Origin: Pseudomonadota bacterium
GTDB lineage: Bacteria > Pseudomonadota > Gammaproteobacteria > Eutrophobiales > Eutrophobiaceae
DNA length: 64,000 bases
Reading direction: 5' to 3'
Assembly (NCBI GenBank): GCA_038142205.1
Contig: JAYQJO010000001.1
Span: forward strand, 2,176,430-2,240,429
Shown here: positions 1 to 64,000 of the stretch, piece by piece
How positions within the stretch are numbered: the stretch's first letter is position 1
Layout: each line of letters begins with the position of its first letter
Notes under the pieces: generated by a model
The model's database searches: none
Seen by the model: the letters and a program-made list of their open reading frames with translations, nothing else
Told to the model about the DNA's origin: nothing
Position numbers and translations under genes: made by a program

Positions 1-807
1 AAAACCGGTATAAGTTCTGTCTTCACTCGCCATACCTTTTATCGTTGGCATAATGATTTCGTTCATAATGCGATCATGCATTGCTGCATCAACGACTGGC
101 GCAGGTGAATACGCACCCATACCACCTGTATTCGGCCCTTTATCGCCTTCGTCACGGGCTTTATGATCTTGTGAACTGGCTAGCGGTAAAACATTTTCAC
201 CATCTGCCATAACAATAAAGCTGGCTTCTTCGCCTTGCATAAATTCTTCGATAACGACACGATGCCCGGCTTCACCAAATTTATTAGCCGACAGCATATC
301 GTTAATACTATTTATGGCTTCTTCTTCGCTCATGGCTATAACGACACCTTTACCTGCTGCTAGTCCATCAGCCTTTATGACAATCGGAATTGTTTTTGAT
401 TTTACATATTCAATGGCAGGCTCAACTTCAGTAAACACGTCATACTCTGCTGTAGGAATGTTGTGGCGTTTTAAAAAATCTTTTGAGAATGATTTAGAAC
501 CTTCGAGAATAGCCCCAGCTTTTGTTGGCCCAAAACAGGCAAGTCCAGCCTGCTGAAACTCATCAACGATACCCGCGACTAATGGTGCTTCAGGGCCAAT
601 AATCGTTAAATCAATTTTTTCATTTTCTGCGAAAGCCTTTAATTCAGAAATATCTTCTGCACCGATTGCAATGTTCTCTAATTTATTTTCTGTTGCTGTT
701 CCTGCATTACCGGGTGCAACGTAAACAATTTCAACCTGATCAGACTGCGCTGCTTTCCATGCCAACGCATGTTCACGACCACCACCACCTACAATTAATA
801 CTTTCAT
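1..807 (-). CDS. purD: Phosphoribosylamine--glycine ligase (GAR synthetase), N-terminal ~268 aa; C-terminus lies beyond the window start
   Basis: Reverse-strand translation from the ATG at 807 gives MKVLIVGGGGREHALAWKAAQS...GFL, the ATP-grasp PurD N-terminus. It sits immediately upstream of purH, the conserved purHD operon. Confidence 0.85.
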   Translation of the reverse strand, partial: MKVLIVGGGGREHALAWKAAQSDQVEIVYVAPGNAGTATENKLENIAIGAEDISELKAFAENEKIDLTIIGPEAPLVAGIVDEFQQAGLACFGPTKAGAILEGSKSFSKDFLKRHNIPTAEYDVFTEVEPAIEYVKSKTIPIVIKADGLAAGKGVVIAMSEEEAINSINDMLSANKFGEAGHRVVIEEFMQGEEASFIVMADGENVLPLASSQDHKARDEGDKGPNTGGMGAYSPAPVVDAAMHDRIMNEIIMPTIKGMASEDRTYTGF

Positions 808-1018
808 ACAAAACCTTTATTAATTCTTAATTTTTAACCGTGTATTTTTAAGCTTTCAGATTTGCGTGCAGAGGACGCGCGACGCTTTCGAGCAACAGAC
901 GACTACATGGATGTAGTCGGTAGAGCGACGCAGGATGCCAAAGCCGAGTTTACTATAGTAAATGAGCATCACAAAAAGTGGAAGCCATGAAGTATCCTCG
1001 TAATTGTGATGCTTAATG

Positions 1019-2581
1019 TTAGTGAAGGAAGTGGCGGATTCCAGTAAACACCATAGCAATATCATGTTCATCCGCTGCTGCAATCACTTCTTCATCACGC
1101 ATTGAGCCACCGGGCTGTATCACGGCTCTAATCCCGACTTCGGCGGCTGAATCCAGTCCATCTCTGAATGGAAAGAAAGCATCGGAAGCCATCACTGACG
1201 CCGCAACTTCAAGATTTTCATCGGCTGCTTTAATCGCAGCGATACGCGCACTATAAACACGACTCATTTGCCCGGCACCGATACCTACTGTTTGATTATC
1301 CTTTGCATAAATAATGGCGTTGGATTTAACGTATTTGACAACATGCCAGGCAAACAACAGATCGTTAAATTCTTGTTCCGTTGGCTCTCTTTTTGTCACG
1401 ACTTTTAAACCACATCGAGTAATCTCACCTTGATCATTGTCTTGAACCAATAAGCCACCACTGACACGCTTCATATTTAATTGCTGAATCGCACCTTTGC
1501 GGTGACCACATTCGAGTAAACGCACACCTTTTTTGCTTGCAATAACATCAATACATTCAGGCGCAATAGTTGGTGCAATAATGACTTCGACAAATTGACG
1601 TTCGACTATAGCTTTAGCTGTTGCTACATCCAGTTCTTTATTAAAGGCGATGATGCCACCAAATGCAGAAGTTGGATCTGTTGCATAGGCTTTTTCATAA
1701 GCTTCAAGAACAGTGTCCGCAACGGCAACACCGCAAGGGTTGGCGTGTTTCACAATCACGCAAGCTGTTTCTTTAAATGATAAAACGCATTCCAGTGCAG
1801 CATCAGTATCATTAATGTTGTTATAGGAAAGCTCTTTGCCTTGAATTTGTTTCGCACTTGCCAACGTTCCTGCAGGAGGGTTTGGTTCTGTATAAAAAGC
1901 CGCACTCTGGTGAGGGTTTTCACCGTAACGCAGTTCCTGTTTCTTTTTAAACTGCGTTGAATACGTTAATGGAAAATCTACTGGTTCTCTTTCCTGATTC
2001 ATCGCACCAAGATAGTTTGAAACATTAGCATCGTAATTCGCGGTATGGGCAAATACTTTTTGCGCCAGCCTGAAACGGGTTTCATCACTGACACTTTGAT
2101 TATTTTCTTTTAATTCTTTTAGGACGACAGCGTAATCTTCGGTATCAACAACAACAGCAACAGAAGCATGATTTTTTGCTGATGAACGCAACATTGCCGG
2201 CCCACCAATATCAATATTTTCGATTGCTTCGGCAAAGGTGCAGTCCGGTTTACTGACAGTTTGTTCAAACGGATACAGATTAACGACAACCAAATCGATT
2301 TCACAGATATCGTGCTCTTGCATAACTGCTTCATCAGTCCCGCGGCGTCCCAAAAGTCCACCATGGATTTTTGGGTGCAAGGTTTTAACACGACCGTCCA
2401 TCATTTCAGGGAAACCGGTATAGTCAGAAACCTCTATAACATTAATATTGTTGTCAGCTAGTAATTTTGCTGTGCCACCGGTAGACAATATTTCTATGCC
2501 TAGTGCACTTATATCCTTACAAAACTCAACAATGCCAGCTTTATCTGAAACACTGACTAATGCGCGCTTAACTTTTGCCAT
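1019..2581 (-). CDS. purH: Bifunctional AICAR transformylase / IMP cyclohydrolase
   Basis: 520-aa ORF starting [20 protein letters not shown]...[16 protein letters not shown], the typical PurH MGS-like N-terminus followed by the AICARFT domain. Confidence 0.95.
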
Positions 2582-2626
2582 TGATAATTTCCTGAATAGA
2601 GAACTGAAAAATTTATTAAATACTAA

Positions 2627-2911
2627 TTATTGATCAAGGCCGTATTTTTTAAGCCTATTGCGTAATGTCACTCGGTTTAATCCAAGCATTTGTGCTGCAT
2701 GAGTAATATTGCCCCGAGTATGGTTCATAACAACACTAAAGAAAGGTTTTTCGACTTCTTCCAAAAAGAGGGCATGTAAATTCTTTACTTCGTGACCATC
2801 GAGATCTTCAAAATAATTTTCCATCGCTCGTTGGACATTTTCTGCCAGACATTTCTCTGGAGGTTCACCGCGATCAGCTGCAGTTTGTTTTTTCTGTTTA
2901 GTTTTTATCAT
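2627..2911 (-). CDS. fis: DNA-binding protein Fis
   Basis: 94 aa. The C-terminal HTH ...TRGNITHAAQMLGLNRVTLRNRLKKYGL matches Fis. It is immediately downstream of dusB, the conserved dusB-fis operon. Confidence 0.85.
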   Translation of the reverse strand: MIKTKQKKQTAADRGEPPEKCLAENVQRAMENYFEDLDGHEVKNLHALFLEEVEKPFFSVVMNHTRGNITHAAQMLGLNRVTLRNRLKKYGLDQ

Positions 2912-3884
2912 GCGGCAACTGCCTGTTGTTCACTAAAAAGTTTTCTATTGCAGCCATCTGTTCACTCGCTGATTCAATTCTGTTTACAACTGCACGAAAT
3001 GAATTCGCACGATCCTGTTGTTTGCAATACCAACCAATGTGTTTACGCGCAATGCGTAGGCCTTGATACTCACCATAGAATTGATGCAAGTTTGAAACAT
3101 GTTTAATTAATATCGCACTCTTTTCTTTACTATCAGGTGGCGCAAGCTTTTCACCCGTTTCCAAATAATGATTTATTTCCCGAAAAATCCAGGGGTTCCC
3201 CTGTGCCGCTCGCCCAATCATAACGCCATCGACGTTAAAGGTACTTAAAACTTCTGCTGCTTTTTCAGGTGTGCTGATATCACCATTCGCAATAATCGGA
3301 ATACCGACTCTGGTTTTAATTTCCCCGGCTGTTTCGTGTTCTGCTATACCTGTGAAGGCACAAGCTCGTGTTCTGCCATGTACTGTTAAAGCTTGTATTC
3401 CGGCTTCTTCAGCGATCTGTGCAATTTTTACTGCATTACGATTTACTTTGTCCCAGCCCGTTCTTATTTTTAATGTCACAGGAATATCAACGGCATTTAC
3501 GACAGCGGTGAGAATCTGTTCAACCAGTAATTCATCTCTCAATAATGCTGACCCCGCCATAACATTACAGACTTTCTTCGCCGGACAGCCCATATTGATA
3601 TCAATGATTTGTGCGCCATGTTCAACATTAAATACGGCTGCTTGTGCCATTTGTTCCGGATCAGCGCCGGCAATTTGAACGGCACGAGGCTCCGGCTCAC
3701 CGGCATGATTTAAACGGAGTTGTGTTTTGCGAGTTTTAAAAAGCGCAGGATTAGATGTCACCATTTCGGAAACAACCAACCCGGCACCAAGCTGCCGACA
3801 AAGCAACCGAAATGGTTGGTCAGTGACGCCCGCCATTGGTGCAAGCACCAAATTATTTTTAAGATTATGAGACCCTATAAACAT
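2898..3884 (-). CDS. dusB: tRNA-dihydrouridine synthase B
   Basis: 328 aa with a Dus-family TIM-barrel pattern (LAPMAGVTD..., FMN-binding motifs). It lies upstream of fis. Confidence 0.9.
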   Translation of the reverse strand: MFIGSHNLKNNLVLAPMAGVTDQPFRLLCRQLGAGLVVSEMVTSNPALFKTRKTQLRLNHAGEPEPRAVQIAGADPEQMAQAAVFNVEHGAQIIDINMGCPAKKVCNVMAGSALLRDELLVEQILTAVVNAVDIPVTLKIRTGWDKVNRNAVKIAQIAEEAGIQALTVHGRTRACAFTGIAEHETAGEIKTRVGIPIIANGDISTPEKAAEVLSTFNVDGVMIGRAAQGNPWIFREINHYLETGEKLAPPDSKEKSAILIKHVSNLHQFYGEYQGLRIARKHIGWYCKQQDRANSFRAVVNRIESASEQMAAIENFLVNNRQLPHDKN

Positions 3885-3997
3885 GAAACCGCTTTTTTCA
3901 GAAATGGGTGGAACTTGGTTTTAAGCTTATAATAACGGACTGCTTTTACATGTAAAGCGGCTTATTTTTCGTGAGTAAAATCAGTCACTTTAATTTA

Positions 3998-5068
3998 CTA
4001 GAGAAACCTGAATTCAAAACTGACAGCCCCCGCAGTTGACCCACTCACTTCTAGCACAAAGTATACTGGCGAGCCGGTCGGCATTCCTTTTTCAATCTCA
4101 ATACTGTCATCAAGATAATCTTTCGGCACAAACTCTCGATAGCCCAATAATGAACCGGATGTGTCAAACAAGGTAAGCTGGACTTTTGGGTAAGGTTGGC
4201 GAATGGATAATTCATTTTTCATCGCTGCATTGACCAATAACGTATCCTGATAGGTAGGATGCAAACGTACATCACGATTAACCAGTTTGATTTTACTCAC
4301 ATCTTTTTCACGAATAAGCTGACAATCAAACTCAACGCATATTTGCTTTGCATAGGGTAATAATTCAGGGTATTCGAGCAAAAGCCTGTCCCGGTTAAAC
4401 CACGCTAGCTGCGCAGCTATAACAATCAGCGCTACTAATGTTGCCGTCGTCCAGAAAAAAGCCAAAACCCAGCTCCATCGACTTTTTACTTCAGGCGATT
4501 CATCTAACAAAAAAACTTCTTCTTCGGGAAAGTTATACTGCTCTTCAGAAACAACTTTATCTTTAGGTTCAGCTACTTCAGCGACCGTTTTCGTAGGTTC
4601 TTCTCTTGCTTCATCCTGAATTTCAATTTCTTTACGTACTATTATATCTTCAGATAAATCAATATTACTTTGTTGAATGCTTTCTTGCGGCTTTTCCAGT
4701 TCTTGTTTGATTCTGCTTTCAGCTTCTTCAACAGGGGACTGTATACCAATTTCATTTATTGCCGTCTCAAGCCCCTGCACCTTTTCTGATTCATTAATGG
4801 TGACAATGACATTTTCTATATCTTCAGATATAGCCGGCTGCGGTTTTATTGTTTCTGGAATATCGAACTGAGGTTCTTCCTCCCCTGCTGATTCAATTAT
4901 GAATTGCTCATCCAGAGCTTTTTCATTAGGCAACGGCTTGTCATACAAGCGCTCCATAGCATTAAATTGCTCATGGCAAAAACCGCAACGCACCTGACCC
5001 GCTGCGGCGGAAAGATGTTCAGCATAAATTTGGAATTGTCTTGTGCAACCGGGACAAAGTGTATACAT
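3998..5068 (-). CDS. Zinc-ribbon (MJ0042-type) / DUF3426 membrane protein
   Basis: N-terminal CPGC...CGFC zinc ribbon, an acidic low-complexity middle, one TM helix, then a C-terminal DUF3426-like domain. It occupies the usual prmA-dusB intergenic slot. Confidence 0.55.
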   Translation of the reverse strand: MYTLCPGCTRQFQIYAEHLSAAAGQVRCGFCHEQFNAMERLYDKPLPNEKALDEQFIIESAGEEEPQFDIPETIKPQPAISEDIENVIVTINESEKVQGLETAINEIGIQSPVEEAESRIKQELEKPQESIQQSNIDLSEDIIVRKEIEIQDEAREEPTKTVAEVAEPKDKVVSEEQYNFPEEEVFLLDESPEVKSRWSWVLAFFWTTATLVALIVIAAQLAWFNRDRLLLEYPELLPYAKQICVEFDCQLIREKDVSKIKLVNRDVRLHPTYQDTLLVNAAMKNELSIRQPYPKVQLTLFDTSGSLLGYREFVPKDYLDDSIEIEKGMPTGSPVYFVLEVSGSTAGAVSFEFRFL

Positions 5069-5947
5069 CTATTTTTTCGTTCCGTGGAGACGTGCCCACT
5101 CTTGATTGAAAACAGGTTCATCCATATTAAAACAAGATGTATAAGCCTCCAAGCACTCTTCTGCCTGTACATGCAATAAACCCGATAAAACAATATCGCT
5201 ACCCGAACTTGTGATTGCAGTAAATTCTTCAATTAAACCTTTAAGCGGATTCATTAAAATGTTTGCAACTAATATATCAACAACAGGTAATGAAGCGTCT
5301 TCTACAAGACTTATATCTATTTTGCTGGACAAATTATTTCGTTCAGCATTTTCTTTTGCTGCTTGTATGGCTTGCACATCAATATCAACAGCATAAACTT
5401 GTTTCGCACCGAGTATTGCCGCTACCATCGCAAGAATGCCGGAACCGCAACCATAATCGATCACTGTTTTACCTGTCAGATCGTGTTCTGCTAACCATTC
5501 GATACACAAAGAAGTTGTTGGATGAGTCCCGGTACCAAATGCTAAACCAGGATCGAGAATTAACGTGGGTAAATCATGTTGCGGTGGTTCACACCAACTG
5601 GGGGAGATACAAACACGGTTTGAAAATATAACCGGTTGGTGAGCTGCTTTAAATTCGCTAATCCAGTCTTTATCTTTTAGTAATTCGATTTTATGACTAA
5701 ATATATTTTCCGCGCCGATACGATCACGTACACAAACCAAAATAATATCGAGCTCAGAGTCAGGATGTAGTAAAGCGATTAACTTGGTTTTATCCCAGAG
5801 TTTCTTAGTTTCACCTTCTGCATCGAAAACAGGTTCATTACTGGATGCCGTTAATGTTACTGAGACCGCACCAAATTGTTCAAGCAATTCTGACAGCTCT
5901 TCAGCTTGAGCTTGATGTGTTTCAAGTTCAAGTTGAAGCCAGGACAT
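5069..5947 (-). CDS. prmA: Ribosomal protein L11 methyltransferase
   Basis: 292 aa, MSWLQLELETH...DYGCGSGILA (SAM motif I). Typical PrmA. Confidence 0.9.
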   Translation of the reverse strand: MSWLQLELETHQAQAEELSELLEQFGAVSVTLTASSNEPVFDAEGETKKLWDKTKLIALLHPDSELDIILVCVRDRIGAENIFSHKIELLKDKDWISEFKAAHQPVIFSNRVCISPSWCEPPQHDLPTLILDPGLAFGTGTHPTTSLCIEWLAEHDLTGKTVIDYGCGSGILAMVAAILGAKQVYAVDIDVQAIQAAKENAERNNLSSKIDISLVEDASLPVVDILVANILMNPLKGLIEEFTAITSSGSDIVLSGLLHVQAEECLEAYTSCFNMDEPVFNQEWARLHGTKK

Positions 5948-7291
5948 TTAATTAATACCTAACTTCTTCTCCAGATAATGAATATCAGCTCCGCCTGCAG
6001 CGAATGCCGTATCTAAAACGAGTTCTTGATGCAGAGGTATATTCGTTTTAATACCGTCTATAACAATTTCAGACAACGCCATCGACAAGCGGGCTAAAGC
6101 CAATTCCCTTGTTTCAGCATGTGCAATCAGTTTACCAATCATTGAGTCATAATGAGGTGGGACTTTATAACCTTGATAAACATGTGTGTCGACACGAATA
6201 CCATTACCGCCAGGTGGATGGTAATGTTCTATTGTTCCCGGTGAGGGTAAAAATGTTTTCGGATCTTCTGCATTGATTCGACACTCAACAGCATGACCTT
6301 TAATCTGGATATCTTCCTGCTTATAACTTAGCGGCAAACCACTGGCTATACGAAGTTGTTCTTTGACAATATCAACGCCTGTTATCATTTCAGTAACCGG
6401 ATGCTCTACCTGAACGCGGGTATTCATTTCTATAAAATAAAACTCGCCATCTTCATATAGGAATTCAAACGTGCCGGCACCACGGTAAGAAATTTTCTTA
6501 CATGCTTCAACACAAAGCTGACCAATCATTTCTCTGGTTTCTTCGCTTAGGCCCGGCGCCGGTGCCTCTTCAATTACCTTCTGGTGACGACGTTGCATGG
6601 AACAATCTCGTTCACCTAGATAAATAACATTACCGTGTTCATCAGCAAGCACTTGTATTTCGATATGACGAGGGTGTTCGAGAAATTTCTCCATGTAAAC
6701 CATATCATTGCCAAAGGTCGCTCCTGCCTCAGAACGCGTTAACGCAATTGATTTAAGTAAATTTGCTTCGCTATGTACAACGCGCATACCACGACCGCCG
6801 CCGCCGCCAGAAGCTTTAATGATGAGCGGATAGCCAATCTTCTTAGCCATATTCTTTAGTACTTCAGGATCATCACCCAAAGGGCCGTCTGAACCCGGTA
6901 CACAGGGAATACCTGCGTTTTTCATTGTTGTAATTGCAGACACTTTATCGCCCATGACTCGAATCGTTTCCGCTTTTGGACCAATAAAAACGAAACCGCT
7001 TTGTTCGACTCGTTCGGCAAAATCAGCATTTTCGGAAAGAAAACCATAACCAGGATGTATGCCGACAGCATCCGTTACTTCTGCCGCGCTAATTACCGCA
7101 GGTATATTTAAGTAACTTTTTGTTGAAGGTGCCGGTCCTATACAGACCGATTCATCAGAAAGGAAAACATGTTTTAGATCGCGATCAGCTTCAGAATAAG
7201 CTGCCACAGTTTTAATACCCAATTCTCTACATGCGCGCAATACTCGAAGTGCAATTTCACCTCTGTTTGCAATGACGACTTTATCTAACAT
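5948..7291 (-). CDS. accC: Acetyl-CoA carboxylase biotin carboxylase subunit
   Basis: 447 aa, [17 protein letters not shown]... ATP-grasp biotin carboxylase. It lies downstream of accB. Confidence 0.95.
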
Positions 7292-7353
7292 TAATAAATG
7301 TGCTCTTGAATTCAGTTAATTTTAAAAAGACTTTAAGGAATAACTTTTTGAGA

Positions 7354-7818
7354 TTACTCGATCACAAACAGAGGTTGGCCGTATTCAACAGCTTCTCCGT
7401 TATCAACCAATACCCGAATTAATTTACCATCTGCATCGGCTTCTATCTGATTCATAATCTTCATTGCTTCGATAATACAAATTACTTCACCTGTTTTAAC
7501 CATTTGGCCTTTTTCAAAAAAAGCAGGATCATCTGGAGAAGGAGAACTATAAAAAATACCCACCATCGGCGAAGTAATAACATGCCCTTCTTTTGAGTAA
7601 TCATCACCTGATGTATTTTCATTAGACTTCGAAGGAATATTAACAGGCGCAGGTGTCGGAGCAGCAGGCGTTGGTGCGGCTACGCTAATCGCTTGAGGAG
7701 CGGCAATTGTCGATCCGCGACTGATACGTACAGATTCTTCACCTTCATGAATTTCGATTTCTGCGATACCTGATTCTTCGAGTAACTCAATTAATTTTTT
7801 TACTTTTCTTATATCCAT
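7354..7818 (-). CDS. accB: Acetyl-CoA carboxylase biotin carboxyl carrier protein
   Basis: 154 aa with an Ala/Pro-rich linker and the biotinylation motif EAMKIMNQIE. Confidence 0.9.
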   Translation of the reverse strand: MDIRKVKKLIELLEESGIAEIEIHEGEESVRISRGSTIAAPQAISVAAPTPAAPTPAPVNIPSKSNENTSGDDYSKEGHVITSPMVGIFYSSPSPDDPAFFEKGQMVKTGEVICIIEAMKIMNQIEADADGKLIRVLVDNGEAVEYGQPLFVIE

Positions 7819-7839
7819 AGCCTTTGACTTTTCTTTAAA

Positions 7840-8277
7840 TTATTTCTGTAAATGCGCTTCTGCGCCTAATAATGCTAATTCATAACCATAAGCACCCAAG
7901 CCGCTGATAACTGCTACTGCGATATCAGACAAATATGAATGCTTTCTAAATTCTTCTCGTGAAAATACATTTGAAAGATGCACTTCAATGAAAGGTAATT
8001 GTGTACCCAGAATCGCATCTCGCAAGGCAATACTCGTATGCGTAAATGCGCCGGGATTAAACAAAATAAAATCTACACCGGACTTTTTTGCTGCATGAAT
8101 CTGATCGATTAATTCGTGCTCAGCATTGCTTTGAAAAGCGGACAGTTCATGACCACGCTCTTTAGCAAGGGCGACAAGTTGCGCATCAATATCAACCAGG
8201 GTTGTTGTCCCATAAATCTCTGGCTCCCGTTCACCTAGTAAATTCAGGTTTGGGCCATTTAAGACAAGAAATTTCAA
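7840..8277 (-). CDS. aroQ: Type II 3-dehydroquinate dehydratase
   Basis: 145 aa, [23 protein letters not shown]..., the canonical AroQ N-terminus. Confidence 0.9.
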
Positions 8278-8424
8278 TTTTTTCCCCTAAAATCTGAAAG
8301 CTTTCTTTTAAAAAAACCTTCATAACTATGTATTTTTACAATTTTTAGCGATTTTAAATGCTATTTAGCGGATTTTAGCAGTATTTAGATGATAATACGA
8401 ACTGATATTTTGACTAGTCTTTTA

Positions 8425-8997
8425 CTAGAGAAGTGTCTGTATAATTTTTTCTGCATCAGATTTTAACAAGGGGCCACGATGTGTAAAGGAAATTATACCG
8501 TTACGATCAATCATAACAGTATACGGCAAAGCACCTATATCATTGCCAAGATTTTTAGCGATCTCTATCACATCATCTGATCCAACCAGAGAAGGGTAAT
8601 TAACATTGAATTCCTGAAGAAAATCGAGAATTTCTTCGGCTTCCTGTAAGGCAATACCAATAAATTGCAGACCTTCATTTTGATATTGTTGTTGCAACTC
8701 TACAAAAGCAGGAATTTCTGCTCGACACGGTCCACACCATGTTGCCCAGAAATTTATCACCAGTGTCTTGTCCTGCCATTCCGAAATTTGCCGTTGCTGC
8801 CCATCAACATCCGCTAAAGTAAAGTCGTTAAGTTGTGTACCTATCACTTCTTTCGGCGCAATAGGGTTTTTAACCGTGATGATCTGCTTTGTTTCTTTTG
8901 AATCACTTTGTTTTTGATATTGCTGAAACTGATATCCGCCAATGGCAGACACAACGGCTAAAACTATTCCTATTAACAACACTTGCCATTGTTTCAT
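8425..8997 (-). CDS. TlpA/DsbE-family periplasmic thiol:disulfide oxidoreductase
   Basis: 190 aa with a signal anchor and a WATWCGPC thioredoxin active site. It is translationally coupled downstream of dsbD. Confidence 0.7.
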   Translation of the reverse strand: MKQWQVLLIGIVLAVVSAIGGYQFQQYQKQSDSKETKQIITVKNPIAPKEVIGTQLNDFTLADVDGQQRQISEWQDKTLVINFWATWCGPCRAEIPAFVELQQQYQNEGLQFIGIALQEAEEILDFLQEFNVNYPSLVGSDDVIEIAKNLGNDIGALPYTVMIDRNGIISFTHRGPLLKSDAEKIIQTLL

Positions 8998-10841
8998 AAT
9001 GAAAGAACCTCTTTAACATGCTTTACGAAAGGTTCAGCTTTGACAAAACCAACAAGGCGATGAGACTTAACTTCATTAGAATCTTTATTAAAAAATAAAA
9101 TTGCCGGCGGACCAAATAAATCAAACTGTTTTAAGAAAGCCTTATCATCATCATTATTTTCTGTGACATCCACTTTTAATAATACGATCGGTTTTAATGT
9201 TTGTTGAACAACAGTATTAGAAAAAGTATAGGCTTCCATTTCATCACAGACCACACACCAGTCCGCATAAAAATCCAGCATTACTGCTTTACCTTGAGTC
9301 TTTGCCTGTTTTAATTCTCTATCCAGATCATCAAGACTTGCGATCTTCTTAAAAGGAAGAGACTGGCTCACCTGAACATTTGAATAAGCTTTAAACGGTT
9401 GCAGAACAGTGCCTTTGCCCTGTGTTGATGCAACGACTAATACAACGCCGTAAATTAATATGACTATGCCTAAGCCCTTCCACAAACGTTGCCAGTGCGT
9501 TGTTATCGGCTCTATACGATCCAGAGCGCCCATGAATAGAGCAGAGATAACAAATAGTGCGCCCCATAAAACAAGGGTTATTGATGTCGGCAGGATTCTT
9601 TCCAGAAACCATATCGCAACACCTAGCATTACCACGCCAAAAATATGTTTAATGTTCTCCATCCACAATCCGGCACGCGGCAAGAGTTCTCCTGACGTTG
9701 CACCAATAACTAATAACGGCACACCAAAACCCATGCCCATGGCAAACAAGGCCAAACCGCCTAATACAGCATCGCCTGTTTGACTGATATAGAGCAATGC
9801 GCCTGCTAAAGGTGGAGCGACACAGGGGCCGACAATAATAGCGGAAAGCACACCCATAATAGCGGCGCCTTTCAACGTGCCGTGATGAGATTCATTATGG
9901 TTTTGCGATAATTTACTTTGCCAACTTGCCGGCAAATGCAATTCATAGAAACCGAACATCGATAACGCAAGTAAAACAAAAACACCACTAAAGAAACTGA
10001 TAACCCAGGCATTTTGTGATGCGGCCTGTAAATTAAGATTAAATAACCCGGCGATAATACCCAGTATGGAATAGGTTAATGCCATGGCAATGACAAAACT
10101 TATTGAAAGAAGGAACGCTCTCGCTCGCGTAATATGCTCGCCTTCACCGACAATAATCCCGGAAAGAATAGGAATCATTGGAAAAACACAGGGCGTTAAT
10201 GCCAGTAGAAAACCAAAGCCAAAAAATGAAAGTATATTAATTAATAAGCTTTTATCTTTTAACTTCTGTGTAATCGCATCCTGTTCAGAAATCAGTAAAG
10301 TCGATTGTTGTTCAGCCTGTATCGTCGTACCTGAAACAGGTGAAGAACCATAAGACACAACATTACCTACCGTTAATGTTTTCTTAATAGGTGGATAACA
10401 AACAGAATCTTCTTTACAACCTTGATACGCAACAGTGATATCAAATTCATTTAATATGGCATCGGTGGTTTGAAAAGGAACAGATACTTTCGTACTGTTG
10501 TAATAGACTTCAACTTCACCAAATGCAATGTCCTGTTTTAACGTTCCTGTTGGAAAAGCATAAGCCGCTAAAGTCAGGTTTGGATTAGCAGATTCAACTG
10601 AAAATTTATTTTTATAAAGATAATAACCCGGTTCAATTTCCCAGCTCAGTTCAACACTGTTTTCAGAAACAACATTAGCAACAACACGAAAAGCGACTTC
10701 CGGATCCAGAATCTCATCAGACGCAGACGAACCTTCGAAAGAAAAAAGATCATCGAGCTTATTGCCTAAATCACCTGCTTTAACTGTCAGAGAAAGAAGT
10801 AATGTAATAGTGAAAAAAACAACCTGAATTACTCTCATCAT
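8994..10841 (-). CDS. dsbD: Thiol:disulfide interchange protein DsbD
   Basis: 615 aa with a signal peptide, an N-terminal periplasmic domain, an 8-TM core carrying conserved Cys, and a C-terminal thioredoxin domain (YADWCVVC). Confidence 0.9.
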   Translation of the reverse strand: MMRVIQVVFFTITLLLSLTVKAGDLGNKLDDLFSFEGSSASDEILDPEVAFRVVANVVSENSVELSWEIEPGYYLYKNKFSVESANPNLTLAAYAFPTGTLKQDIAFGEVEVYYNSTKVSVPFQTTDAILNEFDITVAYQGCKEDSVCYPPIKKTLTVGNVVSYGSSPVSGTTIQAEQQSTLLISEQDAITQKLKDKSLLINILSFFGFGFLLALTPCVFPMIPILSGIIVGEGEHITRARAFLLSISFVIAMALTYSILGIIAGLFNLNLQAASQNAWVISFFSGVFVLLALSMFGFYELHLPASWQSKLSQNHNESHHGTLKGAAIMGVLSAIIVGPCVAPPLAGALLYISQTGDAVLGGLALFAMGMGFGVPLLVIGATSGELLPRAGLWMENIKHIFGVVMLGVAIWFLERILPTSITLVLWGALFVISALFMGALDRIEPITTHWQRLWKGLGIVILIYGVVLVVASTQGKGTVLQPFKAYSNVQVSQSLPFKKIASLDDLDRELKQAKTQGKAVMLDFYADWCVVCDEMEAYTFSNTVVQQTLKPIVLLKVDVTENNDDDKAFLKQFDLFGPPAILFFNKDSNEVKSHRLVGFVKAEPFVKHVKEVLSL

Positions 10842-11171
10842 TTATTTAGTATTTTTATCTATCCATTCTAAATATGCAGTTAATCCTGCTTCAATAGGGA
10901 CTGCAATAACTTCAGGAAGTTCGTAAGGGTGTACCTTTTTGATATACGTTTCTAATGCTTGATAATTATTGGAAGTCGTCTTGATAACCAGCATATGTTC
11001 ATTGGCCGTATCCACCTTACCAACCCAGCTAAAAAACGACTGCACGCCGGGAAGAATATTGACACAAGCAGCCAGTTTTTCCGTTACCAGATCCTGAGCA
11101 ATCTTTTTGGCGGAGATGGTCCCCGGGCACATTGTGATAACGAGTATATGTTGTGCTGTTTTTTCTATCAT
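10842..11171 (-). CDS. cutA: Divalent-cation tolerance protein CutA
   Basis: 109 aa. CutA1 family placed directly upstream of dsbD, the conserved cutA-dsbD arrangement. Confidence 0.85.
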   Translation of the reverse strand: MIEKTAQHILVITMCPGTISAKKIAQDLVTEKLAACVNILPGVQSFFSWVGKVDTANEHMLVIKTTSNNYQALETYIKKVHPYELPEVIAVPIEAGLTAYLEWIDKNTK

Positions 11172-11273
11172 GGTCGCTGATTATCAAAAAATAACTTGTA
11201 AATTAGTATTTTGCCCATACATCCATAATAATGCCACTATTGCACAACAGAATTATCCTGGAGATAAAATTAC

Positions 11274-11699
11274 TTGTTCAGAATACTTTTTATCCTATTC
11301 CTGATTATACCCTTAATTGAAATCGCTATTTTGATCGAAATAGGCAGGGTTTTTGGTGCTGGCTATACCATTGCTTTGGTTATTGGCACGGCTGCATTGG
11401 GTGCAGCGCTGTTTCGCCAACAAGGTTTATCAACGCTGGCAAAAGTACAGATGAGTATGCACGAAGGCAACCTACCTGCAACCGAACTGATTGAAGGCTT
11501 AATGTTACTGATTGCAGGTGCATTATTATTAACGCCCGGTTTTTTTACTGATGTGTTTGGTTTTCTTGTATTAATCCCACCATTACGAAATAAAATTGCG
11601 CAAACTCTTTTAATAAACTTTTTACAATCTCATATTGTTAATGTTCGCCAAACGGATTCAGGGCGAGTTATAGAAGCTGAACATTGGGATTCAGAGTAA
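11274..11699 (+). CDS. fxsA: FxsA family cytoplasmic membrane protein
   Basis: 141 aa, MFRILFILFLIIPLIEIAILIEIGRVFG...LLLTPGFFTDVFGFLVLIPP, matching the FxsA/UPF0716 signature. Confidence 0.7.
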   Translation: MFRILFILFLIIPLIEIAILIEIGRVFGAGYTIALVIGTAALGAALFRQQGLSTLAKVQMSMHEGNLPATELIEGLMLLIAGALLLTPGFFTDVFGFLVLIPPLRNKIAQTLLINFLQSHIVNVRQTDSGRVIEAEHWDSE

Positions 11700-11711
11700 A
11701 GCTAAACAATT

Positions 11712-12383
11712 GTGAATCGTGAACACCGATCGAATCTGATTTCAAAATTGTCAGACGTAATTAACGACGATCGTATAGAACGGCTGCAAGAAGTATTAAA
11801 TCAACGTACCCGTTATCTCACCGTTGTACTCGATGATATCTATCAACCACAAAACTCCAGCGCGGTTATTCGCACTTGTGAATGTATTGGCATACAGGAC
11901 TTGCACATCATAGAAGACAGAAACGCGCATAAAACAAGCCGAGATGTTGTTAAAGGCTCATCAAAATGGATAAGCCTGAATCATCATGATAAGAACCGGA
12001 TTGATTGCATAAAAAAACTAAGAGATAACGATTACAACATCGTTGCAATGACATTAAGCGAAGACAGTATTCCACTTGAGTCTTTACCCATAAATGAAAA
12101 GCTCGCACTCTGTTTCGGTTGTGAGGAAACAGGACTCGACAAAGAAATTGAAGAAAGCGCTGACTATAAAGTACAAATCCCCATACATGGATTTACTCAA
12201 AGCTATAATATTTCCGTCAGTGCCGGCATCAGTCTTTATTACTTATACAATAAAATAAAAACAACAGAACAAAGCTGGCAGCTTAGTAATGCAGAAAAGG
12301 AAGAATTGCTTATTGACTGGCTGAGTAAATCAACACCGACCGGACAGTTCTTACTTGATAAATACAAAGAAGAAATACCTTAA
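11712..12383 (+). CDS. trmH: SpoU/TrmH-family tRNA (guanosine-2'-O)-methyltransferase
   Basis: 223 aa with SPOUT motifs (LTVVLDDIYQPQNSSAVIRTCECIG...). Its stop TAA at 12381-12383 overlaps the end of attC-like site 3. Confidence 0.7.
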   Translation: MNREHRSNLISKLSDVINDDRIERLQEVLNQRTRYLTVVLDDIYQPQNSSAVIRTCECIGIQDLHIIEDRNAHKTSRDVVKGSSKWISLNHHDKNRIDCIKKLRDNDYNIVAMTLSEDSIPLESLPINEKLALCFGCEETGLDKEIEESADYKVQIPIHGFTQSYNISVSAGISLYYLYNKIKTTEQSWQLSNAEKEELLIDWLSKSTPTGQFLLDKYKEEIP

Positions 12384-12440
12384 CGTTTTAACTCAGGGGC
12401 GCGCCGACTAGGCGCGTCGCTTTGGAGTGACTTGTTATGT
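12378..12440 (-). repeat. attC-like recombination site 3 (3' end of cassette 3)
   Basis: Minus-strand reading: R''-like ACATAAC (plus 12434-12440), a central imperfect palindrome GGCGCGCC-GACTA-GGCGCG(T)C, and R'-like GTTAAGG (plus 12378-12384). The plus-strand ends TAACG / CTTGTTATGT are shared with sites 1 and 2. Confidence 0.55.
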
Positions 12441-12782
12441 TGCATTTTCATGCGTTCATTCCCAGCATACCGCAATAGAACCAACCAACAATAGCAACGA
12501 ATGTAATTCCTTTGCCCCATATATAATTTCGCTTTTTCAAACCAAACGTAATTAACCCTATTAAAAGGATAAGAACTGCGACATAAATCAATTTGAACGT
12601 AAGACTATTTACAGGCTCAGTTAATACAGATATAGGGCCGATTATTGCTCCTAGTATAAAAACCCATATTCCTAATGGGTCTGCATCAAACATTGCTAAA
12701 AGTAACATCCCAATTACAAGGGCAAGCATGAGTAATCCCATAAATGTAATGAATGATGTATTTAATTTATCCTGCAACATAA
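12384..12782 (-). mobile_element. Integron gene cassette 3 (about 399 bp)
   Basis: Bounded by the G|TT crossover points of attC sites 2 and 3. It contains one small minus-strand ORF. Confidence 0.5.
12448..12780 (-). CDS. Small 3-TM membrane protein (cassette ORF)
   Basis: 110-aa hydrophobic ORF. Its ATG lies inside the GTTATGT core at the cassette boundary. The stop TGA is 7 nt before the R'' box of attC site 3. No recognisable RBS, so the call is low-confidence. Confidence 0.35.
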   Translation of the reverse strand: MLQDKLNTSFITFMGLLMLALVIGMLLLAMFDADPLGIWVFILGAIIGPISVLTEPVNSLTFKLIYVAVLILLIGLITFGLKKRNYIWGKGITFVAIVGWFYCGMLGMNA

Positions 12783-12831
12783 CGCCTAGCGAACCGGCGG
12801 CGAAGCCGTCGGGTTACGCGCCTTGTTAGAT
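12777..12831 (-). repeat. attC-like recombination site 2 (3' end of cassette 2)
   Basis: Minus-strand R'' ATCTAAC (perfect RYYYAAC; plus 12825-12831) begins 5 nt after the TGA stop of the TIR-like ORF. Internal imperfect palindrome GCGAACCGGCGGC / GCCGTCGGGTTACGC carries 2 extra bases on one arm. R' is GTTATGT (plus 12777-12783). Confidence 0.6.
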
Positions 12832-14012
12832 GTGATTCAGAGTGCAAGTTTCTTCATTTCATTGATGGCTTCAAGTAATCTAATCGTTGCATCGCCGTCT
12901 AAAGTTTCTCCTTGGTACCTTACTTCAAAAAGCCCTTGCAGATTGGATGGTAGCTTAACCCCGTCTTTTACCAACAAAATAAATCTCTTTCCGTAAAGAC
13001 CCATAGCCGCCCCAATTTCTATTAAAACGTTTGGATTAAGCATAACTACTTCATTAGCATCTGAATCTAAGAGTTTTCGTTCATCCTCAACATGTATTAT
13101 TGCGGCGCCACAATCCCTCATGTCCGACATGACTTTTTCTGGTACTGGCTTTGACACCGATTGTTTTTCTACAGATACAACTGGCTCTAACTCACCAAAT
13201 GCAAGTAATTTTTTAATAGGTTCTACGAACTGCTTGTTTTTCCCATGGGTAATAAATACTTTTTTCTTTCGCAGCTCATTTTCCTGCGTGCTTTCGTCAA
13301 CGCGTGAGGAGGCGGCTTGGCTTGAGGAGGAAGACTGATTTACGACGCCTGAATCTTCTTGTTGATCCAGCTCATCATTTTCAAATTCTGCTTCATCTTC
13401 CTCATAGTCATCTTCTTCGGCTGCAGTGGGGATCGCCTTAAGATCAACGTACTGTTTATCTTTAATCTTTTTTAGTAGGCCCAGCCCTTCGGCTCCTTCC
13501 TGGATTAACTTGAACGTCTTTAACGTTCTATCTCGAGGAACATTCATTTCAGCCAGTACGTTAGAGGCAATGTTTTCTTTTGGAAAAGGTGACCCGTCAT
13601 ACTTCCTTAAAAACTCACCGATAATTCTTGGTTTCAACATTGCTTCTTTTTTAGCAATCAAATCATCCCCTTCAATAGTTGGAGTGACAATTCTTTTGCC
13701 TAGTTCTGAAATTTCAATTTCCGCTGAATTATAGCTCCCTGATGTCAGCCCATACGCCGCTGACGCGCCACACAGCATACGGAAGGGACCGGAAGTGGGT
13801 TGCACATCAAGAGCAGCGGCAACATTAAGGGGGCTGGAGGGGTTTGATCCATAGTTATCAGCGATAGCGTTAATAATTTTTAAAGCCTGATCAATTGACA
13901 TGCTTGGTACATCACTTTGCTTTAATGCGACTTTACGCTTCTTGGGTGTCGCTTTTCCTTTCTCAGCTATTTATTTCCCCTAAATTTAAATTTTGCGATT
14001 TTTTACATCTAA
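12783..14012 (-). mobile_element. Integron gene cassette 2 (about 1230 bp) carrying the TIR-like gene
   Basis: Starts with TTAGAT, which is complementary to the R'' box ATCTAAC of its own attC (site 2). This is the expected cassette-circle relationship. Confidence 0.55.
12837..13901 (-). CDS. TIR-like (COG4271 / CAP12-PycTIR-like) domain protein with an uncharacterised N-terminal domain
   Basis: 354 aa. The C-terminal about 130 aa (KKVFITHGKNKQFVEPIKKLL ... NPNVLIEIGAAMGLYGKRFILLVKDGVKLPSNLQGLFEV) fit the conserved pattern of 'predicted nucleotide-binding protein containing TIR-like domain'. The N-terminal about 160 aa match nothing I recognise. An acidic/Ser-rich linker (EEDDYEEDEAEFENDELDQQEDSG...SSSSSQ) lies between them. 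Confidence 0.7.
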   Translation of the reverse strand: MSIDQALKIINAIADNYGSNPSSPLNVAAALDVQPTSGPFRMLCGASAAYGLTSGSYNSAEIEISELGKRIVTPTIEGDDLIAKKEAMLKPRIIGEFLRKYDGSPFPKENIASNVLAEMNVPRDRTLKTFKLIQEGAEGLGLLKKIKDKQYVDLKAIPTAAEEDDYEEDEAEFENDELDQQEDSGVVNQSSSSSQAASSRVDESTQENELRKKKVFITHGKNKQFVEPIKKLLAFGELEPVVSVEKQSVSKPVPEKVMSDMRDCGAAIIHVEDERKLLDSDANEVVMLNPNVLIEIGAAMGLYGKRFILLVKDGVKLPSNLQGLFEVRYQGETLDGDATIRLLEAINEMKKLAL

Positions 14013-14065
14013 CGCCTAAAGCATGGGCGCAGCTTTGCTGCGTCCAATGCCTTTACTTGTTATGG
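14007..14065 (-). repeat. attC-like recombination site 1 (3' end of cassette 1)
   Basis: Minus strand: R''-like CCATAAC (plus 14059-14065), palindrome GCTGCGCCCATGCTTTAGGC / GCTGCGTCCAATGCCTTTAC with extra bases on one arm, and a perfect R' GTTAGAT (plus 14007-14013). The stop codon of the upstream ORF (14053-14055) lies inside the site. Confidence 0.6.
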
Positions 14066-14721
14066 CTTTTGACCTCTTGTATTGATACCTTAGCCATATT
14101 TGTTAGCCAATTTGTTTCGTGTAGGACCATTAAGTAATTTTTTCCATTATGGTTAAACGGCCACTGTGTACCCGGCTTAACATCTTTCAAATGATCACCG
14201 CCTTTACCTGGCAGCGTAACTTGAACATCTGCAGTGTAGTTTGGATTAAAACTGTTAACCCCAAGTGATGCAGTAGTTAAAGGATCAAAGAAAGCACCGC
14301 CTTTCTCTATTTTTGCACCATTGTAATAGGGTTTATCTAGGGGGTTAGATTCAACAGATGATGCAGCCTTTTGGCTTGCTTCTTTCATCAAGCTTGCGTT
14401 TGTCGCTTCTAGCTCTTTGACTTTGCTTTCAAGGTGCGGGATAGTTTTTGGCGTATTTACTAGCCAGCTATGTAGTTTATTATTTTCTAGGGTTAAGTGC
14501 GATATGCGACTTTCAAGGACTTCTACTTTGGCTTTGTATTGCCCTGTCTGAGCTTTTAGATTCTCAACTTCAGCTTTATGTACGTTGAGTTTATTCTCAT
14601 CGAATACGAAAGCAAATGCAGCCCAAGTGATACCTGACACTAAAAACGTATGACCCAATATTGATCTAATTGGGTGATCCTCAAACCAGTTACTCAATCT
14701 TTATTCTCCTTTAGGCCATAA
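14013..14721 (-). mobile_element. Integron gene cassette 1 (about 709 bp), first cassette next to attI
   Basis: Begins TTATGG right after the G of the attI-side GTTATGG core (plus 14716-14722). Its own attC R'' CCATAAC is exactly complementary to that start. A short 5' leader carries the SD AAGGAG. Confidence 0.55.
14053..14697 (-). CDS. Membrane-anchored coiled-coil protein of unknown function (cassette ORF)
   Basis: 214 aa. TTG start preceded by the strong SD AAAGGAGAATAAAGA. N-terminal TM helix (ILGHTFLVSGITWAAFAFVF), a heptad-rich coiled coil of about 70 aa (KAEVENLKAQTGQYKAKVEVLESRISHLTLENNKLH...), and a C-terminal Gly/Asn-rich globular domain of about 100 aa. Confidence 0.55.
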   Translation of the reverse strand: MSNWFEDHPIRSILGHTFLVSGITWAAFAFVFDENKLNVHKAEVENLKAQTGQYKAKVEVLESRISHLTLENNKLHSWLVNTPKTIPHLESKVKELEATNASLMKEASQKAASSVESNPLDKPYYNGAKIEKGGAFFDPLTTASLGVNSFNPNYTADVQVTLPGKGGDHLKDVKPGTQWPFNHNGKNYLMVLHETNWLTNMAKVSIQEVKSHNK

Positions 14722-15005
14722 CTATATTTTAACGGACACTTTGTCCGATATACTGCTATAGATTTTGAAAGTGGACTTCATGAAAACCCTCCTTGTTTCA
14801 ATAAGATATGTGATAGATTAATTATAGTAGCTCTATATCTATAGTGTCCACTTTGCTGTTTTTCATATCTAAATTGAGTATGCCCCTATATTTAAAATAT
14901 CCTCTTAAATGAGGATTTATTTATGATTTATCAATAACATATAATATTTACAGAATTATTCATATCGGACACTTTTTTACTTATAAACCCAAGGAGCGGG
15001 TATTT
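14716..15005. promoter_or_regulatory. Putative attI site and divergent promoter region (leftward Pc-like, rightward intI)
   Basis: The GTTATGG core abuts cassette 1. There are four copies of a GGAC(A)CTTT / GTGGACAC motif (14745, 14775, 14852-14865, 14966). On the minus strand, TGGACA-N18-TATAAT (about 14822-14862) points toward the cassettes. An AAGGAG SD precedes the intI ATG. Confidence 0.4.
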
Positions 15006-15404
15006 ATGCAAACTAAGCGACCTCCAAAGTTACTAGATCAGGTAAGGCAGCAAATTCATTTCCTACATTATTCTAGACAAACAGAAAAAGCATATGTGCA
15101 TTGGGTTCGTCGTTATATTTTATTTCATAATAAACGTCATCCCAAAGACATGGCTGGAGAAGAGTTAGCCCGCTTTTTAAATTATTTAGTGAATAAAGAA
15201 AACGTTTCAGCTTCTACACAAAATCAAGCATTAACTGCAATCATATTTTTGTATAAACAGATCCTAAATATTGATGTTGGAGAAATTCCTGAGTTTCAAT
15301 ACGCACGTAAACCCAAACGCCTTCTGGTTGTATTAAATCAAAATGAAGTTAAACGTGTGTTTGAATTTTTAAATGAACCACATAAAACCATGGTCACTTG
15401 TTAA
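15006..15404 (+). pseudogene. intI: Integron integrase IntI, N-terminal 132-aa fragment (3' truncated)
   Basis: LDQVRQQIHFLHYSRQTEKAYVHWVRRYILFHNKRHPKDMAGEELARFLNYLVNKENVSASTQNQALTAIIFLYKQIL...RLLVVLNQNEVKRVF is near-collinear with the IntI1 N-terminus ([37 protein letters not shown]...). It stops at aa 132 of an expected ~320. The catalytic RHRY region is absent, and djlA follows convergently. Confidence 0.8.
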
Positions 15405-15480
15405 AAGGACGGTGTTAAATCTCCTTTGAATAACCTTTAATTTTAAAAAAATCGTTATATAAATTATTGGCGACTAAACA

Positions 15481-16281
15481 TTAAAGATTTTTTGCTTTTT
15501 TTATCACTTCATAAGCCTTTCTTATTTCATGAGTTCGATCAGCTGCGATTTTCATCATTTCTTCCGGCAATCCTTTTGCGACCAATTTATCAGGATGATG
15601 CTGACTTAATAATCGACGGTATGCTTTTTTGATTTCAGCAGGACTGGCTGACTCATCAATATCCAGTACTTCATAGGCCTGTTTTAATGATGGTGCACCA
15701 TCATTGCGAGCGGCACCGGATGAGCTACTATGCATCCCGCCAATCATGGCACACAGGTGTTCGAACTCATGCTGTGAAATCTTGAGTGGCTGACAGATGT
15801 TTAATAAGACTTTGCGTTCTTCTGCATGCATGACTCCATCAGCATAAGCGGCCATGATCTGTACTTCGATAAACATGCGTAACAGATTTGGTCGAAAGCC
15901 AACTTCCTGACGAAACTGTTTTATCACATCATTTAATGGAAAAGCCGGCTTCTTACCTTCATTAAATAATTCAATAGCCGCTTTACGTTGTTCTGCATTC
16001 ATATCCATTTGTTGCATGACTTGTTTAGCGAGTGATATTTCATCTTTGGTAACCTGACCGTCAGCCATGCATATATGTCCCATAACAGAAAAGGTTGCGG
16101 TATAGAACAACGTTTGTGCGCGTTCCTGCCGCCCAAAAGCAGATTGCCTAGTCGATGATGCTGAAGAATCATTAAGACCTTTATCAAAGTTATGGCCTAA
16201 TGCTGCACCTAATAGCGCACCAATAGGTCCTCCGATCATCATGCCGAAAGTTCCGCCGAGTATTTTTCCCCACCAATTCAT
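15481..16281 (-). CDS. djlA: Co-chaperone DjlA (DnaJ-like membrane protein)
   Basis: 266 aa, MNWWGKILGG... N-terminal TM, TerB-like middle and a C-terminal J-domain (HPDKLVAKGLPEEMMKIAADRTHEIRKAYEVIK). Confidence 0.85.
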   Translation of the reverse strand: MNWWGKILGGTFGMMIGGPIGALLGAALGHNFDKGLNDSSASSTRQSAFGRQERAQTLFYTATFSVMGHICMADGQVTKDEISLAKQVMQQMDMNAEQRKAAIELFNEGKKPAFPLNDVIKQFRQEVGFRPNLLRMFIEVQIMAAYADGVMHAEERKVLLNICQPLKISQHEFEHLCAMIGGMHSSSSGAARNDGAPSLKQAYEVLDIDESASPAEIKKAYRRLLSQHHPDKLVAKGLPEEMMKIAADRTHEIRKAYEVIKKAKNL

Positions 16282-16385
16282 TGTTTTATATTAGCAGAAC
16301 TACCATAAAAGTATTTAATGCTTAAAATCCGTTATAATACGCCGAACAATAATTACTATGAACTATCTCGACGGTATAAAAATAC

Positions 16386-17216
16386 ATGGCTTCAAAGAAT
16401 AAAAAAGATAAGAAGAAATCTAATGGCCTTTCAATGGCAGACCAGGCTGATAAACATGTTTGCTATGAACAATCTGTTCAATGCGTTGAAGCTGAAATTG
16501 ATTTTGTTGATACTACTTATAAAAAGTTACGTAAACGTTATGCAAAATCATTAAGAGAAGATTTTTGTGGCACGACGAACACTTCTTGTGAATGGGTCAG
16601 GCGCCGTAACACAAATACCGCTATTTCTATTGACCTTGATGAAGAAGTACTTGAATGGGGTAAACAGAATAAAATCTCAACATTAACTCCGGAGCAGACC
16701 AAGCGTCTTACTGTTATTAATGACAATGTAATTACTGTAAAAACTGAACCCGTTGATATCGTATTGGCGATGAACTTCAGTTATTGGTTACTACTGGAGC
16801 GAAAGCTAACCATTGATTATTTTAAAAGTGTCTATAAAGCACTAGCCAAAGACGGAATCTTTTTTCTTGATGCTTATGGCGGTTATGAAGCCTTTCAGGA
16901 ATTAACTGAAAAAACTAAACACAAAGACTTTACCTATATCTGGGATCAAAGCCGCTATAACCCGATTAATGGCATGGCTAAAAACCATATCCATTTTAAA
17001 TTTAAAGACGGCTCAAAAATGATGAACGCGTTCAGTTATGAATGGCGTGTCTGGACCATGCCAGAAATTATAAATATGTTGGAAGAAGCTGGATTTAAAC
17101 CGGCTGTTTACTGGGAACAGGCAGATGAAGACGGGGAAGGTAATGGTGTTTTTATGCCTGAAACAGAAGGTGATGCCGATGCAGGCTGGATAGCTTATGT
17201 GGTTGCTGAAAAATAG
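16386..17216 (+). CDS. Putative class I SAM-dependent methyltransferase
   Basis: 276 aa with a Lys-rich N-terminal tail (MASKNKKDKKKSNG). A motif-I-like EDFCGTTNTSCEW and ISIDLD fit the Rossmann MTase fold. Assignment is by eye only. Confidence 0.45.
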   Translation: MASKNKKDKKKSNGLSMADQADKHVCYEQSVQCVEAEIDFVDTTYKKLRKRYAKSLREDFCGTTNTSCEWVRRRNTNTAISIDLDEEVLEWGKQNKISTLTPEQTKRLTVINDNVITVKTEPVDIVLAMNFSYWLLLERKLTIDYFKSVYKALAKDGIFFLDAYGGYEAFQELTEKTKHKDFTYIWDQSRYNPINGMAKNHIHFKFKDGSKMMNAFSYEWRVWTMPEIINMLEEAGFKPAVYWEQADEDGEGNGVFMPETEGDADAGWIAYVVAEK

Positions 17217-17334
17217 CGCCTATATGGGTATACGACCGCATCCATGTAGCAGGTAATCGATAGAGTCGAGTCAAGAACAAAGACCTCATTAAACGGATTT
17301 TTTATTCAGACTTTAAATTTAGGCCGTATCCTTA

Positions 17335-17837
17335 TTAATCAAGTTCTTTTGGCTTAATGAATTCGATTAATTTTCCTTTTTTCGTTTCAACATCAAATTG
17401 GTTATCAGCATATTCATAAATAACCAGGTTTGCAGTCGTCATAGTTTTATATTGAGAACCTGAACCACCACCTAGAAAATAAACCAGCTCTTCCAAGCCG
17501 GGGTTATGTGCAACCAACATTAAACTGTTCACATTACTTTTATACAAGGCAATATTTTCGAGTAAGCTCGAAAGATTGGCTAAATAAAGATCTTCTTCAT
17601 AGCTGATCTCTTTTTTATTCTTTTCTTCGATTTGTTCGACAACCAGCTCAATCGTCTGTTTAGCTCGCATTGCTGACGAAGAAATATCTTTTCAGGAATG
17701 TGATTATTTTCTAACATCCATTGCCCAATACGAATAGCACTCTTATTACCACGCTTATTTATAGGGCGATCGAAATCAGACGTACCCGTTTCCCAGTCCG
17801 ACTTCGCATGACGCATGAGGTATAAATGAAAAGACAT
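17335..17837 (-). pseudogene. sixA: Phosphohistidine phosphatase SixA, interrupted by a frameshift near 17670-17700
   Basis: The upstream ORF (17580..17837) starts MSFHLYLMRHAKSDWE, the RHG catalytic motif. The downstream ORF (17335..17670) carries LMLVAHNPGLEEL, the second His motif. The two halves are in different frames. Confidence 0.65.
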
Positions 17838-17948
17838 AAATTTTGGTAATATTATTTATTAAATTATGCTACATTTTGATAACACTTGCCGCTTTTAAGT
17901 AGCAATATAAACTTACAACAATAGTCATATACTCAGGCACTTTAATTC

Positions 17949-19442
17949 TTGTTAGACTCAAATGAAACCTATGCCGCTGTTGATTTAGGTTCGAACAGCT
18001 TTCATATGGTTGTTGCCAAAGTTGTCGATGGTCGCGCATTAATTGTTGATCGTATCAAAGAGATGGTGCGTCTTGCTGGCGGGCTAGATCAGGACAGACG
18101 CATTACAGACGATGCAACCGAGCTTGCATTACAATGTCTGGAAAAGTTTGGCCAACGTATTAAAACTATTCCTGCTTCAAATATCCGTGCTGTCGGAACA
18201 AATACATTACGCCAAGCCAGAAATGGCATGGAATTCCTCAATAAAGCAAACGCCGCACTGGGGCACAATATCGAGATTATTTCCGGTCGGGAAGAAGCGA
18301 GGCTGATATATATTGGTGTTGCTAATACCATATTTAATGATACGAATAATCGACTAGTTGTTGATATCGGTGGAGGCAGTACAGAACTGATAATAGGAAA
18401 AGGATTTAACCCGGCTTTAACCGAAAGTCTTTTTATGGGCTGCGTCAGTATTAGCAAACGTTTTTTTAGTGATGGAAACATAACGGCAAAGAAGTTACGC
18501 AAAGCACATATTGCCGCCCTTCAGGAACTCGAAAATATTCAAGGCCTTTATTGCCATTATGGCTGGGATGAAGCAGTTGGCACGTCAGGTACTATTCGCG
18601 CGATACATGATGTTGTCATTGGTGAAGGCTGGGGTGATTCAGCAATCACACCTGAATCATTATCTAAATTAAGAAAGGAACTTGCTTCCATAGGCAATAT
18701 AGACAAAATTAAATATGAAGGACTGTCTTCAAGTCGTATCCCTGTTTTTGTTGGTGGCGTTGTTGTTTTATCTGCTGTTTTTGAAGCGCTTGATATTGAG
18801 TCAATGAAATTTTCAGATGGCGCACTACGCGAAGGCTTACTCTATGATCAGATAGGCCGACAACATGATATAGACATACGTGATAAAACAGTTAATCGTT
18901 TAATGGAACGTTATAGTGTTGATGCTGAGCACGCGGAACGCGTTGAGAAAATAACTAAACATATATTTAAAAGTGTTAAATCTGAATGGAAACTGGATAA
19001 GCACGAAGACTTGAAAATGATCTGCTGGGCAGCACGATTACATGAAGCAGGCCTGGCTATTGCTCATAGCCAATACCATAAACACGGTGCGTACTTACTT
19101 AGTAATTCAGACATGCCTGGTTTTTCACGTCAGGAGCAAACCTTATTGAGTGTACTTGTGCGGTTACATAGACGAAAAATTGCACTCGAAATTTTCGAAG
19201 AAGTAACCGATGAAGTTAAAAGCAAGCTTATAAAACTGGTTATCATTTTAAGACTTGCCATTGTTTTAAACCGTAGTCGAAATACAGTCAAAATACCCTG
19301 TATCAATATAAAAACTAAAAATAAGGAAATTGAACTGGAGTTTCAAGAAGCCTGGCTTAATGACCATCCTCTAACAGAAGCAGATCTGGAAACAGAAGAA
19401 AACTACCTGACAACAACAAAATACACGCTTAACTACAAATAG
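17949..19442 (+). CDS. ppx: Exopolyphosphatase / guanosine pentaphosphate phosphohydrolase
   Basis: 497 aa, AAVDLGSNSFHMVVAKV... Ppx/GppA family, convergent with ppk. Confidence 0.9.
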   Translation: MLDSNETYAAVDLGSNSFHMVVAKVVDGRALIVDRIKEMVRLAGGLDQDRRITDDATELALQCLEKFGQRIKTIPASNIRAVGTNTLRQARNGMEFLNKANAALGHNIEIISGREEARLIYIGVANTIFNDTNNRLVVDIGGGSTELIIGKGFNPALTESLFMGCVSISKRFFSDGNITAKKLRKAHIAALQELENIQGLYCHYGWDEAVGTSGTIRAIHDVVIGEGWGDSAITPESLSKLRKELASIGNIDKIKYEGLSSSRIPVFVGGVVVLSAVFEALDIESMKFSDGALREGLLYDQIGRQHDIDIRDKTVNRLMERYSVDAEHAERVEKITKHIFKSVKSEWKLDKHEDLKMICWAARLHEAGLAIAHSQYHKHGAYLLSNSDMPGFSRQEQTLLSVLVRLHRRKIALEIFEEVTDEVKSKLIKLVIILRLAIVLNRSRNTVKIPCINIKTKNKEIELEFQEAWLNDHPLTEADLETEENYLTTTKYTLNYK

Positions 19443-19450
19443 TAGTTCAA

Positions 19451-21520
19451 CTAACTGCAATAGTGTTCCAGCAGTATGCTTTGTGAAGCGCGTGTCTTCG
19501 CATTACCTGCCCGAGCTCTTTTATAACTTCCATCCGGTTGTAGTACCCATGCTTGTGTGTTATCCGAAAGATAATTTAATAAACCAAACTTAACGATCTG
19601 GTCCCGCGGTCTTTTTTCCTCTATTGGGAAACATGCTTCGACGCGATGAAATAAATTACGAGGCATCCAGTCGGCACTCGCGCAATAGAGATTTGGGTCG
19701 CCATTATTATGAAAATAAAAAACCCGGGTATGTTCAAGAAAACGACCAATAATAGAACGCACCTGAATATTTTCTGAAACACCTTTAATGCCAGGTCGTA
19801 AACAACATATTCCTCGTATAATTAAATCAACTTTTACACCTGCTATTGAAGCACGATATAAAGCTCTGATAATTTCGGGTTCGACCAATGCATTCATTTT
19901 AGCGATCACTCTTGATTCTTTACCTGCATTGGCATTTTTTATTTCCTGCTCTATGTGATCCAGAATGGCTTTATGCAGAGTGAAAGGAGACTGTAATAGT
20001 TTTTTTAATTTAGTTGCCCTGCCTAATCCGGTCATCTGATGGAACAATTTATTAACATCAGCGCCAACGGCCTGATCCGCTGTTAACAAGCCATAGTCGG
20101 TATAAAGCCTTGCTGTACGAGCATGATAGTTTCCTGTGCCAAGATGAACGTACCGACGGAGCGCTCGCCCTTCACGCCTAACCACCATGATCATTTTTGC
20201 ATGTGTTTTATAACCAACAACACCATAAACCACATGCGCACCTGCTTCTTGTAAATCATTAGCAAGTTCCATATTCGCTTCTTCATCAAAACGCGCTAGC
20301 AACTCAATAATAACCGTCACTTCCTTGCCAGCACGCGCAGCATCCTTCAATGCTTTAACAATAGCCGAGTCACTACCAGTGCGATAAAGCGTTTGCTTAA
20401 TTGAAAGCACTGCTGGATCACTTGCTGCTTGTCTTAAAAAATCGACAACGGGCGCAAACGATTGAAAAGGGTGTAACAATAAAATGTCGCCATTATGTAA
20501 AGTATCAAAAATACTGGTCGCTTTTAATAAACGTGGCGGGATGTCTGGCGTAAAACCAGGATACACAAGATCAGGGCGGTCAACTAGATCATGTATTTGT
20601 AATAAGCGATTTAAATTTACCGGACCATTAACTTGATATAGCGCATCATCAGTTAACTTAAATTGATCAAGTAAAAAACCACTAATCTCTTCCGGACAGT
20701 TATCTGCAACTTCTAGACGGACGGCATCGTTATAGCGACGAGAAGGTAACTCACCTTCAAGAGCACGCATTAAGTCATCCACTTCCTCATCATCGACAAA
20801 TAAATCACTATTTCGGGTAACACGGAACTGATAACAACCTTTTACTTTCATACCTGGAAATAAGTCACCAACATGTGCATGCAGCACGGATGACAACAAA
20901 ATAAAATCGTGAGTCTTATTTGAATGCTCTTTAGGAACTTCAATAACACGAGGTAATGAACGCGGCGCCTGAACAATGGCATAACCACTTTCACGCCCAA
21001 AAGCATCTTTGCCATCAAGTGTAACAATAAAATATAAATTTTTATTTAATACACGCGGAAAAGGATGAGAAGGATCAAGCCCTATCGGGCTAAGAATAGG
21101 GACAAGCTCTCTGTTAAAGTAACTTTTAATCCATCGTGCTAACTTTGGTTTCCACTGAGCACGACGTAGTATTCGAATTTTCTCTTTAGCAAGTTCAGGG
21201 ATCAGAACATCATTGAGCATTTTATATTGCTCATCAACCAGATCATGCACTGTTTCACTGATCTTTTTTAATACTTCAACGGGCGTTAAATTATCAGCTG
21301 CAGTTTGTACCGAGCCGTATTTAACTTGTTGATTCAATCCGGCAACACGAATTTCAAAAAACTCATCAAGATTCGTACTGGCAATACAAAGAAACCTCAA
21401 CCGCTCCAGCAAAGGAGTATTTTCATCTTTTGCCTGCTCCAGAACACGACGATTGAACTCCAGTAAGCTCAACTCACGATTAATATATAGTTCCGGCAGT
21501 TTTAAATTATCGGTATCCAT
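19451..21520 (-). CDS. ppk: Polyphosphate kinase 1
   Basis: 689 aa; the PPK1 N, H, C1 and C2 domains are recognisable (the HAK autophosphorylation His region and two PLD-like motifs). Confidence 0.95.
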   Translation of the reverse strand: MDTDNLKLPELYINRELSLLEFNRRVLEQAKDENTPLLERLRFLCIASTNLDEFFEIRVAGLNQQVKYGSVQTAADNLTPVEVLKKISETVHDLVDEQYKMLNDVLIPELAKEKIRILRRAQWKPKLARWIKSYFNRELVPILSPIGLDPSHPFPRVLNKNLYFIVTLDGKDAFGRESGYAIVQAPRSLPRVIEVPKEHSNKTHDFILLSSVLHAHVGDLFPGMKVKGCYQFRVTRNSDLFVDDEEVDDLMRALEGELPSRRYNDAVRLEVADNCPEEISGFLLDQFKLTDDALYQVNGPVNLNRLLQIHDLVDRPDLVYPGFTPDIPPRLLKATSIFDTLHNGDILLLHPFQSFAPVVDFLRQAASDPAVLSIKQTLYRTGSDSAIVKALKDAARAGKEVTVIIELLARFDEEANMELANDLQEAGAHVVYGVVGYKTHAKMIMVVRREGRALRRYVHLGTGNYHARTARLYTDYGLLTADQAVGADVNKLFHQMTGLGRATKLKKLLQSPFTLHKAILDHIEQEIKNANAGKESRVIAKMNALVEPEIIRALYRASIAGVKVDLIIRGICCLRPGIKGVSENIQVRSIIGRFLEHTRVFYFHNNGDPNLYCASADWMPRNLFHRVEACFPIEEKRPRDQIVKFGLLNYLSDNTQAWVLQPDGSYKRARAGNAKTRASQSILLEHYCS

Positions 21521-21756
21521 TGCAAGCCTTGATTAACGTATAACACAAAAAGTATTTCACACCTCAAATATACATAGCTTGATATAAATCAATAATATAT
21601 ATAAAAATTTAAATTATTAGCCCTACAAAATTTGGACTATACAAAATGACCGCTTAAAGCATACAATTATGTCATCTTACAGTTTAGCTGTAATAGATGA
21701 CACTTTTATGAAAGACGTTATATTTTAAACTAATTAAAATAATCGGATGCCCCATA

Positions 21757-22437
21757 ATGGCTCAATCTAACTATTTCTCCCGTATCTTTGGTAACTCGCC
21801 TGTTACGCCTTTACAAAAACACATTGATAAGGTTGTCCTGTGTGTTGAACAATTAATTCCTTACTTTGAATTCGTGATAAAAAATGATTGGGAAAGAGCC
21901 ACTGAAACTCAGGCTAAACTGGTACAGCTTGAACATGAAGCAGATGAAATAAAAAACGCTTTGCGTCTGAATATTCCTTCCAGTCTATTTATGCCGATAG
22001 ATAGAAGAGATGTTCTGGAAGTGCTCGATCTACAAGACCATATCGCTAACAAGGCCAAAGATATTTCTGGTCTAACACTCGGTAGAAATATGCCAATGCC
22101 TGAAAGCATTGGACATGCATACATGGAGTTTCTGAAACGAAGTATTGATGCAACTCGACAAGCGCAAGTCGCTATTAATGAACTGGATGAATTAGTCGTC
22201 ACTGGGTTTCGTGGTGATGAGGCAGCGCGAGTCAAAAATATGATTGAAGAGTTACATGTCATTGAAGGAGAAACGGATGTAATCCAGGTTACTTTAAGAG
22301 CGGAACTCTACAAAGTAGAAGAAGAATTATCTCCTGTCGATGTCATGTTTCTTTATAAAATAATCGAGTGGACAGGCGACCTTGCTGATTCAGCACAAAG
22401 TACGGGTAACCGTCTTCAATTAATGCTAGCTAAATAA
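21757..22437 (+). CDS. DUF47 (PhoU-like) phosphate-transport regulator partner of PitA
   Basis: 226 aa in the TIGR00153/DUF47 family, immediately upstream of pitA. Confidence 0.8.
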   Translation: MAQSNYFSRIFGNSPVTPLQKHIDKVVLCVEQLIPYFEFVIKNDWERATETQAKLVQLEHEADEIKNALRLNIPSSLFMPIDRRDVLEVLDLQDHIANKAKDISGLTLGRNMPMPESIGHAYMEFLKRSIDATRQAQVAINELDELVVTGFRGDEAARVKNMIEELHVIEGETDVIQVTLRAELYKVEEELSPVDVMFLYKIIEWTGDLADSAQSTGNRLQLMLAK

Positions 22438-22454
22438 TAATTAAGTAAATTCTT

Positions 22455-23708
22455 ATGGAACATACAACAATATTTCTTATATTGGCCGGTTGCTTTGGCT
22501 TATTCATGGCCTGGGGCATAGGCGCGAATGATGTTGCTAATGCAATGGCAACTTCCGTTGGCTCTAAAGCTCTGACTTTAAAACGTGCCGTTATTATTGC
22601 AGCTATTTTTGAATTTTCAGGCGCCTTTCTTGCTGGCGGCCAGGTTACATCAACCATTCGTAAGGGAATTATTGATGCAAACTTACTGTCAGGTTCACCT
22701 GAATTATTAGTTTATGGCATGCTCGCAGCGCTACTCGCTGCAGGCATATGGTTATTAGTCGCAACAAAATATGGTTTACCGGTATCAACAACACATTCGA
22801 TCGTTGGCGCTATTGTTGGTTTCGCGGCTGTAGGTATTGGTATTGAAGCTGTTAAATGGGGAAAGGTTGGTTCCATTGCTGCAAGTTGGGTCGTATCGCC
22901 TGTCATCGCCGGCACCATAGCTTATGCACTCTTTCGAAGTGTACAGTACCTTATACTCGACACAACTGATCCAATGAAAAATGCTAAACGTTATGTTCCT
23001 ATGTATATATTTTTCACTGGCACGATGATATCTCTTGTTACTATGTTTAAAGGCTTAAAGCATATTGGCCTCGATTTAACTAAAACAGAAAGCTATTCAT
23101 TGAGTATCATAATAGGATTAGTCTGTGCTTTTATTGGCGCATTTTTTATTCGTAAAATTTCATTTAATGAAGAACGAAACCGGGGCAATCATTTTCATGA
23201 TGTTGAACGCGTCTTTGGTGTTTTAATGGTTTTTACTGCTTGTGCTATGGCCTTTGCACACGGCTCCAATGATGTTGCTAACGCTGTTGGTCCTGTTGCA
23301 GCAATTGTCAGTATTGTCACAAATAGTGGCGAAATCACACAAAAATCAATGATGCCAATATGGGTGTTATTACTTGGTTCTGTTGGTATTGTCACCGGCT
23401 TACTGATGTATGGGCATAAGGTCATCGCCACTGTAGGTAAAAAAATTACTGAGTTAACACCAAGTCGCGGGTTTTGTGGTGAGCTGGCTGCTTCAACAAC
23501 CGTCGTACTCGCATCAGGCACAGGTATACCCATATCAACAACGCACACACTGGTTGGTGCTGTATTAGGCGTAGGTTTTGCCCGGGGCATTTCAGCATTG
23601 AACCTGCGAATGATCGGTTCAATATTTATGTCGTGGATAATTACTTTACCGGCAGGTGCTGTATTAGCAATTATCTTTTTCTATATTCTGAAAACTATAT
23701 TTGGATAG
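22455..23708 (+). CDS. pitA: Low-affinity inorganic phosphate transporter PitA family
   Basis: 417 aa, polytopic, with the duplicated GANDVANA / GSNDVANAVG PHO4 signature. Confidence 0.9.
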   Translation: MEHTTIFLILAGCFGLFMAWGIGANDVANAMATSVGSKALTLKRAVIIAAIFEFSGAFLAGGQVTSTIRKGIIDANLLSGSPELLVYGMLAALLAAGIWLLVATKYGLPVSTTHSIVGAIVGFAAVGIGIEAVKWGKVGSIAASWVVSPVIAGTIAYALFRSVQYLILDTTDPMKNAKRYVPMYIFFTGTMISLVTMFKGLKHIGLDLTKTESYSLSIIIGLVCAFIGAFFIRKISFNEERNRGNHFHDVERVFGVLMVFTACAMAFAHGSNDVANAVGPVAAIVSIVTNSGEITQKSMMPIWVLLLGSVGIVTGLLMYGHKVIATVGKKITELTPSRGFCGELAASTTVVLASGTGIPISTTHTLVGAVLGVGFARGISALNLRMIGSIFMSWIITLPAGAVLAIIFFYILKTIFG

Positions 23709-23712
23709 TTAG

Positions 23713-24432
23713 TTAAGAGGTCTGATCATTTAACAGGATTTCTTCCATTTGCTCGATACTAAAATGACGCACATCTTTACCTTCAACAAGGTAAATAATA
23801 TTTTCACAAATATTACGCGCATGGTCTCCGATACGCTCTAATGAACGTGCTGTCCACATCGCATCCAGTGTACCCGTAATGTTTCGTGCATCTTCCATCA
23901 TATAGGTTATCAATTGCCTAAGAATCGCACCATATTGATCATCTGATTCAGGTTCCTTTCCTGCCACAGCTACAGCTTGTTGCGAATCCATTCTCGCAAA
24001 AGCATCTAACGCATCATGTAACATTTTACTAACCAGATTACCCATTGCGTTAATGCCAACATAATATGATTTCGGCCCATGTTTATCCGTTAGTTCAATC
24101 GCCATCTTGGCAACTTTCTCAGCTTCGTCACCTATACGCTCCAGATCAGTAATCGTTTTTGTAATAGCCATCACTAATCGCAAATCACTTGCAGCAGGTT
24201 GCCGTCGAGCTAAGATTTTTGTGCACTCCTGATCTATAGTCACCTCATAAGTATTAACCTGAACTTCGTTTTCCATAACCGATGTAGCCAGATCAATATC
24301 GCCATCAATAAGTGACTTAAGCGCATTGTTCAATTGCTGCTCAACTAGACCTCCCATGGCAAGCACTTTTCCCCGAACATCTTCCAGTTCATCATCAAAC
24401 TGTTTCGAGATATGGTGTGCACTGTAACTCAT
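23713..24432 (-). CDS. phoU: Phosphate signalling complex protein PhoU
   Basis: 239 aa with duplicated PhoU helical-bundle repeats (E/D..R...D). Downstream of pstB. Confidence 0.9.
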   Translation of the reverse strand: MSYSAHHISKQFDDELEDVRGKVLAMGGLVEQQLNNALKSLIDGDIDLATSVMENEVQVNTYEVTIDQECTKILARRQPAASDLRLVMAITKTITDLERIGDEAEKVAKMAIELTDKHGPKSYYVGINAMGNLVSKMLHDALDAFARMDSQQAVAVAGKEPESDDQYGAILRQLITYMMEDARNITGTLDAMWTARSLERIGDHARNICENIIYLVEGKDVRHFSIEQMEEILLNDQTS

Positions 24433-24453
24433 TTTTAATCTCCAATACTTAAA

Positions 24454-25347
24454 TTAACCGTAACGTCCGGTAATATAGTCTTCTGTCATCTTTTCAGATG
24501 GGTTTGTAAATAAGGTACTCGTATCATTAAATTCAATTAGCTCACCCATGTATAAATACGCGGTGTAGTCAGACACACGTGCAGCCTGTTGCATGTTGTG
24601 TGTCACTATGACAATAGTGAATTTATCTTTTAATTCATAAATCAATTCTTCAACCTTTAAAGTTGAAATTGGATCAAGTGCAGAGGCCGGTTCATCCAGA
24701 AGCAGCACTTCCGGCTCAATCGCAATAGCGCGCGCAATAACTAAACGTTGTTGTTGACCACCCGATAAACCCATCGCCAAATCGTCCAGACGGTCTTTAA
24801 CTTCGTCCCACAATGCCGCACCTTTTAATGACTTTTCAACAACGGCATCTATTGTTCTACGATCACTGATACCTTGAATACGTAAACCATAGGCAACATT
24901 TTCATAAATCGACTTAGGGAAAGGGTTCGGCTTTTGAAACACCATACCAACACGCCGACGCAAGTCTGCGACATTAACGTTTTTATCAAAGATGTCATTG
25001 CCTTCCAGTTTGATATCGCCATCAATATGAACATTATCAATTAAATCATTCATACGATTGAAACAACGCAATAAGGTTGATTTACCACAACCGCTTGGCC
25101 CGATAAAAGCCGTTACTTTTTTCTCGGGGATGGTCATGTTGATATTCTTCAATGCCTGTTTTTCACTATAGTACAGATTGAAGTTTTTAACATCGATACA
25201 GGTTTTTTCATCTGCAAGATTTGATGGTGCATGACCATTCACAACGCTGGATAAATCCATTGAATGTGTAGGCATTGATATACTTGAATCTGTCACTGGT
25301 TCTACCTCAGAGTATTCTTCTTTTTCATTAAGCTTGTTCTGCTGCAC
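24454..25347 (-). CDS. pstB: Phosphate ABC transporter ATP-binding protein
   Basis: 297 aa with Walker [10 protein letters not shown], the ABC signature LSGGQQQR and Walker B LLLDEP. Confidence 0.9.
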
Positions 25348-26986
25348 GGTATTTCTCCCTCAGGTTATTACGAATCCGTATAGCTGTCAGGTTTAAAACT
25401 ACAATTAATATCACTAATAATAAAGCAGTTGCGTAAACTAATGGCCGCGCAGCTTCAACATTCGGGCTTTGGAAACCCACATCATAGATATGGAAACCTA
25501 AATGCATGAATTTTCTGTCTAAATGTAAAAATGGCGCATTCCCATCCAAAGCCAATGACGGTGCCAGTTTCACCACGCCAACCAACATTAATGGAGCAAC
25601 CTCACCCGCAGCTCGAGCTACCGCCAGAATCAAACCGGTAATCATTGCTGATGCGGTCATTGGCAATACTGTTTTCCACATAGTTTCTGCTTTTGTCGCA
25701 CCCAGAGCCAGGCTCCCTTCACGAATAGCACGCGGCACACGTGATAATCCTTCTTCTGTTGAAACAATGACAACCGGCACAGTTAAGATAGCTAACGTTA
25801 ATGAAGCCCATAATAAACCCGGGGTACCAAATGTTGGCGCGGGTAAAGACTCAGCAAAGAATAACTGATCTATATTGCCACCAAGGAAATAAACAAAGAA
25901 GCCTAAACCAAAAACACCATAAACAACGGATGGCACACCCGCCAGGTTATTTACTGCAATTCGTATCAATCTGGTTATTGGCCCTTGAGAGGCATATTCA
26001 CGCAAATAGACAGCCGCAACAACACCAAAAGGCGTGACCAATATAGCCATAACGATAACCATCAGGACTGTTCCGAAGATTGCAGGGAAAATACCGCCTT
26101 CGGTATTCGCTTCCCGAGGCTCATCGGTTAAGAATTCCCAGAACTTATGCATATAAAAAATGCATTTATCAAACAGGTTCATTGCATTTGGACGAAAAGC
26201 ATTCACTATCTTGTCAAAACCAACCGTCACTTCTTTTCCATCAGCCGTTATTGCTGAAAAACTAGAGCTGTTTAATTTGCCGTATAGTTTTTCGAGCTCC
26301 TTTGTATAACCATTATATTCAACTTGTAATTCAGCACGTTCATCGTCAAGCTGTTTTAAATTTTCCGGCGTATCTTTTTCATCCAGTTCAAGACTACGCT
26401 GCTTTAAACGCAGACGCTCCATCTTATAGTTAATCGCACCAATTAAGTCTTTTTCAACATGGCGTATTTCTGCAAATATTTCGCTATTCTTTTCGATAGC
26501 TTCCTTAAAAATTGCCCATGACTCATCACTATAACTAATCTTTTTACCGTCAAGCTGTAAATCTGTCAGGTAACCATAAAAATTACCCCATTCTCTTCGC
26601 TCGACAACCATTGCTTCTTCCGGATACGTTACGTTTTTAATACCAGCATTTAATATCCATTGAAAATCTAGCCCGGAAACATCACGGTTGCCTGTCTTGA
26701 TTAAATCACGTTTAATGATATCGCCTTTGTACTCAGGGTTACCCGCTCTTGAACGAGAAACGGCTTCTTCATCAACCACCTCGCCCATCATTTTTACTAC
26801 TTCACTTTTGGGCTTGTCATAATAGTCAAACACAGCAATATCTGCTGGCCAGAAATGACCTAAACCTCGCACGGCGATTAAACCAATTAAGCCAGCTACC
26901 ATAATGATACAAATAGAAACAGCGCCAGCGTTCAACCAAACAAAAGGTGTTCCTGAATTAAACCAATTTTTAATATTTGTTTTCAT
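25328..26986 (-). CDS. pstA: Phosphate ABC transporter permease PstA, long form with a large N-terminal extramembrane domain
   Basis: 552 aa; the C-terminal about 280 aa are the PstA permease core with the EAA-type loop. Confidence 0.85.
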
Positions 26987-29281
26987 TTATAGTGAGCTAT
27001 ATTTTGTACGTAAACGCTGTCTTACTACTTCAGCAATGGTATTAAAGAAAAAAGTAATGCCGAACAGCACCAATGCACCCAGAAACAAGATTCGATAGTG
27101 CGTACTATCAACTTCCGTTTCTGGCATTTCTACGGCAATGTTAGCTGACATTGCACGGAAACCTTCAAAGATACTCATGTCCATGATTGCAGTATTACCT
27201 GTTGCCATGACAACAATCATCGTCTCACCAACAGCACGTCCCAAACCAATCATTACCGCTGAAAAAATACCCGGGCTTGCGGTCAGCAATACAACGCGGG
27301 TCATTGTTTGCCAGGGCGTTGCGCCTAAAGCGAGTGAACCGGTTGTTAAATGTTTAGGCACACTATAAACCGCATCTTCACTAATAGAGAAAATGGTTGG
27401 AATAACAGCGAAACCCATGGCGAAACCAACAACCATAGAATTTCGTTGATCATAAGTGATGCCCATTTCTGTGCTTAACCATAACGGCATATTGCCGCCA
27501 AAAAAGGCGGTTTCTATCGGCTGACTAATAGCGATTGAAAAAAACACTGCCACAATAATAACCGGCATCAATAAAGCCGCTTCCCAACCGTCCGGAATTT
27601 TATGTCTAATGTGTTCCGGCACAAACTGCCATGCAGCTGCTGCGACAATAATACTTATCGGCACAAAAACAATTAGCGCAAACATGCCAGGCAAATGCGC
27701 CTCGGTAAAAGGTGCCAGCCAAAGACCTGCGAGAAAACCAAGAATAACGGTAGGCAAGGCTTCCATGATTTCGATTGTCGGTTTTACAACCTGTCTCATT
27801 TTTGGCGCCATAAAATAGGCAGTGAACATCGCGCCAAGTATGGCTAAAGGAATAGCAAACATCATGGCATAAAAAGAAGCCTTAAACGTGCCGTATGCCA
27901 GCGGTGTTAAACTGAACTTAGGCTCGAAGTCACTGCTTGCAGAAGAAGACTGCCAGATATATTCAGGTTGTTGACGGCTTTCATACCAAACTTTGCCCCA
28001 GATAGATTGAAATGAAATTTCAGGGTGTTCATTATCGAAGTGCCAGAACTGTAATTCACCTTTATCATTTTCAATCAACGCAGCATTTGCTCTGGGCGAT
28101 AAAATAATTTTGTTTAACGCTTGATCATCTATCTGTTCCAATGCAACAGTACGATGTGCCGTTGTATGATAAATACCCAGCTCACCACTTTCATCAATAG
28201 CAACAAAACCTTTGCGTGTATGCTCCGGTGCAATGGCCGTTATCGGTGAAGTTTGATCGTCGAAATACCGGATTTTTTCCAGCGTATAATTATTATCATC
28301 ATCTCTAACAGGAAACCACTGTGCAATCTGACCACTGGAGTCTCCGATTAATATTGATATACCACCGGCAAGAAATTCAATTGAGGTGATTTTTACACCA
28401 TCATTTACAGCTGTAACTTTTTGAACAAGACGAGGTTCTGCTTTATTACTGATGTCATAAAAATAAACATTACCGTCAGTATCAGCGACATAAAGTTCAC
28501 GCTGTTCAATATCCATTTTTAAATCAACAATATTTGTTGAATCAATTAATAAACTGTTTTCTTCTCTGGTGATTTCAACTTCATCGCTGAGCATATTCTC
28601 TTCTTTAATGATGTTGATTAAGTTTATTTGTGCTTGTGAACCATGCGCCGCTATCGTTGCTTCATCTTCACTATATTGAACGCTGAGATGATTTACCTGT
28701 TCACCGGCTGAGTTTATTTGAATAACCTGCTCACCAAATGGAAAAAAAACACTCGGCGTAATTAAACGTTTATCATCAGGATAGCTAACGGCATATTCAT
28801 GCTGGAAGAAAATAACCGAACCATCAGACAAGCCTAAACCAATCCCCCTTTCTGTCTGATCACTTGTTGATACCGAAGTAATGGTTACTCCTTCAGGAAT
28901 ATCTAAATCAACTGTTTTACGAATTTCACCATCTTTCACAGAAAAGAAGATAACTTGCCCAAGATTATTGACACGCATGGCAACTTCGCGCTGTTCTTCA
29001 ATAGCATAAACTAAGGTTTTACCTACTTCGCCCTGAGCAGGCACAGAATAAGACGCTACCTGCTCAATCTGCGCGGACTTGAACATCGGCAACACAACAT
29101 AAAGCAAATAAAACGCAATCAGAACAATCGCAACAATGACACCAATGCCGCCAAAAACCATCAAATAACCCGTCGCAACATCTTTAATATGACGGTATCT
29201 TCGAAATTTATTTGCAGATGTTGAGTTAAAGTCGGGAAGTACTGTATCGACTGTATTTTCGTTCGTATTCATGACCGCCAT
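26987..29281 (-). CDS. pstC: Phosphate ABC transporter permease PstC, long form with an N-terminal periplasmic domain of about 430 aa
   Basis: 764 aa. One N-terminal TM, a large hydrophilic domain, then the canonical PstC permease core (about 300 aa). Confidence 0.85.
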   Translation of the reverse strand: MAVMNTNENTVDTVLPDFNSTSANKFRRYRHIKDVATGYLMVFGGIGVIVAIVLIAFYLLYVVLPMFKSAQIEQVASYSVPAQGEVGKTLVYAIEEQREVAMRVNNLGQVIFFSVKDGEIRKTVDLDIPEGVTITSVSTSDQTERGIGLGLSDGSVIFFQHEYAVSYPDDKRLITPSVFFPFGEQVIQINSAGEQVNHLSVQYSEDEATIAAHGSQAQINLINIIKEENMLSDEVEITREENSLLIDSTNIVDLKMDIEQRELYVADTDGNVYFYDISNKAEPRLVQKVTAVNDGVKITSIEFLAGGISILIGDSSGQIAQWFPVRDDDNNYTLEKIRYFDDQTSPITAIAPEHTRKGFVAIDESGELGIYHTTAHRTVALEQIDDQALNKIILSPRANAALIENDKGELQFWHFDNEHPEISFQSIWGKVWYESRQQPEYIWQSSSASSDFEPKFSLTPLAYGTFKASFYAMMFAIPLAILGAMFTAYFMAPKMRQVVKPTIEIMEALPTVILGFLAGLWLAPFTEAHLPGMFALIVFVPISIIVAAAAWQFVPEHIRHKIPDGWEAALLMPVIIVAVFFSIAISQPIETAFFGGNMPLWLSTEMGITYDQRNSMVVGFAMGFAVIPTIFSISEDAVYSVPKHLTTGSLALGATPWQTMTRVVLLTASPGIFSAVMIGLGRAVGETMIVVMATGNTAIMDMSIFEGFRAMSANIAVEMPETEVDSTHYRILFLGALVLFGITFFFNTIAEVVRQRLRTKYSSL

Positions 29282-29534
29282 TCTAGATTTGCTTTATGAC
29301 AGTTTTGTTACAATGGCAGGATATTGTTGTGAATTACTGGTTTCAGGAAAGGCGATTAAGCGTCTCTATTTCAGTTCTAAACTTTCTTACAAGCGAGTAA
29401 ATTGAAAGGCGCCGCTTTCGCACTTCCCTGTGCCGTGGCATATGTTCTTCCAGAACACCCCGCCAAAGCGGGGTTATTTACTGACATCTAGTAGTAGAGA
29501 GGGGACTATCATAAATGTCTAATTCTTTACCCGC

Positions 29535-30500
29535 TTACTTGAGTTTTTCCAGCTGCTTTTCAGCGACTTTTGCTGGAAGAGGGATATAACCGTCTTTTAC
29601 AACAACAAGCTGACCGGTTTTAGAAAGAACCATTTTCATGAATTCTGTTTCCAAAGGAGGCAAGGCTTTGTTTGGTTGTTTGTTAACGTAAACATACAGA
29701 AAACGGCCTAATGGATAGCTACCTTTTGACGCATTTTCTGGTGTTGCGTCGATGTATTCGCCGCCTTCTTTCTTGGTTAACGGCACAGCTTTAACACCTG
29801 ATGTCTTATAACCAATGCCGGAATAGCCTAAGCCGTTAAGTGACTTGGTAATACCTTGTACAACAGAAGCTGAACCAGGTTGTTCGTTAACGCTGTCTTT
29901 GTAGTCACCTTTACAAAGTGCTTTCTTTTTAAAGTAACCGTAGGTACCCGAAACTGAGTTACGACCATAAAGTTGAACAGGACGATTTGCCCAGTCACCG
30001 GTTAAACCTAATTGACCCCAGGTTTTGATGTCATTTGCATAACCACATTTACGAGTCGCAGAAAACATTGCATCAACTTGCGGAATGGTAAGGCCTTCAA
30101 TTGGGTTATCTTTATTTACATAAACAGCTAACGCATCAATAGCAACCGCGATTGGCGTTGGCTTGTAACCAAATTTACCTTCGAAAGCGGCAACTTCTTT
30201 GTCTTTCATTTTACGGCTCATAGGGCCAAAGTTAGAAGTACCTTCACTTAACGCTGGTGGTGCAGTTGAAGAACCTGCAGCCTGAATTTGAACATTAACG
30301 TTTGGGTATAAGCGTTTGAATTCTTCTGCCCAAAAGGTCATTAAGTTCGCTAGAGTATCAGAACCAACACTACTGATATTACCTGATACTCCGCTAGCCT
30401 TGTCATAATCAGCCAGGCCAGCATCAACCTTGTCTTCTGCCATTACCGGCATTGAGAGAGAGAGAGCAACTAAAATTGCCAAGATTCTCTTAATTTTCAT
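29535..30500 (-). CDS. pstS: Phosphate ABC transporter substrate-binding protein
   Basis: 321 aa with a signal peptide and the PBP superfamily fold; first gene of the pst operon. Confidence 0.9.
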
Positions 30501-30562
30501 TGTGACTTATCTCCTTGAGATATTTAACGGAAACTGCTTAAAAATACCCAATAATTATCGAG

Positions 30563-30600
30563 AGATGACATGACATCATAGTTAAAAGAGTGTTACAGTT
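30563..30600 (-). promoter_or_regulatory. Putative Pho boxes upstream of pstS
   Basis: The minus strand reads CTGTAACACTCTTTTAACTATGATGTCATGTCATC. These are tandem 7-bp CTGTAAC / TGTCATG-type repeats at about 11-bp periodicity, resembling the PhoB-binding consensus CTGTCAT-N4-CTGTCAT. Confidence 0.4.
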
Positions 30601-30646
30601 TTATGACAAAGAAGGGGTGGTATTTATACTGCTAAAGGGACTAAAG

Positions 30647-31963
30647 TCAGGCAGAAACAGCGGTATCTTTATTGTTTTCCACACGGATGATGAGTGATTC
30701 AGGAAAAAAACAACGAAAAACACTACCTTTACCAACTTCACTTTCTATAACGAGCTCTGCTTCGTATCGCGCTACAGCATGCTTAACAATAGCTAGCCCC
30801 AAACCCGTACCTCCTTGTTCTCGCGAACGACCCGCATCAACACGATAAAATCGTTCGGTTAGCCGAGGAATATGCCTGGCTTCGATTCCAGAACCATTAT
30901 CACTGACACTGAAATACGCACCGCAATCATTTTGATGCCACTCAATGTCTATAGAACTATTTTCCGGCGTATATTGCACAGCATTAAAAACAAGGTTAGA
31001 AAAAATACTGTGTATCTCACGTTGATTTGCTTCTAGGTATAAATCCGGATCAGCACTCAAACTGATCTGATGTTTCATAAAACCGCTTACAGCTTTGGCC
31101 TCATTTACAATAGCGGATAATAATTCCGGAACAGGTACCGCCTCTTTCATTTTCTGGACTGACACATCTTCTAAACCTGAAAGTTGCAATAAGTCTTCTA
31201 TTAAGTTCTGCATACGACTCGTTTGGGATCGCATTTGCTTGATATAACTTACCCATTGTTCTGGGCATTCTGCATCATCCACAAAACCTTCAAGATAGCC
31301 GGAAATAACGGTTAGCGGGGTACGTAACTCATGTGATGCATTAGCAATAAAATCTCTACGCATCTGATTGATACGCGAAATGGCAGTAACATCTCTGGCG
31401 ACAAGTAGTTTTTGCGTATCACCATAAGCCGACAACCTGATTTCCAAAACCAGTTTACTATCCAATGGCAATGAAATTTGCAGCCCTTTTTGTAACTCAT
31501 CATCACTCGAGTTTAAATAGGTAATTAATTTAGGGTGCCTGACTAAATTGGAAAATCTCAGGCCGCTATCTCTGGGCCAGTTTATTCCAATATACTCTTG
31601 CGCTTTTACATTCGCCCATTCAATTTCATTATGTTCTCCCAAAACAATAACTGCATCGGGCAAAGCTCGCGTTGCTTCCTGGAAGCGTTTTAAATAGCCG
31701 GAAAGCTTCTGCTTACGTGATTTATTTCTATTACGCAAATAATCGATTTCTCGACAAATTTCATCAATTAAACCTGTCTGAGATGGCCCGCCGATTTCTT
31801 GTCTTTTTTGTAACCAGGTAAGAATTTTCGAATACTCTTTATATTGCCACCATATAAAAATGAGTAAACCAATGACGAGGCAATGCAGAAGATGACCAGA
31901 AACAAAACCAACTAATGCACTTAAAAGAAAAACTCCAATGAAGCGCCAGAAATCATACTTCAT
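30647..31963 (-). CDS. phoR: Phosphate regulon sensor histidine kinase
   Basis: 438 aa with two N-terminal TMs, PAS, HisKA (HELRTPL) and HATPase (GTGLGLAIVKH) domains. Downstream of phoB. Confidence 0.9.
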   Translation of the reverse strand: MKYDFWRFIGVFLLSALVGFVSGHLLHCLVIGLLIFIWWQYKEYSKILTWLQKRQEIGGPSQTGLIDEICREIDYLRNRNKSRKQKLSGYLKRFQEATRALPDAVIVLGEHNEIEWANVKAQEYIGINWPRDSGLRFSNLVRHPKLITYLNSSDDELQKGLQISLPLDSKLVLEIRLSAYGDTQKLLVARDVTAISRINQMRRDFIANASHELRTPLTVISGYLEGFVDDAECPEQWVSYIKQMRSQTSRMQNLIEDLLQLSGLEDVSVQKMKEAVPVPELLSAIVNEAKAVSGFMKHQISLSADPDLYLEANQREIHSIFSNLVFNAVQYTPENSSIDIEWHQNDCGAYFSVSDNGSGIEARHIPRLTERFYRVDAGRSREQGGTGLGLAIVKHAVARYEAELVIESEVGKGSVFRCFFPESLIIRVENNKDTAVSA

Positions 31964-31974
31964 AATGAATCAAA

Positions 31975-32685
31975 CTAACGTGTAGAAAACCGATACCCGA
32001 CACTTCGAACAGTTTGAATAAACTTATCAAACCCAAACGGCTCAAGCGTTTTTCTGAGACGGCGAATATGAACATCAACCGTGCGCTCCTCAACATAAAC
32101 ATTCTCACCCCAAACCTGATCGAGTAGTTGAGAACGACTATACACCCGTTCGGGATGTCCGATAAAGAAATGAAGCAATTTAAATTCGGTTGGACTGATA
32201 TCAATATCCTGTCCATCTACTGATACACGGTAAGTTTCCGGGTTAAATAAAAGACCTTCGACTTCAATTACGCCGGAATCTTTCGATCCGGAATATCGAC
32301 GCAAAACGGCTCTGACTCTGGCTATTAGCTCTTTGGTTGAAAAGGGCTTAGTAATGTAATCATCCGCTCCTGTCTCAAGTGCACGCACTTTATCTTCTTC
32401 GGCACCTTTAGCCGTTAACATAATAATAGGAATATCGCGTGTTTCCGGGGCACTCCGTAAACGACGCGCATAATCTACACCGCTCATGCCAGGCAACATC
32501 CAATCTAACAGAATTAAACTAGGCTTGTTTAATTCAATATTTGCGCGCGCGGTTTCAACATCTGGCGCTTCCTGACAATTAAAACCTTCCTTCATGAGAG
32601 CATAGCCCAGCATGCCGCGAATGGCTTCTTCATCTTCAACAACCAAGATCTTATCTTTAGTAGGGCTCAACTGTGCTTCCAACAT
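31975..32685 (-). CDS. phoB: Phosphate regulon response regulator
   Basis: 236 aa, OmpR-family receiver plus winged helix ([12 protein letters not shown]...[10 protein letters not shown]...). Tightly linked to phoR. Confidence 0.95.
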
Positions 32686-32708
32686 AAAGTGTATTAGATA
32701 ACATAAAT

Positions 32709-32727
32709 ATTACACCTTTGTGACAAA
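32709..32727 (-). promoter_or_regulatory. Putative Pho box upstream of phoB (autoregulation)
   Basis: The minus strand reads TTGTCAC-AAAG-GTGTAAT: two 7-mers with a 4-nt spacer. A -10-like TATCTAAT follows. Confidence 0.35.
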
Positions 32728-32869
32728 ATAACTTAATCATTTAACAATAAAAGCTTTCTTAAATCGACGGAGAATAAAATAATAATGACAAGTAAAAAAG
32801 ATGCATCGTGTATAGGCTGGAGACTAGCGTTACACTCAATAGAGGCGGTCTAATTGACCTAAACGCGAC

Positions 32870-32892
32870 AGGCCTGAGAGAACCTCAGGCCT
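32870..32892 (-). terminator. Hairpin downstream of the porin gene
   Basis: Perfect inverted repeat AGGCCTGAG-AGAAC-CTCAGGCCT located 20-40 nt past the porin stop. The trailing U-tract is weak. Confidence 0.35.
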
Positions 32893-32910
32893 GCCAATCA
32901 AGCATACTTC

Positions 32911-34332
32911 TTAGAAGGAAACATCCCATTGAACACGGAATCGATCGTCATTAACATCACGATTTGCGACACCATCATCGAGAGTTAAATGTGAATAATC
33001 GAGTGTGACTTTGTTATTATGTCCCGCAAAAAACCAGTTTGCGCCAAGCGTGAATTCTTCACGTGTATTATCAATTGCAATATTGCCACTGTTTGGTTCA
33101 TTAACGAAGGCATAACGTGCAGCAAACTCTAGTTCTTTTGGTATAGAAGGAAGCAATTCATGAAAAAAGTAACCCGCTTGTACATAACCACCGGTTAAAT
33201 CACTGGTTGTGTTGTTGGCAGTATCATCAATTGATTTCCAATGTAATTCTTCTTGGATCGATAAACCATTATATTTAAACGCAAATCCCTGAGAGACTTG
33301 CTCAACCTTATATTGTCCATCAGATGCGGTAGCCGGGCTGGCAAAACCACTTAAATTACCACAACCACTAGAAGACCATCGGGTACAACGACCGGTGTTA
33401 GTTGCAGCTGAAAAAGACAGGCTACCGGTTGGTTTCTTGGTACGTTCTACGTCTGTCTGACGCCATTTAAGATCACGCCCTAAGAAATTCCATTGCAAAC
33501 GACCCATATACATCAAGTCTTCATCATCGTTACGTACGCCACGACCCTCACCGGTAAAAACACCAGCCCAGTAACGCAAGTCAGCTGGCGTTTCTTTGAA
33601 CAAACGACCTCTTATTTGCGCACCGACCTGACGGTCGATAGTAAAGATACGATTGGCGATAGAACGTTCAACAAATTGTTGACGGCCTGAGGAATCCACA
33701 CGCTCTCTGTTGTAATCGATTTTCCATTGACCTAAGCGCAATGCTAGCCAATCCCATTTATCAGCAGTAATACGCCAATCAATTACACGTGAGCTTGCAT
33801 TAGCACCACTATCGTCGGAATCACGCGTTGGTTGCAGGTCAACCTCAAAGTAATAACCTAACCATGGACGAAATCCATGACCCCCTATTTTCATACGTAA
33901 TCGGCGAGCTTCGAAAGTATTTTTTGAAATACCGGTAGTAAAATTGCCAAGCGATCTAGGATCGCCTGTTGTCGGCGTAGTGTAGCGAAGCTGTGCTCGC
34001 CATTGTAAATTGGTTTGCCAGTTTCCATCTTTTGATTCGAAACGAAAACCTTTTTTGCCATGGCTGACTTTAACAGGAAATTCTTCATCGACTTTTTTAG
34101 CAAGTGCTTCATCGACTTTTTTCTCAACCATTTTTTCAGTGGCACCGAAGTCTTTGCTACTCAAGCTTTCTTTTTTCATTAACTCCCCATGCTGCTCCTT
34201 ATTAATAGCGCCATTCTCCAGCAGTATGTCAAGTAACGCCTTATCTGCAGCATGCGACGTTGAACTTAATACAGTCAGGAAAAAAGCAAGGCTTGCATAG
34301 AAATATTTCGTTTGTTTTCGAAAAACTTTCAT
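32911..34332 (-). CDS. Phosphate-selective porin O/P family outer-membrane protein
   Basis: Likely start is MKVFRKQTKYFYASLAFFLTVLSSTSHA (signal peptide) at 34332; the track ORF extends to 34413. Beta-barrel-like alternating pattern with a C-terminal ...WDVSF. Adjacent to phoBR. Confidence 0.6.
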   Translation of the reverse strand: MKVFRKQTKYFYASLAFFLTVLSSTSHAADKALLDILLENGAINKEQHGELMKKESLSSKDFGATEKMVEKKVDEALAKKVDEEFPVKVSHGKKGFRFESKDGNWQTNLQWRAQLRYTTPTTGDPRSLGNFTTGISKNTFEARRLRMKIGGHGFRPWLGYYFEVDLQPTRDSDDSGANASSRVIDWRITADKWDWLALRLGQWKIDYNRERVDSSGRQQFVERSIANRIFTIDRQVGAQIRGRLFKETPADLRYWAGVFTGEGRGVRNDDEDLMYMGRLQWNFLGRDLKWRQTDVERTKKPTGSLSFSAATNTGRCTRWSSSGCGNLSGFASPATASDGQYKVEQVSQGFAFKYNGLSIQEELHWKSIDDTANNTTSDLTGGYVQAGYFFHELLPSIPKELEFAARYAFVNEPNSGNIAIDNTREEFTLGANWFFAGHNNKVTLDYSHLTLDDGVANRDVNDDRFRVQWDVSF

Positions 34333-34969
34333 TTGTATATCCCAGTAGTTATTGATAATTAATAAAACGAATTTATGGAAACAGCCTGATAACCATAACC
34401 ACGGATTCCCCAAAAATTATTTTTAAGAATCTTTGGCAAACTCACCATAAAGACCTTGGACAGGATTTTCAGGTCTTAAAATGACAAAGAAATGTCTGAA
34501 ATATTACAATTGTGTTACGAACTGGCGGAAACACAGAAGAGAAGTTAATTCGCAATGTTGCTGGAAACATTACTAAAATATATTTTTCTTGTTACACCAA
34601 ACAAAATAACCTAAAAGATAAATTGCAATCACTTTATTAACAAAACCCTTATCTTCAAGATGCTTTGAATTAAATGATACAGAGTATGACAAAGTACCTT
34701 CCAAATCTGGAAAAGTATTTCAGACGAGTAGCGTTTAAATAGAATTGAATAAGTTCAAGAGAAACTCTGATATCAATGATAAAAGACGTTGCAAGAATAA
34801 AGCGGAAGCGATTATCCAGTATCGTGACAAAACGCCCCTTTTAAATCAATCGATGAAATTACAGCTGACTAACGATTATTAAATTTTTAATGATTTTTTT
34901 AAAAGCTTCTGTAAAGGCCTTTTTATAGCAACGAATAAATATTAAACCCGATCAGCTTAATGATAAAGA

Positions 34970-35665
34970 TTAGTCCAGAAAAGAAAAATTAGTCAGTACG
35001 CCAAAGAACCCAATATGGTTAACAACATCATCTGAACCATTTTGACCATTAACGAACTGGTTTTGGTAGCCCATCTCGAATGCCAAATTATTTGATACTT
35101 TATAATTTAAACCGACAAATAAACGGTTTTGATTGAATCCTGATTGAGGCCCGCGATCTACATTATTTAAGTGAATAAAAACTTCTTCATTAATTGCTAA
35201 CGATAATTTTTCATGTATTCCAGTTAATGGATAAGTAAGTCGGGCAAAATATCTAAAACGTAACGCTGTATCATCAACATCTTCAAGAACTCGTTGCTCA
35301 AAACGCAAGCGATGTACAAGAGACAAACTGTCTGTTAAAGACTGCTTACCCAGCAATTCCTGGAAAAAACGGTGCTCAACCTTATCTGGATCATAGGTGG
35401 GAATCACTGCGTAACCCTGATAGATACCAACATTAGGGCTAATTTGATAACCCAGCGCACCTCTGATTAATAAGGTATCAATACTGCCATTATCACCGCC
35501 TGCTATATCATCAACAGTAAACCTCGGTTGAATATCCAAAAACCCACGATAGTCTTCAGAAAATTGAAAGCGACTTAGTGACATAAACCATGCGCTCGAA
35601 CGATCTTCCGTATCAGCATAGACATTAAGAGATAATAAAAGCAAAAAGATACAAACTAGTTTCAT
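34970..35665 (-). CDS. Secreted beta-rich protein, DUF2490-like
   Basis: 231 aa with signal peptide MKLVCIFLLLLSLNVYA, an amphipathic beta-strand pattern, and a C-terminal aromatic residue (…NFSFLD). Confidence 0.4.
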   Translation of the reverse strand: MKLVCIFLLLLSLNVYADTEDRSSAWFMSLSRFQFSEDYRGFLDIQPRFTVDDIAGGDNGSIDTLLIRGALGYQISPNVGIYQGYAVIPTYDPDKVEHRFFQELLGKQSLTDSLSLVHRLRFEQRVLEDVDDTALRFRYFARLTYPLTGIHEKLSLAINEEVFIHLNNVDRGPQSGFNQNRLFVGLNYKVSNNLAFEMGYQNQFVNGQNGSDDVVNHIGFFGVLTNFSFLD

Positions 35666-35682
35666 AAATAATTTATTACCCG

Positions 35683-35934
35683 TTAATTATAATAGTTCGT
35701 TATATTTCGTAACTTACATTTTTCTTGCTGCAGGATGAAAAACTTACAATGAAACCTTTTTACAGAACTCCTTAAGTCTTCAGCAACTTCATTATCGCAA
35801 CCCCTGATCACCGTTCGTGTTTTAAATGCAGGCTTTCCTCTAAAATCAACTTCAGTGTATTTACACATCACCCTAGAGTCATATTTGAACTCATCAAAAA
35901 TAGCAATCCAGAAAAAACACTGTGATATGTTCAA
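35683..35934 (-). CDS. Hypothetical small Cys-containing protein
   Basis: 83-aa ORF with no recognisable motifs. Support is weak. Confidence 0.2.
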   Translation of the reverse strand: MNISQCFFWIAIFDEFKYDSRVMCKYTEVDFRGKPAFKTRTVIRGCDNEVAEDLRSSVKRFHCKFFILQQEKCKLRNITNYYN

Positions 35935-36034
35935 TAGAGATATTCATACTTATACCCCTATTATCTTATCTAATTAATTTTAACCAAATTCGTTTAACTA
36001 GCTGGGCAAAAAGATTAATGCCCAGCTTATCGTT

Positions 36035-37663
36035 TTAACTCTCGGGTAAGGCAATTAACGCTGCCTCTAATGCCTGTTCCCGAGTTTCATAATGGTCTGT
36101 CTTAGGAAGATGTTTGTCAGCTTCAAGAGCTTCCAAAACATTTGATACGGTATCGTTCATGCCGCACATATAAACTTTGCGACCAGTATGTATTGCGCCC
36201 TCAGCAATCGTTTCGATAGCCAATGCTGCAGAAACGTCAAGCGATTGCATGCGCGTAAAATCCAGAATAAGAGCGTTTCCTTTTTCTAATATTGAACGTG
36301 CATGATGTCCCAAATCAGCAGCAGCACCAAAACTGAGTGGACCATTGAAATCAAAAACTGTGATGCGGTTTTGTGATTTTTCAAGTATTTCTAATTCCCG
36401 TTCAGAAGCAGTATGTAAAATTAAATCGGTTTGCTTTAGATGTTCGATTTGAATTTTTGCTATCTGCTTTACAAAAGCAATAGAGGCAAGAACAACACCG
36501 ACTGCAACGGCTGTAATAAGATCAACAAAAATGGTTAGGCCTAGCACAATAATCATTAAGGCTAGATCCCAACTTGGTCCTTTATGAGAGTTTTTAATAT
36601 AGTCCCAATCAATAATATCGAGGCCTACTTTAACCAGAATACCAGCAAGAACTGCATTCGGGATTACTGAAGCATAAGGGCCTAAACCAAGTACGATGGC
36701 AAGTAGAAATAGCGCATGCACCATCCCTGATATTCTGGTTTTACCGCCTGTTCTAATATTGACGACCGTACGCATAGTGGCACCAGCACCGGGGGCTCCA
36801 CCGAAAAGACCAGCAAAGGTATTACCTATACCTTGTCCAACCAATTCTTTATTTGAGTCATGCCGCGTACGCGTCATATTATCCGCCACCAACGATGTCA
36901 AAAGACTATCGATTGCACCAAGTAGTGCAAGCACAAAGGCGGCTTCGACAACAATAAAAAAAGACACAGTCGTGATCTCAGGCAGGTGGATCTGTGGAAG
37001 TCCGCTTGGTATATCTCCAAGAATAGGCAAATTACCAATAAATAAACTTATTATCGTTCCTATAATTAATGCCGCTAGGGGGCCGGGTAAAAACTTTCCT
37101 AGTTTTGGCGGCCATTTCAGTGCAATAAATAAAGTCAACGCTCCAAGAAAAAGAGTCATAACATTCATATCACTGATGGCTGTTGGCGTATAAAATAAAG
37201 CATCAAGTGTCCCTGCTGGGGTTTCATGACCAAGTAGCGGACTTATTTGTAAAATAATAATAATCCCACCTATACCACTCATAAAACCACTGATAACAGG
37301 ATAAGGCACTAACCTTATATAATCGCCAAGCTTAAAAACGCCCATGACGATTTGAAAAATACCGGCCAGCACAATTGCTGTAAAAATAAGTTCGACATTG
37401 CCATTCAAATCTGGATGAGCTGCGATACTGGCTACAAGCCCGGCAACAACGACAGTCATAGGACCTGTAGGACCGGAGATTTGTGACTCTGTACCCCCAA
37501 AGAATGCTGCAAAAAACCCAACAAAAATTGCGCCGTATAGACCTGCTATTGGACCAAGCCCCGATGCGACTCCCATCGCAAGCGCAAGAGGAAGCGCCAC
37601 GACACCTGCTGTTAGGCCTCCGTAGATATCGCCGCGAAGATTAGATGTATTTAATTTAATCAT
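36035..37663 (-). CDS. SulP-family anion transporter with C-terminal STAS domain (candidate bicarbonate transporter)
   Basis: 542 aa. Sulfate-permease TM core followed by a STAS domain. Co-oriented with the beta-carbonic anhydrase immediately upstream. Confidence 0.85.
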   Translation of the reverse strand: MIKLNTSNLRGDIYGGLTAGVVALPLALAMGVASGLGPIAGLYGAIFVGFFAAFFGGTESQISGPTGPMTVVVAGLVASIAAHPDLNGNVELIFTAIVLAGIFQIVMGVFKLGDYIRLVPYPVISGFMSGIGGIIIILQISPLLGHETPAGTLDALFYTPTAISDMNVMTLFLGALTLFIALKWPPKLGKFLPGPLAALIIGTIISLFIGNLPILGDIPSGLPQIHLPEITTVSFFIVVEAAFVLALLGAIDSLLTSLVADNMTRTRHDSNKELVGQGIGNTFAGLFGGAPGAGATMRTVVNIRTGGKTRISGMVHALFLLAIVLGLGPYASVIPNAVLAGILVKVGLDIIDWDYIKNSHKGPSWDLALMIIVLGLTIFVDLITAVAVGVVLASIAFVKQIAKIQIEHLKQTDLILHTASERELEILEKSQNRITVFDFNGPLSFGAAADLGHHARSILEKGNALILDFTRMQSLDVSAALAIETIAEGAIHTGRKVYMCGMNDTVSNVLEALEADKHLPKTDHYETREQALEAALIALPES

Positions 37664-37766
37664 GTATAAATTCCTATTGGATTATTCCACTCTAATTAAA
37701 AATTTTATGTTTTGTATTTATTTTAAAAGCTTATATAACATCAACTTTATAGCAATATAAAGATTA

Positions 37767-38390
37767 CTAAATATCAAAGTTAACTTTTCCTGTTGATAGA
37801 TCATGGTACCCACCGACTATTTTAACTTCTTTGTTGTCTATCATTTCTTTAATGATCGAACTTCTCGCCTGAATATCTTCTATAACTTTTTTCACATTAA
37901 GAATAGTTACTTTCTCAACAAATTCCGGATTTGCTGAGCTACGATCCTGTTCAACCGTTTTTTCATCATCTACTGCCGGATTTATTTTTGTTAACAGTCC
38001 GGTTAAGTTACCTAATTCAACATGATCACATGCGCCTTTTACAGCTCCACATCCACTATGACCAAGAACAACAATGACTTTTGAACCGGCAGCTTTACAA
38101 CCAAACTCCATGCTACCAAGAATATCCTCATTGAGGATGTTTCCTGCGATACGAACATTAAATGCATCGCCAAAACCCAAATCGAAAATATGTTCAGATG
38201 AAGTTCTTGAATCAATACAGCTTAAAATAACAGCAAACGGGTGTTGCCCACCTGATGTTTCTTTTGCCTGATCTAATAAATTACGATTTACCGTTGAATT
38301 ACTGGCAAAACGTTCATTGCCCTCTTTTAGTAAATTAAAAGCCTCATCAGGTGTTATGTTGTCCTGCATTTCTTTAGTAAATGTTTTCAT
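37767..38390 (-). CDS. Beta-class carbonic anhydrase
   Basis: 207 aa. Zn ligands in SCIDSR...HSGCGAV, the canonical beta-CA motifs. Confidence 0.9.
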   Translation of the reverse strand: MKTFTKEMQDNITPDEAFNLLKEGNERFASNSTVNRNLLDQAKETSGGQHPFAVILSCIDSRTSSEHIFDLGFGDAFNVRIAGNILNEDILGSMEFGCKAAGSKVIVVLGHSGCGAVKGACDHVELGNLTGLLTKINPAVDDEKTVEQDRSSANPEFVEKVTILNVKKVIEDIQARSSIIKEMIDNKEVKIVGGYHDLSTGKVNFDI

Positions 38391-38558
38391 CTAATTCCTG
38401 ACCCCAATTAAATTAATTAATCCAATACTTGTATAAGTAGTCTGCGTTTCTTTATTCATGAACTTTATTGATTTTAATATATAGATAAAGTTTTTTATAT
38501 AATCTGTTATTTGTGATAGGATTTTCCTTTCATAGCTGCATATAGAAGTCTATAATTT

Positions 38559-39503
38559 ATGCAAATGACAGATTTAAATATCTCACTAAAACAACTCAGG
38601 TACTACCTTGTAGCGGCAAGGCATAAAAGCTTACGTCAAGCCTGTAGGGAATTAAAAATATCTCAACCCTCTCTCAGTGCACAGTTAAAAGAGCTGGAGA
38701 AGTCACTCGGTGTTAATTTATTCGAACGAAATAGAGGTGGTGTTTTATTAACACCAATAGGCAGAGAATTAACCAGTAAGGCACAGAGTACAGTCAATGC
38801 TGCTAAATCAATAATTGATACAGCAAATTTCGTTTCAAATGGCCCATCAGGAACTTTTCGACTTGGTACCAGCCCCTCGCTAGGCCCCTATAGTTTGCCA
38901 AACGTATTGCCAGAAATTCATGAAAAATATAGTGGCGTAAAGTTTTATGTCCGTGAAGAAGTACCTACTTTACTATATGAAGGCTTAATAACTGGAAAGT
39001 ATGATTTAATATTAACCACTTTACCTATTCAACTTCACTCAATAACAGTATCACCTTTATATAGAGAGCCCATTTATTTGGTTATCAATACCGAGCATTA
39101 TTTAGCAAAAAATAAAACCATTACCACGGAACAGTTAGCAGGCTTAGAAGTTCTGACAATTGAAGAGCACCATCTTTTTTTTGCACAAGTAGAAGCATTA
39201 TGTAAAAAGTTTAATGCTAAATTACTTAGAGACTACGAAGGAACAAGTCTTGACTCTATTAGACAAATGGTCCAGATGGGTATGGGAGCCGCTTTTCTAC
39301 CTGCATTATATGTACGATCAGAAATAACGGATAAAAATAAATTAAAAGTATTTAAAGTAGAAGGGGAGTCAATTTATCGCGACAATATATTATGTTGGCG
39401 CGACACATCTCCACTAAAATCTTTTTACAAAAACTTGAGTTCATTCTTAAAAAAAGCACTTTTAAAAGAGTATAAAACAGATATCACTCTTCTTCCTTCA
39501 TAA
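38559..39503 (+). CDS. LysR-family transcriptional regulator
   Basis: 314 aa with an N-terminal HTH (LRYYLVAARHKSLRQACRELKISQPSLSAQLKELEKSLGVNLFER). Divergent from the CA-SulP operon. Confidence 0.85.
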   Translation: MQMTDLNISLKQLRYYLVAARHKSLRQACRELKISQPSLSAQLKELEKSLGVNLFERNRGGVLLTPIGRELTSKAQSTVNAAKSIIDTANFVSNGPSGTFRLGTSPSLGPYSLPNVLPEIHEKYSGVKFYVREEVPTLLYEGLITGKYDLILTTLPIQLHSITVSPLYREPIYLVINTEHYLAKNKTITTEQLAGLEVLTIEEHHLFFAQVEALCKKFNAKLLRDYEGTSLDSIRQMVQMGMGAAFLPALYVRSEITDKNKLKVFKVEGESIYRDNILCWRDTSPLKSFYKNLSSFLKKALLKEYKTDITLLPS

Positions 39504-39785
39504 GGTTTGATCGCTCTCCTAAAAATTTATTTCTTTCTTAAAACTACACCTAAACGAGGCTTTTATACAAAAGATGTATTAATGCCGCTAAAATTTAGGA
39601 ATCTAAAGTGACGCCTGTTAACTAAGCCAAGTTGTTATGAAAAAATAACAACCATTATTATTCATTCAAATAAATGAGAATTTTTTCTCATAAAATTACC
39701 CTTTTGAAAGAATTGTTAAAACATTGTTGTATAGCTAGGATGACTTTTCATTTTAAACGGAAAAAAATTATAAGGAGATAATCTT

Positions 39786-40052
39786 ATGAAGCTAATTCAT
39801 TCAATCATCCTAACTTTACTTCTAGCGTTACCTGTTATTAGTTTTAGTGCTGACACAATTAATATCAATACTGCTGACAAAGAAACCTTAATGTCTGTTA
39901 TTAAAGGTGTTGGCGAAAAGAAAGCGGAAGCGATTATTATTTACCGTGAAGAAAATGGTGAATTTAAAACGGTTGATGAACTGGCCAATGTCAAAGGAAT
40001 CGGTCAAGGCATCGTCGAGAAACATAAAGAGCAACTTGCTGTTTCCGATTAA
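39786..40052 (+). CDS. comEA: ComEA-family helix-hairpin-helix DNA-binding protein
   Basis: 88 aa with a signal peptide plus INTADKETL...IKGVGEKKAEAII..., the HhH motif. Confidence 0.8.
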   Translation: MKLIHSIILTLLLALPVISFSADTININTADKETLMSVIKGVGEKKAEAIIIYREENGEFKTVDELANVKGIGQGIVEKHKEQLAVSD

Positions 40053-40077
40053 TACCTCTTCTCATCTTGATGTGATT

Positions 40078-40106
40078 AAAGGCCTCTTCGGAGGTCTTTG
40101 TCATTT
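40078..40106 (+). terminator. Rho-independent terminator after comEA
   Basis: AAAGGCCTC-TTCG-GAGGTCTTT stem-loop (GNRA-like tetraloop) followed by GTCATTT. Confidence 0.45.
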
Positions 40107-40185
40107 CCACCCATAGAGATAATCTTTTCCAAGACCCCTTGCTGCTGTATGCTTGCTGCATTTTTAAATTACGACAATAACCAGC

Positions 40186-42639
40186 ATGGATAATGAATAT
40201 AACCCGGGACAAATTGAGTCCGAGGTACAGAAAAAATGGGAAGACACTAATGCCTTCCACGTAACTGAAGATCCGAATAAAGAAAAATTTTATTGCCTTT
40301 CAATGTTTCCCTATCCCAGTGGAAAACTGCACATGGGCCATGTTCGAAATTATGCTATCGGCGATGTCATCAGTCGCTATCAGCGTATGCAAGGTAAAAA
40401 TGTATTACAACCGATGGGCTGGGATGCGTTTGGTTTGCCTGCTGAAGGTGCGGCAATAAAAAATAATGTGCCTCCTGCAAAATGGACTTATGAAAACATT
40501 GACTACATGCGTGGGCAATTAAAGCGTCTTGGTTTTGCCTATGACTGGGATCGCGAACTGGCCACCTGTAGCCCTGACTATTACCGCTGGGAACAATGGT
40601 TCTTCACCAAACTGCATGAAAAAGGCCTCGTTTATAAAAAAACCTCTGTTGTTAACTGGGATCCAGTTGATCAAACTGTTTTAGCGAATGAACAGGTCAT
40701 TGATGGCAAAGGTTGGCGTTCAGGTGCAACTGTCGAAAAACGTGAAATTCCACAATGGTTTTTAAGAATCACCGATTATGCTGATGAGTTATTAAACGAT
40801 CTGGAAAAGCTTCCCGGTTGGCCTGATGCCGTGCGTACTATGCAGGCGAATTGGATCGGCCGCTCTGAAGGAGTAGAAGTTGAGTTTAAAATTGAAGATA
40901 GTGATGAAAAACTACGCATCTATACAACGCGACCGGACACCATCATGGGTATTACCTATATGGCTGTCGCAGCAGAACATCCTTTGGCATTAGCCGCCTC
41001 TGAAAACAATGCGAACCTACGTATCTTTATAGATGAATGTAAAAGTGGTGGCACCAGTGAAGTTGAAATGGAAACCATGGAAAAGAAAGGTATGCCGCTC
41101 GACATCAATGTTGTTCACCCGATTACGGGTGAATTGATTCCATTATGGGTATCAAACTTCGTCTTAATGGGTTACGGCACAGGTGCAGTTATGTCTGTTC
41201 CAGCACATGATCAACGTGACTGGGAGTTTGCGCATAAATACGATATTCCTATTAAACAAGTTATCGCACCTAAAGATGGCGGTGCACATGATTTAGCAGA
41301 ATCGGCCTATACAGAGAAAGGTAAATTAATAAACTCGGCCCAGTTTGATAATATGACATCGCAACAAGCGTTTAATGCAATAGCTGATTTTTTTGAACAG
41401 AATGATTGTGGTAACCGTAAAGTAAATTATCGTTTACGCGATTGGGGTATTTCTCGGCAACGTTACTGGGGTTGCCCGATTCCGGTTATTAATACCAAAG
41501 ACGGTAATGCTGTCGCTGTACCCGAAGATCAATTACCGGTTGTGCTGCCGGAAGATATAGAGTTTGAAGGTATTAGCTCGCCGATTAAGTCTATGCCGGA
41601 ATTTATTAATGTCGACGCACCGGATGGTAGCGGTCCGGCAGAAAGAGAAACCGATACCTTTGATACTTTCTTTGAGTCTTCCTGGTATTTTGCTCGTTAT
41701 TGTTGCCCGGATAATGAAGAAGCCATGTTGGATGAACGCGCTAATTACTGGCTGCCAGTTGATCAGTATGTTGGTGGTATTGAACATGCAATTCTGCACT
41801 TACTTTATGCACGCTTCTTTCATAAGTTAATGCGTGACTTAGGTTTATTAACAAGCGATGAACCTTTTGCCAATCTGCTGACACAGGGCATGGTATTAAA
41901 AGACGGTTCAAAAATGTCCAAGTCAAAAGGGAATACCGTCGACCCACAAGGCTTAATTGAAAAGCACGGCGCAGACACCGTTCGTTTATTCATGATGTTC
42001 GCTTCACCACCGGAACAAAGTCTGGAATGGTCAGATGCAGGGGTTGATGGTGCATCACGTTTTCTTAAACGTTTGTGGAAACTTGCCAGTACACATGTTA
42101 ATGAAGGCAAAGCAACTAAACTAGATAAAACATCATTAACTGACGCACAACGTGAATTACGCCGTAAGATTCATTTAACCATTGATAAGGTTAATGATGA
42201 TATTGGTCGGCGTTATACTTTCAATACTGCTATTGCTGCCGTCATGGAAATGATGAATGCCTTGTCAAAAGCTAATATCGAAAGTGAAAATGATCATGCC
42301 ATTATGCATGAAGGTATAGAAACAGCGACCTTATTATTATCACCGATTGTCCCTCATATCACTGATGCTATTTGGGCTGCTCTTGGACACGAAGAAGAAT
42401 TAATCAACGCCATATGGCCGAAGTCCGATCCGGAAGCGCTTGAACAAAGTGAAATTAAAATAGTGATTCAGGTCAATGGTAAACTTAGCAGCAATATCAC
42501 GGTAGATAAAAATGCAGATAAGGAACAAATTGAAGCCTTGGCGCTGGAAGATGAAAAAGTAAAACGGAAAATAGAGGGGAAAACCGTACGCAAAATCATC
42601 GTTATTCCAGGACGCTTAGTGAACATCGTAGCGTCATAA
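40186..42639 (+). CDS. leuS: Leucine--tRNA ligase
   Basis: 817 aa with HMGH and KMSKS motifs ([15 protein letters not shown]..., KMSKSKGN). Confidence 0.95.
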
Positions 42640-42683
42640 GGTAGAATTATCAGCTAAAATACAAACCGCTTGAGGACTTTGAG

Positions 42684-43175
42684 ATGAAAATGCGTATATT
42701 AATGATATGCCTGCTACTGTTAACCAGTGCATGCGGCTTTCACTTACGTGGTTCTCAAACGACAAATTTTAATATTGACAATATTTATATCCATTCTTCA
42801 TCTGCAGCAAAACTCGCAGCCGAAGTAAAGTCACAATTAACGAGTTCCGGCTCATCTGTTGCGGCATCAGCAGAAGCAGCAAAATATATTCTTGTATTAA
42901 AAGAAGAAAATTTTGAAAGATCATTATTAAGCGTTAATGCAGCAACCGGTAAAGTCGAGGAATTCCAGATTCTGTATACAGCAAAAATGGATGTTAGCCA
43001 TAGCGATGGAAAACTTATTGCTGAAGATAGCCGAATCAGCGCATCACGTGATTTCACCTTTGACGAAAATGCAGTCTTGGGTAAGTTTTCTGAAGAAGAA
43101 CTGTTGCAGGAAGATATTGTTAGTCGAGCAGCCAGTCAGGTACTTAGACGCTTACAGGCATTAACGACAAAATAA
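42684..43175 (+). CDS. lptE: LPS-assembly lipoprotein LptE
   Basis: 163 aa with a lipobox LLTSAC-GFHLRG. Conserved leuS-lptE-holA order. Confidence 0.8.
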   Translation: MKMRILMICLLLLTSACGFHLRGSQTTNFNIDNIYIHSSSAAKLAAEVKSQLTSSGSSVAASAEAAKYILVLKEENFERSLLSVNAATGKVEEFQILYTAKMDVSHSDGKLIAEDSRISASRDFTFDENAVLGKFSEEELLQEDIVSRAASQVLRRLQALTTK

Positions 43176-43189
43176 TACTACGTTAGCAA

Positions 43190-44221
43190 ATGCGCTTACG
43201 CTCTGATCAGTTAAATAATCATTTACAAAAATCCAGCCTCGCTCCCATTTATTTTGTCAGTGGTGACGAGCCATTACAAAAACTGGAATGCGTTGATCAA
43301 TTACGCATGAGCGCACGCGCACAAGGCTATGATGAACGCCTTGTTTTTAATGTTGATAAGTCTTTTGACTGGAATTCCATTAATGATGCATCAGCAAACT
43401 TATCCTTATTTGCCAGTCGACGTATTATTGAATTACGCATGAACTCACCCAAGCCGGGTAAAGAAGGCGGCAAGGTATTGCTCGAGTATACGCAGCAATT
43501 AAACGAAGATAACCTATTGATTATCAGTTCAGATAAACTTGATAAAAGCGCACAAAATAATAAGTGGGTAAAAGCCATTGAAAAAGTCGGTGTACTCATT
43601 CAAGTTTGGCCAGTCAGTCCAGCACAACTTCCTGGCTGGATACAAAACAGACTGCAATCAAAACAAAAACGTATTACGCTAGATGCTGCGCGTTTAGTTG
43701 CGCTTCGAGTTGAAGGAAACTTGTTAGCTGCACAGCAGGAAATCGATAAACTTATTTTATTAATCGAGAAAGATGATATCGACACAGAAGATGTCATCGC
43801 TGCTGTTGCAGACAGTTCGCGTTACGATGTGTTTGATTTAATCGACAGTGCCTTTCTGGGTAATACGAATAGAACCTTACACATGTTGCAAGGTTTAAGA
43901 AATGAAGGAACAGAACCCATGGCATTGTTCGGCGCGTGGATGTGGGAGTTCAGGCGTTTATGTTCAATCGCTCATCAATATGAATCCGGAGCGAACCTTG
44001 AAAGTCTATTCAAGTCATACCGAATCTGGGATCAAAAGAAACGCTCAATGAATGCGGTTTTACAGCGTCACTCAGGCCAATCTTTTGATAAACTATTAAG
44101 GTTCTGCGCGACAATAGACAGAACATTAAAAAGTAGCCGGCGAGAACAGGCCTGGGATCAATTTAATACATTGCTATTGGCAATCGCTGGCGTTAATACA
44201 ACAAAACTACAACTATCATAA
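43190..44221 (+). CDS. holA: DNA polymerase III delta subunit
   Basis: 343 aa; position and length fit holA downstream of lptE. Confidence 0.8.
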
Positions 44222-44229
44222 AAGAGCTT

Positions 44230-45486
44230 ATGAACATTAAACAATACATGCTGGATTTAGGCCAACGCGCCAGAGCTTCCGCTGGTTTAATGGCGCGCGC
44301 AACAACTGCGCAAAAAAATAATGCGCTCAATGCCATTGCAGAAAATATTATTAAACACCGTGGTGCTTTAGCTAAAGCGAATGAAGAAGATTTAAAAGCC
44401 GCTAAAGAAAAACAGCTTGAGTCAGCTTTGGTTGATCGACTGGAACTGACTGATGCACGTATCGACTCAATGGTTGAAGGATTGCATCAAATTGCCAGCT
44501 TAAGCGACCCCATTGGCACAATAACCGATCTTGCGCTACGGCCTAGCGGCATCCAGGTTGGTAACATGCGTGTGCCATTAGGCGTTGTCGGAATTATTTA
44601 TGAATCCAGACCTAATGTAACGGCTGATGCTGCTGCGCTTTGTATAAAGTCAGGTAATGCGACAATCCTGCGTGGTGGCTCAGAAGCATTAAATTCAAAT
44701 CAAGCTATAGCAAAATGTATAAACATTGGCATGGTTGAAGCAGACTTGCCACAAGAAGCCGTACAAGTTATCTCCACAGTAGATCGTGCTGCTGTCGGTG
44801 AATTACTAGCAATGTCTGAATATGTCGATGTTATTATTCCTCGCGGCGGCAAAAGTTTAATTGAACGCATCAGTAATGAAGCACGTATGCCAGTAATAAA
44901 ACACCTTGATGGTATTTGTCATGTTTATATTGATGGTGATACTGATATTGATAAAGCGGTGAAAATTGCTTTTAACGCAAAAACACATCGCTATGGTGTT
45001 TGTAATGCGATGGAATCTTTACTGATTGCAAAATCAGTTGCAAAAGAAGTATTAGATAAACTTGCTCCTATGTATAAAGAAGCAGGCGTTGAAATTCGCG
45101 GTTGCAAAGAATCAGCAAAGCTTATTGACGGTATTAAAGTAGCAACGGATGAGGATTATGCAACGGAATATCTCGCACCAATATTATCATTAAAAATTGT
45201 TGCCGATGTTGATGAAGCAATACAACACATCAATCAATACAGCTCGCAACATACTGATGCGATTGTGACTGAAAACTACACAACATCACGTCGGTTTTTA
45301 CGTGAAGTTGATTCAAGCTCAGTCATGGTGAATGCCTCAACACGTTTCGCTGATGGTTTTGAATACGGCCTTGGTGCTGAAATTGGCATCAGTACTGATA
45401 AGTTTCATGCACGCGGCCCTGTTGGTCTTGAAGGTTTAACATCAAAAAAATACATTGTCCTAGGTGATGGGCATATCCGTAGCTAA
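44230..45486 (+). CDS. proA: Gamma-glutamyl phosphate reductase
   Basis: 418 aa in the aldehyde-dehydrogenase superfamily with a ProA-like N-terminus [33 protein letters not shown]. Confidence 0.85.
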
Positions 45487-45552
45487 TCAATTCAATTTGA
45501 TTATTACAAAGTCTCTTACCATACTTAGTTTAATGTTAGCTACTTTTGAAAA

Positions 45553-46197
45553 ATGAGGTCGATTGGAATCCTTGGCGGTACTTTCGACCCGATACACAAT
45601 GCACACCTTCTGCTCGCGCGCGAAGCATTGCAACAACTTAAACTTGATCAAATACGTTTTATTCCGGTTAATATCCCGCCTCATCGAGACAAACCCATTG
45701 CAACGCCAATACACAGGAAGCAAATGATTGAATTTGCAATAGCAGAAGAAGCAACGTTTCATCTTGATTGTCGTGAACTGGATTGTGAAAAAACGTCTTA
45801 CAGCATCAATACACTTAAATCTCTTCGTCAGGAGTTTACCGAGGACTCTTTGAGTTTAATTGTTGGACAAGATGCATTTAACAAGATTGATAGCTGGAAA
45901 GATTGGCTAGAACTATTAGACTACGCGCATATTGTCGTTGCAAACAGGCCTAATGAATCATCAAATGATATTTCAACAGAATTACGACGCTGGATAGAAA
46001 AGAATAAGACAAAAGATAAAGCCGAGATAATAGACAAAGCAACAGGGCATATTTATTTTATAGAAATACCTGAACTTGATATTTCTTCAAGCATGATTCG
46101 TCAAAAGATTAAGCAGCAAAAACCTGTTAACGATTTATTACCTGTAACAAACCAACAATATATAAATAAGAATAAACTTTACCTGGATACTGCATGA
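45553..46197 (+). CDS. nadD: Nicotinate-nucleotide adenylyltransferase
   Basis: 214 aa with GILGGTFDPIHNAHL, the (H/T)xGH nucleotidyltransferase motif. Confidence 0.9.
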   Translation: MRSIGILGGTFDPIHNAHLLLAREALQQLKLDQIRFIPVNIPPHRDKPIATPIHRKQMIEFAIAEEATFHLDCRELDCEKTSYSINTLKSLRQEFTEDSLSLIVGQDAFNKIDSWKDWLELLDYAHIVVANRPNESSNDISTELRRWIEKNKTKDKAEIIDKATGHIYFIEIPELDISSSMIRQKIKQQKPVNDLLPVTNQQYINKNKLYLDTA

Positions 46198-46547
46198 ATA
46201 ATAAAGACCTTATCGATATCACCCTTCAAGCACTTGATGATGTAAAAGCGCTTGATGTTATTGTTTTTGAAGTCAGTAAATTAACCAGTATTTCTGATTA
46301 CATGATTATTGCCAGCGGCAAATCAAAGCGACAGGTCGCAGCATTAGCAGACAAAGTCGTGGAAGCAGCTAAAAAAAACAACGTTAAACCTTTAGGTATA
46401 GAAGGTAAGACTGAAGGCGAATGGGTGTTAGTTGATCTTGGCGATGTTATTGTACACATCATGTACCCGGAAACACGCGAATACTATCAATTGGAAAAAC
46501 TTTGGGGTACGACAGAAGACAATAAAGCGGCTCAAGCAGATAATTAA
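46194..46547 (+). CDS. rsfS: Ribosomal silencing factor RsfS (iojap)
   Basis: 117 aa downstream of nadD; conserved operon. Confidence 0.85.
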   Translation: MNNKDLIDITLQALDDVKALDVIVFEVSKLTSISDYMIIASGKSKRQVAALADKVVEAAKKNNVKPLGIEGKTEGEWVLVDLGDVIVHIMYPETREYYQLEKLWGTTEDNKAAQADN

Positions 46548-46556
46548 TTTTATATC

Positions 46557-47027
46557 ATGCAGATTGATTTAATCGCCGTTGGAAAAAAGATGCCAGCATG
46601 GATAGAGTCAGGCTTTAAGGAATACACAAAACGCTTGCCGAAAAATATTAATTTCAAACTTATTGAAATTACTCCCGCCACACGAAGTAAAAATAATAAC
46701 GCAGATAACTATAAACAAAAAGAACAGGAAAAGATCGAAGCGATACTTTCTCCTAAAAGCATCATCATTGCTTTGGATGAACAAGGAAAATCGATCAGCA
46801 GCCAACAACTCGCTAAACAAGTACAAATCAGGAATGACGATAATCAACATATAAATTTAATCATTGGCGGTGCAGATGGCTTAAGCGATTCGCTTAAAAA
46901 GAAAGCTAACCAGCTCTGGTCATTATCTGCAATGACACTACCACATGGGTTAGTAAGGGTTATGGTAGCTGAGCAGATATATAGAGCGTGGTCTATCACG
47001 CAGAATCATCCTTATCATAGAGAGTAA
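46557..47027 (+). CDS. rlmH: 23S rRNA (pseudouridine1915-N3)-methyltransferase
   Basis: 156 aa SPOUT protein downstream of rsfS. Confidence 0.9.
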   Translation: MQIDLIAVGKKMPAWIESGFKEYTKRLPKNINFKLIEITPATRSKNNNADNYKQKEQEKIEAILSPKSIIIALDEQGKSISSQQLAKQVQIRNDDNQHINLIIGGADGLSDSLKKKANQLWSLSAMTLPHGLVRVMVAEQIYRAWSITQNHPYHRE

Positions 47028-47252
47028 CATTCTTTTTTAAGATTGTTTTTCACCTAATCGCGAGTCACTTTTACAGACGAAAACTAATCCAAAAACCTTC
47101 TACCAAATATCATGACCTACGGCTCTCTTCGTCATTCTCAGCTATTACACTGTTAAAAGTGGCAGTTTTGTAGTTGCGTTTGCGCTAGCTGTCACGACTA
47201 AACACAAACAAGCAACGATATAACTGTCCGGCCTGATAACCTTGTTATATAT

Positions 47253-47621
47253 TTATCCAGTACAAAGACTTGGAATTGCAATCTTACTAAACAAATGTGG
47301 AGAGGTGATAGCCGATGGAGGATAGGCTTTTAAGGTTTCCTGGAACTCAGGATGAGTAAAAGCATTTCTGAAGTCTTCCACTGAGTCCCAGACAGCGTAA
47401 TTCATAAATACAGTACTCCCTGCTATACCGCGATGCAATTGAGTCGAAATATATCCTGGCTGCTTTTTCATCCAATTCGCATCATTTTCCCATGCACTTA
47501 TTAGTGCGGGTATATCCTCTTCCGTAACATTGAAAATATTCACAAGTACAACAGGTGATTGTTCAGTGTTTAACTGCTCAAATATCGGTACGTTCTTATC
47601 AAGGGGTTTTATGTCAATCAT
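47253..47621 (-). CDS. Antibiotic-biosynthesis-monooxygenase (ABM) domain protein
   Basis: 122 aa with a ferredoxin-like ABM fold pattern (VLVNIFNV...EDFRNAFTHPEFQ). Confidence 0.65.
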   Translation of the reverse strand: MIDIKPLDKNVPIFEQLNTEQSPVVLVNIFNVTEEDIPALISAWENDANWMKKQPGYISTQLHRGIAGSTVFMNYAVWDSVEDFRNAFTHPEFQETLKAYPPSAITSPHLFSKIAIPSLCTG

Positions 47622-47686
47622 ATGCTCTCTCCAGTAAAGAGGTTTGTAATATTTGAATTGTTCTATATTTGAAAGTTAATTTTTGA

Positions 47687-48140
47687 TTAGGTGGGCGCGT
47701 TACGGCGTAACTTTCCAGTCATTTTGAGACCATCACGCATATTCCAACCCATTAAAACCAGATTGAACGCACCAGCCGCTAGTTCAATTGCTTGTACAAT
47801 GTAAAACTTCGCATCAAAAATACCTGCTGTTGCCCAAAGACTTAAAAATATTGCACAAGGAGTGAGTATGAATAGGCCATTTAAAGCAATAAATGGCATT
47901 CGCTTTTTCTTGCTGTCTATCAATCGACTTTTCCTATTTTTACTAGCGGAAAAACCAGAACCAGCCACTAATACCATTGAGGGTATTAAAATAAACAGGC
48001 CTGGGGCAACAATTAAAGCTTTGACTCTTGAAATCGTTTCTCTCGAGCCGAATAACTCAGTGATAATTGTAGATGTAAAAAAAGTTGCTATGCAAAGCAT
48101 AGATACAATAGCGACGAGTAGGTGTATTTTACGTTTCATG
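47687..48140 (-). CDS. Hypothetical 4-TM membrane protein
   Basis: Likely start is MKRKIHLLVAIVSML... at 48140; the track ORF extends to 48178 across the MarR operator. Divergent from marR. Confidence 0.4.
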
Positions 48141-48156
48141 GATGAACTTCCTGATG

Positions 48157-48220
48157 CATAATGACAACAAGTTGTCATTATGCGCTAACAAACCACATTT
48201 GACAATATGTTGTCATTATG
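48157..48220. promoter_or_regulatory. MarR-type operator palindromes in the divergent promoter region
   Basis: Perfect inverted repeat CATAATGACAAC-AA-GTTGTCATTATG (48157-48182). A second copy, TTGACAATATGTTGTCATTATG (48199-48220), lies just upstream of the marR start. Confidence 0.45.
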
Positions 48221-48231
48221 AGAATTGAACA

Positions 48232-48675
48232 ATGAAACATACGCACAAAGGCAGCTTACTAACGGAAGCTATACTAGCAACTTTTAAGCTTAATGGGCTA
48301 TTGGTTACGGCGGGAGATCAACTCATCAAAGAACTAGGCTTAACAAGTGCTCGATGGAAGATTCTTGGGGCACTCTCTTATAGTGACACCGCTTTAACCG
48401 TGCCAGATATAGCGAGAGAGATGGGACAAACACGACAAGCAGTCCAGCGTCTCGTCAACGAAATGATAGAAGATGGACTGATTGAACCATTAGATAATCC
48501 AAAACATAAGAGAGCAAAATTGTTAAGTCTTACTGACAAAGGGCAGGATACCTTTAGTAAAGTGATGGAAAAGCAAGTACCTTGGGTCAATTCCATTGCT
48601 AAAGATATACAAGAGGAAGACTTAAATTCTGTTATAACTACACTAAAGTACCTAAACGCTTACTTAGATACATAA
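48232..48675 (+). CDS. MarR-family transcriptional regulator
   Basis: 147 aa with a winged HTH (LTVPDIAREMGQTRQAVQRLVNEMIEDGLIE...LTDKGQ). Confidence 0.85.
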   Translation: MKHTHKGSLLTEAILATFKLNGLLVTAGDQLIKELGLTSARWKILGALSYSDTALTVPDIAREMGQTRQAVQRLVNEMIEDGLIEPLDNPKHKRAKLLSLTDKGQDTFSKVMEKQVPWVNSIAKDIQEEDLNSVITTLKYLNAYLDT

Positions 48676-48861
48676 CTAAGCGTTATGGAACATGTTGCCC
48701 GATAATATATTATATATTTCAAATTATATTTTTATGGTTTGCTGAAGATATCGCATAGCGACAAGACACTGAGTGTCCTTGCCACTACAGTCCCTTGTCC
48801 TCTCGCGACATTAATACATACATGTATGTCATCTTTTGATTGCTTTCCTATTTAAGCCACG

Positions 48862-48888
48862 AAAAAAAAGCCCCGGAAATTCCGGGGC
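48862..48888 (-). terminator. Rho-independent terminator of katG
   Basis: The minus strand reads GCCCCGGAA-T-TTCCGGGGC followed by TTTTTTTTC. Confidence 0.65.
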
Positions 48889-48927
48889 ACGATCTTAAGG
48901 AGGGAGGGGTGCAAAAAATCTAATTAC

Positions 48928-51107
<2,180 letters not shown>

Positions 51108-51225
51108 CTACTTCCCTATATTTATACTGCCCCGACAGTAATTTATCTAATTTATAATATTTATATATTTAATAGAAATTAACTATTAATAGTGCCTGCC
51201 AATACACCTTTGAAAGTCTTGTTTT

Positions 51226-52398
51226 CTATGTCAGCAGGTGTGGGCCAAGGTCATTAACTGAACAGCAACCTGTTTGACCGAGTACCCGATCGATTTCAGT
51301 AGATAATATTGAGAGTGCATGCGATACCCCCGCTTCACCACCAGCAGCTAAACCATATAGCGTTGCTCTCCCGAGCATTACGGCATCGGCACCCATAGCA
51401 ATCGCTTTTACTATGTCTGCGCCTCGTCTGAAACCACTATCAACAAGCACTGAGGTTTGCTCTCCTACTGCTTGCGCAATTTCAGGCAATACTTCAATCG
51501 GGGCAACAGCACTATCAAGTTGCCTGCCACCATGATTGGAAATAACTATTCCATCACAGCCTAATTCAACTGCGCGTTGCGCATCATTCACATTCAAAAT
51601 GCCTTTTATGATTAATTTTCTTGGCCAAATCTGCCGTAGCCATTCCACATCGTCCCAGCAGATCTTCGCGTCAAAAAGTTTTGGAACCACAGCAACACCT
51701 GCTTGGGCGGTCTGTGCTTCTGGCGGCATAAAATCAACAATATTTTCAAAACGAGGAACCCCATGTGGAATAAGCACGTCGAGTAACCACTTAGGATGCC
51801 ACGCAACATCAATCATATTTCGCAAATTGAGCTTGGCGGGTTCACGATAATTACGTTGATCCCATTCACGATGCCCGAACACATTAGCATCGGAAGTAAA
51901 AACCAATGCTTCATAGCCTGCCTTATCTGCACGACTAATGATGTTACGTGTAAGCTCACGATCACGCATGACATATAACTGCATCCACAGACGACCACCA
52001 ACTTCTGTTGCAACATCTTCAAGACGTACATTCGATAAAGTACTCAAACTAAATGGAATGCCGAATTTTGAAGCAGCATGAGCCAATGCGATATCACCTC
52101 GGTGGGTTAACATGCCATTTAGCCCTGTCGGCGCAATAATCAACGGTGATTTCAGTTCTTGTCCAAACAGCGTTGTTGTTTGGTGCCTAGCGCTGGTATC
52201 AACCAGGGTTGTTGGTACCAGTCGAATTGCATCAAGCGCATCACGATTACTATAAAGCGCGCTTTCATCTTCCGCACCACCTTCTACATATTCAAAAGCA
52301 AAGTTCGGAACGCGCCTTTGCGCAACCTTACGTAATTCTTCAATGGAAAGTGCTTTACGAAAATCTTTTCCGGAATAATATTTACGTAAGCGTGTCAT
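51226..52398 (-). CDS. FMN-dependent alpha-hydroxy-acid dehydrogenase (L-lactate dehydrogenase / glycolate oxidase family)
   Basis: 390 aa, ...VPNFAFEYVEGGAEDE... TIM-barrel FMN oxidoreductase signature. Confidence 0.8.
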   Translation of the reverse strand: MTRLRKYYSGKDFRKALSIEELRKVAQRRVPNFAFEYVEGGAEDESALYSNRDALDAIRLVPTTLVDTSARHQTTTLFGQELKSPLIIAPTGLNGMLTHRGDIALAHAASKFGIPFSLSTLSNVRLEDVATEVGGRLWMQLYVMRDRELTRNIISRADKAGYEALVFTSDANVFGHREWDQRNYREPAKLNLRNMIDVAWHPKWLLDVLIPHGVPRFENIVDFMPPEAQTAQAGVAVVPKLFDAKICWDDVEWLRQIWPRKLIIKGILNVNDAQRAVELGCDGIVISNHGGRQLDSAVAPIEVLPEIAQAVGEQTSVLVDSGFRRGADIVKAIAMGADAVMLGRATLYGLAAGGEAGVSHALSILSTEIDRVLGQTGCCSVNDLGPHLLT

Positions 52399-52414
52399 GG
52401 TCTACGATAATATC

Positions 52415-52696
52415 CTAGGATTTTTTAATCCTGACAACATTCATTATCTCCATATCAAAACCACCGACGTTTTCTACTGTTCGATAATAAGTCAAATTCA
52501 CTCTTGCGCCTTTCAGATTCCGATATTCTGTTTTAAGTTTAAATCGAAACGGCAAGTCGTAGACATCTAAAGGGATCGTATTAATTATCCAGCCTGATTT
52601 TTTTTCATTGCGTTGAACATGTGACGACACTTTTTGCATTTCCATATGAATGAGTTCTTTATGCGTTTCGAGTAGTTTTTTAACCGGTGATTTCAT
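52415..52696 (-). CDS. Hypothetical small protein
   Basis: 93-aa ORF tightly following the dehydrogenase; no recognisable motif. Confidence 0.3.
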   Translation of the reverse strand: MKSPVKKLLETHKELIHMEMQKVSSHVQRNEKKSGWIINTIPLDVYDLPFRFKLKTEYRNLKGARVNLTYYRTVENVGGFDMEIMNVVRIKKS

Positions 52697-52807
52697 AAAT
52701 AAAAGGTTATCACAGCTGAAGGGCTGACGACCAAAATAAATTTCCTTGCCTAGCTCTATACTGATACGGGATAATCCGCATCTTTTTTAAATAAGATAAT
52801 AATTATC

Positions 52808-53710
52808 ATGTGGTTCAAAAACCTTCGCATTTACCGTCTCACCAAAGACATTGATATATCATCGGAAGCACTGGAAGAAGCATTGGCAGAGCAAAGCTTT
52901 AGTCCTTGCGCAAATATGGATTTCTCTCGCTATGGCTGGGTTTCTCCTTTAGGTAATGATAGTGAAATGTTTACGCATGCAGCAGGTGGTTATGTCATGA
53001 TCTGTGCACGTAAACAGGAAAAAATATTACCTCCGGCTGCGGTAAACGAGGTTGTTGAAGAAAAGGTGCGTGATTTTGAACAAGAACAAACACGACCTAT
53101 TTATCGAAAAGAAAAACGCACGCTTAAGGAAGATGTGATTCATTCTTTATTACCACGCGCATTAACCCGCTCTTACCTGACTTACGCTTACTTTGACCCA
53201 AAACATAAAATATTGATTATTGATTCTGCCAGCGCGAATAAAGCGGAAGAGTTTATGGATCATTTACGAGCTACCCTGGGTAGCTTGCCTGTTGTGCCAC
53301 TGAAGTGTCACGGTGATGCAGCAAACATTATGACGCACTGGTTGCAAGACACGGCACCGAAAACATTCGAACTGGATAATGAATGTGAATTACAAAATAC
53401 ACGCGAAAGTAAAAACATTGTTCGTTGTAAAAATCAGGAACTGGAAAGTTCTGAAGTATTAAGTCATTTAAAAGCAGGCAAGCGTGTTACGCAAATGGCA
53501 ATGATTTGGCGTGATGCGATTCGTTTTATTTTGACAGAAGATTTCGCTGTTAAACGTTTACGCTTTGAAGAAATTATTCAAGAGCAGGCTGAAAGCGATG
53601 TAGATGATAGAGCAACGCAATTCGATCAGGACTTCTCCGTTATGGTTTTACAATTACATGAATTTATCAAGGAGTTGCTTGAAGAATTTGGCGGTATAGA
53701 AAAAGAGTAA
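52808..53710 (+). CDS. rdgC: Recombination-associated protein RdgC
   Basis: 300 aa starting MWFKNLRIYRL, the characteristic RdgC N-terminus. Confidence 0.9.
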   Translation: MWFKNLRIYRLTKDIDISSEALEEALAEQSFSPCANMDFSRYGWVSPLGNDSEMFTHAAGGYVMICARKQEKILPPAAVNEVVEEKVRDFEQEQTRPIYRKEKRTLKEDVIHSLLPRALTRSYLTYAYFDPKHKILIIDSASANKAEEFMDHLRATLGSLPVVPLKCHGDAANIMTHWLQDTAPKTFELDNECELQNTRESKNIVRCKNQELESSEVLSHLKAGKRVTQMAMIWRDAIRFILTEDFAVKRLRFEEIIQEQAESDVDDRATQFDQDFSVMVLQLHEFIKELLEEFGGIEKE

Positions 53711-53718
53711 TGTAAACC

Positions 53719-54273
53719 ATGAAAATACTCCTTGCTTCGCGTTCGCCACGCCGTCGAGAACTGCTCGAACAAATTGGTGTCAGCTATGACGTGATTGATA
53801 TTGATATCGATGAAAGCTGGGATGGCAAAGAAACACCTGAAAAATATGTACAACGTATTGCTTTAGAGAAGGCTCGTGCCGGCAATGCGTTTAGTGATGA
53901 AGACTATCCTGTATTAGCTGCGGATACTGCTGTGATTCTATGTGACGAAATATTGGGCAAAGCAGAGAACGATAAAGATGCAGCTGCGATGCTAAAAAAA
54001 CTATCTAATAAAACTCATACTGTTTTCTCCGCTGTTAGCTTGATTCATAAAAATGAAAAAACACTACTTAGCACAAGTCAGGTTACGTTTAGGAAACTAA
54101 CAAAAATAGATATTAATAATTACATCGAAACCGGCGAACCGATTGGTAAAGCTGGCGGTTATGCAATACAAGGTAAAGCCGCCATTTTTATAGAAAGACT
54201 TGAAGGCAGTTACAGTGGTGTGATGGGTTTGCCTTTATTTGAAACTCAAGAATTACTCAATTTAATCAAATAA
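53719..54273 (+). CDS. maf: Maf-like nucleoside-triphosphate pyrophosphatase
   Basis: 184 aa, MKILLASRSPRRRELL, the Maf signature. Confidence 0.85.
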   Translation: MKILLASRSPRRRELLEQIGVSYDVIDIDIDESWDGKETPEKYVQRIALEKARAGNAFSDEDYPVLAADTAVILCDEILGKAENDKDAAAMLKKLSNKTHTVFSAVSLIHKNEKTLLSTSQVTFRKLTKIDINNYIETGEPIGKAGGYAIQGKAAIFIERLEGSYSGVMGLPLFETQELLNLIK

Positions 54274-54456
54274 AAATAGTGGTTTTTTCGCATAAAGCGC
54301 CTGCCGTTGGTGTGAGCACGAGAAAGCAGCTCGCGCACGACGGCATAGATGCAAAAGGTAGAGCGACTTAAGAAATCAAGGCCGAGAACTGAGTGTATAG
54401 TTAATACATAAAGATTCGAGCAAAGAACTGACGAATTAATCGCGAAAAGTGCATTT

Positions 54457-54939
54457 TTATAAAACGTCTCGTAAACAAAAACCGTAATAGTGTTCAACAG
54501 TATAATAGTAGATTGTTGACCAGTCCGGTTTCACATCTTCATCGGTAGGCCACCACAATTTTCTTTTAAGCCAATGATCATGAAAATGTTCTGCACACAT
54601 TGTCAGTACTTCTTCAGATAAGGATGTTTTGATTCCGTTTTCAGTTTCATTGCTAAAGTAATCATCTAAAATCGACAAGTATGATTTTTTTAAGATAGGT
54701 TTGTTGTCTTCTTCATATTCCGTACGGACAATGTGCTTGGCAAATATATCACCTAATTCAACAATTCGATCGGCATGTCGTTCGCCTTCTAATAATGCTG
54801 CCGCACGCTTGCAGCTTTTTGCAACACCTATGCTACATTGTCGCTGGTGATATTCACGTACGGACTCAGCGACCGCTGCAAAACTAATCATGCTACACAG
54901 AACGAATATCACCGTGCTTTTCAAATAAGAATGAAGCAT
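54457..54939 (-). CDS. Hypothetical secreted protein
   Basis: 160 aa with a signal peptide; Cys, His and Trp-rich; no family recognised. Confidence 0.4.
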   Translation of the reverse strand: MLHSYLKSTVIFVLCSMISFAAVAESVREYHQRQCSIGVAKSCKRAAALLEGERHADRIVELGDIFAKHIVRTEYEEDNKPILKKSYLSILDDYFSNETENGIKTSLSEEVLTMCAEHFHDHWLKRKLWWPTDEDVKPDWSTIYYYTVEHYYGFCLRDVL

Positions 54940-55168
54940 TATTTAGTTTAACTTTCCTTTGTCATTTTCACCGGGTATATCAAGATTATAGTGAACCCGC
55001 ATGAGAATTCCCACAAAGTCAGGAAACCACTGCTTTCAATAAGACTTGGCTTTACAGTAAGCCAGTATATCGGTATAAGAATGCTCCGGGGGAGCATATA
55101 TATATTCTAAGAATAATCATTCAGCTCATTAAATAACGTAATAATCTGTTAATAAGAGGGTTCTATTC

Positions 55169-57187
55169 ATGATCTCAAACGCTTTTATACCCATTGGTCT
55201 GGGTTTATTCGGCCTTTTCGCCGCTTTTCTGGTCTTTATGAGTATTAAAAAATCGCCAGCTGGCGATGGTAAATTGAAAGAAATTGCCGATGCTATCCAT
55301 CTAGGCGCGATGGTTTTTATGAACAGTGAATATAAACGTTTGGCTATATTCTGTGCCATATGTATTACTGCAATAGCGGTTTCTGATCTGGGTATGAATA
55401 CGGCATTAGCATTTTTCCTCGGTGCAATCTGCTCCGGTTCTGCTGGTTATTGGGGAATGTATACCGCAACACATGCGAACGTAAGAACAGCCGTTGCGGC
55501 AAATACCAAAGGTGCAGCTGAAGCATTAAATATCGCTTTCTTTGGTGGTTCAATCATGGGGTTGACCGTTGCAGCAATGGGATTATTCGGAATCGGTATT
55601 CTTTATTATTTCTTCGCTGGCGATACACATACGATTCACGCTATCGAAGGATTTGCCATGGGCGCTTCTTCCGTTGCTCTTTTCTCTCGTGTTGGCGGTG
55701 GTATTTTCACCAAGAGTGCTGATGTTGGTGCTGACCTTGTCGGTAAGATTGAAGCAGGTATACCTGAAGATGATCCTCGTAATCCCGGTGTAATTGCTGA
55801 TAACGTTGGTGACAATGTCGGCGACGTTGCCGGTATGGGCTCAGACATATTTGAGTCTTACTGTGGTTCTATGATTGCAAGCATAGCATTAGCGTCAACT
55901 ATGACCGCTCTTACTGTAAACAAATTAGCTCCTGGTGGAAGTCAAGAAACGCTGACCTTTATGCCACTGGCATTAGCCTCTGTTGGTTTAATTTGTTCGA
56001 TGATTGGGATTTATTCAGTCAAACTTTTTTCATCAAAAAGTCCTGAAACAGCACTAAGAATAGGTACGATGGGTTCATCAATCATATTCATCATTGCTGC
56101 ATTTATTTTAATTAAAATGTTGGGTGCCTCTGTTAATGTCTGGATTGCTGTTATTTCCGGTGCTGTTGGGGGCATTATCATTGGTCTTGTCACTGAATAT
56201 TACACGGGTGGCGCACCAGTCAGAAAAATTGCACAAGACGGTGAAACAGGCCCTGCTACTGTAATGATTAGTGGTCTTGCTACCGGTATGCAATCTGTTG
56301 CTATTCCAGTATTAACGATTTGCGGCATTATATTAGTCGCCAGTCACTATGCTGGTCTATACGGTGTCGGTATCGCAGCCGTGGGCATGTTGAGTACCGT
56401 TGGTATTACCATGGCAATTGATGCTTATGGGCCAGTTGCTGATAATGCGGGTGGTATTGCAGAAATGGCTGAGCTTGGTGCAGATACACGTGAAATAACA
56501 GACTCTCTTGATGAAGTAGGTAATACGACTGCTGCCATTGGTAAAGGCTTTGCCATTGGTGCTGCTGCATTAGCCGCGCTTGCATTAATCAGTGCATTCA
56601 TCGAAAAGATTACAGTGAAGGACCCTGATTTCGTATTACAGATTAATGATCCATTAGTACTTGCCGGAATGTTCCTTGGCGGCATCTTTCCATTTTTAGT
56701 TAGTGCGATGACGATGACCGCTGTTGGTGATGCCGCTTTTGAAATGATTAAGGAAATCCGTCGTCAATTTAAAGAAATCCCTGGCTTAATGGAAGGTACG
56801 GGTAAACCGGATACCGCACGTTGTGTTGATATCGCTACTCGTGCTGCATTAAAACGTATGATTATGCCGGGTACGCTTGCTGTGCTTGCACCAGTCGTTG
56901 TCGGCTTTGGTCTTGGGCCTCAAGCATTAGGCGGCATGTTAGGCGGCGCATTAATCTGCTGTGTCATGATGGCACTTATGATGGCAAACGCGGGTGGCGC
57001 TTGGGATAACGCTAAAAAGCACGTTGAAAAAGGCAACCTTGGTGGCAAGGGAACTGAACTACATGCTGCAGTTGTCGTGGGTGACACGGTAGGTGACCCA
57101 TTAAAAGATACATCGGGTCCATCAATGAATATTTTAATTAATGTAATGGCTATTGTAAGTTTAGTAATAGCGCCACTGTTAGTTTAG
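55169..57187 (+). CDS. hppA: Membrane-bound proton/sodium-translocating pyrophosphatase
   Basis: 672 aa, about 16 TMs, with conserved H+-PPase motifs ([26 protein letters not shown]). Confidence 0.9.
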
Positions 57188-57212
57188 ATATTAATTTATA
57201 GTTAATAACTGC

Positions 57213-57246
57213 AAGGCCGCATTTTTATGCGGCCTTATTTTATTTA
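57213..57246 (+). terminator. Rho-independent terminator after hppA
   Basis: AAGGCCGCA-TTTTTA-TGCGGCCTT followed by ATTTTATTT. Confidence 0.6.
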
Positions 57247-57405
57247 CATGGATATAATGTCAAGAATGTGTTCCAGGCTTTTCCTAGGTACTTACAGCCA
57301 TGTAAGTAATATCTGTTGTGCACGACAACTTTAAAACAGGAGTTAGAGCGACACAGGAATCAGAGCCGAGACGCACACTCTACCGATACATCTATAATAA
57401 TTAAA

Positions 57406-57909
57406 ATGTCTCAAAATACTGGCTTTCCTCCCATCGCGAAACCTGATGCAAAGATATTAATACTCGGTTCCATGCCGGGAGTTAAATCTCTTGAAAAAAA
57501 TCAATACTACGTAAACCCTCGTAATGCTTTCTGGTCAATTATGATTGAGCTTTTGAATGGCGATGAAGAATTAAATTATCAACAACGAAAACAATTATTA
57601 ATTAATAATCGAATTGCTTTATGGGATGTATTAAAAAGTTGTTATCGCGAAGGAAGCCTTGATTCAAACATTGACCACTCAACAATTAAAGCGAATGACT
57701 TTAATCTTTTTTTAAGCAAGCACAAACAAATTAAAACGATCTTTTTTAATGGTGGTGAAACGGAAAAACTATACAAGAAGTACGTTATGAAAGAACTAAA
57801 TAATAAAGAAATTGAATACTTCAAATTACCATCAACCAGCCCGGCACACGCGGCAATGTCATTTGATCAAAAGTTATCAGCGTGGAGAATTATAGAAGAT
57901 TTTATTTAA
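57406..57909 (+). CDS. UDG-superfamily DNA glycosylase, hypoxanthine-DNA-glycosylase (family 6)-like
   Basis: Probable start is MSQNTGFPPIAKPDAKILILGSMPGVKSLEKNQYYVNPRNAFW. The GSxPG...YY..P.N.FW pattern is recalled for deoxyinosine/hypoxanthine glycosylases. The track ORF begins earlier, at 57316. Confidence 0.45.
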   Translation: MSQNTGFPPIAKPDAKILILGSMPGVKSLEKNQYYVNPRNAFWSIMIELLNGDEELNYQQRKQLLINNRIALWDVLKSCYREGSLDSNIDHSTIKANDFNLFLSKHKQIKTIFFNGGETEKLYKKYVMKELNNKEIEYFKLPSTSPAHAAMSFDQKLSAWRIIEDFI

Positions 57910-57915
57910 GTCTAC

Positions 57916-58836
57916 TCAGTTAGCTTTTAAGGCCTGCTGTTCTTTCCAGTTAAACCATAATTTTGGTGAAAGTTTATTTAATAAACGATCAATCGATTGC
58001 ATGACCAATAAATTGTAGGCTCCCTGTAGTTTTCCAAGCACTGTCTGACTCGGGCAACGCAGCGAAATTGAATAACCCGCTTCGTCATAGATAAAGTGAT
58101 GCCAATATCCGCTAGCAATATATAAAGTATCACCTGCATTTAATTCTACTTTATAACCTTTTGCTTCTTTTAAATTAGGAAACTTCTGAACATCCGGTTT
58201 CTCTACATCAACATAACTACGACAAGTAAAAGGATAGCGATGCAAGTTTTTTGATTGTTCAATAGGAAACAGATAAACCGTCCTTTTCCCTTTAATGACA
58301 GTGTGAAAAACATGAGACATATCAATATCAAAATGCATTTGAGTTACTGAGTTTTTGCATCCAAAAAACATGAACACAAAACTTTTTGAAACATTATCGA
58401 TCAGCGAAGGGAATACTATATCGTCTACCAGCTCAGGGATTTCAGCCTTTATATTATAAAGAAACATGCGTAAATCCTGAGAGGTCGTCATTACTTTATC
58501 GATATACTCTCTCAATGGTATAGTTTCAGCATTCGACATGTAGTTCTTGCCAGCACTAACAAAACTGGCATCATAAACTTTTACCAGCTTCTCTCCATGC
58601 TGTTCTTTAAAGAAATCCGGACTCCACTTTTGTAATGCTGCCCATTTATTTGATAAGCCTTTTATAACGAGTGGCTTAAGTGGCTTATAAAAATTTTCTA
58701 AGAATTGTTTTTGATCTAAGGAGTCTATTTTTTCAACTTCAGATAACTCTATTGTGTCACCCATGTTACCTGTTAAGAAATTCGCTATAAGTATGAAGAA
58801 TTTCCGAGCGCTCCCAATGTAAAAAATGGCCAGCAC
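57916..58836 (-). CDS. JmjC/cupin-like domain protein (putative 2OG-Fe(II) oxygenase-like)
   Basis: A double-stranded beta-helix pattern ...HFDIDMSHVFHTVIKGKRTVYLF...AGDTLYIASGYWHHF, with an HxD...H metal triad candidate. Alternative start is MGDTIELS at 58764. Confidence 0.55.
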   Translation of the reverse strand: MLAIFYIGSARKFFILIANFLTGNMGDTIELSEVEKIDSLDQKQFLENFYKPLKPLVIKGLSNKWAALQKWSPDFFKEQHGEKLVKVYDASFVSAGKNYMSNAETIPLREYIDKVMTTSQDLRMFLYNIKAEIPELVDDIVFPSLIDNVSKSFVFMFFGCKNSVTQMHFDIDMSHVFHTVIKGKRTVYLFPIEQSKNLHRYPFTCRSYVDVEKPDVQKFPNLKEAKGYKVELNAGDTLYIASGYWHHFIYDEAGYSISLRCPSQTVLGKLQGAYNLLVMQSIDRLLNKLSPKLWFNWKEQQALKAN

Positions 58837-58859
58837 CCGAGATCATTTTATATTCACAA

Positions 58860-59576
58860 TCAGGGATTTTTTGAAGACGCTTTTTCTATATCACTTTGAT
58901 CCAGAATAGCATCATATTCACCACTCAGAATAAGTGTTGATGCTGTTATTTTTCCAAGCTCAATATATTCTTCGATATCTGATGCTTGTCCAACAAACTC
59001 ACAATGTTCATAAAAACTGATGAACTGTTCGCGACTCATTTCTCTAAACTGATTAATCATCTGTTTTTTCTGTGAATCTGGAATATGCTGGCCAAAACGT
59101 TCAATCATCAGTGGCGCTATTTTTTCAGCTTTATTTCCGTCAAACAGACTTTGGCCTGCTCGAATGATCTCAATGACTTCCTTGCTTGGCTTTGCGCCAA
59201 AGCTTCCCAGGATCATCTTATCAACTAGCTCAGGATAGCGTGATGCTATTGCTGCAGAAACAATGGTTCCCCATGATGCGGCTGCCAGAATAACAGTACC
59301 ATTACGATTTGTTTCTTTTATAACGCTATGTAATACCTCAACCTGTTCATCAAAACTAATACCGAGTGAGCCAGATAGAATTGAAGCGCGACCTTGTCCA
59401 GGCATGTCGAATAACACGACAGAATAATCGGAGACAAAATGACTCACGAACGAGCGCCATGCCGCCATTGTTTGTTTTGCGCCACTAATACAGATTATGG
59501 TTTTTTTAGCTTCACCATAAATACGATAAGGCACGAGAAATCGTCCTAGTTTTAATTCACCTTTAATAGTTTTCAT
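58860..59576 (-). CDS. Alpha/beta-hydrolase fold protein
   Basis: 238 aa with a nucleophile elbow AASWGT and a core alpha/beta-hydrolase pattern. Immediately downstream of the JmjC gene. Confidence 0.65.
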   Translation of the reverse strand: MKTIKGELKLGRFLVPYRIYGEAKKTIICISGAKQTMAAWRSFVSHFVSDYSVVLFDMPGQGRASILSGSLGISFDEQVEVLHSVIKETNRNGTVILAAASWGTIVSAAIASRYPELVDKMILGSFGAKPSKEVIEIIRAGQSLFDGNKAEKIAPLMIERFGQHIPDSQKKQMINQFREMSREQFISFYEHCEFVGQASDIEEYIELGKITASTLILSGEYDAILDQSDIEKASSKNP

Positions 59577-60125
59577 TAATATAACTTTTTATATGTAAAA
59601 TTCATCGATTATCTTAATACGTTGTTTACTATCAAGAAATATAAATGCCGCTATAAACCATATAGAAACAGATTATTAACATATTAATCAACCCAGTTTG
59701 GCTTGATAACTGGACTAGTTAACAATTATTTAACTAAGCTACCACGTTTGCCACTGAAAATCGCCAAAACACATTGACCGTATTACTTGAGCAAAGTTCT
59801 CGTCTTTGGTTGAGCCCGCCACTTTATCCAAAAATAAGGAAATCATACGGTCATCAGGAGACCAAACAAAGACAATTCGCCACCCTTTTCTAAAAGGGCG
59901 TAAAAATACCATGGATTTATGTTTTGTCGAGTATTGTTGCATAACAAATTAAGGAAATTTGTCTTTTTTTTACGACAAGTCGACATTTGTTCAATATTAA
60001 TACGCGGGGAAATGTTTGGCTGGAGCTGAAACGATGTTATTAACACAACTTTATTCACTTAGTATCTGATGAATTACCAACCATATCAGCAAGGCGTTTC
60101 CCCAGTATATAACTGATATTGAAAT

Positions 60126-62795
60126 TCAATTTAGCAATGATATTTGGAAAAATTTTAGGTCCTTTTGCATTCGCTCATAATCAAAACGCAGTGCTGAAAC
60201 ATCTTCAGTAGCGACAACATCGGCTGTTCGTTCGGTTTCACGTATATAGCCTATTTCACCAAAAACCTGTCCCGGTTTTAACATTGCTAGGGAGCGCAAA
60301 TCACCCTCATCCTTTCTGATAACTTCAACCTCACCTGAAAGGATTAAATACATATCCCGACCAATAGTATCTTGTTCGACTAAAAGATCGCCTTTTTTAA
60401 ACTCATGTATCTCCGAAATTAATATTGCTTTACGTCGTTGATAGTCTGTCATGTTTTGAAATAGCACGCTGCTATCCAATACTTCTTTATCAACAGACAT
60501 CGCCAAAATCTGGTAAAGACCCACAAGACGAATACGCGCCATAATAATAGGAGTGATTAACAGATAAGCAAAAATTGAAAACAACATTGTTGCGGCAGCT
60601 AAAGCACCAAACTGCGCAACTATAGTAAAGTTAGAGAAAATTAAAACACCAAAACCAAAGGAAAGCGCAAGGCTGGAAACGATCAGCGGCGTGGCTTCTT
60701 CACGAACGGCTGTGTTTACAGCGCCGATATAATCCGAACTACGACGACAAAGCTCGTTATAACGGGCAAGCAAATGTATGGTGCCATCTATCGCAATACC
60801 TATTGCAATAACAGCGACCATCGCTGTGCCCGGATTTAAAGGAATATTGAAATAACCCATTATGCCAAACATTAGTGTAATAGGAATGATGGCGGGGATC
60901 AGCGCAATGAAACCTCCTTTAAATGAAGTAAACATTGCAGACATAATTAAAAAGATAAGTGTAAGCAATACAATTAATGCTTTAACCTGGGCAACCATTA
61001 AACTTTCCGCCGCATGATTCACCATCAGGTTCTCACTGACAACATAGGATTTCATTTCAGGGCCAACAATAGTATCCAACACTTCTCTTAATTCACTAAC
61101 ATATCGGTTTAAAGTATGTGAATCGGAGATGTTATGTCTAACAACAATATTTGCACGGCTATAGTCATGGCTGACATAACTATCCAGATCACTGCGATGG
61201 AAAAACATGAGATATTGCGCAATCAGTCTTTGTGTTTCCGGCACAGAGCCTTCAGAACCATTATTACGAAACTCACGATTAATAAATTTCAAATGATCTG
61301 CTAAAGATATCGTTCGATCATAAACACCTTGCTGATTAAGAAACGATTGTATGTCTACCAGCTTTTGAATATTTTGGGGTTTTTGAAATGCTTTTGCCTG
61401 TTTTGATTCAAGCGAAATAAAAAATATTTTAACACCGGCCAGATCATCATGAATGCGTTTAACATCCTGGATCAAGGGACGATCACTTTGAAAATAGGAT
61501 AACGGATCATTCGTGACATAAAGCTTGGCTGCCTGAAATACAAAAAAGACACACAGTGCAAAGGTGAATAGCAATGTCAAAACAGGAAAACGATCCTGAG
61601 AATAACGGAATAAACGCATTACGTGATCAGGTAATGTGTTCATTTCTTTATTTTTAACTAGACTGGTATTTTTATTTGAACCAAATAAATTCAGCATCAG
61701 CGGCAAAACAAGAATTGTTATAAGGCCGTTTGCTAACATGGCAAACGTTGCTGCAAGTGAGAAGTGTTGTATTAAGCCAATATTACTAAACAGGTTACTG
61801 GCAAACCCTAATGTGGTTGTTAGTACGGTTAATACTAATGGCAAACCGATATGCTTCGCCATATATTGTAACGCTTCTTTTTTACCCGACTCTGAGCCTT
61901 CGTTTTCATCCAGCCCCCGAAAAAAAGCAGACATTAAATGCGTATCTTCTGTCGCGCCAATTACAATAATCAGGGACGGAATCATTGCGCTCAATATATT
62001 TAACGGAATACCAAGCCAGCCTAATAAACCGAAAGTCCAGATTATAGTTATAACGGAAGTCACTAATGGCACTAATGCCGATAACCAGCTACGCATAAAT
62101 AATAAAATAGAAACAACCAGAATAAAGGCAGATAAAGGCGCTAAAAGCATGAAGTCTTCAGACAGGCTTTGCTTTAACTCGGCGTTAATTCTTGGCGGGC
62201 CAACTTGCGTAATATATTCAAAGTCAGATTGATATAACTCAAGCTGATCCTTAAAGGCTTGATAAATAATCCGACTAAAATCATTTCTATCATCGGCATC
62301 GACAACAGAAACCATCATTGCAGTCACATTGCCGTCATCAGAAAAGAAATTGCCTATATATAATGGGTTAGCTAAAGCACTTCGTTTAGCACTTAGTGCT
62401 TCTTCTGTCGTCTTTGGTGCAGAGCGGAGAACAGGACGGGAAATTATTTTCCCATCAACACCATGTACAGTATGTAAGCTAAAAAGACCATCAACACGAA
62501 TAACACCTTCAATTTTTTCTATAGCTAAATGAAGTTGTTCAAGACGTGCCAGTTTATCTGTCGTCCATAAGTTTTTATCTTTTATATAAATGATGGTTTT
62601 ATTGTCTGTGCCAAATTCATCCATCACCTTTTGATAAACCTGACGACTAGGATCATCAGCCGGAATTAAAGTATCAATGCCAGTATCTATTTGAAGTCGT
62701 TGCATGCCAAACAGAGCAAATAAGGTAATCAATAATACGAATACCGTAACGGGCAAACGATGCTTGTAACCTAACATGCACATTTGTACTATCAT
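60126..62795 (-). CDS. MMPL/RND-superfamily (COG1033-type) exporter fused to a C-terminal cyclic-nucleotide-binding domain
   Basis: 889 aa with two 6-TM bundles separated by soluble domains. The C-terminal about 120 aa carry the CNB signature ...GQVFGEIGYIRETERTADVVATEDVSALRF. Confidence 0.7.
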   Translation of the reverse strand: MIVQMCMLGYKHRLPVTVFVLLITLFALFGMQRLQIDTGIDTLIPADDPSRQVYQKVMDEFGTDNKTIIYIKDKNLWTTDKLARLEQLHLAIEKIEGVIRVDGLFSLHTVHGVDGKIISRPVLRSAPKTTEEALSAKRSALANPLYIGNFFSDDGNVTAMMVSVVDADDRNDFSRIIYQAFKDQLELYQSDFEYITQVGPPRINAELKQSLSEDFMLLAPLSAFILVVSILLFMRSWLSALVPLVTSVITIIWTFGLLGWLGIPLNILSAMIPSLIIVIGATEDTHLMSAFFRGLDENEGSESGKKEALQYMAKHIGLPLVLTVLTTTLGFASNLFSNIGLIQHFSLAATFAMLANGLITILVLPLMLNLFGSNKNTSLVKNKEMNTLPDHVMRLFRYSQDRFPVLTLLFTFALCVFFVFQAAKLYVTNDPLSYFQSDRPLIQDVKRIHDDLAGVKIFFISLESKQAKAFQKPQNIQKLVDIQSFLNQQGVYDRTISLADHLKFINREFRNNGSEGSVPETQRLIAQYLMFFHRSDLDSYVSHDYSRANIVVRHNISDSHTLNRYVSELREVLDTIVGPEMKSYVVSENLMVNHAAESLMVAQVKALIVLLTLIFLIMSAMFTSFKGGFIALIPAIIPITLMFGIMGYFNIPLNPGTAMVAVIAIGIAIDGTIHLLARYNELCRRSSDYIGAVNTAVREEATPLIVSSLALSFGFGVLIFSNFTIVAQFGALAAATMLFSIFAYLLITPIIMARIRLVGLYQILAMSVDKEVLDSSVLFQNMTDYQRRKAILISEIHEFKKGDLLVEQDTIGRDMYLILSGEVEVIRKDEGDLRSLAMLKPGQVFGEIGYIRETERTADVVATEDVSALRFDYERMQKDLKFFQISLLN

Positions 62796-63694
62796 GGCAT
62801 ATCTTCTTCAGTTATTAACTCAGGCAAATTAATATCATCGTCTTCAGGCTCTGGTTTTGTCAGCCGCTCAACATAAGGATAATTCTCATATAACCATTCG
62901 GCTGTGAACACTTCTGCTGGCACATAGTCGTGAGAAAAAACACGGCGCGTTACTTTTATTAAAGATTGGTGCGCCTGCTTTTTATCTTCCATTAAAATCA
63001 TATTAGCGCGCCACATATCACCATCAACGGCTTTTAAATCATGATGACTTTGTATGCGCGAAAGTCGACCTTGTTTATCAAAATGATGTGTTAGTGTAAT
63101 GTATAAATTATCTTCTCGAATAAAATGTCGTCGTAAAATTTGTTCCTTACTTTCTTCATCTTCAAGCTTATAAACATCCAGTACAAAATGTTTAGCACCT
63201 TCTATTTCTTCATTATCACGTCGCTGATAAAAGTGTTCACTCAATATTTCACCAGTAAAGTTTTCTACAGAAAAATCAGTGCCGAGAAAATTATCATTGC
63301 TGCCTTCGCCTGTGCTCTCGATTAAACGTTCACCTAAAGCAGGCAAGTAAATATGTTTTGTCGTATGTCCATCTGGATCACGGTTCGCCAGCAAGGCGAC
63401 ACCTTTTACTTCTTCCGGATAATCAAACAACAGCAAAAAACGGACTGTCCCGTCTTTTTCAACTTTTGAATAGCGTCTTGCCTTACGGGTATCACGATCA
63501 CCGTTTCTATCCTGCATCATCATGGATTGTTCTTCATAGATGTAGGGAAACTGCTGATGACGTATTTGCACCTGTTTCATAATTTCTGCACCGCTCGTTT
63601 CACTATCAATCATCGCTATACTGTTATCAACAAAAAGACCTGTTGTCAGCAAGACAAAAGCAGCAACGTGTTGATGTTGAGAAAAGTATTTCAT
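62792..63694 (-). CDS. LolA-like outer-membrane lipoprotein-sorting family protein (partner of the COG1033 exporter)
   Basis: 300 aa with a signal peptide. A 4-nt overlap with the exporter gene indicates translational coupling. Confidence 0.55.
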   Translation of the reverse strand: MKYFSQHQHVAAFVLLTTGLFVDNSIAMIDSETSGAEIMKQVQIRHQQFPYIYEEQSMMMQDRNGDRDTRKARRYSKVEKDGTVRFLLLFDYPEEVKGVALLANRDPDGHTTKHIYLPALGERLIESTGEGSNDNFLGTDFSVENFTGEILSEHFYQRRDNEEIEGAKHFVLDVYKLEDEESKEQILRRHFIREDNLYITLTHHFDKQGRLSRIQSHHDLKAVDGDMWRANMILMEDKKQAHQSLIKVTRRVFSHDYVPAEVFTAEWLYENYPYVERLTKPEPEDDDINLPELITEEDMP

Positions 63695-63703
63695 TTAATT
63701 AAT

Positions 63704-64000
63704 CTAGTTTTCATGTTCCATTATGCTATCGGCAATACGTAAGCTAAGCTCGCCAAATAACTCTCGCATAGCTGCGACCATTTGATCGTAATTACCTTCT
63801 TCAATTTTAGCCTTGCTCTGCAGACCGATACTTGAAACTTTGGAGCCTTCAACATTTTTTGCCGTATTTGAAAGCTGCCATCGCGCAAAAAGCTTAACGC
63901 TACCATCAACATCCTGTTCAAACTGTTCTATGTGTATCTGTATACGATAATCAGGTAATGAAGAAGAGCGATTTAATGGTGTACCAACATCATCTGTTGA
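63704..64000 (-). CDS. PqiC/DUF330-like ABC-transport auxiliary lipoprotein, C-terminal 98 aa (partial at window end)
   Basis: Reverse translation gives ...PDYRIQIHIEQFEQDVDGSVKLFARWQLSN...ELFGELSLRIADSIMEHEN*, resembling the PqiC family C-terminus. Confidence 0.35.
   Translation of the reverse strand, partial: STDDVGTPLNRSSSLPDYRIQIHIEQFEQDVDGSVKLFARWQLSNTAKNVEGSKVSSIGLQSKAKIEEGNYDQMVAAMRELFGELSLRIADSIMEHEN

Follow-up and report, generated by a model that had tools for sequence, protein, structure and literature searches.

A CALIN with an intI remnant between trmH and djlA in an uncultured marine gammaproteobacterium

What occupies the interval between trmH and djlA, two convergent genes? 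We addressed this question in a 64,000-nucleotide (64-kb) stretch of DNA, here called the window, from an uncultured, AT-rich marine gammaproteobacterium. A preliminary description had placed a degenerate integron there, and all of the features it described are present and in place, far beyond chance. The interval is very probably a small sedentary chromosomal integron that sits in a few-base spacer between the two genes and has lost its integrase activity. The left flank is trmH, a SpoU/TrmH-like RNA methyltransferase gene (11712 to 12383, plus strand), based on matches to Pfam SpoU_methylase (3e-31) and to the NCBIfam TrmH model (4e-33, under the curated cutoff of that model). The right flank is the djlA co-chaperone gene (15481 to 16281, minus strand), identified by NCBIfam NF006948 at 326 bits, with a cutoff of 162.

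An integron integrase gene with an internal deletion

The 132-amino-acid ORF at 15006 to 15404 (plus strand) had been read as the N terminus of an integron integrase, and this is borne out by profile and structure comparisons. The fragment matches the NCBIfam integron integrase model TIGR02249 (5e-38) over profile positions 1 to 121 of 315, the IntI1-type model NF011946 (6e-33), and Pfam Phage_int_SAM_4 (5e-29), and it is collinear with residues 6 to 124 of VchIntIA (PDB structure 2a3v; E 1.5e-23). The match is specific for IntI, with XerC and XerD models reaching only about 1e-3. The ORF comprises codons 1 to 129 of the integrase, followed by TC and a stop, and the ribosome-binding site (RBS) AAGGAG is still present ahead of it. 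This N-terminal part is 81 to 82% identical to the full-length, 323-amino-acid IntI of the related loci L097 and L098.

The catalytic domain is gone, as the preliminary description had it, but the gene is not plainly truncated: the loss is an internal deletion. Read against full-length relatives, the last approximately 12 intI codons (GVKSPLNNL) and the original stop are retained. They lie at 15405 to 15440 (plus strand), where an in-frame 3' end, KDGVKSPLNNL-stop, matches the C terminus of those relatives, KGGHGVKSPLDNL-stop. The deletion runs from V129 to the THVL that comes after the catalytic Tyr and takes out about 180 codons (approximately 130 to 309), all catalytic residues among them. 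The deletion junction carries a stop codon, and small deletions have accumulated in the C-terminal remnant. The original intI stop is separated by 40 nt from djlA, which is convergent with intI.

The catalytic tyrosine-recombinase domain PF00589 (residues RKHRHY), which in IntI carries a specific extra segment, has no Pfam match in the intI ORF. A tblastn search that used the C-terminal half of the near-full-length L090 IntI as query found no relocated or second intI half in the 64-kb window. The short 3' remnant escaped this search and emerged only when the sequence was read alongside full-length relatives. Reading by eye, we found no LexA box (CTGT-N8-ACAG) between attI and intI.

Recombination sites and cassettes

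Three imperfect palindromes had been proposed to act as attC sites, and their ends, the arm that carries their bulges and their ranking by a covariance model all support this. The sites lie on the minus strand, and all three have TAAC...GTTA ends. In attC1 (14007 to 14065, 59 nt), R'' is CCATAAC (14065 to 14059) and R' is GTTAGAT (14013 to 14007); in attC2 (12777 to 12831, 55 nt), R'' is ATCTAAC (12831 to 12825) and R' is GTTATGT (12783 to 12777); and in attC3 (12378 to 12440, 63 nt), R'' is ACATAAC (12440 to 12434) and R' is GTTAAGG (12384 to 12378). The R' box of attC3 includes the trmH stop TAA (12381 to 12383). ATCTAAC and GTTAGAT fit the RYYYAAC/GTTRRRY consensus fully, and four of the seven boxes (CCATAAC, ACATAAC, GTTATGT, and GTTAAGG) are off it at one or two positions. 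The claimed pairing of boxes across cassettes was confirmed and is longer than first reported, with R'/R'' complementarity chaining over successive sites through GTTATGGC (8 nt), GTTAGATGT (9 nt), and GTTATGTTGCA (11 nt). Scanning the window for TAAC..GTTA pairs 40 to 70 nt apart that form a single hairpin with a dG of -10 or lower returned four hairpins. Three of them are the attC sites, within 1.7 kb (shuffle mean, 0.1; 30 dinucleotide shuffles).

Folding energies of the plus and minus strands are -13.9 and -13.1 kcal/mol for attC1 (z-score, -3.2), -11.8 and -9.9 for attC2, and -13.3 and -8.8 for attC3. Thus, the plus (bottom) strand is the stabler one at all three sites, in line with the published account of attC bottom strands (PMC5027507). 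In an attC site, a central spacer within an imperfect palindrome stays unpaired, and the R''-L'' arm, opposite the 5'-AAC of the bottom strand, carries extrahelical bases near positions 16, 20, and 24, the identities G16 and T at 23/24 being termed usual rather than required (PMC5027507). We found bulges at 16 and 20 in attC1 (bottom-strand identities C16/A20), at 16 and 19 in attC2 (A16/G19), and, as a 3-nt bulge (TTG), at 17 to 19 in attC3. At each site, the bulges fall on the 3' arm of the plus strand, where a bottom strand should carry them. All three also have a bottom-strand T at 23/24, but opposite G. Of the extrahelical G and T positions expected on the folded bottom strands, then, the arm and the start position are canonical, but the identities mostly differ from the usual G16/T; a related site, L087-A, has C16, T20, and T24.

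We also ranked the sites with a covariance model. An alignment of attC1 to attC3 by MAFFT was rejected as its basis, and since the three sites were misaligned there, we made the model from other loci. This surrogate attC model, R1, is built from seven attC sites, none from the window; it has just 8 base pairs, and its E-values are roughly calibrated. With R1, attC1 (E 0.022), attC2 (E 0.0021), and attC3 (E 0.0012) are the top three full-length matches in the 64 kb, with exact boundaries and on the expected plus strand, and the next match has an E-value of 0.25. Rfam is without an attC family and gave only two chance snoRNA-like matches (E 0.25 to 0.39).

The attI site, also part of the preliminary description, is present at 14716 to 14800 (minus strand), its boundary set by comparing six loci with homologous intI. 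Their alignment is conserved through TAG|TTA and divergent beyond, and blastn homology to L087 and L088 begins at 14717. The crossover is G14722|T14721 within GTTATGG. The site carries a conserved palindrome, GGACAAAGTGTCC (14746 to 14734), and a small conserved ORF of 19 amino acids (14781 to 14722) with the RBS AAGGAGG; the TAG stop of this ORF includes the crossover G. A candidate cassette promoter, Pc (14821 to 14850, minus strand), is directed into the array and consists of TGGACA, an 18-nt spacer, and TATAAT. With 11 of 12 consensus matches, it is the best in the region, where promoter-like matches in total are no more frequent than in shuffles; L087 has identical hexamers. Transcripts of the cassettes would probably originate at the Pc-like promoter (14850 to 14821) and run through the short attI leader ORF.

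All three cassettes lie on the minus strand. Cassette 1 (14721 to 14013), between the attI crossover and attC1, has an ORF of 214 amino acids (14053 to 14697) with its own RBS (AAAGGAG), a TTG start, an N-terminal hydrophobic segment, and a predicted coiled coil. PADLOC gave no match for it, and its coiled-coil-type matches in Pfam and NCBIfam were all below threshold. ORF 1 reads through R'' (..AGC CAT AAC AAG TAA), and its stop comes 3 nt past R'', within attC1. The proposal that each attC site begins 0 to 7 nt after an ORF stop therefore fails at attC1 and stands at attC2 (5 nt) and attC3 (7 nt). Cassette 3 (12782 to 12384), bounded by attC2 and attC3, has a hydrophobic ORF of 110 amino acids (12448 to 12780), the ATG of which is inside the R' box GTTATGT of attC2; we found no match to it in Pfam, PADLOC, or NCBIfam.

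Cassette 2 (14012 to 12783), bounded by attC1 and attC2, encodes a TIR-domain defence-like protein of 354 amino acids (12837 to 13901), based on matches to PF10137 (CAP12/Pycsar TIR, 3e-18), to PADLOC PDC-S35 (1e-15), and to the PADLOC TIR effector. A literature search for PDC-S35 found nothing. The protein has more than 4,500 homologues of about 375 amino acids, and a start codon comparison showed that the usual start codon of the family reads ATA here (13970 to 13968). In L095, a TIR gene with 90% amino acid and 83% nucleotide identity (dN/dS, approximately 0.05) stands behind a different cassette. The homology between the two covers 14015 to 12822, starting at G|TTAGATG and ending just after R''. 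At the sequence level, then, the TIR gene is a genuine cassette, found in another array with homology from the recombination point. We considered an exchanged interior of the TIR cassette attC between the window and L095 and rejected it, since the interiors differ through ordinary divergence of unconstrained positions (dS, approximately 1). Integron cassettes have recently been found often to carry phage-defence-like genes, and the TIR-domain cassette is one more defence-like gene among them.

Relatives and history of the locus

Six contigs from different samples, drawn from 12 with this fragment, were compared, and they carry the same genes at 100% identity over the full reach of each contig; four of those six cover the whole locus. 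Outside this set, the three genes are absent from the trmH-djlA junction of relatives, which is empty, holds unrelated genes, or holds an integron remnant. L016 and L024 have an empty junction of 8 to 15 bp. L007 has an attI remnant, half of a decayed attC, and a different ORF, and its homology to the trmH side of the window extends up to 12385. A hairpin scan found no convincing attC in the trmH-djlA intervals of 21 relatives, and the ordinary genes held in relatives' intervals include a CBS-domain gene, a DUF3579-like gene, an RND-type transporter, and a toxin-antitoxin-like pair. The checks that bear on the preliminary description, each run or approximated (IntI match, attC model, and relatives), came out in its favour.

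Integrase genes at related loci show several stages of decay. Full-length, 323-amino-acid IntI is found in L097 to L100, and in L097 and L098 the intact gene is followed by an assembly break at attI. L090 has a frameshifted intI, the window and L087 have an internally deleted intI with an array, L007 is nearly erased, and L016 and L024 are empty. The degraded intI of L087 is homologous to that of the window and lies near djlA with other cassettes; the left breakpoints of the two are 6 nt apart, and a shared truncation may lie behind them, but the DNA downstream is not alignable.

We infer past recombination activity at the trmH-djlA locus. The ancestral layout would have been intI on the plus strand, attI with an array-facing promoter, and cassettes on the minus strand. 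The array would have grown as IntI recombined the folded attC bottom strand (the plus strand here) of circular cassettes with attI at G|TT. Insertion by this route would account for the complementarity between the opening bases of each cassette and the R'' box of that same cassette. The later loss of about 180 codons, itself observed as a deletion, was the disabling step, as it took the whole catalytic domain. With that domain lost, the element by itself should no longer be able to excise, insert, or shuffle cassettes. Captured genes that stay fixed after recombinase loss are a well-known end for integrons, and the three cassettes (membrane/coiled-coil, TIR defence-like, and small membrane protein) would now be such fixed genes.

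This immobility would not hold if an IntI from elsewhere in the genome or from an incoming plasmid still moved the cassettes in trans, which we consider unlikely. Speaking for it are the good preservation of the attC hairpins, a perfect R'/R'' chain, and the existence of close full-length IntI genes in the environment; about half of CALINs also sit in genomes that encode IntI elsewhere (PMC4889954). However, the six contigs compared, out of 12 with this fragment, come from different samples and show no cassette variants, and the mutated TIR start codon suggests relaxed maintenance. A second intI is also absent from the 64-kb window, the part of the genome that was searched. It is less probable still that the IntI N-terminal domain (129 amino acids, with its own RBS) has been kept as a DNA-binding protein; that it might bind attI or attC, tuning Pc or shielding the fixed array from foreign integrases, is likewise a slim prospect. 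The ORF and RBS are intact, and several independent degraded relatives retain just an intact N-terminal ORF of 107 to 146 codons, a pattern subject to ascertainment bias, because fragments that no longer cover the query escape the search. Pairwise dN/dS among the fragments is at most 0.15 where estimable, with synonymous sites saturated, but these low values may date wholly from the full-length era. Breakpoints vary among loci, and the small deletions in the C-terminal remnant are of the kind that neutral decay yields. In solved IntI complexes (2a3v), attC recognition is mostly through the C-terminal domain and contacts in trans, which also argues against a role for the N-terminal domain by itself.

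We give almost no credence to a reading of the hairpins as terminators or REP-like repeats and of the ORF as a leftover of a phage or XerC/D-type recombinase. Every hairpin does come after an ORF, and one weak terminator-like match overlaps attC3. Yet no T-runs follow the hairpins, their TAAC/GTTA ends chain through 8 to 11 nt of complementarity, and a model of attC sites from other integron loci recognises them. The attI boundary is common to the window and five other loci, and comparison with L095 supports mobility of the TIR cassette. The integrase profiles (5e-38 versus approximately 1e-3 for XerC/D) contradict this reading as well.

Comparison with known systems

In the terms of IntegronFinder (Cury et al. 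2016, PMC4889954), the element is a CALIN (cluster of attC sites lacking an integron integrase) with an intI remnant, a kind already known, and CALINs and degenerate integrons are its closest counterparts. CALINs are defined by at least two attC sites less than 4 kb apart and by the absence of any intI that matches both PF00589 and IntI_Cterm (PMC4889954); here, three attC sites lie in 1.7 kb, and the PF00589 and IntI_Cterm regions are both missing from intI. Like other CALINs, the locus has its attC sites within 4 kb, lacks a functional intI, and has a small array in which most cassettes are without an assigned function (PMC4889954). The origin proposed for CALINs, loss of the integrase from an integron that was formerly complete, can be seen directly at this locus. 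The difference is that the window retains a recognisable intI remnant, the N-terminal domain and the last approximately 12 codons. Because the published search for CALIN-associated pseudogenes was run with the profiles IntI_Cterm and PF00589 (PMC4889954), a remnant of this kind would go uncounted, and this locus would be scored as a CALIN without a nearby pseudogene. Because such remnants are invisible to the screen, the share of CALINs that arose by in-place integrase loss may be underestimated. The locus leaves the current understanding of integrons unchanged and provides a clean example of the origin of an orphan attC cluster, with several stages seen in related genomes.

Chromosomal integrons of Xanthomonas lie downstream of ilvD and show lineage-specific inactivation of intI (PMC12444791). 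The locus in the window resembles them in its fixed position beside a housekeeping gene, in an intI inactivated in some lineages with stable arrays, and in graded erosion among relatives (window, L087, and L007). It differs in its host, in its site (trmH-djlA), and in its much smaller array of three cassettes. Traces of the element occur in only a few relatives, so an ancestral acquisition is less clear than in Xanthomonas.

The superintegron of Vibrio cholerae offers a likeness in its integrase, VchIntIA, with which the remnant N-terminal domain is collinear. The VCR sites of this superintegron and attC1 share one register: both have TAAC, three unpaired spacer nucleotides (AAG opposite GGC in attC1), and bulged bases at 16 and 20 (in part, PMC5027507). 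In contrast to the VCR sites of about 120 to 130 nt, the sites in the window are 55 to 63 nt long and heterogeneous, position 16 is not G, and the integrase is inactive.

The attI site recalls attI1 of class 1 integrons, which has the leader peptides ORF-11 and ORF-17 (PMC8876359). The short ORF in the window likewise has a strong Shine-Dalgarno sequence, spans attI, ends at the crossover, and would lie on the predicted cassette 1 transcript. Its TAG stop, the G of which is the G of GTT, comes from attI as in ORF-17, whereas the stop of ORF-11 comes from the cassette. The window differs from attI1 in its peptide of 18 to 20 amino acids and in a first cassette with its own RBS.

Attachment sites between trmH and djlA

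A SpoU/TrmH-like methyltransferase gene (trmH; 11712-12383, plus strand) and djlA (15481-16281, minus strand) flank three minus-strand ORFs in the same orientation, each followed by a GC-rich hairpin. Beyond these units, an AT-rich spacer of 308 bp leads to a plus-strand ORF of 132 codons. GC content is 49 to 60% in the hairpins and 29% in the spacer, against a window average of 40%. On the minus strand, which encodes the cassette ORFs, attC site 1 (14007-14065, 59 nt) has the boxes R'' CCATAAC and R' GTTAGAT, site 2 (12777-12831, 55 nt) has ATCTAAC and GTTATGT, and site 3 (12378-12440, 63 nt) has ACATAAC and GTTAAGG. We scanned the window for TAAC...GTTA pairs 40 to 70 nt apart with a single-hairpin fold and a dG of -10 kcal/mol or lower, and three of the four qualifying hairpins were these sites; 30 dinucleotide-preserving shuffles gave a mean of 0.1. 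The fourth (39646-39718), AT-rich and with a second hairpin alongside, was not detected by our attC covariance model and is probably a terminator.

Rfam has no attC family. The model was built on seven attC sites (bottom strands), all from loci other than the window, that adjoin homologous intI genes (contigs L087, L088, L090, and L092) or flank a homologous TIR-domain cassette (contig L095), and was run over the entire window with filters off. Its best three matches were sites 1 to 3, at full length, with exact boundaries and all on the plus strand. Their E-values were 0.0012 (site 3), 0.0021 (site 2), and 0.022 (site 1), and that of the fourth match was 0.25, from a weak model with 8 base pairs and rough calibration. 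The ranking of the three sites on top was unambiguous.

In minus-strand order, each site runs from R'' through an unpaired spacer, in which AAG faces GGC or AAC, and a stem whose R'' arm carries the extra bases, to R'. The strand of an attC can be told from the arm holding the extrahelical bases, which faces 5'-AAC on the recombined bottom strand; these bases occupy positions 16, 20, and 23/24, usually with G16 and a conserved T (Nivina et al., PMC5027507). The bulges lie on the 3' arm of the plus strand in all three sites, and that strand is predicted to fold better than the minus strand at each; thus, the plus strand is the bottom strand, matching the minus-strand cassettes. Bulges fall at positions 16 and 20 in site 1 (C16 and A20), 16 and 19 in site 2 (A16 and G19), and 17-19 in site 3 (TTG). 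A bottom-strand T is present at 23/24 in every site, but the paired position holds G. The arm was as expected and the positions lay at or near 16 and 20, but the G/T identities that the preliminary description had called conserved were mostly not the usual ones. In an L087 site adjoining homologous intI (1682-1754), the bulges fall precisely on positions 16, 20, and 24 (C16, T20, and T24); since it also has C16, a non-G base at position 16 recurs within this integron clade. Elsewhere in L087, identical 79-nt attC-like hairpins (2214-2292 and 2565-2643, spaced 351 nt) suggest a small cassette duplicated in tandem.

Cassette boundaries and the attI region

Cassettes 1 (14721 to 14013), 2 (14012 to 12783), and 3 (12782 to 12384) all read on the minus strand. 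The sequence that follows each G|TT is complementary to the R'' region of the site after it, extending past the conserved GTTA: attI-side GTTATGGC pairs with site 1 GCCATAAC over 8 nt, site 1 GTTAGATGT with site 2 ACATCTAAC over 9 nt, and site 2 GTTATGTTGCA with site 3 TGCAACATAAC over 11 nt. The box pairing first noticed from the sequence alone is thus present, and is the expected footprint of cassettes formerly circular and closed at their own attC. The cassette 3 ATG (12778-12780) falls in GTTATGT, the R' box of attC2, and the trmH TAA stop (12381-12383) falls in GTTAAGG, the R' box of attC3. Since trmH also ends with (G)TTAAG in the integron-less relatives L016 and L007, this last, outermost box seems to be part of the native trmH sequence.

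Cassettes 1 and 3 had no informative matches in Pfam, PADLOC, or NCBIfam. The product of cassette 2 is a TIR-domain protein (PF10137, 3e-18; PADLOC candidate system PDC-S35, 1e-15, plus TIR effectors) of a large, well-conserved family of ~375 aa. L095 holds a 90% identical copy downstream of a different ORF with its own attC (ACATAAC...GTTAGAT). DNA homology between the two loci runs from the recombination point (G|TTAGATG, window 14015) to just past R''+AAG (12822), with a dN/dS of ~0.05 between the TIR copies, and we count this comparison as evidence that these genes are mobile cassettes. Both copies share R''+AAG, but their attC interiors differ completely in length and sequence (77 nt at L095 1893-1969; 55 nt at window 12777-12831), probably because unconstrained positions simply diverged (dS ~1). 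Where the L095 homologue (P0122) starts with ATG, the window has ATA (13968-13970, minus strand); the 22 codons that follow are in frame and still conserved, and the next ATG is at 13901. The ATA may be either an unusual start or a first decay step of the cassette.

Two other loci that carry a homologous intI were compared with the window by blastn, and the match begins at window position 14717 each time. Six aligned intI loci are conserved as far as ...GGACAAAGTGTCC-N9/10-TAGTTA and unalignable directly past GTTA(T/G), a break that is characteristic of an attI in which the last inserted cassette has replaced the right side, with the crossover at G14722|T14721. Upstream of the crossover and facing the array is the top promoter-like site of the region (TGGACA, 18 nt, TATAAT; 14850-14821; 11/12), which is kept in L087. 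A 19-aa ORF with a strong RBS (AAGGAGG) spans attI (14722-14781, minus strand) and recurs, at 18 to 20 aa, in L087, L090, L091, and L092. The G of its TAG stop is that of the crossover GTT in five of six loci, and in L088 a 1-nt difference shifts the frame. ORF-11/ORF-17 of class 1 attI1, which it resembles, enhance first-cassette translation (PMC8876359). Four to five copies of the motif AAAGTG(T/G)(C/A)C / GGACAC lie between attI and the intI start (14734-14746, 14768-14776, 14846-14854, and 14966-14975), one as the palindrome GGACAAAGTGTCC 10 to 12 nt from the crossover and another overlapping the -35 of the Pc-like promoter. Conserved in L087, L091, L092, and L094, these motifs may be binding sites for IntI or a regulator.

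The integrase remnant

The product of the 132-codon ORF corresponds specifically to the N-terminal portion of an integron integrase, as the preliminary description had recognized. It matches Phage_int_SAM_4 in Pfam (5e-29) and NCBIfam TIGR02249 'integron integrase' (5e-38, profile positions 1-121 of 315), is collinear with VchIntIA residues 6-124 (PDB 2a3v; E 1.5e-23), and scores 6e-33 with an IntI1-type model versus only ~1e-3 with XerC/XerD. Full-length relatives of 323 aa, 81 to 82% identical over the remnant, occur on metagenome contigs L097, L098, and L100. Two of these contigs (L097, 56 kb; L098, 62 kb) end exactly at the attI crossover (positions 1-5; ...ATAAC / CTAAC), as expected if assembly breaks where a population's cassette content varies.

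Where the full-length proteins read ...HKTMVGLMYG..., ~180 codons, and MIYTHVLNKGGHGVKSPLDNL(stop), the window reads ...HKTMV-TC(stop)-KDGVKSPLNNL(stop). This comparison shows an internal deletion that took out the entire catalytic domain, and further small deletions in the 3' remnant afterward. The gene thus lacks its catalytic domain as proposed, but it was not simply truncated, as the C-terminal end KDGVKSPLNNL(stop) is retained. No further intI pieces were found in the window. An assembly artefact is ruled out as the source, since 12 contigs from independent samples and assemblers carry the same sequence. The original intI stop (15438-15440) is 40 nt from the djlA stop, and the gap holds a GTTATAT box (15454-15460, plus strand) fitting GTTRRRY, possibly by chance at the element's outer edge.

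Erosion and present state

Synteny of mt276-djlA/trmH-fxsA is kept in the clade, and the djlA-trmH interval is variable. It is empty in L016 (10778-10792) and L024 (10787-10794), with stops 8 to 15 bp apart. The junctions compared also include those of L010, L013, L014, L015, and L018. In other genomes the interval is filled with unrelated genes, namely CBS/DUF3579-like genes, an RND-type transporter, or a toxin-antitoxin-like pair, and no attC sites were found in these filled intervals. In five genomes trmH is missing and djlA adjoins fxsA. The closest relative, L007 (DjlA 92%), is without intI; it has 67 nt homologous to the window attI region in the correct position (E 3.5e-4), an ORF of 299 aa oriented like a cassette gene, and half an attC (GCGCTAGGCGTTAAAG) abutting the trmH stop. 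A few genes from djlA, L087 carries an intI fragment of 135 aa (76% identical) together with attI and other cassettes, and its array is cut at the far end by an IS3-family transposase pair (13-1238). The remaining members of the intI clade have other, unrelated surroundings, and the point of degradation differs among them.

From the chain complementarity and the differing cassette content of L007 and L087, we infer that a full-length IntI was once active at the locus. The deletion shows that IntI is inactive in cis at present. The same array occurs in six contigs from different samples, four covering the complete locus and the others agreeing up to their ends, which fits a frozen state. Another IntI may mobilise the array in trans; the search for one covered 64 kb of the genome.

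The reading as a degenerate chromosomal integron is correct and well observed. The locus is a small one of a known kind, which IntegronFinder would class as CALIN (a cluster of attC sites lacking an integron integrase). Because the N-terminal domain is the only domain left in the remnant, a published intI pseudogene screen that uses C-terminal profiles (PMC4889954) would miss it, and this is the one mildly useful general point. Related integrons appear to have been eroded repeatedly and independently, which matches the integron erosion described for Xanthomonas (PMC12444791) and the described origin of CALIN elements (PMC4889954).

Follow-up and report, generated by a model that had tools for sequence, protein, structure and literature searches.

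Three attC sites beside a truncated integrase gene: a probable remnant of a small chromosomal integron in an uncultured marine gammaproteobacterium

Three short repeats located between a SpoU-family gene and djlA in the chromosome of an uncultured marine gammaproteobacterium are most probably the attC sites of a small chromosomal integron, which would now survive as a frozen, CALIN-type remnant with a stump of intI. We put the probability of this reading at about 93%. The repeats lie in a 64-kb stretch of DNA that was analyzed as a whole (hereafter the window). The element is ordinary and well understood in kind, leaves current understanding unchallenged, and adds one eroded chromosomal integron of known type from an uncultured marine gammaproteobacterium. 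Its main use is in annotation, where it sets the cassette boundaries, the predicted attI crossover and a defence-like TIR-domain cassette.

A three-cassette array at the SpoU-djlA locus

Read from high to low coordinates, the layout is a truncated intI on the plus strand, attI with a candidate Pc promoter, and three minus-strand cassettes, each consisting of an ORF followed by its attC (Table 1). All three cassette ORFs are on the minus strand and the intI stump is on the plus strand, with the array downstream of attI and divergent from intI. Each attC is located directly 3′ of one minus-strand ORF, whose stop codon lies 13 nt inside site 1, 5 nt off site 2 or 7 nt off site 3. The cassette 2 protein matches PF10137 (3.3e-18), the PADLOC candidate PDC-S35 (1.2e-15) and also TIR effector models.

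Table 1. Features of the array and its flanks (positions in the window)
Feature	Position	Strand	Description
SpoU/TrmH-family RNA methyltransferase gene (left flank)	11712..12383	+	Chromosomal backbone; homology with related strains ends at ~12377
attC site 3	12378..12440	+ (bottom, recombinogenic strand)	63 nt; last of the array; R′ CCTTAAC, loop GACTA, R″ GTTATGT
Cassette 3 ORF	12448..12780	-	Cassette 12384-12782, 399 bp; 110 aa (97 aa in public gene calls), small hydrophobic protein
attC site 2	12777..12831	+	55 nt; R′ ACATAAC, loop GAA, R″ GTTAGAT
Cassette 2 ORF	12837..13901	-	Cassette 12783-14012, 1230 bp; 354 aa, C-terminal CAP12/Pycsar-type TIR domain
attC site 1	14007..14065	+	59 nt; nearest attI; R′ ATCTAAC, loop TTT, R″ GTTATGG
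Cassette 1 ORF	14053..14697	-	Cassette 14013-14721, 709 bp; 214 aa, coiled-coil, without family match
attI and promoter region	14719..15005		Aligned with seven related integrons; repeated GGACACTTTGTCC / GTGTCCACTTTG motifs
Candidate Pc promoter	14821..14850	-	TGGACA-18-TATAAT, 11/12 matches, points into the array; consensus match only
Truncated integron-integrase gene	15006..15404	+	132 aa, N-terminal SAM-like domain only, without catalytic domain
ACTTGTTA 8-mer	15396..15403	+	Exactly where intI homology ends; equals the R″-side ends of sites 1 and 3
djlA co-chaperone gene (right flank)	15481..16281	-	NF006948, 326 bits; backbone homology resumes at ~15470-15480

The first-pass annotation had described three sites with TAACG and CTTGTTA ends, and a search of the window with the pattern TAACG-N(35-60)-CTTGTTA returned exactly three matches, all on the plus strand (12381-12437, 12780-12828 and 14010-14062). 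The chance level is 0.30 ± 0.52 matches, and three or more were found in 0 of 100 shuffles. Further copies, which would mark additional arrays, do not occur within the 64 kb. The limits and lengths given for the sites hold with the 7-nt R boxes included, and the central palindromes quoted for them are present in the sequence. Rfam gave no match across the whole window.

The locus appears to be a fixed one. The element had been proposed to be chromosomal, and the SpoU-djlA backbone flanks are indeed kept in related strains, where the interval holds other cassettes, an attC with an attI remnant, or nothing. Strains whose SpoU is 94-95% identical have no cassettes or different ones, and at the SpoU stop of one related strain, a site-3-like attC is preserved in its left part. 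In the related genome L005, a stretch of 6 kb holds at least 10 attCs, and several of these share up to 95% identity. The decay states of the SpoU-djlA locus seen in different strains could be used as a natural series of integron loss. An intact intI at the SpoU-djlA locus was sought among the strains, and the contigs found were without intI or ended too early. The flanking genes of the window were also looked for beside the closest IntI relatives and none was found, indicating no co-linearity between this IntI clade and the host backbone in the genomes concerned.

Folding and covariance-model detection of the attC sites

The AAC/GTT core is present on the plus strand of all three sites, while the R-box positions outside the core vary. 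ATCTAAC (R′ of site 1) and GTTAGAT (R″ of site 2) fully match RYYYAAC/GTTRRRY; the other four 7-mers, e.g., CCTTAAC and GTTATGG, deviate at one or two positions. Published attC lengths range over 57-141 bp (PMC5027507, PMC5371416). Sites 1 and 3 are above the published minimum of 56/57 nt and site 2 is 1-2 nt below it.

When folded, the plus strand would form a TAAC/GTTA R box, an unpaired spacer of 4-6 nt, a short L box and a loop of 3-5 nt, with bulges predicted only on the 3′ (R″-L″) arm and a G.T wobble at position 23/24. We folded the sites with the TAAC/GTTA pairs enforced and numbered the positions from the 3′ end; this numbering was validated on the real class 1 attC-aadA1, where it yields G16 and T23, the positions reported for attC-aadA7 (PMC5027507). 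The first-pass annotation had placed extra bases on the plus-strand right arm (R″-L″), the side known from studied attC sites (PMC5027507), and the constrained folds bear this out with an excess of unpaired bases on the 3′ arm in 3/3 sites. In site 1, C16 and A20 are bulged and a G.T pair forms at position 23. In site 2, unpaired bases on the 3′ arm exceed those on the 5′ arm by two (A16 and G21 by hand pairing; A16/T17/G19 against one 5′ base in the MFE structure), again with a G.T pair at position 23. In site 3, G17-T18-T19 bulge out from the 3′ arm and the G.T pair is at position 24. The spacer takes 2-5 nt per arm in the MFE structures, or 5-6 nt by hand pairing with a 3-bp L box; the attC plan has ~5-6 unpaired nt on each arm.

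Structure prediction for both strands also favors the plus strand in 3/3 sites, as expected for the bottom strand. The plus and minus fold energies of the three sites are -13.3/-8.8, -11.7/-9.9 and -13.9/-12.8 kcal/mol, i.e., the plus strand is more stable by 4.5, 1.8 and 1.1 kcal/mol. The mean bottom-strand advantage in the literature is 2.12 kcal/mol, with 1.24 G:T pairs on the bottom strand vs 0.39 on the top strand (PMC5027507); each of the three sites has one in-stem G.T on the plus strand. In several details, the sites depart from the published picture. The T at 23/24 faces G as a wobble pair in 3/3 sites and is not predicted to be unpaired, whereas the conserved T is extrahelical in the literature; a G.T of the same kind is found in 10 of 13 sites from relatives. 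Across the three sites, the base bulged first varies among C, A and G and is G in only one, whereas in the literature the base at position 16 is usually G and a further extrahelical base at position 20 is optional. Bulges are spaced by 1-4 bp, and by none in site 3, whereas the reported optimum for IntI1 is a 6-bp stem (PMC5027507). Purine enrichment of the plus strand, reported for mobile attCs, was looked for in the three sites and is absent.

For attC detection, we used a covariance model (R2) built from 13 attCs of relatives, none from the window, whose source integrons carry an intact IntI. The model started from a hand-written structure on three L005 sites, followed by covariance-model realignment; RNAalifold predicted no structure from a MAFFT alignment of 13 related sites, owing to misaligned stems. 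On the plus strand, R2 scored site 3 at 65.0 bits (E 2.4e-14), site 1 at 52.1 bits (E 6.3e-11) and site 2 at 27.8 bits (E 1.8e-4), where the E-values of R2 and of the earlier model R1, both self-built, are rough. Site 2 was significant in R2 only (E 0.085 with R1). Every minus-strand version scored at most 13.3 bits (site 3, 12.6; site 1, 13.3), and the best match beyond the three sites in 128 kb reached 15.5 bits (E 0.34). R2 also recovered the class 1 sites attC-aadA1 (44.4 bits), attC-aadA16 and attC-dfrA27 in the correct orientation, within a range of 35-44 bits. In relatives, 21/21 matches were on the plus strand upstream of intI, and compensatory changes were found at 10/19 model pairs. 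Model scores, folds and bulge side thus agree with the original call of attC sites in which the plus strand is the recombinogenic bottom strand and the minus strand is the cassette top strand.

The hairpins might also be read as REP-like dispersed repeats or as intrinsic terminators between convergent or tandem genes, being GC-rich, imperfectly palindromic and intergenic, and a terminator scan flags a sub-hairpin within site 3. However, the 64 kb hold just three copies, and no further site rises above noise with the structure model. No T run follows the hairpins on the coding (minus) strand, and the four terminator-like matches in the region do not exceed the 2.6 ± 1.6 seen in shuffles. Neither repeats nor terminators would predict the AAC/GTT ends, the adjoining attI and intI stump, or the cross-detection of class 1 attCs. 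Given the copy number, the specificity of the model and a terminator scan at shuffle level, we rejected both as practically negligible possibilities.

The sites had been called a related family with conserved ends, which holds for part of the trio. Sites 3 and 1 match the family of the lineage: site 3 shares 81% identity with one L005 attC, and the inner stem GGCGCAGCTTTGCTGCGTC of site 1 is identical in L005 attCs. Both belong to a lineage-specific attC family used by this IntI clade. The trio itself is heterogeneous, with site-to-site identities of 56-62%, close to the 53-55 ± 3% given by shuffled interiors. Site 2 shares 70% identity with attC-aadA1 and 56-58% with sites 1 and 3, and most mobile-integron attCs conserve the same GAA loop on their bottom strand (PMC5027507). 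The divergent, aadA-like character of site 2 suggests that the TIR-domain cassette may have come from another cassette pool.

Integrase stump, attI and the state of the array

The intI stump matches TIGR02249 over positions 1-121 of 315 with 131 bits, below the cut-off of 265, and PF13495 at 5e-29. IntI proteins of 323 aa share 81-87% identity with it over their residues 1-130, and the three of them that were scanned with TIGR02249 reached 430-445 bits, above the cut-off. No other IntI-like sequence is present in the 64-kb window, and IntI residues 131-323 are unmatched anywhere in it. The first-pass annotation, in reporting the attC sites, was silent on the truncation of the integrase.

In the attI alignment, the sequence left of TAAC (14719-14722) is unrelated, and the alignment is conserved rightward to the intI start codon. 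The attI crossover would thus be predicted between the second A and the C of AAC on the plus strand of this TAAC. The candidate Pc overlaps the invariant GTGTCCACTTTG block of the alignment. Alternatively, an integrase encoded at another locus could have placed the cassettes in a secondary chromosomal site, forming a CALIN de novo. Integrase-mediated insertion outside att sites has been described (bioRxiv 10.1101/2022.09.11.507474; PMC4889954), and the SpoU gene takes its final codon and TAA stop from the R′ box of the last attC. A conserved attI and 130 intI codons in canonical position and orientation argue against such an insertion, as do two related strains, one in which this locus retains an attC and a remnant of attI, and another with part of a site-3-like attC. 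We therefore consider a de novo origin very improbable and favor a resident remnant.

How the resident intI was truncated is a separate question. Counting both strands, the window contains ACTTGTTA five times, twice inside attC sites. Because the 8-mer directly adjoins the end of intI homology, intI might have been destroyed by integron-type recombination, in which case the 15395/15396 joint with ACTTGTTA would be an aberrant fusion of an attC end, integrase-mediated or attC-templated, that deleted the catalytic domain; we consider this unlikely. For the 75 nt that separate djlA from the intI stump (15397-15470), searches of all fetched loci and the window gave chance matches only.

In an active integron, IntI would cleave the plus strand after the second A of the R′ AAC and swap cassettes with attI or with another attC; loss of the catalytic two-thirds of the integrase would leave the array frozen. 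Without this part of intI, the array should be unable to rearrange by itself and would be a remnant. An additional integron integrase, encoded intact at another place in the genome, could nevertheless excise and reshuffle the cassettes in trans. Integron integrases recombine divergent attCs, CALINs often occur alongside complete integrons (PMC4889954), and the stems and R boxes of the three sites are still intact. Moreover, in a strain whose SpoU is 95% identical, the terminal attC is conserved and the cassettes behind it differ, implying recent cassette turnover. Against this stand the window, which holds no other IntI-like sequence, and the constancy of the array: six contigs fetched from six samples agree in cassette content and order, with 99.97-100% identity over stump and cassettes, and at least 12 contigs carry an identical stump protein. 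The sole difference among the six contigs is a base that breaks a site 3 stem pair in the window, as expected under relaxed selection; at 12397 in site 3, the window has G and four other metagenome contigs (L081-L084) have C, which restores a stem pair. Activity in trans thus has a minor share of the probability, and a frozen array is the reading that we prefer.

Class of the element and comparison with known systems

A complete integron combines intI with at least one attC, and here the catalytic domain and the IntI-specific C-terminal segment are missing. A CALIN is defined as an attC cluster lacking an integron-integrase (PMC4889954), and the window has three attCs within 1.7 kb next to an intI reduced to an N-terminal stump. 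Sedentary integrons have been delimited by >19 attC sites or by presence in 100% of a species' genomes (PMC4889954); the array falls short of this count with 3 sites and is identical in at least 12 contigs, and strains with a 94-95% identical SpoU have no cassettes or different ones. Mobile classes 1-5, marked by an integrase of one of these classes or by a plasmid or transposon as carrier, do not fit either, as the IntI clade shares 50% identity with IntI1 and the flanks are housekeeping genes conserved in related strains.

The first-pass annotation had taken short attCs with uniform ends as the hallmark of sedentary, VCR-like families, and neither trait carries that meaning. The shared ends extend from the R boxes by only one or a few bases and are generic to attCs; class 1 attC-aadA1 reads ATCTAACG...AATTGTTAGAC. 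As for length, attCs of mobile integrons are also short, at 56-141 bp and mostly <100 bp, and VCRs measure ~120-129 bp (PMC5371416). The attCs of sedentary integrons cluster at 120-129 bp through Vibrio VCRs, and without Vibrio no length difference is seen (PMC5371416). The locus thus offers a worked example in which short attCs with TAACG...TTGTTA ends are generic and not a marker of a sedentary family.

[quoted passage not shown] In contrast to class 1, the T at 23/24 is wobble-paired here (bulged in class 1), the first bulge is C, A or G (usually G), the cassettes have no resistance genes, and the element is chromosomal between housekeeping genes. VCR superintegron families are likewise attC sites of chromosomal integrons, and the related genome L005 also has several attCs that are closely alike. 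VCR-type sites are highly identical to each other and carry long variable terminal structures (PMC5371416), whereas those of the window are half as long (55-63 nt), have loops of 3-5 nt and are mutually dissimilar. Unlike 95% of CALINs, the array retains a recognizable intI remnant, an N-terminal part of the kind that the published pseudogene screen with a C-terminal profile would miss. The array has only three cassettes and heterogeneous attCs, which distinguishes it from eroded sedentary integrons of the Xanthomonas type; with these and with CALINs, it shares a fixed locus that is found in differing states of decay among related strains, an inactivated intI, a short array and cassettes of little-known function (PMC5371416, PMC4889954).

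attC sites and the truncated integrase

The 64-kb window contains exactly three matches to the pattern TAACG-N(35-60)-CTTGTTA (12381-12437, 12780-12828 and 14010-14062, all on the + strand), against a chance expectation of 0.30 ± 0.52, and three or more matches were reached in 0 of 100 shuffles. The limits and lengths obtained with 7-nt end boxes equal those named in the first-pass annotation, and the central palindromes that it quoted were found in the sequence. Folded as single-stranded DNA, the three sites reach -13.3, -11.7 and -13.9 kcal/mol on the + strand versus -8.8, -9.9 and -12.8 kcal/mol on the - strand, with z-scores in the same order of -3.5, -1.1 and -3.2 (+) and -1.5, -0.4 and -2.8 (-).

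We constructed a covariance model (R1) with a hand-written structure from three attCs of L005, a relative with an intact IntI, and derived R2 from it by rebuilding on the 13 best sites among relatives, both without window sequence. In these 13 sites, 91.8% of cells pair versus 25-50% with the partners slid, and compensatory changes occur in 10 of 19 model pairs, in an alignment that is fitted to the model and leans towards structure. The window was scanned using R2 with filters off. Behind the three sites on the + strand, the next best match was on the - strand (15.5 bits, E 0.34), and the opposite strands of sites 1 and 3 scored 13.3 and 12.6 bits (E above 1). All 21 matches with E ≤0.01 in the relatives are on the + strand, upstream of intI. 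R2 behaves as a general attC model because attCs of real class 1 integrons were recovered as well, each oriented as expected (aadA1, 44.4; aadA16, 35.3; dfrA27, 20.5; and weakly arr-3, 15.1 bits). Sites 1-3 are genuine attC sites whose bottom strand is the + strand, and the first-pass annotation had read their hairpins and strand correctly. A REP-like element was ruled out because no further copies of the attC-like repeat exist in the 64-kb window.

Each of the three sites is located directly 3′ of one minus-strand ORF. Upstream of the array, the 132-aa ORF aligns to the integron-integrase model TIGR02249 over positions 1-121 out of 315 and also matches PF13495; its score of 131 bits falls under the TIGR02249 cut-off of 265 solely because the ORF is truncated. 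Residues 1-130 of 323-aa proteins from seven uncultured gammaproteobacterial genomes share 81-87% identity with this stump, and the three of these proteins that were scanned gave 430-445 bits on TIGR02249. The 323-aa IntI proteins of this clade share 50% identity with IntI1. The intI homology ends at 15395 and is followed by a stop codon, djlA begins 76 nt further, and no match to IntI residues 131-323 exists in the 64-kb window. The element is thus a three-cassette chromosomal integron with its integrase reduced to a stump, which by the IntegronFinder definitions (PMC4889954) is a CALIN, an attC cluster lacking an integron-integrase, with an intI remnant. It is one more chromosomal integron remnant, of a kind already known.

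Directly after the truncation joint lies ACTTGTTA, the same 8-mer as the R″-side ends of sites 1 and 3, which has only five copies on both strands of the window. The ~70-75 nt past it match nothing in any fetched locus, and an AT-rich TAAC...GTTA mini-hairpin in this stretch gives a weak covariance-model match.

Features of the element and of compared loci (window coordinates unless another locus is named)
Feature	Locus	Coordinates	Strand	Details
Site 3	window	12378-12440	+	63 nt with 7-nt end boxes; R2 65.0 bits, E 2.4e-14
Cassette 3 ORF	window	12448-12780	-	110 aa
Site 2	window	12777-12831	+	55 nt with 7-nt end boxes; R2 27.8 bits, E 1.8e-4
Cassette 2 ORF	window	12837-13901	-	354 aa
Site 1	window	14007-14065	+	59 nt with 7-nt end boxes; R2 52.1 bits, E 6.3e-11
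Cassette 1 ORF	window	14053-14697	-	214 aa
attI/promoter region	window	14719-15005		begins at TAAC (14719-14722)
Motif copy	window	~14734		GGACACTTTGTCC
Motif copy	window	~14779		AAGTGGAC
Motif copy	window	~14846		GTGTCCACTTTG
Motif copy	window	~14969		CGGACACTTTT
Candidate Pc	window	14850-14821		TGGACA-18-TATAAT
intI stump	window	15006-15404	+	132 aa
8-mer after joint	window	15396-15403		ACTTGTTA
Mini-hairpin	window	15428-15460		14.1 bits, E 0.81
djlA	window	15481-16281	-	
Region at SpoU stop	L087	6660-6700		TAACGTCAACTCTCAG
Lone attC	L089	8060-8122		44.9 bits
attI-region remnant	L089	8548-8681		134 nt
attC at SpoU stop	L095	1926-1991		55.7 bits
attC-aadA1	L092	4393-4452		class 1

attI region and cassettes

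Between the intI stump and cassette 1 lie 284 nt that can be aligned with the sequence preceding intI in each of the seven relatives. Conservation begins exactly at TAAC, left of which the sequences are unrelated, and this edge bears the signature of the attI crossover. A strong sigma-70-like match qualifies as a candidate Pc, since it is oriented towards the array and overlies an invariant block. The region also contains four copies of a conserved motif, (near-)invariant in the seven related integrons; one overlaps the -35 box of the candidate Pc and the last is just upstream of the intI ribosome-binding site. These motifs could be binding sites for the integrase or a regulator.

Cut between A and C of each AAC, the cassettes measure 709, 1230 and 399 bp. 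The cassette 2 protein has a C-terminal CAP12/Pycsar-type TIR domain (PF10137, 3.3e-18). Further matches are to PDC-S35, a PADLOC defence candidate (1.2e-15), and to TIR effector models of CBASS/Pycsar, and because of these matches cassette 2 may be a single-gene anti-phage cassette. The longest cassette 3 ORF begins inside site 2: its ATG (12778-12780) falls in the R′ box, which reads GTTATGT on the top strand. In public gene calls the start is placed further downstream, and the protein has 97 aa.

The overall GC skew of the 64-kb window is -0.057. If this skew reflects replication, the bottom strands would tentatively be placed on the leading-strand template, the usual orientation in sedentary integrons (PMC5371416).

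The SpoU-djlA locus in other strains

An identical stump protein is encoded in at least 12 metagenome contigs. The six that were fetched came from six samples and match the window over the array at 99.97-100% identity, and the four that span it entirely (L081-L084) each carry C instead of the window G at 12397, the only differing base over the whole 3.8-kb element. With G, a C-G stem pair in site 3 is lost to a G.G mismatch, and the fold reaches -12.7 kcal/mol versus -15.8 with C.

Strains with a related SpoU-family methyltransferase share the backbone prmA ... dsbD-cutA-fxsA-spoU / djlA and differ in the contents of the gap. L095 (SpoU 95%) has two different cassettes and a further attC (60 bits) in addition to the site-3-like attC at the SpoU stop. 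L089 (86%) retains one attC and, adjoining djlA, an attI remnant without intI, and represents a more advanced erosion stage at the same locus. The gap of L087 (94%) contains only the left part of a site-3-like attC, and L090, L096 and L098 (80-81%) carry unrelated genes without attC. The integron is thus resident at the SpoU-djlA locus, with cassettes turned over among close strains and erosion under way in several.

At the SpoU stop itself, L095 keeps a full site-3-like attC followed by different cassettes, and L087 keeps TAACGTCAACTCTCAG despite having no cassettes. The last codon and stop codon of the SpoU gene in the window come from the R′ box of site 3 (12378-12384); the C-terminus reads ...EEIP* there and ...ETN*/...ETK* in L087 and L089.

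Family relations and comparison with canonical attCs

The first-pass annotation regarded the sites as a related family with conserved ends. The ends are indeed shared, but they are generic, as those of attC-aadA1 (ATCTAACG...AATTGTTAGAC) are alike, and pairwise identity is 56-62% versus 53-55 ± 3% with shuffled interiors. An L005 attC matches site 3 at 81% identity, and one matches site 1 at 72% and has the inner stem GGCGCAGCTTTGCTGCGTC in common with it, whereas site 2, which has a GAA loop, is nearest to attC-aadA1 (70%). Sites 3 and 1 are thus members of the attC family of this IntI clade, and site 2 is an outlier. L005 carries a dense array of that family, with at least 10 sites within 6 kb, some of which share 95% identity. 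Short length had also been taken as the mark of a sedentary family, but length is no indicator: in mobile integrons, attCs span 56-141 bp and are mostly shorter than 100 bp, and Vibrio accounts for the 120-129 bp mode of sedentary integrons; without it there is no length difference (PMC5371416). A VCR-like sedentary family unlike mobile arrays is not supported.

Folds were made with TAAC/GTTA pairing enforced, and bases of the 3′ arm were numbered inwards from the 3′ end so that the 7-nt box occupies positions 1-7. This numbering agrees with PMC5027507, since attC-aadA1 gives unpaired G16 and T23, the two positions reported there for attC-aadA7. In these constrained folds all three sites carry their excess bases on the 3′ arm, the side where the first-pass annotation had placed them (+ strand right arm). 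Site 1 has bulges C16 and A20, a G.T wobble at position 23 and a TTT loop; site 2 has A16 and G21 by hand (A16/T17/G19 versus one 5′ base in the MFE fold), G.T at 23 and its GAA loop; and site 3 has G17-T18-T19, a G.T wobble at 24 and a GACTA loop. In the alignment of relatives' attCs (A7, columns 28/60), the T at the canonical T23/24 position faces G in 10 of 13 sites, as in 3 of 3 window sites, which makes a G.T wobble in the bottom strand and leaves a C.A mismatch in the top one.

Canonical bottom strands have R′ = RYYYAAC, R″ = GTTRRRY, a spacer of 5-6 nt per arm, extrahelical bases near L″ that comprise position 16 (usually G), sometimes 20 and a conserved T at 23/24, and, in mobile integrons, short loops that are often GAA; they are enriched in G:T pairs and ~2.1 kcal/mol more stable than top strands (PMC5027507). 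The predicted folds of sites 1-3 follow this plan except on three points: only one of the three has G as its first bulge, the T at 23/24 is opposite a G rather than unpaired, and the bulges are separated by less than the 6 bp reported to be optimal for IntI1.

What the first reader, a model, noticed from the sequence alone, without database searches (positions are those of the whole stretch)
12837..13901. Integron cassette encoding a TIR-like (COG4271 / CAP12-PycTIR-type) domain fused to an unrecognised N-terminal domain: candidate anti-phage effector
The C-terminal about 130 aa show the hallmark pattern of the 'predicted nucleotide-binding protein containing TIR-like domain' family: the block VFITHGKNKQFVEPIKKLL, then NVLIEIGAAMGLYGKRFILLVKDGVKLPSNLQGL. 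This fold is used as an NAD-degrading or signalling effector in Thoeris, CBASS and Pycsar. The N-terminal about 160 aa (MSIDQALKIINAIADNYGSNPSSPLNVAAALDVQPTSGPFRMLCGASAAYGL...) match nothing I recognise. A highly acidic/Ser-rich linker connects them. The gene is a single-ORF mobile cassette with its own leader of about 110 nt, the context where integron arrays store stand-alone defence genes. A sensor-plus-TIR-like single-protein system of this composition would be new.
Basis: partly seen in the sequence, partly recalled or inferred. Interest (0 to 1): 0.85.

Follow-up and report, generated by a model that had tools for sequence, protein, structure and literature searches.

The report
DNA-binding TIR-like protein on integron cassette
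The gene is real and sits on a mobile integron cassette, but it belongs to a widespread, untested protein family that joins a predicted DNA-binding module to a TIR-type NAD-cleaving domain, most likely as a one-protein anti-phage suicide switch, and this copy has lost its normal start codon.

Summary
The 354-aa ORF (12837..13901, minus strand) exists. Its C-terminal half is a bona fide CAP12/PycTIR-type TIR domain: Pfam PF10137 at E=3e-18, a TIR fold in the AlphaFold model, and an invariant Glu in NVLIEIG. It lies in a true integron cassette bounded by attC sites, next to a truncated intI.

- The architecture is not new. More than 4,500 database proteins matched the query, and the 120 best-scoring listed cover 98-100% of it. 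Relatives occur in 454 species across more than 12 phyla at 51-63% identity.
- The N-terminal domain has no Pfam match but folds confidently as a tandem winged helix. It resembles the dsDNA-binding BREX protein BrxA and the FokI recognition domain.
- About 69 nt of the supposed 110-nt leader are conserved coding sequence. The ancestral ATG is ATA here.

No partner gene is conserved. Elsewhere the same N-domain is fused to PD-T4-6-like kinases or sits just upstream of HEPN or nuclease genes, so it behaves as a swappable sensor.

Best reading: a stand-alone DNA-sensing TIR NADase acting by abortive infection. This is inferred and untested. I rate it a new variant of a known kind, of moderate interest.

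The parts
12837..13901 (-). Annotated ORF, 354 aa, counted from the first ATG. It contains the tandem winged-helix N-domain, the acidic linker and the TIR-like C-domain.
   Evidence: ORF. (a 100% identical database protein, P0001). (the same locus on at least 5 metagenome contigs).
13902..13970 (-). 23 in-frame codons upstream of the ATG (IAEKGKATPKKRKVALKQSDVPS). They correspond to the conserved basic tail plus SQxDVP motif of the family. The ancestral start is ATA here (13968-13970).
   Evidence: translation, with an in-frame TAA just upstream. (tail conserved in homologues; Q18, D20, V21 and P22 invariant or nearly so). (the relative has ATG). (dN/dS 0.057 over these codons). (ATA in all five contigs).
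13976..13981 (-). Shine-Dalgarno-like AGGGGA, 5 nt upstream of the ATA/ancestral ATG.
   Evidence: It is conserved in the closest relative's cassette.
13437..13901 (-). N-terminal tandem winged-helix domain (aa 1-155 of the annotated ORF; residues 24-178 of the full-length model).
13272..13436 (-). Disordered, strongly acidic Ser-rich linker (about aa 156-210).
   Evidence: pLDDT below 50. (net charge -18 here; negative in 57 of 57 homologues; length about 50 aa is conserved, the sequence is not). (dN/dS 0.15 against 0.02-0.03 in the domains).
12912..13262 (-). TIR-like domain, the Pfam PF10137 match (aa 214-330). The folded domain runs on to the stop codon.
   Evidence: E=3.3e-18. (PADLOC PDC-S35, CBASS TIR effector and PycTIR models). 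(PycTIR 8jsj). (Foldseek top hits are the TIR domains of TIR-STING and SARM1).
13017..13019 (-). Codon for Glu295 in NVLIEIG, the predicted catalytic glutamate at the start of helix alpha-C.
   Evidence: Invariant in 40 and in 57 homologues. It aligns with NVHLEFG of PycTIR. It falls in the Cap12 profile region 75-128, where MkeTIR-SAVED has its catalytic E84 (bioRxiv 10.1101/2022.05.04.490601).
12777..12831 (-). attC of this cassette (R'' ATCTAAC ... R' GTTATGT), starting 6 nt after the stop codon.
   Evidence: The R'' and R' boxes are conserved in the relative's cassette.
14007..14064 (-). attC of the preceding cassette. Its R' box GTTAGAT (14013-14007) marks the 5' boundary of this cassette.
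   Evidence: imperfect hairpin, z = -2.4 and -3.5.. (the boundary GTTAGATG is identical in the relative although the upstream cassette differs).
15006..15404 (+). Remnant of the integron integrase gene intI (132 aa; only positions 1-121 of the 315-position model), divergent from the cassette array.
   Evidence: PF13495, E=5e-29. (TIGR02249 integron integrase, E=5e-38, score below the full-length cut-off). (the next gene starts 77 nt later).
14821..14850 (-). Promoter-like site TGGACA-18-TATAAT (11 of 12 matches) in the attI region, reading into the array. It is a candidate cassette promoter.
   Evidence: This is a consensus match only; the number of sites in the region is not above the shuffled expectation.

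Best explanation
The cassette encodes one member of a widespread, horizontally mobile family of stand-alone proteins. Each has four parts: a short basic tail with an SQxDVP motif, a tandem winged-helix module of the BrxA/FokI-recognition type, an acidic disordered linker of about 50 aa, and a CAP12/PycTIR-type TIR domain with the catalytic glutamate intact.

Proposed mechanism:
1. The N-terminal module recognises nucleic acid, most likely invading or abnormal double-stranded DNA.
2. In the resting state the effector is kept apart or masked, possibly by the acidic linker acting as a DNA mimic on the basic N-terminal part.
3. Binding of several copies side by side on the ligand brings the TIR domains together.
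4. This forms the composite active sites that TIR NADases need.
5. NAD+ is hydrolysed and the infected cell stops growing, which is abortive infection.

Shown here: the domain identities, the fold, conservation of the Glu, the cassette structure, the absence of a partner gene, and the modular reuse of the N-domain with other defence-type effectors. Inferred: DNA as the ligand, oligomerisation, NADase activity and any anti-phage phenotype.

In this particular genome the copy sits in a dead integron and starts with ATA instead of ATG. It is probably expressed weakly or as an N-terminally truncated protein.
For: Effector domain:
- PF10137 at E=3.3e-18, and PADLOC TIR effector, PycTIR and PDC-S35 models.
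- The AlphaFold model's best PDB matches are the TIR domains of TIR-STING and SARM1.
- Glu295 is invariant in 57 homologues and aligns with the PycTIR/Cap12 catalytic region.

Sensor domain:
- The fold is predicted with high confidence (pLDDT 91, pTM 0.83).
- BrxA binds dsDNA and is structurally related to the FokI/BpuJI/SspB recognition modules (PMC9240713, PMC12839542).
- 13 basic positions are conserved in the domain, plus one in the N-terminal tail.

Stand-alone gene:
- No neighbour is conserved in 80 loci from different species. The most frequent cluster occurs in 6 of 80 and consists of tyrosine recombinases.

Mobility and accessory nature:
- 51-63% identity across Pseudomonadota, Acidobacteriota, Planctomycetota, Verrucomicrobiota, Chloroflexota, CPR bacteria and one archaeal MAG.
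- An attC lies directly downstream in at least 10 of 79 species.
- The same cassette occurs in a different array.
- Immediate neighbours include resolvases and integrases, plus ThsB, SoFic, AbiTii, PD-T4-6, AriA, MADS and GmrSD-like genes.

Modular sensor:
- The N-domain profile finds 2,412 cluster representatives.
- Some are fusions to PD-T4-6-like Ser/Thr kinases.
- Others are 250-280-aa forms placed directly upstream of HEPN/Ymh, pP_pnuc_1 nuclease or unknown small genes.

Selection and mechanism:
- Purifying selection is strong: dN/dS 0.02-0.03 in both domains.
- TIR NADases are generally switched on by ligand-driven oligomerisation.
Against: - There is no experimental evidence for any member, and I found no paper on the family.
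- The defence-island signal is only a rough count of PADLOC hits among 109 immediate neighbours, with no formal background. Many neighbours are housekeeping genes.
- About 60% identity across phyla is unusually high for a defence sensor, which usually diversifies. This could mean the ligand is a conserved cellular structure rather than a phage feature.
- The full-length model gives no defined arrangement between the domains (pTM 0.48).
- In the window the ATG is lost and the internal ATG has no Shine-Dalgarno sequence, so this copy may be non-functional.
Confidence: 0.5

Rival explanations
1. The protein is DNA-directed but does not deplete NAD+. The winged-helix module places the TIR-like domain on DNA. 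There it cleaves an N-glycosidic or phosphodiester bond of the nucleic acid itself, acting like a glycosylase, a nucleoside-2-deoxyribosyltransferase or a nuclease, for example on modified phage DNA.
For: - A recognition module joined to a catalytic module is the FokI logic, and FokI and N.BspD6I are among the whole-domain structural matches.
- Anantharaman et al. 2013 proposed that flavodoxin-fold nucleoside 2-deoxyribosyltransferase and TIR domains fused to Abi N-terminal domains act on DNA (PMC3710099).
- Integron cassettes are rich in compact glycosylases aimed at modified phage DNA (bioRxiv 10.1101/2025.10.29.685425).
- Very high sequence conservation would fit a chemically fixed target.
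Against: - Every characterised PF10137 relative (Cap12/TIR-SAVED, PycTIR, PucTIR) is an NADase.
- The best structural matches of the C-domain are NADase TIR domains.
- The long flexible linker does not suggest precise placement of the catalytic domain on bound DNA.
Confidence: 0.15
2. The protein has a cellular role rather than a defence role. It would be a one-component regulator in which the winged-helix part binds an operator and the TIR-like, flavodoxin-fold part binds a nucleotide or metabolite.
For: - The N-domain also matches MarR-type regulators over one winged helix.
- The C-domain has a flavodoxin-like fold, as receiver domains do (one search also lists Ras and flavodoxin folds).
- Many neighbours are housekeeping genes.
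- Conservation is high.
Against: - There is no conserved neighbouring target gene or operon.
- The distribution is patchy: 454 of 185,579 species, crossing phyla at about 60% identity.
- The gene occurs as a promoterless integron cassette.
- The catalytic Glu is invariant.
- The same N-domain is joined to kinase, HEPN and nuclease effectors.
Confidence: 0.1
3. Whatever the family does, the copy in this window is a decaying remnant. The start codon is lost, the integrase is deleted, and the gene is silent or makes a crippled protein lacking the conserved tail.
For: - ATA stands where the closest relative has ATG.
- No Shine-Dalgarno sequence precedes the internal ATG.
- The SQxDVP tail is nearly invariant in the family and is kept in the kinase and HEPN-partner forms.
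- intI is reduced to 121 of 315 model positions.
- The ATA state is fixed in all five metagenome contigs.
Against: - The remaining 354 codons, and the 23 upstream ones, are intact.
- The 23 upstream codons show dN/dS 0.057 against the relative.
- ATA is an allowed, though weak, initiator in translation table 11, and low expression could be tolerated or even favoured for a toxic effector. This is inference.
- The Shine-Dalgarno sequence is retained at the right spacing.
Confidence: 0.35

Closest known systems
CBASS Cap12 (TIR-SAVED) and Pycsar PycTIR / PucTIR effectors (Pfam PF10137 TIR domain)
   Same: They share the TIR sub-family (PF10137 above threshold; PycTIR 8jsj is the best PDB sequence match). 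The glutamate motif is conserved. The expected chemistry is NAD+ hydrolysis after oligomerisation.
   Different: Those effectors are second-messenger receptors with a SAVED or cNMP-binding domain, and they need an adjacent cyclase. Here the partner domain is a tandem winged helix, no cyclase or any other conserved neighbour exists, and the NCBIfam Cap12 equivalog score is 13.7 against a cut-off of 450.
PADLOC candidate single-gene system PDC-S35
   Same: It is the best PADLOC match (E=1e-15). It is also a stand-alone protein with the same kind of TIR-like C-terminal domain.
   Different: The match covers only profile positions 90-252 of 264. The first 90 or so positions of PDC-S35 do not match, and the 180-aa winged-helix N-domain of this family is absent from the model. 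PDC-S35 is itself an unvalidated candidate, and no paper mentions it.
BrxA (BREX) and the FokI / N.BspD6I recognition domains: bipartite (winged) helix-turn-helix DNA-recognition modules
   Different: There is no detectable sequence similarity (9-14% identity in the superpositions, no DUF1819 or other Pfam hit). BrxA is a separate subunit of a six-gene system, and FokI carries a nuclease. Here the module is fused to a TIR domain through an acidic linker and has an extra conserved basic tail.
SPARTA and other short-pAgo systems (nucleic-acid sensor coupled to TIR, HEPN or nuclease effectors)
   Same: The logic is the same: a nucleic-acid-recognition module triggers oligomerisation of a TIR NADase. 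The alternative partners of this N-domain (HEPN matching PADLOC Aga_HEPN and PD-Lambda-3_B; nuclease matching PF18165 pP_pnuc_1 and Aga_Nuclease) are effector types also used by short pAgos.
   Different: There is no Argonaute, APAZ or guide nucleic acid, and the sensor is a small winged-helix module. The analogy is functional and is inferred, not tested.
PD-T4-6 (single-gene Ser/Thr-kinase defence) and 'AbiJ-NTD1'-type modular Abi proteins
   Same: The same N-domain is fused to kinases that match PD-T4-6 models at E=1e-54. The partner set (kinase, HEPN/Ymh, flavodoxin-fold glycosidase-like domain) is the set reported for AbiJ-NTD1 (PMC3710099).
   Different: Canonical PD-T4-6 models do not include this N-domain. 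Identity with AbiJ-NTD1 could not be tested because no sequence or alignment was available, and neither Pfam nor PADLOC gave an AbiJ hit.

Membership tests
Pfam PF10137 (CAP12/Pycsar-type TIR domain, STIR clan) | Match to the family HMM above the curated gathering score | tested here: met
   66.2 bits against a cut-off of 24.7, E=3.3e-18, profile positions 1-118 of 119.
Pfam PF10137 (CAP12/Pycsar-type TIR domain, STIR clan) | TIR (flavodoxin-like beta-alpha) fold | tested here: met
   In the AlphaFold model the C-domain blocks have mostly pLDDT 80-95, with two lower blocks at 66 and 74. The Foldseek top PDB hits are the TIR domains of SfSTING (7un8) and TIR-STING (9lmq), with SARM1 further down.
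Pfam PF10137 (CAP12/Pycsar-type TIR domain, STIR clan) | Catalytic glutamate at the start of helix alpha-C | tested here: met
   Glu295 is invariant in 57 sequences. It aligns to NVHLEFG of PycTIR and to the Cap12 profile region containing E84 of MkeTIR-SAVED. The equivalence rests on alignment, not on a superposed active site.
Pfam PF10137 (CAP12/Pycsar-type TIR domain, STIR clan) | NAD+ glycohydrolase activity | not testable with these tools
   Needs an enzyme assay.
CBASS (Cap12 effector) / Pycsar (PycTIR effector) systems | Second-messenger sensing domain (SAVED or cNMP-binding) in the effector | tested here: not met
   No such Pfam hit. The non-TIR part is a tandem winged helix.
CBASS (Cap12 effector) / Pycsar (PycTIR effector) systems | Adjacent CD-NTase or pyrimidine/purine cyclase gene | tested here: not met
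   In the window the flanks are unrelated one-gene cassettes. No neighbour is conserved in 80 loci. NCBIfam Cap12 scores 13.7 against a cut-off of 450.
Thoeris (ThsB TIR plus ThsA effector) | Partner effector gene next to the TIR gene | tested here: not met
   No conserved neighbour. A ThsB-like gene is an immediate neighbour in just one of the loci scanned, as a separate gene.
PADLOC PDC-S35 candidate | Full-length match to the model | tested here: not met
   Only profile positions about 90-252 of 264 align, to aa 189-348. The N-terminal part of the model and the N-terminal 180 aa of the protein are unmatched.
Integron gene cassette | A 3' attC site with R''/R' boxes, an imperfect inverted repeat and extrahelical bases, and a 5' boundary at the GTT of the preceding attC | tested here: met
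   Sites at 12777-12831 and 14007-14064. A third attC lies at 12378-12440. All three share R'' xxTAACAAG.
Integron gene cassette | The same cassette found in another array context (mobility as a unit) | tested here: met
   Locus L086 has an identical 5' boundary GTTAGATG, a homologous leader and R''/R' boxes, but a different upstream gene and a different attC interior.
Integron gene cassette | Functional integron integrase adjacent to the array | tested here: not met
   Only positions 1-121 of 315 of TIGR02249 remain. The score is 131 against a cut-off of 265.
BrxA / FokI-type bipartite wHTH DNA-recognition module | Two juxtaposed (winged) HTH subdomains superposable as a unit | tested here: met
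BrxA / FokI-type bipartite wHTH DNA-recognition module | Sequence-family membership (DUF1819/BrxA) | tested here: not met
   No Pfam hit at E<=1 for the N-domain. A PDB profile search gave nothing significant for this region.
BrxA / FokI-type bipartite wHTH DNA-recognition module | Binds double-stranded DNA | not testable with these tools
   Needs EMSA or a structure. The only support here is 14 conserved basic positions (13 in the domain, one in the N-terminal tail) and a basic tail.
AbiJ-NTD1 (Anantharaman et al. 2013) | Sequence similarity to the AbiJ-NTD1 alignment | not tested
Only the partner repertoire matches.

The most novel reading that the evidence does not exclude
The tandem winged-helix module with its basic SQxDVP tail is a previously undescribed, widely shared nucleic-acid sensor of prokaryotic immunity. 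It would directly recognise invading or modified DNA and switch on whichever effector it is joined to: a TIR NADase in this family, a PD-T4-6-like kinase, or separately encoded HEPN or pAgo-type nucleases. The acidic linker would act as an in-built DNA-mimic safety catch. This TIR fusion would then be a messenger-free, partner-free DNA-activated TIR system spread across more than a dozen phyla, partly by integrons.
Probability: 0.35. Interest if true: 0.65.

Novelty: new variant of a known kind. Interest (0 to 1): 0.5.

Why it matters
If the inference holds, this family is a very compact, one-protein route from DNA recognition to NAD+ depletion. It would need no second messenger, no Argonaute and no STAND ATPase.

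Its sensor module would also explain how several other candidate systems are triggered: the PD-T4-6-like kinase fusions and the PDC-M34-like pairs with HEPN or nuclease genes.

It would add a cassette-sized TIR system to the defence genes known to travel in integrons. The near-60% identity across phyla makes it an easy family to test once and generalise from.

For this window itself the value is lower. The copy has a mutated start codon and sits in an integron without an integrase.

Tried and rejected
- Conserved partner gene: I clustered 700 neighbours from 80 loci. Nothing recurred beyond tyrosine recombinases in 6 loci, so a multi-gene system was rejected.
- Membership in CBASS, Pycsar or Thoeris was rejected: no sensing domain, no cyclase and no ThsA.
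- A word-index search with the N-domain alone returned only truncated or frameshifted copies of the same family.
- A second profile search with the non-TIR forms again returned mostly TIR fusions, and no AbiJ, HKD or REase fusions.
- Structural search of viral proteins (BFVD) with the N-domain found nothing at E<=0.001.
- The AlphaFold-database library afdb50 was not available.
- A PDB sequence-profile search found only PycTIR for the C-domain and nothing credible for the N-domain.
- Two home-made attC detectors were too strict: each missed two of the three sites in the window. The '10 of 79' figure is therefore a lower bound, not a rate.
- Literature searches for PDC-S35, COG4271, PF10137, TIR in integron cassettes, and winged-helix TIR NADases found no description of this family.
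- The AbiJ-NTD1 alignment is not in the held supplement.
- The promoter scan of the region as a whole is not above chance; only one strong site stands out.
Full report
**What is at the coordinates**

An identical protein is already in public collections. The same locus occurs on at least five independent metagenome contigs, one of them part of a 2.66-Mb assembly. The feature is real.

**C-terminal domain**

- Residues 214-330 match Pfam PF10137 (CAP12/Pycsar-type TIR) at E=3.3e-18, well above the curated threshold.
- PADLOC models for the candidate system PDC-S35, for CBASS TIR effectors and for PycTIR also match, but only over this half of the protein.
- A profile of 57 homologues finds PycTIR (8jsj) as its only credible solved relative, aligned across the NVLIEIG motif.
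- An AlphaFold model built on that alignment (mean pLDDT 83) gives a beta-alpha TIR fold. Its best PDB matches are the TIR domains of bacterial TIR-STING, with SARM1 further down the list.
- Glu295 is invariant in all 57 homologues. It falls in the part of the Cap12 profile where MkeTIR-SAVED has its catalytic E84.

**N-terminal domain**

- It has no Pfam match even at E<=1.
- It folds with very high confidence: pLDDT 91 and pTM 0.83 for the domain alone.
- BrxA has two helix-turn-helix motifs and binds dsDNA (PMC9240713). This module class is known to recur in FokI/BpuJI, SspB and all BREX types (PMC12839542).
- The domain is therefore a tandem winged-helix module of a DNA-recognition type. 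The fold is common, but the sequence family is not described.

**True 5' end of the gene**

- All homologues carry about 23 more N-terminal residues: a lysine/arginine-rich tail followed by a nearly invariant SQxDVP motif.
- In the window the same frame is open upstream of the annotated ATG and encodes IAEKGKATPKKRKVALKQSDVPS. It begins at an ATA that follows an in-frame TAA and an AGGGGA Shine-Dalgarno sequence.
- The closest relative (90% identical protein, locus L086) has the same cassette boundary GTTAGATG, the same leader and the same Shine-Dalgarno sequence, but ATG at that position.
- Between the two copies these 23 codons show 8.5 synonymous against 3.5 non-synonymous differences (dN/dS 0.057). 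This is the same regime as the rest of the gene, which is 0.05 overall and 0.02-0.03 in the two domains.
- All five metagenome copies have ATA.
- The '110-nt leader' is thus about 41 nt of leader plus 69 nt of coding sequence whose start codon has mutated. The internal ATG has no Shine-Dalgarno sequence.
- This copy is either translated inefficiently from ATA or makes a protein lacking a conserved element.

**Integron context**

The gene is the second of three one-gene cassettes on the minus strand. Each cassette ends in an attC-type site with R'' xxTAACAAG, R' GTTAxxx and an imperfect hairpin with bulged bases. The sites lie at 14007-14064, 12777-12831 and 12378-12440.

Divergent from the array lies a 132-aa fragment that matches positions 1-121 of the 315-position integron-integrase model TIGR02249 at E=5e-38. 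The rest of that gene is gone, because the next gene starts 77 nt later. The array is wedged between djlA and a SpoU-type methyltransferase.

In L086 the upstream cassette and the interior of the attC differ while the boundaries are conserved. This shows the unit has moved as a cassette. It is a genuine cassette in a now inactive integron.

**How common is the architecture**

- The full-length search returned 4,545 significant proteins. The best 120 cover 98-100% of the query, and apart from the identical copy and two close relatives they are 57-64% identical.
- A scan of one genome per species found 454 species with a relative.
- The best 80 come from Pseudomonadota, Acidobacteriota, Planctomycetota, Verrucomicrobiota, Bacteroidota, Chlorobiota, Chloroflexota, Nitrospinota, Gemmatimonadota, Deinococcota, Armatimonadota, Patescibacteria/Saccharibacteria and one archaeal MAG. 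All are 51-63% identical over the full length.
- The composition is therefore not new. Sources label these proteins 'TIR domain-containing protein' or 'nucleotide-binding protein'.
- I found no paper that describes or tests the family.
- A systematic survey of bacterial TIR systems explicitly set aside stand-alone TIR proteins.

**Genomic company**

- Clustering 700 neighbouring ORFs from 80 loci gave no recurrent partner. The largest cluster, tyrosine recombinases, occurs in 6 loci at varying positions.
- The immediate neighbours are a mixture of housekeeping genes, mobile-element genes (resolvase, rve integrase, S24 peptidase) and genes matching defence models.
- The defence-model hits are ThsB, SoFic, AbiTii, PD-T4-6, AriA, MADS components, NsnA, GmrSD and AbiEii-type ATPases.
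- A clear attC lies directly after the stop codon in at least 10 of 79 species. This is a lower bound, because my detectors missed known sites.
- The picture is of a stand-alone, horizontally mobile accessory gene that often, but not always, lies in variable or defence-rich regions. I did not compute a formal enrichment.

**The N-domain is modular**

- A profile of the N-domain searched against 1.84 billion cluster representatives found 2,412 hits, 251 of them below 1e-30.
- Most of the 150 best listed are TIR fusions or fragments.
- Three are fusions to a Ser/Thr kinase domain that matches the validated single-gene system PD-T4-6 at up to E=1e-54.
- A further group of 250-280-aa proteins carries the N-domain, the acidic linker and a short C-terminal beta-alpha motif. 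One of these matches the PADLOC candidate PDC-M34A.
- Three such genes could be examined in context. They sit immediately upstream of, or overlap, small genes: a HEPN/Ymh protein (PF09509; PADLOC PD-Lambda-3_B and Aga_HEPN), a pPIWI-associated nuclease (PF18165; Aga_Nuclease) next to a restriction-modification cluster, and an unknown 181-aa protein near CBASS E1/E2 fragments.
- All these forms keep the basic tail and the SQxDVP motif.
- A domain combined with TIR, kinase, HEPN and nuclease effectors behaves like a sensor or targeting module of conflict systems.
- The partner set is the one Anantharaman et al. listed for their 'AbiJ-NTD1' domain (PMC3710099). I could not test whether the two are the same because no sequences were available.

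**Family-wide design**

Across 57 homologues:
- The tail is basic, with mean charge +5.5.
- The folded N-domain is about neutral, with 13 conserved basic positions.
- The linker is always acidic (mean -9.3, negative in 57 of 57) and of nearly constant length (about 50 aa), although its sequence is free. Its dN/dS is 0.15.

**Most likely mechanism**

TIR NADases of this sub-family are inactive until ligand binding drives them into dimers or filaments that create composite active sites. Here the ligand-binding part is a DNA-recognition-type module, and there is no partner gene. My proposal has these steps:
1. The winged-helix module, helped by the basic tail, binds nucleic acid, probably foreign or abnormal dsDNA.
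2. Neighbouring molecules on the ligand bring their TIR domains together.
3. NAD+ is depleted and the cell arrests.

The acidic linker may act as an intramolecular DNA mimic that keeps the protein off DNA, or keeps the TIR domains apart, in the resting state.

Shown: the domains, the fold, the Glu, stand-alone status, mobility and sensor modularity. Inferred: the ligand, assembly, NADase activity and phage protection. I put this reading at about 0.5.

**Rival readings**

- A DNA-directed TIR that attacks the nucleic acid itself (0.15).
- A non-defence one-component regulator (0.1).
- Independently of the family's function, the possibility that this particular copy is a decaying remnant (0.35).

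**Verdict**

It is wrong that the composition is new.

The feature is a member of a large, unnamed and untested family. It is best described as a new variant of the known theme 'sensor fused to a TIR NADase'. The most interesting product of the follow-up is the winged-helix sensor module shared with kinase, HEPN and nuclease partners. Interest is moderate (0.5).

Noticed in passing
window 15006-15404 (+) and 15405-15480: The integron integrase gene is reduced to its first 132 codons (positions 1-121 of 315 of TIGR02249). The convergent djlA-like gene begins only 77 nt later. The three-cassette array is therefore stranded without a recombinase, between djlA and a SpoU-type methyltransferase.
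   Followed up: partly
window 12378-12440: The attC of the last cassette reaches into the convergent SpoU-methyltransferase gene (11712..12383, +). The R' box GTTAAGG (12378-12384) overlaps that gene's stop codon.
   Followed up: no
window 14821-14850 (-): A near-consensus sigma-70-like site, TGGACA-18-TATAAT (11 of 12 matches), lies in the attI region and points into the cassette array. It is a candidate cassette promoter, but only a pattern match.
   Followed up: no
window 14053-14697 (-) and 12448-12780 (-): The two flanking cassettes encode orphan proteins. One is 214 aa, with only sub-threshold coiled-coil-type family hits. The other is 110 aa and very hydrophobic, so probably a membrane protein. 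Neither has a credible Pfam, NCBIfam or PADLOC family.
   Followed up: partly
proteins P0186, P0203, P0232: The same N-terminal winged-helix module, with its SQxDVP tail, is fused to Ser/Thr kinase domains that match the PD-T4-6 defence models at up to E=1e-54. This is a sensor-plus-kinase architecture not represented in those models' N-termini.
   Followed up: partly
L088:447-1671, L089:3501-4899, L090:3501-4815: Proteins of 250-280 aa carry the same N-domain plus a short C-terminal beta-alpha motif; one of them hits PADLOC PDC-M34A. They sit directly upstream of small effector-like genes: HEPN/Ymh (PF09509), pP_pnuc_1 nuclease (PF18165, beside a restriction-modification cluster), and an unknown 181-aa gene near CBASS E1/E2 fragments.
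   Followed up: partly
alignment A2 (57 homologues); window 13272-13436 for the linker: The inter-domain linker is unconserved in sequence but conserved in length (about 50 aa) and is always acidic (mean net charge -9.3, and -18 in the window). The N-terminal tail is always basic. This suggests an electrostatic autoinhibition device.
   Followed up: partly
L091:2340-3471: In one genome the family member is split into an N-domain ORF and a separate 101-aa PF10137 ORF with overlapping ends. This is probably a frameshifted copy. Many database hits of 140-290 aa are similar truncations.
   Followed up: no

Follow-up and report, generated by a model that had tools for sequence, protein, structure and literature searches.

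What does a lone gene without a family name do in the first cassette of an integron, and how did it come to stand there? The question is raised by a 214-aa open reading frame (ORF) in a 64-kb stretch of DNA, the whole of which we call the window, where the ORF occupies the cassette that adjoins attI in an array of three. The original prediction described a membrane-anchored coiled-coil protein and left abortive infection-like, sensor and structural roles side by side. Our own reading, to which we give a probability of roughly 0.4, is that the product may be a single-gene envelope anti-phage (exclusion) factor, a function that we infer chiefly from the places in which the gene is found. The features of the integron, in window coordinates, are as follows.

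12378..12782, minus strand: cassette 3, encoding a small multi-transmembrane (TM) protein (12448..12780), with attC3 at 12442..12378
12783..14012, minus strand: cassette 2, encoding a 354-aa protein (12837..13901), with attC2 at 12832..12777
14013..14721, minus strand: cassette 1 (709 bp), opening with the TT of the attI core G/TT and closing with the G at the R' box of attC1 (here and below, a slash marks the crossover)
14007..14066, minus strand: attC1, from R'' GCCATAAC to R' GTTAGAT, an imperfect hairpin with bulged bases that holds the stop codon
14053..14697, minus strand: cassette 1 ORF, 214 aa, from TTG (14697..14695) to TAA (14055..14053), a predicted bitopic stalk-and-head protein of an unnamed family
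14706..14711, minus strand: Shine–Dalgarno (SD) sequence AAGGAG (14711..14706), 8 nt before the TTG and inside cassette 1
14714..14722, minus strand: attI core and junction GTTATGGCC, with the crossover between 14722 and 14721
14722..14781, minus strand: 19-codon leader ORF in attI (MKSTFKIYSSISDKVSVKI, then a stop codon), with an SD AAGGAGG at 14794..14788
14821..14850, minus strand: candidate promoter Pc, TGGACA-18 nt-TATAAT, pointing toward the cassettes
15006..15404, plus strand: integron-integrase stump, 132 aa, N-terminal SAM-like domain only

The attC sites were placed by reading the sequence, by DNA folding and by comparison of cassettes. Cassette 1 is bounded by recombination cores on both sides, namely G/TTATGGCC of attI at 14722/14721 and G/TTAGAT of the attC1 R' box at 14013/14012, and the claim that it is the attI-proximal cassette is borne out by this junction and by the opening of attC1 with the exact complement, GCCATAAC. 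Such complementarity between the R'' of an attC and the first bases of its own cassette is the signature of circularisation, and it is present in all three cassettes (GTTATGGC with GCCATAAC in cassette 1, GTTAGATG with CATCTAAC in cassette 2, and GTTATGTTG with CAACATAAC in cassette 3). Folded as DNA, the attC1 region (14001..14068) reaches −13.9 kcal/mol with a z of −3.35 and shows bulged pairing between its R and L boxes; the z is −3.23 for attC3, and attC2 folds more weakly (z −0.99). The R' box of attC3 overlaps the stop codon of trmH. Copies of cassette 1 lie between attC sites in two other arrays, L003 and L002, in which the DNA homology begins exactly at GTTATGG and stops in attC, the limits of homology being the G/TT cores. 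A single ORF fills the cassette, and promoter prediction on the minus strand returned no site within it; the only strong promoter-like site on that strand is the one upstream, at 14850..14821. With its cores, attC hairpin, circularisation signature and promoterless ORF, cassette 1 is an integron gene cassette.

The upstream site corresponds to the putative Pc of the original prediction: TGGACA-18-TATAAT matches at 11 of 12 positions, and both hexamers are conserved in a relative, L019. Transcription would start from this Pc-like promoter in the spacer between attI and intI and pass through the short leader ORF, the stop codon of which finishes on the G of the attI core, and translation would depend on the cassette's own strong SD and weak TTG start. 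The position next to attI and Pc makes it plausible that cassette 1 is, as had been proposed, the best-expressed cassette of the array. A search of the whole 64-kb window against Rfam gave no match.

The integron itself is not complete, since it has no intact IntI tyrosine recombinase with a catalytic domain and the IntI-specific insertion, a feature that had gone unmentioned before. What remains of intI encodes the N-terminal 132 of about 323 aa. Homology to intact 323-aa relatives, which are 90% identical, ends at about 15397; the profile TIGR02249 aligns over positions 1–121 of 315 and scores 131 bits where 265 would be required, and a profile search found no Phage_integrase catalytic domain in the stump. 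With the integrase reduced to a stump and the integron defective, the array is frozen, and the first position of cassette 1 is therefore a frozen accident and not the result of regulated shuffling. The same array occurs in at least nine metagenome contigs, and a protein identical to the 214-aa product in 13 contigs from many samples.

A dead integron could strand a decaying or non-functional ORF, and one should ask whether this is such a case. The truncated intI and the frozen array would suit that explanation, as would two disrupted homologues, L008 with a frameshift at codon 32 and L009 with an early stop at codon 141, some 50 nt short of the end of its contig. Against this, the reading frame of the window copy is intact, conservation extends to its start region and SD, the structure is modelled with confidence, and 287 clusters of relatives keep the architecture and share conserved core residues, so we hold decay to be extremely improbable. 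The ORF was confirmed at 14053..14697 on the minus strand, with the TTG start, AAGGAG and 8-nt spacer, and its TAA (14055..14053) lies inside attC1 (14066..14007), as had been described. The first in-frame ATG does not come before residue 104, the N-terminal MSNWFE is the conserved start of the family, and homologues initiate at the same codon with TTG in four lineages, GTG in three and ATG in three. A chance ORF is contradicted by 12 close homologues and by the 287 family clusters; the 214-aa ORF is a real gene. We take it to be a functional, horizontally mobile single-gene module.

Three parts of the protein should be kept in mind in what follows.

14602..14661, minus strand: TM helix, codons 13–32 (ILGHTFLVSGITWAAFAFVF), the single hydrophobic stretch
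14368..14601, minus strand: leucine-zipper stalk, codons 33–110, two zippers with the hinge TPKTIP (82–87)
14065..14337, minus strand: all-beta head domain of eight strands, codons 121–211, as modelled by AlphaFold

The single N-terminal TM helix and the long heptad coiled coil of the original prediction both hold. The former spans residues 13–32 (maximum Kyte–Doolittle value 1.67 in a 19-residue window), preceded by the conserved MSNWFE..P..S and followed by the conserved DENK, and the latter has a regular heptad at about 40–81 and 87–110, AlphaFold placing helices at 9–81 and 87–110. In the first zipper, position d is Leu or Tyr (47, 54, 61, 68, 75) and position a is V, I or N, including a conserved Asn72; the second is formed by L89/L96/L103. 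Leu at d with a conserved Asn at a predicts a GCN4-like, dimeric zipper. The C-terminal domain stands as well, and its description as Gly/Asn-rich holds to a mild degree only (N 10, G 9 and K 10 of 95 residues); its conserved residues are Y124, G133, D138, T141, G146, P163, G176, W179, F181, Y188, W197 and E208. The full-length model has a pLDDT of 81, and the head alone a pLDDT of 94.9 and a pTM of 0.83.

Foldseek found no match to the head domain in the PDB, and as modelled the head is a fold without PDB counterpart. In BFVD the only matches to the head are unnamed small viral proteins, membrane proteins without known function, namely A0A2D1GNL4 (E 4.8e-5, TM-score 0.67; E 5.6e-7 with the full-length model) and the His1 virus ORF23 'putative transmembrane protein' (E 1.5e-4); these comparisons are between predicted structures only, at 12–17% sequence identity to unannotated targets, and do not establish homology. 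Neither database, then, yields a hint of function from the fold.

The order of TM helix, first coiled coil, Pro hinge and second coiled coil is that of Rz-type i-spanins, and a spanin-like or lysis-related remnant with the i-spanin layout, acting in outer-membrane disruption or envelope fusion, should be considered on this account. PHROGs does return a very weak match to an Rz-like spanin (phrog_739), but its E of 0.17 is at noise level. Neighbours encoding an o-spanin, holin, endolysin or lipoprotein are absent from every locus examined, the 90-aa beta head is foreign to i-spanins, and the homologue in a prophage lies in the lysogeny region and not in the lysis region. We consider this origin very improbable.

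That no family could be recognised was also correct: Pfam, NCBIfam, PADLOC, PHROGs and the PDB sequences give no significant match beyond coiled-coil noise. In the 214-aa protein itself, bZIP_1 (PF00170, 20.1 vs a gathering score of 27.6) and bZIP_2 (PF07716, 18.3 vs 22.3) stay below threshold, and neither DivIC/FtsB (PF04977) nor FtsL matches at E values up to 0.1; Pfam, run on 113 family members, returns scattered sub-threshold coiled-coil families only. The profile search of PDB sequences finds coiled coils only, PHROGs coiled-coil noise only, and PADLOC-DB v2 no significant defence HMM, the best being PDC-M09A (E 0.015, 12.8 bits) over the coiled coil. There is thus no homology to any proven defence or exclusion protein in PADLOC or PHROGs. 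We discounted two JGI product names, 'regulator of replication initiation timing' and 'prefoldin subunit 5', as artefacts of the coiled coil.

Homologues are nonetheless plentiful, so the possibility raised earlier that there might be none anywhere is disposed of. At 50% identity the family comprises 287 clusters, nearly all of 200–230 aa and the same layout, with a conserved N-terminal motif MxNWFE followed by one TM helix, and it is spread patchily across Gamma- and Betaproteobacteria; the 12 close homologues are 36–100% identical. Repeat searches with a family profile and a head-domain profile added almost nothing, and a metagenome scan for the family gave five loci. The window protein and the prophage homologue, used as tblastn queries, had no match in 50,697 deposited phage genomes; there was likewise no tblastn match in PLSDB plasmids, and a scan of IMG/VR returned no relatives. 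A literature search for MSNWFE found no paper containing the motif.

On which side of the membrane do the stalk and head lie? Family variants suggest the periplasm. P0126 carries a cytoplasmic SLOG-like N-domain ahead of the TM helix, P0149 begins with a signal anchor, P0153, P0087, P0133 and P0146 have strongly basic N-tails, and P0115 and P0148 possess an extra N-terminal TM helix and then a Lys-rich loop. Canonical members have on average 1.1 Lys and Arg residues on the N side vs 2.3 on the C side, which gives no positive-inside support for a cytoplasmic N-terminus, so the periplasmic placement comes from these few variant architectures.

The charge balance bears directly on the opposite arrangement, an abortive-infection membrane effector with its N-terminus out and with coiled coil and head in the cytoplasm, where the head would sense a phage product and the TM helices would form a pore or damage the membrane, so that the infected cell is killed or arrested. 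In addition to the higher K+R count on the C-flank, conservation in the TM helix, in the N-terminal motif and in the DENK beside the membrane equals or exceeds that of the head, which suggests that the TM helix does more than anchor. The starts are TTG or GTG in seven of 10 lineages; such recurrent weak starts would suit a potentially toxic protein and, more generally, one that is maintained in small amounts. An effector and an exclusion factor are favoured equally by the mobile and defence contexts, and TM proteins are known as suicide effectors in defence systems (10.1101/2024.07.02.601686). However, the variants P0126 and P0149, the basic N-tails and the extra N-terminal TM helix with its Lys-rich loop put the head outside, a single TM helix held in a dimeric zipper is ill suited to forming pores, and Pfam recognises no sensor or enzymatic domain in the 113 family members. 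This reading, cytoplasmic head and killing together, seems distinctly unlikely to us. Of the roles first proposed, the Abi-like, sensor and structural options, context favours one of a defence type, and the periplasmic stalk and head that the variants suggest would fit an entry-blocking or exclusion factor better than an Abi effector that senses the cytoplasm.

At the loci examined, the homologue stands alone, whether in an integron cassette, in a P4-type integrase island or beside a prophage repressor. Further attC-flanked copies are those of L005, L008, L009 and L036, and P4-type integrase islets carry the homologue at L004 and L021–L026. A single type of prophage provides the prophage context, a Pseudomonas lambdoid prophage (L006, in Pseudomonas neuropathica, and L029). 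There the homologue shares its strand with a cI-type S24 repressor, lies 20 nt downstream of it and falls within the lysogeny/immunity module; its GC content of 45.5% vs 55% marks it as a low-GC moron, and its slot corresponds to that of lambda rexAB. Defence genes are neighbours in L003 (PDC-S06, E 1e-258) and in L002 (LmuB of Lamassu, HNH, DruA and PIN), and in the window the cassette 2 protein has a C-terminal CAP12/Pycsar-type TIR domain (PDC-S35). The suggested co-occurrence with TIR cassettes did not generalise, being seen in the window array and in no other locus examined. One should also remember that guilt by association is weak in integrons, because their arrays hold many kinds of genes.

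An accessory envelope protein unrelated to phage, mobile because it is useful in particular niches, deserves weight; it might tether or space structures in the periplasm, bind peptidoglycan or the outer membrane, or serve adhesion, stress tolerance or lysogenic-conversion fitness. The functions of most integron cassettes are unknown and diverse, a cassette next to the homologue in L005 codes for an envelope protein with a BamE domain, and prophage immunity regions also express morons that have nothing to do with defence. A bitopic TM helix with a zipper and a small C-terminal domain resembles envelope scaffolds such as FtsB/FtsL, and the lack of relatives in the phage genomes searched sits easily with such a role. 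The family nevertheless turns up repeatedly next to defence genes and in three kinds of carrier that are rich in them, its spread over Gamma- and Betaproteobacteria is patchy, no conserved operon with envelope genes is seen among the loci examined, and Pfam matches neither DivIC/FtsB, LysM, OmpA-like nor other envelope domains. We consider such a role unlikely, with a chance large enough to be taken seriously.

Taken as a lone gene that travels in integrons and integrase islands and sits beside a prophage repressor, the cassette most likely encodes an envelope-level anti-phage (exclusion) factor. The product would be a bitopic inner-membrane protein with its short conserved MSNWFE... peptide in the cytoplasm and one TM helix, followed by some 75 residues of parallel, dimeric, GCN4-like leucine-zipper stalk broken by the Pro hinge, a flexible linker and the compact eight-strand beta head. 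If extended, such a stalk would lift the pair of heads into the periplasm, to a height of some 10 nm or more over the inner membrane, and there the protein may protect against phage at the envelope, as superinfection-exclusion proteins do. The head could bind part of a phage's tail tip or ejection machinery, or else a constituent of the host envelope on which phages depend, and genome entry would be blocked with no need of a cytoplasmic partner. A more specific proposal, which we regard as doubtful, is that the family forms a new class of single-protein, periplasm-resident anti-phage sentinel, in which an inner-membrane dimeric zipper stalk would present a novel beta-sheet head level with the cell wall, to capture or jam the tail tip or ejection apparatus before the DNA gets into the cytoplasm, the module being carried through Gamma- and Betaproteobacteria in integron cassettes, in P4-like islets and in the immunity regions of prophages.

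Integron cassettes are mostly of unknown function, and recent work has shown that many are compact phage-defence genes. Cassette 1 stands for a sizeable family (the 287 clusters) that is named by no domain, defence or phage database searched, and as a lone gene found in three kinds of mobile carrier, one of them a slot adjacent to a prophage repressor, it makes a cheap candidate, with one small gene to clone. If phage entry is blocked from the periplasm, this would be a mechanistically distinct, envelope-level layer of bacterial immunity, and would bring a new fold whose binding role is defined; should the protein not be anti-phage, the locus is still a clean example of an attI-captured cassette frozen by loss of the integrase.

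Among known systems, FtsB, FtsL, DivIC and the GCN4-type zippers share with the predicted product the bitopic layout, short cytoplasmic tail, TM helix and zipper with Asn at a, whereas the 214-aa protein has no basic region, a mobile and patchy distribution, and a larger, unrelated C-terminal domain. Rz-type i-spanins have an N-terminal TM helix and two periplasmic coiled-coil helices with a hinge; the family shares the TM helix and the two helices split by a Pro-containing hinge, but differs in its extra 90-aa beta head and in having no o-spanin partner and no lysis-cassette context. Superinfection exclusion offers parallels in position: lambda rexAB lies downstream of cI and lactococcal Sie2009 beside its repressor. 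Like rexAB, the L006/L029 homologue is directly downstream of a cI-type repressor on the same strand, and like Sie2009 the family consists of small proteins with an N-terminal membrane anchor; RexB, for its part, is polytopic and requires RexA. Neither by sequence nor by profile does the family resemble an annotated family of PHROGs or PADLOC, and the window copy, unlike superinfection-exclusion genes, is in an integron and not in a prophage.

Integron cassettes supply the remaining parallels. In one study, about one-third of phage-resistance integron cassettes carry TM helices, and one of them, Deva (BrcWGS21), is proposed to block genome injection (10.1101/2024.07.02.601719). Brigantia (10.1101/2024.07.02.601686) and LDILCD_22380 (10.64898/2026.03.17.712381) are, like Deva, TM-only defence cassettes. 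NWFE and Brigantia are both absent from the supplement of the SCI defence paper. Compared by description only, Deva, Brigantia and LDILCD_22380 are like the 214-aa protein in being single-gene integron cassettes for membrane proteins in which no domain is recognised; the model of Deva is an octameric pore, whereas the cassette 1 product is predicted to be a one-TM zipper stalk with a beta head.

The target gene is the first cassette of an array that sits between trmH and djlA and that runs, in cassette orientation, from an opposite-strand integrase gene through a spacer of ~285 nt with a promoter-like site, a 19-codon ORF and the attI core into three cassettes. The features are as follows:

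15006..15404, plus strand: intI stump of 132 aa with the N-terminal SAM-like domain only (TIGR02249 matches positions 1-121 of 315)
14850..14821, minus strand: near-consensus sigma-70-like Pc site TGGACA-18-TATAAT (11/12 matches), pointing into the array
14722..14794, minus strand: 19-codon leader ORF (MKSTFKIYSSISDKVSVKI, then stop) with its own strong SD AAGGAGG, inside attI
14722/14721, minus strand: crossover in the attI core, G followed by TTATGGCC
14053..14697, minus strand: target ORF of 214 codons, as read from the sequence
12783..14012, minus strand: cassette 2, a protein of 354 aa whose C-terminal part is a TIR domain of the CAP12/Pycsar type (PF10137, 3e-18)
12378..12782, minus strand: cassette 3, a multi-TM protein of 97-110 aa with no family

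In 3/3 cassettes, the first bases are the exact complement of the cassette's own attC start (GTTATGGC/GCCATAAC, GTTAGATG/CATCTAAC and GTTATGTTG/CAACATAAC), which is the signature of a circular cassette inserted between G and TT. The bottom strand of each attC forms a hairpin of paired R and L boxes with bulges; compared with shuffled sequence, the fold stands out clearly at attC1 (z -3.35) and attC3 (z -3.23) and less so at attC2. The strongest evidence for the boundaries of cassette 1 is sequence comparison with two other arrays, L003 and L002, where the orthologous cassette (protein identity 71% and 46%) is flanked by attC sites: DNA homology starts exactly at GTTATGG and stops within attC, and the upstream sequences are unrelated, being attI in the window and the end of another attC in L003 and L002. 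The longest-ORF ATG of cassette 3 falls in the attC2 R' box (GTTATGT), and the last site, attC3, shares part of its R' box with the stop codon of trmH (11712..12383), which is convergent with the array.

The original prediction overlooked the truncation of the integrase, in which a profile search of the protein finds no catalytic domain. Its 90%-identity cluster includes many intact 323-aa proteins, and the intact relatives adjoin rsmI, not djlA (L019, L020). When aligned to an intact relative, homology spans the spacer between attI and intI plus ~131 codons of the gene's 5' part and then ends at ~15397, adjoining the 3' end of djlA. At least nine distinct metagenome contigs carry this stump together with these three cassettes, so the lineage has the array in a fixed state.

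The target ORF begins with TTG (14697..14695), preceded 8 nt upstream by AAGGAG (14711..14706), and the reading frame offers no ATG until residue 104. The MSNWFE that it specifies is conserved at the start of every full-length homologue, and the codon at the equivalent position is TTG in the window, L002, L003 and L008, GTG in L001, L005 and L009, and ATG in L004, L021/L024 and L027, so the near-cognate start is real and recurrent, and the TTG start with this SD is confirmed at the sequence level. The annotated upstream ATG of the homologue P0005 is probably wrong, because its locus L002 has AAGGAGG and then TTG at the conserved position, and the call for P0001, begun at an internal start, is 19 residues short. 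At the other end, the TAA (14055..14053) does lie inside attC1, as had been proposed, between the R'' and L'' boxes.

A relative with intact intI (L019) retains both Pc-like hexamers along with the leader ORF, and the leader's SD and peptide core (FKIY..SDK) are likewise conserved. The last base of the TAG that closes the leader is the attI core G, 10 nt upstream of the cassette 1 SD, so that ribosomes ending the leader would reach the cassette initiation region. It may be a translation-coupling leader, resembling the ORF-11 leader of class 1 integrons. Given this conservation and spacing, the claim that cassette 1 is the best expressed is plausible; the TTG start would temper protein dose. 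The GTGTCCG, CGGACA and GTGGACA repeats near attI may be IntI-binding sites.

The models show a membrane-anchored zipper stalk with a novel beta head. AlphaFold (full length, 13-sequence alignment, pLDDT 81) places a helix at 9-81, a break at TPKTIP, a helix at 87-110, a disordered linker at 111-120 and eight beta strands within 125-209; the only hydrophobic stretch, residues 13-32 (maximum KD19 1.67), is the TM helix, and this layout matches the TM helix, coiled coil and C-terminal domain first proposed. The first zipper runs in regular heptads from residue 40, with Leu/Tyr at d (47, 54, 61, 68 and 75), Val/Ile at a, and Asn72 at an a position in 80% of members; the second repeats the pattern (L89, V93, L96, N100, L103). 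Leu at d with Asn at a is the GCN4 pattern, which specifies parallel dimers. If straight, the ~75-residue stalk would be ~11 nm long at 1.5 A per residue. Conservation peaks in the N-terminal motif M-x-N-W-F-E-x-N-P-x-K-S, the TM helix (T17, W25, F30), the juxtamembrane DENK, the hinge (W78-L79...P83...P87) and the head (Y124, G133, D138, T141, G146, P163, G176, W179, F181, Y188, W197, E208), and is absent from the linker.

Modelled alone (63-sequence alignment), the head reaches pLDDT 94.9 and pTM 0.83. Foldseek against the PDB returned nothing convincing for it (best E 0.056, TM-score 0.30). In the viral library BFVD the best match is an unnamed 190-aa protein, A0A2D1GNL4 (E 4.8e-5, TM-score 0.67), which also aligns to the full-length model (E 5.6e-7), and the other top match is His1 virus ORF23, a 'putative transmembrane protein'.

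Homologues, which the original prediction had proposed to look for, do exist. A word-indexed search gave 12 relatives at 36-100% identity, and an exhaustive profile search gave 287 clusters at 50% identity (177 at E <=1e-10, 76 at E <=1e-30), nearly all of 200-230 aa and aligned to the profile end to end. The absence of a recognisable family also holds: Pfam, run on a 113-sequence sample, gave no match except scattered coiled-coil models, and NCBIfam, PADLOC, PHROGs and PDB sequences gave coiled-coil noise only. The JGI names 'regulator of replication initiation timing' and 'prefoldin subunit 5' (P0001, P0002) are coiled-coil artefacts. Carriers include Vibrio, Pseudomonas, Methylophaga, Ca. 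Thiodiazotropha, Acidovorax and the window organism, all diderm Proteobacteria. The gene is thus real and conserved, and a dead ORF is scarcely credible. Two copies are disrupted, that of Vibrio metoecus (L008 681..1335) by a frameshift after codon 32 and that of Methylophaga (L009 8001..8426) by a premature stop at codon 141, ~50 nt before the contig end; these are either decaying cassette copies or assembly errors.

Charge counts in canonical members do not decide the topology: K+R averages 1.1 in the N flank and 2.3 in the C flank, where the Lys/Glu-rich coiled coil starts. These counts, with the conserved TM helix, favour an Abi effector facing the cytoplasm, a reading that is nevertheless unlikely, since the variant architectures suggest an N-in, C-out orientation. 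P0149 opens with a classic signal-anchor, MGKKK and then a hydrophobic stretch, with the head directly after; the N-tails of P0153, P0087, P0133 and P0146 are strongly basic; P0115 and P0148 add an N-terminal TM helix and a Lys-rich loop before the canonical one; and P0126 (L031 827..2152) places an N-terminal domain of ~270 aa, without a signal peptide, before one TM helix and the same head. This domain has a weak, sub-threshold match to SLOG (PF18306, E 0.0014), and such a fusion hints at a nucleotide-linked conflict system. Stalk and head are thus probably periplasmic.

The target moves as a self-sufficient single-gene unit and sits where anti-phage genes live. It is an integron cassette with attC on both sides in the window, L002, L003, L005, L008, L009 and L036, and lies in small islets adjoining P4-type integrases (Arm-DNA-bind_3 plus Phage_integrase) in Acidovorax (L004) and freshwater contigs (L021-L026). 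In a lambdoid prophage of Pseudomonas neuropathica (L006 7060..8636) and a second contig (L029 811..2318), an O-like replication protein, Ant, CII-like and Cro lie in this order on one strand, and a CI-type repressor (HTH plus S24) is encoded opposite them, with the homologue on the strand of cI, 20 nt after its stop. It is a low-GC moron (45.5% vs 55% for cI) followed by a terminator-like hairpin. The slot downstream of cI is that of rexAB in lambda and is where exclusion genes that lysogens express are usually located. A spanin-like lysis protein is very improbable. Searches of deposited phage genomes, PLSDB plasmids and IMG/VR yielded no homologue.

Among integron neighbours, the window's cassette 2 protein matches the PADLOC candidate single-gene system PDC-S35 (1e-15), its N-terminal ~170 aa and acidic linker being without any match. 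L003 (10701..12875) has the candidate system PDC-S06 directly downstream of the orthologous cassette (E 1e-258), and L002 (1..5929) carries a Lamassu LmuB-like ATPase, an HNH nuclease, a DruA-domain protein, a PIN toxin pair and the conflict-system domains CTD9 and MC5; by gene content, both are defence-rich cassette arrays. The suggested co-occurrence with TIR-like cassettes fails, the TIR neighbour being unique to the window, and no partner gene recurs across the homologue loci.

We infer, with a probability of about 0.4, that the product would act from the periplasm, without a partner, as an envelope-level exclusion or entry-blocking factor. An accessory envelope protein outside defence is possible, if rather doubtful. 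The favoured reading, exclusion or entry blocking, is readily testable, and published precedent lends it plausibility. TM helices occur in roughly a third of the integron cassettes whose phage resistance has been validated by experiment, and T7 escape mutations selected by one of them, Deva, map to tail and ejected proteins (10.1101/2024.07.02.601719). Brigantia (10.1101/2024.07.02.601686) and LDILCD_22380 (10.64898/2026.03.17.712381) are TM-only defence cassettes.

The original prediction is confirmed in what it observed and holds in part in how it interpreted this. Cassette 1 itself is ordinary integron biology. The family is sizeable and unnamed, its head has a new fold and its contexts are suggestive of defence, and the target is of a kind already known from single-gene membrane-protein cassettes and immunity-region morons.
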